Positions 1-6,242 of a stretch of DNA of 6,242 bases are shown here, piece by piece. The first letter of the stretch is position 1; the number at the start of each line of letters is the position of its first letter. Source of the DNA: a virus; the IMG/VR virus record IMGVR_UViG_3300008450_002950, positions 1-6,242 of that record. The stretch is one strand, 5' to 3'. The position numbers were made by a program, and so were the translations under genes. Below the pieces are notes generated by a model. It saw only the letters and a list, made by a program, of their open reading frames with translations, did not search any database and had not been told where the DNA came from.

Positions 1-114
1 AAGTCATCATGGCTTTAAGAATTATAGAGGGGGCAATATCGCCTAAAAGTAAGCCGGGGAGCTGTTGGCAAGTAGGCCATCACCACCTCCTGTATACAAT
101 ATTTAGGGTACCGT

Positions 115-147
115 AGTTAGGCTAGTTAAGTCAGTTAAGCAGTTAGG
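115..147. repeat. Four tandem degenerate heptamers AGTTARG (iteron-like), spaced 9, 9 and 8 nt apart
   Basis: Read directly: AGTTAGG 115-121, AGTTAAG 124-130, AGTTAAG 133-139, AGTTAGG 141-147. Related copies are AGTTACC at 220-226 and TAGTTAAGG at 661-669, on the other side of the HxlR gene. The region is non-coding, with no ORF of useful length. Confidence 0.7.
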
Positions 148-158
148 AGGCGGGGGTA

Positions 159-169
159 TAGTTTAACTA
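159..169. promoter_or_regulatory. 11-bp palindrome TAGTTTAACTA, candidate operator half-site pair
   Basis: TAGTT (159-163) and AACTA (165-169) are reverse complements around T164. A near-identical perfect palindrome, AGTTTAAACT, occurs at 774-783. Confidence 0.4.
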
Positions 170-172
170 GAA

Positions 173-188
173 AGTACCCGGGGGTACT
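173..188. repeat. Near-perfect 16-bp inverted repeat AGTACCCGGGGGTACT
   Basis: AGTACC (173-178) is the reverse complement of GGTACT (183-188), with a CGGG centre. It belongs to a cluster of GTAC-core motifs: GGGTACC 106-112, GGTACT 183-188, 202-207 and 241-246. Confidence 0.65.
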
Positions 189-211
189 ATTTACTGTATT
201 AGGTACTATTT
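183..211. repeat. Direct repeat GGTACTATTT, two copies 19 nt apart
   Basis: Identical 10-mers at 183-192 and 202-211. CTGTAT hexamers also recur at 90-95, 194-199 and 251-256, and TGTATACA at 91-98 is a perfect 8-bp palindrome. Confidence 0.65.
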
Positions 212-280
212 GGTCACTTAGTTACCTGAAAGTAATCATGGGTACTCTGTCTGTATAAGATTACCTTGGGTCCGTTCTAA

Positions 281-616
281 ATGATAACCAAGGAAATACA
301 TGATATAATAAAATTTAAAAGATCTATCCTGCACAATAAGTGGGGCATAGAGTGTATTATTACCCTTGGAGACGGGGATCCCCTTAGATTTAATGAGATC
401 CATGATAACCTACCCGGCTGCTCAGCCAAAGTATTAACCCAGGCATTAAAGAAGCTAGAAGCCCAGCATTTACTAGTTAGAACGTCTTATAACGAGATAC
501 CCCCAAGAGTTACCTACAAACTGTCTAATAACGGACTCTTAGTTCTTAAGTATGTAGAGGACTCTATACAGTTTTTTCGTGAGGCATTTATGCTCTACAA
601 TAAGTATGAAATTTAG
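281..616 (+). CDS. HxlR-family winged-helix transcriptional regulator
   Basis: 111-aa ORF. The stretch KWGIECIITLGDGDPLRFNEIHDNLPGCSAKVLTQALKKLEAQHLLVRTSYNEIPPRVTYKLSNNG matches the remembered HxlR/DUF24 signature (KW..I..L..G..RFnEl...lpgiS.kvLtq.Lk.Le..gl..R..y.e.PPRVeY.Lt..G). Confidence 0.85.
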   Translation: MITKEIHDIIKFKRSILHNKWGIECIITLGDGDPLRFNEIHDNLPGCSAKVLTQALKKLEAQHLLVRTSYNEIPPRVTYKLSNNGLLVLKYVEDSIQFFREAFMLYNKYEI

Positions 617-773
617 TGATTCACCAACTTCTACATTATTTGTTACTAAACGGTAACTTGTAGTTAAGGCACTGCACAAACTAAACCACCTCTTACTGCG
701 TTATCTTTGTCGCTTTTTCACATCTGTTGAAAAGTCAGTAACTAATATGTAGAACTATGAAGTAAATTTGGAG

Positions 774-783
774 AGTTTAAACT
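774..783. promoter_or_regulatory. Perfect 10-bp palindrome AGTTTAAACT upstream of ORF 827, candidate operator
   Basis: AGTTTAAACT is its own reverse complement. It sits 3 nt downstream of TAAATTTG (763-770), which fits the Bacteroidota -7 promoter consensus TAnnTTTG. No correctly spaced -33 TTG was found, so the promoter call itself is weak. Confidence 0.35.
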
Positions 784-826
784 TTTTAGGTATATTATAG
801 TGTAGACCTAATCAAAAACCGACCTT

Positions 827-1117
827 ATGATACACACCTGTAACATCCACTGCCATACTATGGACCTGGACAAGGCAGACCTTATGGGAATCCAGGATAA
901 GGGTAAATGGTTACCCTTTGCATTTCATCTAGATATTGTTATTGCCTGTAAACTTACTACTGATGATGAGGAAGAGATTGTTAGTGGATGCACTACTGTC
1001 TTTACTGATCACGGGGATACTTATATCATAGATACACCTTATACAGAGTTTCAAACAATCTTTCAGTTATATAACGCAGACCCTGATCCAGGAAAGTCTG
1101 AGGATCTTAATTTTTAA
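827..1117 (+). CDS. Hypothetical small acidic protein (96 aa)
   Basis: The ORF follows a 210-nt intergenic region and is Asp/Glu-rich (TTDDEEEIV, NADPDPGKSEDL). No family was recognised. The start is uncertain: in-frame ATGs also occur at 860 and 884. Confidence 0.55.
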   Translation: MIHTCNIHCHTMDLDKADLMGIQDKGKWLPFAFHLDIVIACKLTTDDEEEIVSGCTTVFTDHGDTYIIDTPYTEFQTIFQLYNADPDPGKSEDLNF

Positions 1118-1129
1118 AACCAACCCTAA

Positions 1130-1381
1130 ATGAGCACAGAAAACACCACAACCCAAGAAGAGCAAAAAGCTCCAACCAAAGAAGAGGTTATTTCTTTCTT
1201 TCAAGAACAAATTGAGGTAAAGAAAGTACAGCTTGAACTTCAAGAAATGAATACTGCACTTGCAGTAGCCAGAGCAGAAGAGCTCAAAGCACTTGCTTTT
1301 ATAGCTCAAATTACTAATCCACAGCAGCAAGAAGAAGAGTCTGATGAGCCCAAAGTCCGGAGTCTGAAAAAAGAAAAGTAA
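1130..1381 (+). CDS. Hypothetical acidic, probably coiled-coil protein (83 aa)
   Basis: The ORF is Glu/Gln/Lys-rich with heptad-like sequence (EQIEVKKVQLELQEMNTALAVARAEELKAL). Its TAA stop overlaps the next ATG (TAATG at 1379-1383), implying translational coupling to the GNAT gene. Confidence 0.6.
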   Translation: MSTENTTTQEEQKAPTKEEVISFFQEQIEVKKVQLELQEMNTALAVARAEELKALAFIAQITNPQQQEEESDEPKVRSLKKEK

Positions 1382-1812
1382 TGACCACGCTCTATAAGCT
1401 CAGAGACTACCGTGAAACGATGGTGTTTGAACGTGAGCATCCTAAAGAACTAAGATGGGATGAGCGGTATAAGCTATACATGCTCAATGAAAGTAAAGAG
1501 TGTCAAGGCATCTGGTTCAAAGATAAAAAGTATTTAGTGGCAGAAGCTATCATGACGTGGAGTTCAGATAACGTGATTCATATTGATAGTTTTACTGTTC
1601 ACCCTCTTCACCGAGGTCAAGGTTTAGGATACGATCTAATATCTACTGTCCTTGAATATGCAAAGGACATGAAAAAAGAGTACGTAACTGGTGAAGCAAG
1701 AAAAGGAGCATCTTGGCACATCTTTGAAAACCTAGGAGCAGTCCCCGTACTTCTACATAAAAACTGGCATAACACCGGGGAAGATTATATGAGTTTTAAA
1801 ATAGAACTGTAA
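1381..1812 (+). CDS. GNAT-family N-acetyltransferase (143 aa)
   Basis: FTVHPLHRGQGLGYDLISTVLEYA fits GNAT motif A (the Q/R-x-x-G-x-G/A acetyl-CoA pyrophosphate-binding loop after a beta strand), followed by a C-terminal F..LG motif (HIFENLGA). Size is typical of a minimal GNAT domain. TAATG coupling at both ends. Confidence 0.65.
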   Translation: MTTLYKLRDYRETMVFEREHPKELRWDERYKLYMLNESKECQGIWFKDKKYLVAEAIMTWSSDNVIHIDSFTVHPLHRGQGLGYDLISTVLEYAKDMKKEYVTGEARKGASWHIFENLGAVPVLLHKNWHNTGEDYMSFKIEL

Positions 1813-2183
1813 TGGCATTAGTTAATCAGGTGGAAAAAAGAGTAAGAATGAATACTTGGCAAGCTGTCAAGTATCAGATTCTTACGCACTGTTACCTGTA
1901 TGACATACCAGTTAGTGAAGCAGATCTGAACTGTCTTACTCTTCTTGCCATAGAAGGAGATCAAGAACTTACAAGTTTTTGTAGCAAGGCTTTTGAGAAG
2001 AAGATATTTTCTTCTACTCAATCTGTAAGAAACTGTCTTACAAAAGCTGAAAAGAAAAACTTGATTAAGAAAGAGGGAAAGAACAAGAAGAAGATATATA
2101 TCAATCCTGATATGAAAGTCAGCTCACGAGGAAACATTTTATTGGATTTTAAATTCCTCTGCGTTGCGACCCAGGAAAGCTAA
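1812..2183 (+). CDS. Hypothetical protein, possible winged-helix DNA-binding protein (123 aa)
   Basis: The ORF is coupled to the GNAT gene by TAATG. SSTQSVRNCLTKAEKKNLIKKEGKNKKKIYINP resembles a recognition helix plus wing of MarR-like wHTH proteins. This is pattern-level evidence only. Confidence 0.5.
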   Translation: MALVNQVEKRVRMNTWQAVKYQILTHCYLYDIPVSEADLNCLTLLAIEGDQELTSFCSKAFEKKIFSSTQSVRNCLTKAEKKNLIKKEGKNKKKIYINPDMKVSSRGNILLDFKFLCVATQES

Positions 2184-2583
2184 AGAGTTTATACCTGAAG
2201 TGGCACAGCAGACGGGCTTGAGTCCAGATGCTGTTGAAACTATTGTGTCATACTACTGGCAAGAAGTAAGGAAAAGTCTTAGTGCACTTAAACATTCCAG
2301 AGTGCACGTCACAAATCTTGGAGATTTTGTGATAAAGCATTGGAAGCTGGATGATAAGATACAAATGCTTGAGAAGTTTGAAGAGAACAACAAGCAAAAA
2401 GGTCTTCAGCAAATGACTGCTCGTTATAAAACAGCAGAAACGCTTTATGATCTAAGGAATCTTAAAAAAATAATGGAGGAAGAGCAACAAAGAGCTGAGT
2501 TTATAAAAATGCATAAACGAACAAGCTATGAGTCTAAAAGAAAGCGTGATCCGAATATGGAAGAGCAAGGGTCAGATACTTGA
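2164..2583 (+). CDS. HU/IHF-like DNA-binding protein (139 aa) with a probable TTG start
   Basis: KEFIPEVAQQTGLSPDAVETIVSYYWQEVRKSLSALKHSRVHVTNLGDFVIK follows the HU/IHF N-terminal pattern (..ia..tgLs..dve..v..f...i...L..g..V.l.glG.F.vk). The frame is open only from 2116 and contains no ATG or GTG before the conserved part. TTG at 2164 is the only standard start; it overlaps the upstream gene by 20 nt. Confidence 0.55.
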   Translation: MRPRKAKEFIPEVAQQTGLSPDAVETIVSYYWQEVRKSLSALKHSRVHVTNLGDFVIKHWKLDDKIQMLEKFEENNKQKGLQQMTARYKTAETLYDLRNLKKIMEEEQQRAEFIKMHKRTSYESKRKRDPNMEEQGSDT

Positions 2584-2857
2584 AGGTATCACAAACTCAA
2601 TCTTTAAGAAAGAGGATGTAGAGCAGATTGCTAAAGAAAGAATGAGCATCTGCCGGCAATGTGATTTGTTTACAGAAAAAGATGCTGGTTGTGTTGTTGC
2701 AGGAACAACTCCATGTTGTGATCAGACAAAAGGAGGATGTGGCTGCTCTCTTGCATTTAAAACCAGATCACTTTCTTCAGATTGTCCTTTAGGTAAATGG
2801 AAAGCTGAAATAACTCAGGCTGAAGAAGATTTTTTAAAAAGTAAGTTAGGCATTTGA
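2528..2857 (+). CDS. Cysteine-rich putative zinc-binding protein (109 aa)
   Basis: Nine Cys are arranged as CRQC ... C ... CC ... CGC ... CPLGKW. I recall this pattern from a conserved family of unknown function in Bacteroidota and their phages, unverified. The ATG at 2528 overlaps the upstream gene by 56 nt. An alternative ATG is in ERMSICRQC at 2642. Confidence 0.55.
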   Translation: MSLKESVIRIWKSKGQILEGITNSIFKKEDVEQIAKERMSICRQCDLFTEKDAGCVVAGTTPCCDQTKGGCGCSLAFKTRSLSSDCPLGKWKAEITQAEEDFLKSKLGI

Positions 2858-3237
2858 TTCCGCATGATTCTATACAACTAGAAGTGGTTCATTCAATCTA
2901 CAAGACCAAGACTATCTATCAAAAGATGGAAGGCGGGGATTTATTTCCAGAAAAGAAAGAAGTTCTTGTCAAACAGATTAAGGTAAAGAAATGGTTTAAG
3001 AAAGAATGTATTAGTTCTATAGAAGAGTACGTCAATAGTAAAAATAAGATTAGCAAACACAGATCCGTAGTGTTTGACAAATTCTCTGGAAGGTTCTACG
3101 CAACTTTTCATAGTCCTCAAGAAGTACTTCAAGCAATATCTACAACCCCTATGAATAACCCAATTGGATTCACCCATGATAATAACATTCACCCCTCAAC
3201 ATCACAAGTACAGCAGCATAGAACCAGACGATATTGA
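2854..3237 (+). CDS. Hypothetical protein (127 aa from TTG 2854, or 103 aa from ATG 2926)
   Basis: ORF on the same strand with lysine-rich composition similar to its neighbours. TTG at 2854 overlaps the upstream TGA (TTGA). No family was recognised. The 3' end overlaps the nuclease gene. Confidence 0.5.
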   Translation: MIPHDSIQLEVVHSIYKTKTIYQKMEGGDLFPEKKEVLVKQIKVKKWFKKECISSIEEYVNSKNKISKHRSVVFDKFSGRFYATFHSPQEVLQAISTTPMNNPIGFTHDNNIHPSTSQVQQHRTRRY

Positions 3238-4009
3238 CTGGTTAAGTGTAACGTCTTTTATATCAAACTTTAAACAGCCTCTTGAAGCAGATAAGATAGC
3301 AGAAAAATCAAGTAAGAGTAAAAAATCAAAGTGGTATGGTATGACTCCTGAGGCAATCAAGGATGCCTGGAAGTCAGAAGCAAACAGAGCCACAAGTCTT
3401 GGTACCTGGTATCACAACTGCAGAGAAAAAGATATATGTGAAGTAGAATCCATGGAACGCCATGGTGTAGTTATACCTGTTATAAAACCCATAGAAAAAG
3501 ACGGAGTTAAGTATTCTCCAAACCAGAAGCTTTCTAGTGGAGTCTATCCCGAGCATATGGTTTATTTAAAGTCTGCTGGTATTTGTGGCCAGTCAGATCT
3601 AGTAGAAGTGGTCAATGGAGAAGTACATATTACAGACTACAAGACCAATAAAGAAATTAAAGTAGAAGGATACACAAACTGGGAAGGCATAACACAAAAA
3701 ATGTTTCCTCCTGTTAGCCATCTTGATGATTGTAATCTTAATCACTACGCTTTACAGCTTAGTACTTACATGTTTATGATACTAAAGCATAATCCAAAAT
3801 TAAAGTTTGGAAGCTTGACAATACATCACATCATGTTTGAAGAAGTTGATAAAGATAAGTTTGGTAATCCCATAACTGCTCTTGACAGTAATGGTGATCC
3901 CATAGTAAAAGATATTGTACAGTATGATCTGCCTTATTTAAAACAAGAAGTTATTTCACTACTGCATTGGTTAGAAGATAATCGTCACAAGTTAAAAGCT
4001 AAACAATGA
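3176..4009 (+). CDS. PD-(D/E)xK nuclease, RecB/Cas4-like exonuclease family
   Basis: The ordered motifs are HHKY...SVTSF (N-terminal), GTWYH, GQSDLVEV (motif II Asp), HITDYKT (D-x-K, motif III) and YALQLSTY (QhxxY). Together these are the RecB-family nuclease signature. ATG at 3176 is preferred over the track's TTG at 3164. There is no Cas4-type C-terminal Cys cluster. Confidence 0.75.
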   Translation: MIITFTPQHHKYSSIEPDDIDWLSVTSFISNFKQPLEADKIAEKSSKSKKSKWYGMTPEAIKDAWKSEANRATSLGTWYHNCREKDICEVESMERHGVVIPVIKPIEKDGVKYSPNQKLSSGVYPEHMVYLKSAGICGQSDLVEVVNGEVHITDYKTNKEIKVEGYTNWEGITQKMFPPVSHLDDCNLNHYALQLSTYMFMILKHNPKLKFGSLTIHHIMFEEVDKDKFGNPITALDSNGDPIVKDIVQYDLPYLKQEVISLLHWLEDNRHKLKAKQ

Positions 4010-4224
4010 TTGTACAAACCATCCATGAAATACTTAATCCTTTTGATGTAGAAGTTCGTGAGCTTGGTCATGGTGTGGCTTTGTTTATGATAGCAGGGTC
4101 AATACATAGCAATCCTCAGTTTATTGTACGCTTTTATCACACGGGAGAACTAAGAACAGTAGACCAAAATGATATAAAGGTTTACGGAAATCCAACAGCA
4201 GGAGAAAATTTAATACCACAATGA
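4006..4224 (+). CDS. Hypothetical protein (72 aa)
   Basis: The ORF is coupled to the nuclease gene by an ATGA overlap (4006-4009). No family was recognised. Confidence 0.55.
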   Translation: MIVQTIHEILNPFDVEVRELGHGVALFMIAGSIHSNPQFIVRFYHTGELRTVDQNDIKVYGNPTAGENLIPQ

Positions 4225-4301
4225 AAAAGTTTATAAAGTTTTTAAAATGGCTAGAAGAATACCGGCTTGAACTTATGACAAGAGCAGGTAGACCCTGGTA
4301 A
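4221..4301 (+). CDS. Possible 26-aa micro-ORF (MKKFIKFLKWLEEYRLELMTRAGRPW)
   Basis: Not in the supplied ORF track because it is too short. Its ATG at 4221 overlaps the upstream TGA (ATGA), the same coupling used elsewhere in the window. It fills an otherwise unexplained 87-nt gap and ends with TAA at 4299-4301, 10 nt before the next ATG. The peptide is amphipathic-helix-like. Confidence 0.25.
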   Translation: MKKFIKFLKWLEEYRLELMTRAGRPW

Positions 4302-4311
4302 ATAAAATATT

Positions 4312-4824
4312 ATGATAAGATTATTTGATATACAGAACGGAAAGGTAACAGCAAGTGAACACTGCTATACTCTTAAGTTTCTTAAAAATATTATGGACTC
4401 ATATCCAGATGAACATTTGCGGATATATGCGTATCTGTTTTACATGACCTGCCCTAACCCTGATCTAAACCCCTTCTTTGATGTACCCGAAGCTGAGAAA
4501 GAAGAGATTATTCTTCAAGAGATTGATGCTGACTTTTCCACTGATGATGACCTTATTGTCGTTGGTCTTAGAATGTGTGAGAAACTATACCAAACTCCCA
4601 CGTACAGAGCGTACATGGGTATTAAGACAATGTTGGATAGGCTTGCGAAGTATATGGAGACCACGGAGATTGAGCACGGTAGAGACGGTAACATTACAGC
4701 ACTTGTTAATGCAGCCGCGAAGTTTGAGGCTATCCGGCAAAGTTTTAAAGGTACGCTACGAGATCTGGAAGAAGAGCAGCAGTCTCAAGTAAGAGGAGGA
4801 CAAAACTTAGCATACGACCAATGA
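4312..4824 (+). CDS. Hypothetical phage protein (170 aa)
   Basis: Long ORF with an acidic centre and a Gln/Glu-rich C-terminus, coupled by ATGA to the next gene. No family was recognised with confidence. A small-terminase role is possible from its position upstream of the TerL-like gene, but nothing in the sequence supports it. Confidence 0.65.
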   Translation: MIRLFDIQNGKVTASEHCYTLKFLKNIMDSYPDEHLRIYAYLFYMTCPNPDLNPFFDVPEAEKEEIILQEIDADFSTDDDLIVVGLRMCEKLYQTPTYRAYMGIKTMLDRLAKYMETTEIEHGRDGNITALVNAAAKFEAIRQSFKGTLRDLEEEQQSQVRGGQNLAYDQ

Positions 4825-5471
4825 CAATAGTATCTATAAGAGAATATAATAAAAGAATAGAGTCTGTTCTTTCTGACTCATATAAAGTTGTACTAACCGA
4901 TGAGGAGTATAACTATAGAAAAGAATATTCTGTAGACTGGTCAGATAAAAAACGAGACGCAGGTCCTCAGTACATTATTGATGACAACTACTTAGAGAAA
5001 AGAAGTACTAATGGGCACATGGGGCAAAGAGCTGTAGAGAAGTTTTTAGGTATAGAATTTACAGATCCTGATACTTCATATGATATAAAAAAGAATATCC
5101 CTGATTTATTACCTGCAGGATTACATATTGGAGTAAAGACGCATAGAGTAGCTAATCCTCCAATGCTTGATTTTATACCGGATCAAGTATATGAGAAGCT
5201 TGATCCTGTAAAACAAAAGAAAGCTCGTTATCCTCAGATTATTGTAACAAAGGATAATAACTGTGAAAAGACCTTTTATATACTTGGTGTTTATGCTCCT
5301 AAAGTTCTTTGGCATAAAGACTATGTAGATAAAGGTCTGATATATGATGATAAACTTTTAGAGAAGGGAACTAAGATTCCTTTTATTGGTGTACATAAAC
5401 GTGTACCATTTAAAAACAAGGAAGAACTAGTTTCTATCATAGGTCCTACATGGACTTCTACTGTAAGGTGA
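4821..5471 (+). CDS. Hypothetical protein (216 aa), possibly a degenerate PD-(D/E)xK-like fold
   Basis: Long ORF. GHMGQRAVEKFLG ... IPDLLPAGLHIGVKT ... QIIVT ... FYILGV resembles the G..GE.A...yLg / D / (D/E)-V-K-T layout of restriction-endonuclease-like phage proteins, but has Gly where the second acidic residue is expected. The fold call is low confidence. The TGA stop (5469-5471) lies inside the next tRNA gene. Confidence 0.65.
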   Translation: MTIVSIREYNKRIESVLSDSYKVVLTDEEYNYRKEYSVDWSDKKRDAGPQYIIDDNYLEKRSTNGHMGQRAVEKFLGIEFTDPDTSYDIKKNIPDLLPAGLHIGVKTHRVANPPMLDFIPDQVYEKLDPVKQKKARYPQIIVTKDNNCEKTFYILGVYAPKVLWHKDYVDKGLIYDDKLLEKGTKIPFIGVHKRVPFKNKEELVSIIGPTWTSTVR

Positions 5472-5551
5472 CGGAACTGGCAGACGTGCCTCCCTGTCTC
5501 GGAGGTGGATAGGGTTTCTTATCCTTGGAGGTTCAAATCCTCCCCTTACAG
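5462..5551 (+). tRNA. Class II (long variable arm) tRNA with a GTC anticodon (Asp by anticodon) on a Leu-like body; atypical
   Basis: Manual fold: acceptor TGTAAGG 5462-5468 pairs with CCTTACA 5544-5550; U8 is present. D-arm is ACG-GAACTGGCAGA-CGT (5471-5487), almost identical to the bacterial tRNA-Leu D-arm GCG-GAAUUGGUAGA-CGC. Anticodon stem CCTCC 5489-5493 pairs with GGAGG 5501-5505, with loop CTGTCTC 5494-5500. The 21-nt variable arm has stem GGATA 5507-5511 / TATCC 5520-5524. T-arm is GGAGG-TTCAAAT-CCTCC 5527-5543. The discriminator is G 5551, and no CCA is encoded. Confidence 0.7.
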
Positions 5552-5560
5552 CAAAAATAC

Positions 5561-5634
5561 CGCGGGGTGGTGTAACGGTAGCACACTGGGCTCATAACCC
5601 AGGAATCCTAGTTCAACTCTAGGCTCCGCAACCA
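5561..5634 (+). tRNA. Initiator tRNA-fMet (anticodon CAT) with encoded CCA
   Basis: Manual fold: CGCGGGG-TG-GTGT-AACGGTA-GCAC-A-CTGGG-CTCATAA-CCCAG-GAAT-CCTAG-TTCAACT-CTAGG-CTCCGCA-A-CCA. It has the C1/A72 mismatch and three consecutive G:C pairs next to the anticodon loop (GGGCTCATAACCC). The 5' CGCGGGG and 3' CGCAACCA ends match E. coli tRNA-fMet. Confidence 0.9.
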
Positions 5635-5650
5635 CATTAAATTAATTCTT

Positions 5651-5869
5651 ATGGAAAACAAAGACTATGCCCTTTACAACTATGTGTTTCACTACAATGC
5701 TCATAATAAAAACTGGGCAGCTATTCCTAGAGAACTTTATAATGACTATTGGAGTGACTCTACTAAACCTGGTATTCTAAGAAGTAAGTCTATTGATACT
5801 TTGATAGAAATCTTACACAAAACAGGTGGAGACAAAAAGAAAATAAGCAAGCTAGTTGGAGAAAAATAA
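5651..5869 (+). CDS. Hypothetical protein (72 aa)
   Basis: The ORF starts 16 nt after the tRNA CCA end. It has an aromatic-rich N-terminus (YALYNYVFHYNAHNKNWAAIPRELYNDYW). No family was recognised. Confidence 0.55.
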   Translation: MENKDYALYNYVFHYNAHNKNWAAIPRELYNDYWSDSTKPGILRSKSIDTLIEILHKTGGDKKKISKLVGEK

Positions 5870-6242
5870 ACCATATATAGAAGTACCAACCTATGAAAAT
5901 GGGCAGTGGGATCTAACTACTTTTTACTCAAGAGAAGAGTTCAGAGACTATTTGGTTAAGTTATTTAAAGAGCCTGGTCAATATGGTTTTGATGAAAGCA
6001 GTCAGATATTTAATGCTGAAGCTAGAAAATACCAACAACAAGGTTTTTACTGCCCAGCCCCTGTAAAAACTAAAGACTTTATTAATTACTGGGATGACCA
6101 GAAAATGAAGTGTAAGTCAGGCATTATTGTAAAAAATAACGGTAATGCATGGTATATCAGTCGGGATTATTACATGTGGCTAAACTTTCTTCCTATCTAT
6201 GATAAAGAAGAAAAACGTTTTGACTTTGCAAAAGTCAGAGAT
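5856..6242 (+). CDS. Probable terminase large subunit, N-terminal fragment (continues beyond the window end)
   Basis: The frame is open from 5856 to the window edge (129 codons, no stop) and is absent from the ORF track because it has no stop. GFYCPAPVKTKDFINYWDDQKMKCKSGIIV......WYISRDYYMWLNFLPI....E.KRFDF resembles my recollection of an N-terminal block in some phage TerL proteins (..yW..ek.rC..G.....yitG.hYfyLNf.pI). The only standard start before the conserved block is TTG 5856, preceded by an in-frame TAG at 5853-5855. Confidence 0.45.
   Translation, partial: MEKNKPYIEVPTYENGQWDLTTFYSREEFRDYLVKLFKEPGQYGFDESSQIFNAEARKYQQQGFYCPAPVKTKDFINYWDDQKMKCKSGIIVKNNGNAWYISRDYYMWLNFLPIYDKEEKRFDFAKVRD

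Follow-up and report, generated by a model that had tools for sequence, protein, structure and literature searches.

Upstream of a small winged-helix regulator gene of the HxlR family, a phage contig from the IMG/VR collection carries about 180 nt of non-coding DNA crowded with short repeats and palindromes. The initial annotation of this interval (90-270) took it for a protein-binding platform, whether the iterons of a replication origin, an operator array for the adjacent regulator or a packaging or terminal-repeat region, and also allowed for a structured non-coding RNA. Which of these functions does the region serve, and which of its repeats matter? We addressed both questions by comparing about 100 related phage contigs. 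The explanation we prefer, and hold with moderate confidence on comparative sequence evidence, is that positions 11-280 act as a protein-bound double-stranded platform for transcription control between two divergent gene blocks, assembled in three layers and including putative operators for the HxlR protein.

Results

Gene setting and comparison set

The window, as we call the whole stretch analysed, is an entire viral contig of 6,242 bp. Besides the HxlR gene, it carries genes for a GNAT protein, an HU-like protein and a PD-(D/E)XK exonuclease (phrog_298), two tRNA-like genes and, from 5856, the start of the gene for the large terminase subunit (TerL), which matches phrog_6681. The nearest cultured relatives of this terminase are crAss-like, Flavobacterium and Cellulophaga phages at ~25% identity. 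No Shine-Dalgarno sequence was found at any gene in the window, which together with the terminase relatives fits a Bacteroidota host; we consider such a host likely. Megablast and blastn searches of known phage records, with the window and with positions 1-700, returned no match. The genome is that of a ~120-130 kb phage, distant kin of the crAss-like phages, from a widespread and uncultured freshwater group. At least 597 relatives of the exonuclease gene are present in IMG/VR, and 79 of their loci were fetched. Searching with the protein and with a DNA pattern, and looking up the encoding contigs, yielded 17 distinct versions of the HxlR-upstream region, in contigs of up to 122-127 kb and with HxlR proteins that are 64-100% identical. 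Gene order is constant across these 17 versions, with minus-strand genes to the left and plus-strand genes to the right.

The leftward gene, 80 aa at full length in the relative L105 (ORF 427-669), begins at base 10 of the window and the HxlR gene at 281, so that 11-280 is a divergent intergenic region. We also considered whether the left part could simply be the 3′ end of an upstream gene, a caveat attached to the initial annotation. The plus-strand frame at 3-116 is no such gene end, and L001, the closest relative, has not kept it. Block-wise conservation among the 17 versions instead identifies the region as conserved non-coding DNA and not as unconserved spacer.

Repeat content

All of the motifs listed in the initial annotation were recovered where it had placed them, including the 16-bp inverted repeat at 173-188 (Table 1). 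The region is also richer in G+C, as had been claimed, at 0.41-0.46 in windows over 1-250 versus ~0.31-0.39 in most of the flanking 200-850, within which the value reaches 0.43 inside the HxlR ORF. The claim that repeat density exceeds chance stood for the direct repeats and failed for the palindromes. None of 2000 dinucleotide shuffles of 90-270 reached the 25 extra 6-mer copies observed (shuffled, 11.2 ± 3.8) or the 95 bases under repeated 7-mers (shuffled, 32 ± 18), and 91-271 ranks first among all 181-nt segments of the contig for bases under repeated 6-mers. Inverted repeats showed no excess over the shuffles (fraction at or above the observed value, 0.17-0.40), which leaves the palindrome part of the claim without statistical support. 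The palindromes and the proposed pairing of 83-90 with 146-153 are also not conserved in relatives. The sequence GTACCNGGGGG is essentially confined to the control region.

Several candidate signals were set aside. The start codon of a mini-ORF (ATG GGT ACT CTG TCT GTA TAA, 238-258) is replaced in relatives by ATT, ATA or ATG-TGA. A minus-strand AGGAGG at 85-90 resembles a ribosome-binding site, but such a site precedes none of the genes in the window, and the downstream minus-strand ATG (80..78) opens short frames only, and different ones in the window and in L001. An 18-mer from the core block also had chance matches in three unrelated contigs: L089 and L091, in both of which it is a coding start, and L092. 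A triple AGTTARG pattern searched across viral contigs gave 83 matches, mostly unrelated and thus uninformative.

The most conserved feature is absent from the original list of motifs: a pair of G-runs at 152-156 and 180-184, with a spacing of ~28 nt. Further G-runs at 29-33 and 56-59, also ~28 nt apart, sit just outside the interval first delimited. That interval, 90-270, straddles three layers of different age.

Table 1. Coordinates of features in and around the control region (window numbering; N4, any four bases)
Feature	Position	Strand	Comment
Leftward gene start	1..10	-	ATG at 10..8; product MMTLH..., leaves contig; reverse complement of 1-12 is CCATGATGACTT
G-tract A1, GGGGG	29..33	+	First of left pair; C-rich stretch often follows
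G-tract A2, GGGG	56..59	+	27 nt past A1
C-box, GGCCATCACCACCTCCTGTATACAAT	75..100	+	Conserved centre of module; single copy by nhmmer; alignments
Complementary arms, CCACCTCC and GGAGGCGG	83; 146		Complementarity 83-91/145-153
CTGTAT	90, 194, 251
Palindromes, TGTATACA and TAGTTTAACTA	91; 159
GGTAC	107, 183, 202, 241		AGTACC at 173
AGTTARG tandem array	115..147	+	Lineage-specific expansion in A2-B1 spacer
AGTTARG heptamers	115, 124, 133, 141	+	Period 8-9
G-tract B1, GGGGG	152..156	+	First of right pair
B2 inverted repeat, AGTACC-CGGG-GGTACT	173..188	.	Proposed secondary HxlR operator over G-tract
G-tract B2	180-184	+	Inside inverted repeat 173-188
Direct repeat, GGTACTATTT	183 and 202
HxlR cassette	about 185-725		Between module and promoter block 763-800
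Degenerate dyad 1, GTACT-ATTT-GGTCA	203..216	.	In relatives, GAACC-N4-GGTTA at -72
Dyad 2, TTACC-TGAA-AGTAA	222..235	.	Proposed main HxlR operator; in relatives, TTACC-TGCT-GGTAA at -53
Best-conserved block, CATGGGTACTCTGTCTGTATAAGATTACCTT	237..267	+	Proposed non-canonical HxlR promoter; -10-like TATAAG at 254-259, 21 nt before ATG
HxlR-family winged-helix regulator gene, 111 aa	281..616	+	PF01638, E=5.1e-18, 65 bits (cut-off 20.8); phrog_11195
Second dyad copy, TTAC-TAAACG-GTAA	643..656	.	Past HxlR stop codon; in relatives, ACTAAACrGTAA
Host-type promoter block, TAAATTTGGAGAGTTTAAACTTTTTAGGTATATTATAG	763..800	+	Conserved; predicted for rightward operon

A single-copy module of phased G-tracts

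The layer most widely shared among relatives consists of two same-strand pairs of G-tracts flanking the C-box, with start-to-start distances of ~27-29 nt. Plus-strand runs of at least four G, 26-29 nt apart, occur in all 17 HxlR-carrying versions. Start-to-start distances from A1 to A2 span 24-30 nt in 36 relatives, and A1 is present in each of the 36 modules that have both pairs. The C-box is an inverted G-box, the minus strand of which reads GGAGGTGGTGATGG. Distances between successive G-runs in the relatives' modules peak sharply at 27-29 nt, with loops of 21-24 nt inside the pairs and 34-102 nt between them. The runs measure 4 to 10 G, differing in length even among near-identical relatives, and the sequence flanking them is not conserved; only the runs and their spacing are, which is unusual for sequence-specific protein sites.

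About 20 relatives without an HxlR gene, among the 79 fetched loci, have the same G-run layout in their divergent intergenic region, where A1 and A2 are followed by a C-rich box (GGyCATCACnnCCTCTAAyAy), by B1 and B2 in AT-rich DNA and then by TAAATTTGnnAAGTTTAAAC...GTATATTATA. Used as a search pattern, this last block retrieved 85 distinct upstream regions. The module is found in ~40-45 of them, and ~40 HxlR-less relatives have it next to a TAAATTTG...AGTTTAAAC promoter. Since the module underlying the GGTAC and AGTACC motifs thus also exists where there is no HxlR gene, the array as a whole is not simply a set of HxlR operators. The distribution of the module points to an ancestral element that is independent of HxlR.

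In ~170 kb of sequence from relatives, each contig has a single copy of the conserved blocks. G-runs are otherwise scarce: 4 of the 14 G5/C5 runs of a 53-kb contig fall in the control region, and complete relatives of 120-131 kb have just 1-4 G6 positions per genome, two of the four in one of them (G007) being pair B. A second G-box site, at 33.5 kb in G001, proved on inspection not to be similar. A scan of bacterial and archaeal genomes for the core block found none, and hence no prophage or host copy. In one complete relative (G008, 128 kb), the ends overlap by ~125 nt, indicating a circular assembly, and the module heads a leftward block of ~83 kb and a rightward block of 25 kb.

A structure formed by the G-rich strand, such as a leader or non-coding RNA, a long-loop G-quadruplex or a hairpin switch, might take the place of protein sites on duplex DNA. 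Such a structure would suit the typical presence of four same-strand tracts of 4-10 G in which runs and loop lengths alone are conserved, and some pairings need G-T wobbles that are possible on the plus strand only. A complementary C-run also often follows A1, and pairing between A2 and the C-box is possible, yet this complementarity is not consistent past the G/C core. For the 17-sequence alignment, RNAalifold returned structure conservation indices (SCI) of just 0.04-0.23, whichever sub-region or strand was folded, Rfam gave no match at E<=1 in the window or at E<=0.1 in the relatives' intergenic regions, and hairpins were not in excess in the loops of paired G-runs (mean z -0.57 and -0.03). 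A structured RNA was rejected on these three measures, and the non-coding RNA suggested in the initial annotation is accordingly unlikely. No promoter, moreover, is placed to transcribe the G-rich strand. Canonical intramolecular G-quadruplexes combine four G-tracts with loops of roughly 1-12 nt. Four tracts are present here, but loops of 21-24, 34-102 and 21-24 nt are far longer than those of stable intramolecular quadruplexes. Overall, we judge a nucleic-acid structure to be a very unlikely basis for the module.

That all four tracts lie on one strand hints at a directional or single-strand process, which it fits better than symmetric divergent promoters. In a rival reading, the module could be an origin with its phased pairs serving as iteron-like initiator sites or as G-rich R-loop or primer elements, the HxlR operators merely lying beside it. 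It is a single-copy element at the point where the two main gene blocks diverge, it has no canonical host promoter, and its repeats share one orientation and an inner spacing fixed at about two turns of the helix. The cumulative GC skew dips to a local minimum nearby, and skew changes sign at the module; however, it tracks gene orientation everywhere, and the block-wise slopes in G008 misfit a replication component centred here. As origin evidence, GC skew is confounded in this way. Iteron origins, such as lambda ori and plasmid Rep origins, resemble the module in having same-orientation repeats in single-copy non-coding DNA, and the B1-B2 loops of relatives are likewise AT-rich. In contrast to the 17-22 bp units of those origins, only homopolymer runs repeat here, with unconserved flanks and a spacing other than ~22 bp. 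Neither an initiator-type gene (Rep- or O-like) adjoining the region nor a DnaA box (TTATCCACA, up to 1 mismatch) in 1-300 was found. The G-runs are on the template strand of the leftward transcript and have no rightward promoter ahead of them; both points speak against a primer of the G-rich R-loop type. An origin at the module is conceivable, and on balance we think it unlikely.

A packaging (pac or cos) site or physical genome terminus would also account for a single-copy, directional, repeat-rich region. The TerL gene (5856 onwards) belongs to the same rightward block, although it lies 5.6 kb away with ~12 genes and two tRNAs intervening. Around 10% of related contigs break inside or near the module and the window itself begins 28 nt before A1. 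These breaks are best explained by strain mosaicism at exactly the module's boundary (~60-78 between the window and L001). L105 runs on through the left end of the window, other long contigs cross the module, and in the circular G008 it is internal. We therefore regard a packaging site or terminus as highly improbable. Origin and packaging functions are both possible readings of the region, and neither gained positive support from the comparison.

Lineage-specific heptamers and a mosaic boundary

The copy number of the AGTTARG heptamers, which were listed in the initial annotation, varies from zero to four among HxlR-carrying relatives and from ~2 to 4 within the clade of the window. Two copies (TAGTTAAGTCAGTTAAG) are present in L002, L114 and L122, and none in L003, L116 and L110; the array is thus a lineage-specific expansion. 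The window and L001 are identical from ~75 rightwards and unrelated leftwards, and identity among related phages breaks down immediately left of the C-box.

Candidate HxlR operators

The operator-array claim fared best next to the HxlR gene itself, where a dyad (222-235) recurs past the stop codon and upstream of distant HxlR-like genes; the part of the claim that covers the G-tracts is countered by the HxlR-less modules described above. Exactly two matches to TTAC-N6-GTAA exist in the window, one on each side of the HxlR gene, at 222 and at 643. Both proximal dyads of the window are degenerate, with AGTAA in place of GGTAA in one and GTACT/GGTCA in the other.

A distant HxlR-like gene (34-49% identity) is found at only 8 of the 79 fetched loci. 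Near-perfect TTACC-N4-GGT(T/A)A dyads lie at -104 to -122 of 5 of these 8 genes, the upstream sequences of which are otherwise unrelated. In 2.1 Mb of related phage DNA, T[TA]AC[CT]-N4-[GA]GT[TA]A has a background frequency of 0.031 per kb; the 1.55 kb upstream of the 8 distant genes contains 5 matches, or 3.2 per kb, a ~100-fold enrichment (Poisson P=2e-9). An extra TTAGTTACC-type half-site follows several of these dyads and is likewise present in the window (218-226). Overall, a dyad-symmetric site of 14-16 bp at the regulator's own candidate promoter is specifically tied to HxlR genes, including 5 of 8 distant homologues.

The relation of the regulator to the G-tracts is less direct. The perfect palindrome at 173-188 is restricted to the window and L001. 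ACC...GGT flanks surround 24 of 88 G-runs (27%) in the HxlR lineage versus 5 of 148 (3%) in HxlR-less relatives, a correlation that is suggestive only, since the HxlR-carrying versions are essentially one lineage and not phylogenetically independent.

The best-characterized point of reference is HypR, an HxlR/DUF24 protein that binds a 16-bp (7-2-7) inverted repeat, also at its own promoter (PMC3351151). As with the HypR box of Bacillus subtilis, GTATCAAAATTGATAC (PMC3351151), the region studied here adjoins a PF01638 gene, and a 14-16 bp candidate dyad near the regulator's own promoter has a second copy elsewhere, much as HypR has sites at hypO and hypR. The systems differ in the half-site, which is TTACC/GGTAA here, and in the position of several candidate sites over G-tracts. 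They also differ in the protein. An N-terminal redox cysteine (YodB Cys6, HypR Cys14) marks a thiol-switch subgroup and not the whole family (PMC3351151), whereas residues 1-24 of the translated phage protein include no cysteine, so that it is probably not a thiol switch of the YodB/HypR type.

Promoters on either side

The block at 237-267 is near-invariant in the 17 versions, though their HxlR proteins diverge to 64% identity, and is present in a single copy per contig. It occurs only together with the HxlR gene and in none of the 79 fetched loci, including the 8 with a distant HxlR-like gene. Its single copy also led us to reject a T7-like multi-copy phage promoter. The Bacteroidota -7 box, TAnnTTTG, is absent from both strands of the control region in 17/17 versions, so any promoters there, as proposed, would be non-canonical. 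The following intergenic region does have a conserved copy, at 763-770. The promoter block containing this copy, taken to be ancestral, follows B2 by 9-60 nt in HxlR-less relatives, and in the window it is found past the HxlR gene. A1 and the start of the leftward gene are separated by just 2-33 nt (~19 nt in the window), so that the promoter of this gene has to be within the module; between A1 and A2, a minus-strand TAnnTTTG box is present in a few HxlR-less relatives.

In the lambda OR/OL arrangement, multiple operators with a site spacing of 23-24 bp are placed between back-to-back promoters. The phage locus is similar in that a single intergenic region heads two divergent units and several spaced sites accompany an adjacent small regulator gene, here probably autoregulated. 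It departs from lambda in its 27-29 bp spacing, in promoters that are not of the host consensus type, in having no lysogeny module and in an older G-tract module without a lambda counterpart.

A second parallel is provided by the crAss-like phage phi14:2, in which a virion RNA polymerase transcribes early genes that have no recognisable promoter motifs, the other genes having host-type promoters (bioRxiv 10.1101/2020.03.07.982082). This contrast between early and other promoters matches that between 11-280 and 763-800. Further likenesses to phi14:2 (bioRxiv 10.1101/2020.03.07.982082) are a Bacteroidota host, a distantly related terminase and, in complete relatives, giant ORFs of 4,512 and 5,424 aa that carry a DFDxD motif. 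Searches of PDB and PHROGs with the giant ORF gave no match, and no sequence-level match was found between it and gp66, the polymerase of phi14:2. No G-tract module has been described in phi14:2, and the genomes here measure 120-131 kb.

Discussion

Returning to a transcription-control platform as our preferred explanation, we envisage its three layers as follows. The G-tract module (29-184) would be the ancestral layer and the regulatory or initiation region of the divergent early units; in HxlR-less relatives, the conserved rightward promoter follows B2 by roughly 35-60 nt. The AGTTARG array would be a slippage-type tandem expansion in a variable spacer, present in some lineages only. The HxlR cassette would have been inserted between the module and the rightward promoter. 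We infer that an HxlR dimer binds the TTACC-N4-GGTAA-type dyads at 222-235 and 203-216, upstream of its own TATAAG, with autoregulation as the predicted outcome, and that it may also bind the copy at 643-656, ahead of the next promoter. Binding to B2, the ACC...GGT flanks of which appear to have been gained in this lineage, is probable as well and would place the older module under the control of the regulator. The module itself may be an early promoter region, an origin or something new.

The last of these options suggests a bolder interpretation, which we consider unlikely: four evenly spaced G-tracts and the C-box might constitute a previously undescribed, single-copy and strand-specific element of abundant freshwater phages, secondarily brought under an acquired HxlR repressor in the lineage of the window. 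If true, the element could be where a virion-delivered RNA polymerase enters or starts. Alternatively, it could be a G-tract-dependent switch, such as a long-loop quadruplex or an R-loop, coupling early transcription to replication.

A phased G-tract module is conserved in single copy in these phages, though G-runs are nearly absent elsewhere in their AT-rich genomes. For a family of phage-borne HxlR regulators, the analysis offers a concrete predicted operator, TTACC-N4-GGTAA, and the locus would exemplify the insertion of a regulator cassette into an older control region and its coupling to that region. The module and the neighbouring promoter block are also well suited as landmarks by which genomes of this uncultured phage group, with its hundreds of lake-metagenome contigs, can be oriented and compared.

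Mosaic boundary and contig breaks at the G-tract module

Comparison with related phage contigs and loci (L- and G-numbers) placed a mosaic boundary at about 60-78 of the window, within the G-tract module. L001 is identical to the window from about 75 rightwards, with no relation left of that point. The left flank of the window recurs in L105 and L144, and in L120 the left flank of L001 is joined to a right side that has diverged. The module, itself conserved, seems to act as a joint at which leftward genes are exchanged by recombination.

The module is also an assembly-break hotspot, with about one in ten related contigs starting inside it or within about 150 nt of it; L258, L267, L280, L303, L337 and the window itself start in or near it. 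Strain mosaicism is probably the cause of these breaks, and a physical DNA end at the module may be an alternative source. Among otherwise near-identical relatives, the homopolymers of the right-hand G-tract pair, B1 and B2, vary from G4 to G10 (for example, L144 versus L153, L114 versus L123, and L112), as expected from replication slippage, while the loop between them remains 21-24 nt.

Conserved and non-coding DNA

Downstream of the HxlR-family gene, the intergenic region is highly conserved among relatives and includes the elements GTTTAGTTCCTCACC, ACTAAACrGTAAC, TGTTGAAAAGT, TAAATTTGGAGAGTTTAAAC and GTATATTAT. Its block of TAnnTTTG, the canonical Bacteroidota -7 promoter box, and AGTTTAAAC is present as a single copy in relatives of 53-131 kb.

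In two relatives the Rfam GOLLD RNA model scored 89 and 104 bits, with E values of about 1e-21 to 3.5e-26; these matches are strong but fall short of the gathering score of 150 bits, and they lie about 2.4-3.5 kb to the left of the module. Long ORFs are missing from about 2 kb of L001, and a third relative carries a tmRNA gene (79 bits). A non-coding stretch of G001, possibly a small RNA gene, contains one further AAGTACCGGGGGTCCCC and a terminator-like hairpin, GCCGGTACGTCAAGCCGGCTCTTTTT.

Coordinates of features in the window and its relatives
Feature	Contig	Position	Strand	Remark
Conserved intergenic region	window	617-826
PD-(D/E)XK exonuclease gene	window	3164-4009
GOLLD-like match	L001	3261-3656	-	below gathering score
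GOLLD-like match	L005	2497-2898	-	below gathering score
No long ORFs	L001	3190-4330, 4560-5400
tmRNA gene	L002	31-545	-
Non-coding stretch	G001	33,300-33,900	-	within L125
Giant ORF, 4,512 aa	G007	70884-84422	-	complete relative
Giant ORF, 5,424 aa	G008	67232-83506	-	complete relative

Giant ORFs and abundance of the phage group

The giant ORFs of G007 and G008, covered by loci L213/L214 and L220/L221, each possess a single DFDxD motif about three quarters along their length, and in this they resemble the virion RNA polymerases known from crAss-like phages. For a fragment of 1,201 aa surrounding the motif, no sequence match was found in PDB or PHROG. IMG/VR contains at least 597 relatives of the window's exonuclease, of which the best 80 show 70-92% identity; the window's phage is therefore a member of a very abundant uncultured group with genomes of about 120-131 kb.

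Follow-up and report, generated by a model that had tools for sequence, protein, structure and literature searches.

What kind of RNA is encoded by a phage gene that folds like a tRNA, has the class II body of tRNA-Leu and displays the GUC anticodon of tRNA-Asp? The question is raised by a stretch of viral DNA of 6,242 nucleotides (positions 1 to 6,242 of the IMG/VR record IMGVR_UViG_3300008450_002950), which as a whole is called the window below. A first-pass annotation, made from the letters alone, had described a cloverleaf of this chimeric kind and had offered three readings of it: a decoder of GAY codons, possibly charged with a non-cognate amino acid; a replacement or decoy for a host tRNA attacked by an anticodon nuclease; or a decaying pseudo-tRNA. 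Our analysis confirms the observation and supports the interpretation in part.

The tRNA-like gene of the window

The features of the gene are collected in Table 1. The structural description given by the first-pass annotation holds in full when set against the sequence, ARAGORN and the Rfam tRNA model, and the combination of a class II Leu-type body with aspartate marks is confirmed. The cloverleaf is of the 7/5 type and its D-arm of the Leu type; it has U8, G9 and A10, the 11:24 pair is C:G, and positions 33 and 37 are both U. ARAGORN calls tRNA-Asp(gtc) at 5462-5552 of the window, in the register proposed before, and the Rfam tRNA model (RF00005), for which the gathering score is 29, confirms this register in its alignment to 5462-5551, with 42.0 bits and an E-value of 1.6e-6 for the window. 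Neither ARAGORN nor Infernal found a Leu, Ser or Tyr anticodon in another register of the window; the agreement of the two programs and the covariation of the stems lead us to reject an alternative register. No Rfam family other than tRNA matches the window RNA. Megablast of the whole window against GenBank phages returned no close relative, and tRNA-Leu was the sole match in a distant blastn search of GenBank phages.

Table 1. Coordinates of the tRNA-like gene, its parts and the adjoining tRNA gene in the window
Feature	Position	Strand	Remarks
tRNA-like RNA gene, positions 1-74	5462..5552	+	91 nt; ARAGORN, Rfam tRNA; phage member with minimal variable arm
Acceptor stem TGTAAGG/CCTTACA	5462-5468 / 5544-5550	+	perfect 7-bp pairing; U1:A72 first, G2:C71 second
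D-arm: 3-bp stem ACG/CGT (5471-5473 / 5485-5487), 11-nt loop GAACTGGCAGA	5471..5487	+	Leu type; A14, A15, G18G19
Anticodon arm: stem CCTCC/GGAGG, 7-nt loop CTGTCTC (5494-5500)	5489..5505	+	
Pentanucleotide G34 U35 C36 U37 C38	5496..5500	+	GTC 5496-5498, T37 5499, C38 5500
Variable region, 21 nt	5506..5526	+	plain hairpin, stem GGATA(G)/(T)TATCC; without the cellular GGGUUGACCAC domain
T-arm GGAGG-TTCAAAT-CCTCC	5527..5543	+	
Discriminator G73 (5551) and C74	5551..5552	+	CCA not encoded; AAAAA next
tRNA-Met(CAT), initiator-type	5561..5634	+	8 nt downstream of the tRNA-like RNA; ARAGORN; Rfam tRNA 58.6 bits

A conserved family in viruses and Bacteroidota

Identical or near-identical copies of the window RNA occur at loci L001, L003, L004 and L008, and diverged copies were found in over 100 sequences from viruses and over 60 from bacteria. 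The sample of distinct members comprises 168 sequences; viral contigs contributed 105 and Bacteroidota chromosomes 63, the latter being mostly retrieved with a pattern that forced GTCTC. A genome scan that demanded the window's own anticodon stem gave no match; the bacterial hits came from a looser pattern.

Double-sided changes are present in 17 of the 20 stem pairs, against 9.2 ± 1.3 in shuffles, and 99.8% of the stem cells are paired (alignment A2). The covarying pairs in this alignment are spread over the acceptor stem (7/7), the D-stem (2/3), the anticodon stem (5/5) and the T-stem (3/5), and the D-stem is paired in 100% of cases though it was never a criterion for the selection of members. 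The tertiary nucleotides U8, A14, G18G19, G53, T54, T55, C56 and A58 are conserved across the family, and within the T-arm G53, T54, T55, C56, A58 and C61 are invariant. Compensatory changes across all four stems in the relatives mark the RNA as real, far beyond chance, and on this comparative evidence the product of the window gene is a true RNA of tRNA shape whose structure is under constraint. The probability that we are dealing with a decaying pseudo-tRNA or a chance cloverleaf is practically negligible. A U37 and a long arm on a tRNA with an Asp anticodon often lead annotation pipelines to suspect a pseudogene, but the score lies above the gathering threshold, the stems covary, and the RNA is conserved across a bacterial phylum and in hundreds of viral contigs; strong covariation and wide conservation thus refute the third reading of the first-pass annotation. 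Nor did any shift of register, pseudogene-level score or random drift in the stems appear to undermine the initial description.

The two ends of the molecule are strongly constrained. G73 and C74 were found in 168/168 members, C at position 75 in only 17/168, and CCA is not encoded even where the neighbouring phage tRNAs encode theirs. U1:A72 forms the first pair in all 63 bacterial members and in 92 of the 105 viral ones, and 13 viral members have A1:U72. G10 is present in about 65% of the members, and 11:24 is U:A in about 80%. The base at position -1 (T 86, A 39, C 42, G 1) is unpaired with G73.

In the searched literature, including a sequence-motif search, no description of this RNA was found, and Rfam has no model for it; the family is undescribed in both. 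The RNA in five long-form viral loci and eight bacterial loci gave no Rfam match, which is due to the inserts of the long-form and bacterial copies, and ARAGORN called none of the cellular copies.

Anticodon loop and inserted domains

The consensus of the loop in the family is Y32 N33 G U C U C. In three viral samples collected with the loop unconstrained, GTC was kept in 45/47, 51/51 and 31/31 sequences, and the second of these had U37 in 50/51 and C38 in 49/51; five of five additional bacterial copies whose loop was not forced kept GTC and C38. U37 occurs in about 92-98% of the family members. U33, counted by the first-pass annotation among the usual landmarks, is indeed present in the window, but in the family any of the four bases may stand at this position, whereas U37 is fixed: the least biased sample has U 26 / C 24 / A 1, G33 is common among bacteria, and U33 is lost in 20-50% of the members. 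The near-universal elongator hallmark, U33 together with a purine at 37, is therefore missing both from the window, which has U33 but U37, and from the family, where position 33 is free. As a control, other distinct tRNAs at the same loci have U33 in 64/66 and a purine at 37 in 65/66 cases. The single anticodon switch seen, at locus L098, is from GUC to GUU (Asn), with loss of C38. The Asn system is the sister class IIb system of Asp.

The proposal to look for conservation of the loop and the long arm in relatives gave a divided result: the GUCUC sequence is kept and the stems change in a compensatory way, but the arm is not constant. The variable region measures from 5 nt (L078) to more than 100 nt (102 nt was noted). 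Cellular copies always possess in it a conserved structured GGGUUGACCAC domain (alignment A3), which covaries and reaches about 100 nt, and short forms were found in viral contigs only among the 168 members. D-loop hairpins of 10-20 nt are also maintained in members of the family. The viral variants lose the extra domain, never the acceptor features. We rejected the idea that the insert in the variable region is an intron or a small ribozyme, as it has no Rfam match, is below the size of group I introns and is a covarying domain in a cellular gene. Comparison of the sequences identifies the window RNA as a stripped-down phage version of an RNA encoded on Bacteroidota chromosomes. The deviant loop, first regarded as a peculiarity of the phage, is likewise chromosomal (YNGUCUC) in many Bacteroidota.

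Genomic context

The initiator tRNA-Met gene beside the window RNA has the C1xA72 mismatch, GGG/CCC in the anticodon stem and an encoded CCA. The same pair of genes is found at loci L001, L003, L004, L008 and L013, and the two RNAs are probably part of one transcript. Phage copies are often located within tRNA arrays; this location and the U33 of the window copy fit a translational role. In the near-complete phage arrays the RNA is accompanied by canonical tRNA-Asp genes with the loops CTGTCAC or TTGTCAC, and this coexistence led us to reject the idea that it replaces tRNA-Asp there.

Beside the phage copies no conserved partner protein or enzyme was found beyond lineage synteny (ORF170, ORF72 and terminase). 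A GNAT gene of the window (1381-1812) was considered as an aminoacyl-tRNA-dependent transferase by analogy with Mom of phage Mu (PMC13219725), and no support for this was obtained. The recurrent neighbours of the RNA in the two phage sets include no acetyltransferase, which is a weak test as the GNAT falls at the margin of the 4-kb context.

In Bacteroidota genomes 64 tRNA-like matches were obtained, and the titled loci bearing the RNA are all from Bacteroidota. The chromosomal gene is usually divergent from an Lrp/AsnC-suf operon, with synteny to an Lrp/AsnC-type regulator and sufB/sufC at 34 bacterial loci, and the bacterial copies have a terminator and a promoter-like motif of their own. 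No partner enzyme was found beside them, and no conserved neighbour beyond Lrp/AsnC-suf. An attP or integration remnant of a host tRNA was rejected as an account of the RNA gene, since the gene is complete and evolves by compensatory changes, and the bacterial copies reside with their promoter-like motif and terminator at a syntenic core locus.

Relation to known tRNA classes

Bacterial tRNA-Asp(GUC) has in common with the family G34-U35-C36, C38, G73, G2:C71, the 7-nt loop and the 7/5 arrangement of acceptor and T stems, but it is a class I tRNA with a variable loop of 4-5 nt and not a class II Leu-type body with 5 to more than 100 nt. It also has A37, U33, G1:C72 and G10, whereas the family has U37 and U1:A72 and conserves neither U33 nor G10. 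Some of these differences speak against recognition by AspRS: the bacterial Asp element G10 is replaced by A in the window and kept in only about 65% of the family, and U1:A72 stands in place of the G1:C72 of bacterial tRNA-Asp. Class II synthetases such as AspRS approach the tRNA from the side of the variable loop, so that a long arm could clash with the enzyme.

The similarity with tRNA-Leu extends over a near-identical 5' half and includes the acceptor xGTAGGG, U8 G9, the 3-bp D-stem, the D-loop GAACTGGCAGA, A15 and U48. The phage tRNA-Leu genes L106 (TAG) and L002 (GAG) share the D-arm of the family, and the sequences which combine this D-arm with A73 are only genuine tRNA-Leu genes with Leu anticodons. 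In tRNA-Leu, however, A73 is essential and the first pair is G1:C72, while the family has G73, U1:A72, a fixed GUC and a long arm that is either dispensable or greatly enlarged. Given the near-identical 5' half and core, a class II tRNA-Leu was probably the ancestor of the family. With bacterial tRNA-Ser the window RNA shares G73, G2:C71, C11:G24 and the long arm, but tRNA-Ser has C72 and a large arm where the window has A72, the family mostly U:A at 11:24, and L078 an arm of 5 nt.

The allo-tRNAs of bacteria and metagenomes also combine a long arm and G73 with anticodons other than those of Ser, Leu and Tyr, GUC being among the commonest (PMC5389517). They have, however, 8/4 or 9/3 acceptor/T arrangements (a 12-bp branch), Sec-like D-arms, about 35 anticodons and a presumed Ser identity, and their hosts are Clostridia, Proteobacteria and Acidobacteria (PMC5389517); our family is of the 7/5 type, its D-arm is like that of tRNA-Leu, its loop has a single fixed sequence, and it is found in Bacteroidota and their phages. 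The 8/4 architecture was rejected for it, the -1 base being unpaired with G73 and the 7-bp acceptor and 5-bp T-stem both covarying. tRNA-Sec resembles the family in being an extra species of class II type with G73, charged by the synthetase of another amino acid and routed off elongation (PMC7609411), but its 8/5 or 9/4 arrangement, UCA anticodon, U33 and partners SelA, SelB and SECIS do not apply here. Phage tRNAs that escape host defences are likewise phage-encoded with deviant anticodon loops, examples being the tRNA-Lys of T5 against PARIS, tRNA-Tyr against retron effectors and the loop variants of mycobacteriophages (PMC11464382, PMC11555353, PMC10264068). These are class-typical variants of a normal host tRNA with U33 and a purine at 37, whereas the loop of the family is the host's own. 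The tRNA-Other of Bacillus cereus and the nev-tRNAs of nematodes are cellular, combine mismatched body and anticodon and do little or no normal decoding; they belong to other lineages and bodies and are without the fixed Asp identity set and the conserved inserted domain. The nematode nev-tRNAs keep the Leu discriminator A73.

Aspartate identity elements and the possible role of the RNA

The five strong determinants of aspartate identity are G73, G34, U35, C36 and C38 (review PMC9976931). The window has all five, which the first-pass annotation had already listed, and the family keeps them with few or no exceptions, the rules themselves being derived from E. coli, T. thermophilus and yeast and not from Bacteroidota. 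The fixed set of the family is made up of G34, U35, C36, C38, G73 and G2:C71, which pertain to Asp identity, plus U37, C74 and U1:A72. G73 is an antideterminant for LeuRS (PMC9976931), and by the published identity rules it would exclude charging by LeuRS and TyrRS.

We tentatively favour, judging from sequence features, the reading that the family is a special-purpose tRNA-like RNA recognised by AspRS which would not serve as a routine GAY decoder, the window copy being the phage form of this Bacteroidota family. The window RNA would be co-transcribed with the adjacent initiator tRNA, processed by RNase P and 3' trimming, and completed at its end by the CCA-adding enzyme. Its L-shaped fold with a Leu-type core is shown by the covariation and the conserved tertiary nucleotides. 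Host AspRS would then read the anticodon loop and G73 and charge the RNA with aspartate, while G73 would repel LeuRS and TyrRS. The Asp-charged RNA may act not as an ordinary decoder of GAC and GAU, but as a special-purpose carrier or regulator, in a pathway that Bacteroidota have in common; the conserved variable-region domain of the cellular copies probably serves to recruit a partner, and the phage copy could supply or hijack the activity of the RNA during infection. A plain GAY-decoding tRNA, the first of the readings proposed initially, is disfavoured because position 33 is free, U37 is fixed and canonical tRNA-Asp is present in the same arrays.

It is possible, if rather doubtful, that Bacteroidota and their phages possess an extra class of aminoacyl-tRNA, which would be aspartylated, kept off elongation by N33/U37, fitted with a conserved domain for binding protein or RNA and devoted to a dedicated process. 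Should this be true, the candidate processes are tRNA-dependent amidation (U1:A72 being a GatCAB determinant), non-ribosomal aminoacyl transfer and context-specific recoding, and the RNA would have a status like that of tRNA-Sec, with a minimal form co-opted by phages.

Among the competing explanations, an elongator role is unlikely. The RNA would be a tRNA-Asp isoacceptor remoulded from tRNA-Leu, a spare that reads GAC and GAU and is unrecognised, owing to its altered positions 33 and 37 and its foreign body, by toxins or anticodon nucleases directed at tRNA-Asp; phages would carry it to sustain translation once the tRNA-Asp of the host is attacked. The canonical 7/5 cloverleaf, the 7-nt loop, the fixed GUC and G73 agree with this, as do the position within phage tRNA arrays next to an initiator tRNA, the U33 of most members including the window copy, and the precedent of phage anticodon-loop variants that evade tRNA-targeting defences (PMC10264068, PMC11464382, PMC11555353). 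The hosts, however, encode the same loop at a conserved chromosomal locus, which weakens the idea of a phage-made escape from nucleases, the second of the initial readings, as the loop change is not specific to phages. Moreover, decoders hardly ever lack U33, as a substantial part of the family does, or have the pyrimidine 37 that is fixed here, and the neighbouring tRNAs show neither deviation; this reading leaves the extra domain conserved in the cellular copies unexplained, and no defence system or nuclease specific for tRNA-Asp was found in the literature searched. The fixed GUCUC with positions 32 and 33 free does resemble a protein-recognition site, and an uncharged mimic, in which the anticodon arm imitates tRNA-Asp and, as a regulator or decoy similar to the 6S or Y RNAs, titrates a protein that binds tRNA-Asp (AspRS, a toxin or a modification enzyme), would accommodate both this and the conserved extra domain, as well as the unencoded CCA beside CCA-encoding phage tRNAs. 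We consider it quite unlikely, since the family never departs from G73, C74 and a perfectly paired 7-bp acceptor stem, for which use of the 3' end, i.e., aminoacylation, is the simplest account, and since the phage variants shed the extra domain but never these acceptor features.

A carrier for the conversion of Asp to Asn, charged by AspRS and amidated by GatCAB, which selects U1:A72, for the supply of Asn or its rare insertion at Asp codons, is improbable. It would account for U1:A72 in every bacterial and most viral members where both the Leu-type ancestor and tRNA-Asp have G1:C72, and amidation is reported to owe its specificity to U1-A72, while G1-C72 and U20a of tRNA-Asp prevent it (review). 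An Lrp/AsnC-family regulator is the chromosomal neighbour, but the Lrp gene is more simply seen as part of the suf operon, and the first pair is A1:U72 in some viral members. GatCAB also reads the D-loop corner, which here is Leu-type and often carries a large hairpin. Still less probable is a mis-incorporating tRNA charged by the anticodon-blind SerRS or LeuRS, which would place Ser or Leu at Asp codons in the manner of nematode nev-tRNAs and bacterial allo-tRNAs. The class II body, G73 and the long arm as Ser elements, the C11:G24 of the window copy and the existence of allo-tRNAs with the GUC anticodon (PMC5389517) speak for it. Against it, A73, the key Leu element, occurs in 0/168 members; the long arm is dispensable, with 5 nt in L078; C72 is absent and 11:24 mostly U:A; the core is Leu-type and not Ser-type; and the invariant C38 and anticodon would be purposeless for SerRS or LeuRS. 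The non-cognate charging with Leu or Ser that had been suggested initially is therefore unlikely, with G73 acting against LeuRS (PMC9976931) and the long arm needed by SerRS being expendable.

If the favoured reading, an AspRS-recognised RNA outside routine decoding, is correct, then a conserved tRNA-derived RNA that was missed by standard tools exists in a major bacterial phylum that lives in the gut, in soil, in freshwater and in the sea, and many viruses of Bacteroidota copy it. The nucleotide signature leads to a sharp, testable prediction, namely charging by AspRS without normal decoding; were it true, this would point to a role for aminoacyl-tRNA that is new and lies outside routine translation, or to a novel kind of translational specialisation. 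Some of the odd tRNAs known from phage biology would then be RNAs captured from the host that have a function of their own, and not helpers for codon usage or escape mutants. As regards annotation, the class is at present mislabelled as tRNA-Asp in phages and goes unannotated in bacteria.

Results

The window RNA and its setting

The 91-nt tRNA-like RNA of the window (the GUC RNA, a name also used here for its family) was assigned by ARAGORN to tRNA-Asp(gtc), and the Rfam tRNA model, with 42.0 bits (gathering score 29, E = 1.6e-6), spans its full length in that register. Every structural landmark of the class II, Leu-type body with a GUC anticodon and U37 that the first-pass annotation had read is present. 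The tRNA-Met(CAT) that follows is of the initiator type, as its C1xA72 mismatch, its GGG/CCC anticodon stem (G29-G31:C39-C41) and its encoded CCA indicate. Among the surrounding phage ORFs are those for an HxlR-type regulator, a GNAT, an HU-like protein and a PD-(D/E)XK exonuclease, and immediately beyond the window end a large terminase gene and a portal gene were found; the GUC RNA and the initiator tRNA, directly upstream of these packaging genes, probably share one transcript. The terminase has ~25% identity to its counterparts in crAss-like, Flavobacterium and Cellulophaga phages, a likeness that suggests a Bacteroidota host.

In several small phages of this lineage the GUC RNA and the initiator-type tRNA-Met(CAT) are the sole RNA genes. 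The 216-aa ORF that runs 10 nt into the GUC RNA gene has no Pfam or PHROG match, and in its relatives the stop is moved by one codon, still inside the RNA. A hit to the Rfam model RAGATH-19 is weak (25.5 bits, E = 0.89; gathering score 85.6) and almost certainly due to chance.

Coordinates of the RNA genes and associated features (L handles are loci fetched from viral contigs or bacterial genomes)
Feature	Location	Strand	Description
GUC RNA gene	window 5462-5552	+	TGTAAGG-TG-ACG-GAACTGGCAGA-CGT-G-CCTCC-CTGTCTC-GGAGG-TGGATAGGGTTTCTTATCCTT-GGAGG-TTCAAAT-CCTCC-CCTTACA-G-C
tRNA-Met(CAT)	window 5561-5634	+	8 nt downstream of GUC RNA; ARAGORN, Rfam tRNA
216-aa ORF	window 4821-5471		TGA stop = tRNA positions 8-10 of GUC RNA
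RAGATH-19 match	window 3752-3869		within exonuclease ORF
Long-form GUC RNA	L029 4452-4599		example of a member with the variable-region domain
Long-form GUC RNA	L111 3130-3275		same
GUC RNA family member	L098 12916-13002		anticodon GTT (Asn), loop CTGTTTA; U37 and G73 kept, A38
'tRNA-His(GTG)'	L023 15-105	-	91 nt; class II Ser/Tyr-like body, variable arm ~20 nt, C73
tRNA-Met	L023 3685-3771	-	87 nt; initiator-like, variable region ~20 nt
'agtc' tRNA	L031 3663-3738		76 nt; 8-nt anticodon loop CAAGTCAA
'agtc' tRNA	L060 12808-12883		same
'agtc' tRNA	L064 607-682	-	same
Three tRNA-Leu genes	L089 975-1204	-	TAA, TAG, CAA; each 75 nt, 5-nt variable loops, no long arm
'tRNA-Leu(GAG)'	L085 3000-3090		91 nt; aberrant loop GTGAGCG (no U33, C37)

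The viral family

No close relative of the window RNA was found in GenBank phages; IMG/VR yielded near-identical copies, together with relatives that have 83% identity in the neighbouring protein. The acceptor, D and variable-arm stems of these relatives show compensatory changes, and their loop is TAGTCTC, not CTGTCTC. The check proposed in the first-pass annotation, whether loop and long arm are conserved in related phages with compensatory changes, gave such changes in the stems and a nearly constant GTCTC; the full CTGTCTC loop and the arm length vary.

The scans were repeated with different parts of the RNA left unconstrained. With the loop free, 18 stretches matched; wherever ARAGORN placed a tRNA at the position of the match, it carried GTC. 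With the whole anticodon arm free, 47 distinct 5' halves carried NNGTCTC (41), TTGTCTG (2), CAGTCAC (2), CTGTCCC (1) and CTGTTTA (1; GTT, Asn), and one sequence was a genuine tRNA-Leu(TAG) with G1:C72 and A73. A third scan was anchored solely on the T-loop and the insert of the long forms, which carry a large conserved variable-region domain that short forms such as the window copy lack; its 51 parseable members had the loops TCGTCTC (20), CTGTCTC (20), TTGTCTC (6), CCGTCTC (2), TCGTCTA (2) and CAGTCAC (1). When loci were picked via the terminase and not via the RNA, the GUC RNA lay upstream of the terminase in 44 of 66 usable loci, with GTC in 31/31 distinct sequences; none was found within 2.5 kb in the other 22, one of which (L367) is on one contig with L041, where the RNA is present.

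Fold and anatomy

In a 50-sequence core alignment, 17 of the 20 stem pairs show both-sided changes; shuffles gave 9.2 +/- 1.3, and sliding the 3' partners no more than 8. The percentage paired is inflated because paired acceptor, T and anticodon stems were a criterion of membership; the D-stem, though never a criterion, is 100% paired with two covarying pairs. The GUC RNA is a tRNA-shaped RNA that folds and is under selection; its class II core is of the Leu type, and its 5' half is common to genuine tRNA-Leu genes in two of the loci (L002 and L106). A pseudogene reading is excluded.

Among 168 distinct members (63 bacterial, 105 viral), G73 and C74 are invariant and G2:C71 nearly so. Position 75 is C in only 17, so that CCA is not encoded in the family. 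U1:A72 is present in 63/63 bacterial and 92/105 viral members, the remaining 13 having A:U, and leader position -2 is A in 148/168. All four bases occur at position 33, and U37 is found in 92-98% of members; among 66 further distinct tRNAs taken from these loci as a control, U33 occurs in 64 and a purine at 37 in 65. Lengths are 108-195 nt in bacteria and 74-171 nt on viral contigs, short forms being confined to viruses within this sample. The variable region spans 5 nt (L078) to about 100 nt, with plain hairpins such as that of the window RNA (21 nt) in between. Long forms, bacterial and phage alike, share one domain of about 75-100 nt that is absent from Rfam. It has three helices, in which 9 of 12 predicted pairs show compensatory changes; its GGGUUGACCAC is invariant, and its AUAAA and CUAA internal-loop strands are conserved. 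A hairpin insert of 10-20 nt is found in the D-loop of about 30 of the 51 members of one viral sample.

A cellular gene in Bacteroidota

The pattern AACTGGCAGAC-N10-GTCTC, searched in one genome for each GTDB species, matched at least 120 stretches, at least 64 of them GUC RNA. Among the matches listed, all RNA-bearing loci with a displayed title belong to Bacteroidota: Chitinophaga, Pedobacter, Algoriphagus, Cyclobacterium, Fulvivirga, Ohtaekwangia and Arcticibacter, and MAGs of Cytophagales, Flavobacteriales, Sphingobacteriaceae and Bacteroidaceae. The remaining 64 listed, mostly from other phyla, were not parseable as GUC RNA and are largely chance matches in coding sequence. Most bacterial members were fetched by this pattern, which forces the D-loop and GTCTC; five extra copies in the same loci, whose loop was not forced, have NNGTCTC and G73 in 5/5.

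The bacterial gene is divergent from an Lrp/AsnC-family regulator in at least 34 loci, some of which also have sufB and sufC farther on. A trailer and a terminator hairpin of its own follow the gene, many copies are preceded at 18-70 nt by a Bacteroidota-type TAnnTTTG motif, and two or three tandem copies are frequent. ARAGORN called no GUC RNA copy in 49 bacterial loci and just one ordinary tRNA in the whole of them; Rfam assigned no family to the bacterial copies, and a literature search that included the sequence motifs themselves found no description of the RNA.

A trailer motif (TTTAGGTTTAT..TTGGTTA, or GGTTATTTTGGGTTTATTGTTAATTGAC) is conserved between the RNA 3' end and the terminator in Cyclobacteriaceae and Sphingobacteriaceae (e.g., L119, L122, L140, L194, L150), directly 3' of the RNA, and recurs next to each tandem copy. 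In five Chitinophaga loci (L111, L124, L132, L164, L176) the downstream gene encodes a protein of Methyltransf_4 (PF02390), the TrmB-type family that methylates G46 in the tRNA variable loop; this adjacency may be a coincidence.

Discussion

The window RNA passes a generic tRNA test, and no Rfam family other than tRNA matches the GUC RNA. It lacks, however, the A73 that defines tRNA-Leu, the C72 and obligatory arm of tRNA-Ser, the class I body, G1:C72 and purine 37 of canonical tRNA-Asp, and the 8/4 or 9/3 architecture of allo-tRNAs (PMC5389517). It is best seen as a tRNA-Leu-derived RNA of phylum-wide occurrence, with aspartate marks and an expandable variable region, common to Bacteroidota and their phages.

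By identity rules from model organisms, the strong aspartate determinants are G34, U35, C36, C38 and G73, with G2:C71 a minor one (PMC9976931), and exactly these five are the family's invariant nucleotides outside the structural core. Loop variation sits at the non-determinant positions 32 and 33. The sole anticodon switch observed leads to GUU, for Asn, whose class IIb system is the sister of that for Asp; C38 is lost alongside. The variable arm, which SerRS would require, can be dispensed with. For these reasons recognition by AspRS, probably with charging, is the best-supported step predicted for the RNA. G73, A72, the dispensable arm and the fixed C38 speak against incorporation of Ser or Leu at GAY codons, and the invariance of the G73-C74 end and acceptor stem has no explanation in an uncharged decoy.

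The freedom at position 33, the fixed U37, the retention of large conserved inserts and the coexistence with canonical tRNA-Asp argue against a routine decoder of GAY codons; near-complete phage tRNA sets (L089, L238, L241, L295, L313, L317, L339) have canonical tRNA-Asp, with loops CTGTCAC or TTGTCAC, beside the GUC RNA. A spare, toxin-resistant tRNA-Asp isoacceptor is plausible, given the location in phage tRNA arrays and U33 in most copies, but it leaves unexplained why hosts encode the identical loop, why an extra domain exists and why C, G or A is tolerated at position 33. No partner protein recurs beside the gene in phage or bacterial neighbourhoods. For the step after the putative charging by AspRS, one lead is U1:A72, named in a review as the determinant for tRNA-dependent amidation of Asp-tRNA (PMC9976931). 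If the GUC RNA is recognised by AspRS and is not a routine decoder, the window RNA would be a minimal version that has kept the acceptor end and anticodon arm and lost the cellular domain.

Other unusual tRNAs occur in the same loci. The long-arm tRNA-His and tRNA-Met of L023 indicate that long-arm versions of normally short-arm tRNAs are not confined to the GUC RNA. The 76-nt tRNA that ARAGORN reads as 'agtc' is a second GUC-containing oddity, with an A1xA72 mismatch, discriminator C and no U33; in L031 and L060 it lies ~250 nt upstream of a long-form GUC RNA. The phage contig L089 combines its short-arm tRNA-Leu trio with a long-form GUC RNA and a canonical tRNA-Asp, and in L085 the 'tRNA-Leu(GAG)' and the GUC RNA are neighbours within a phage tRNA array.
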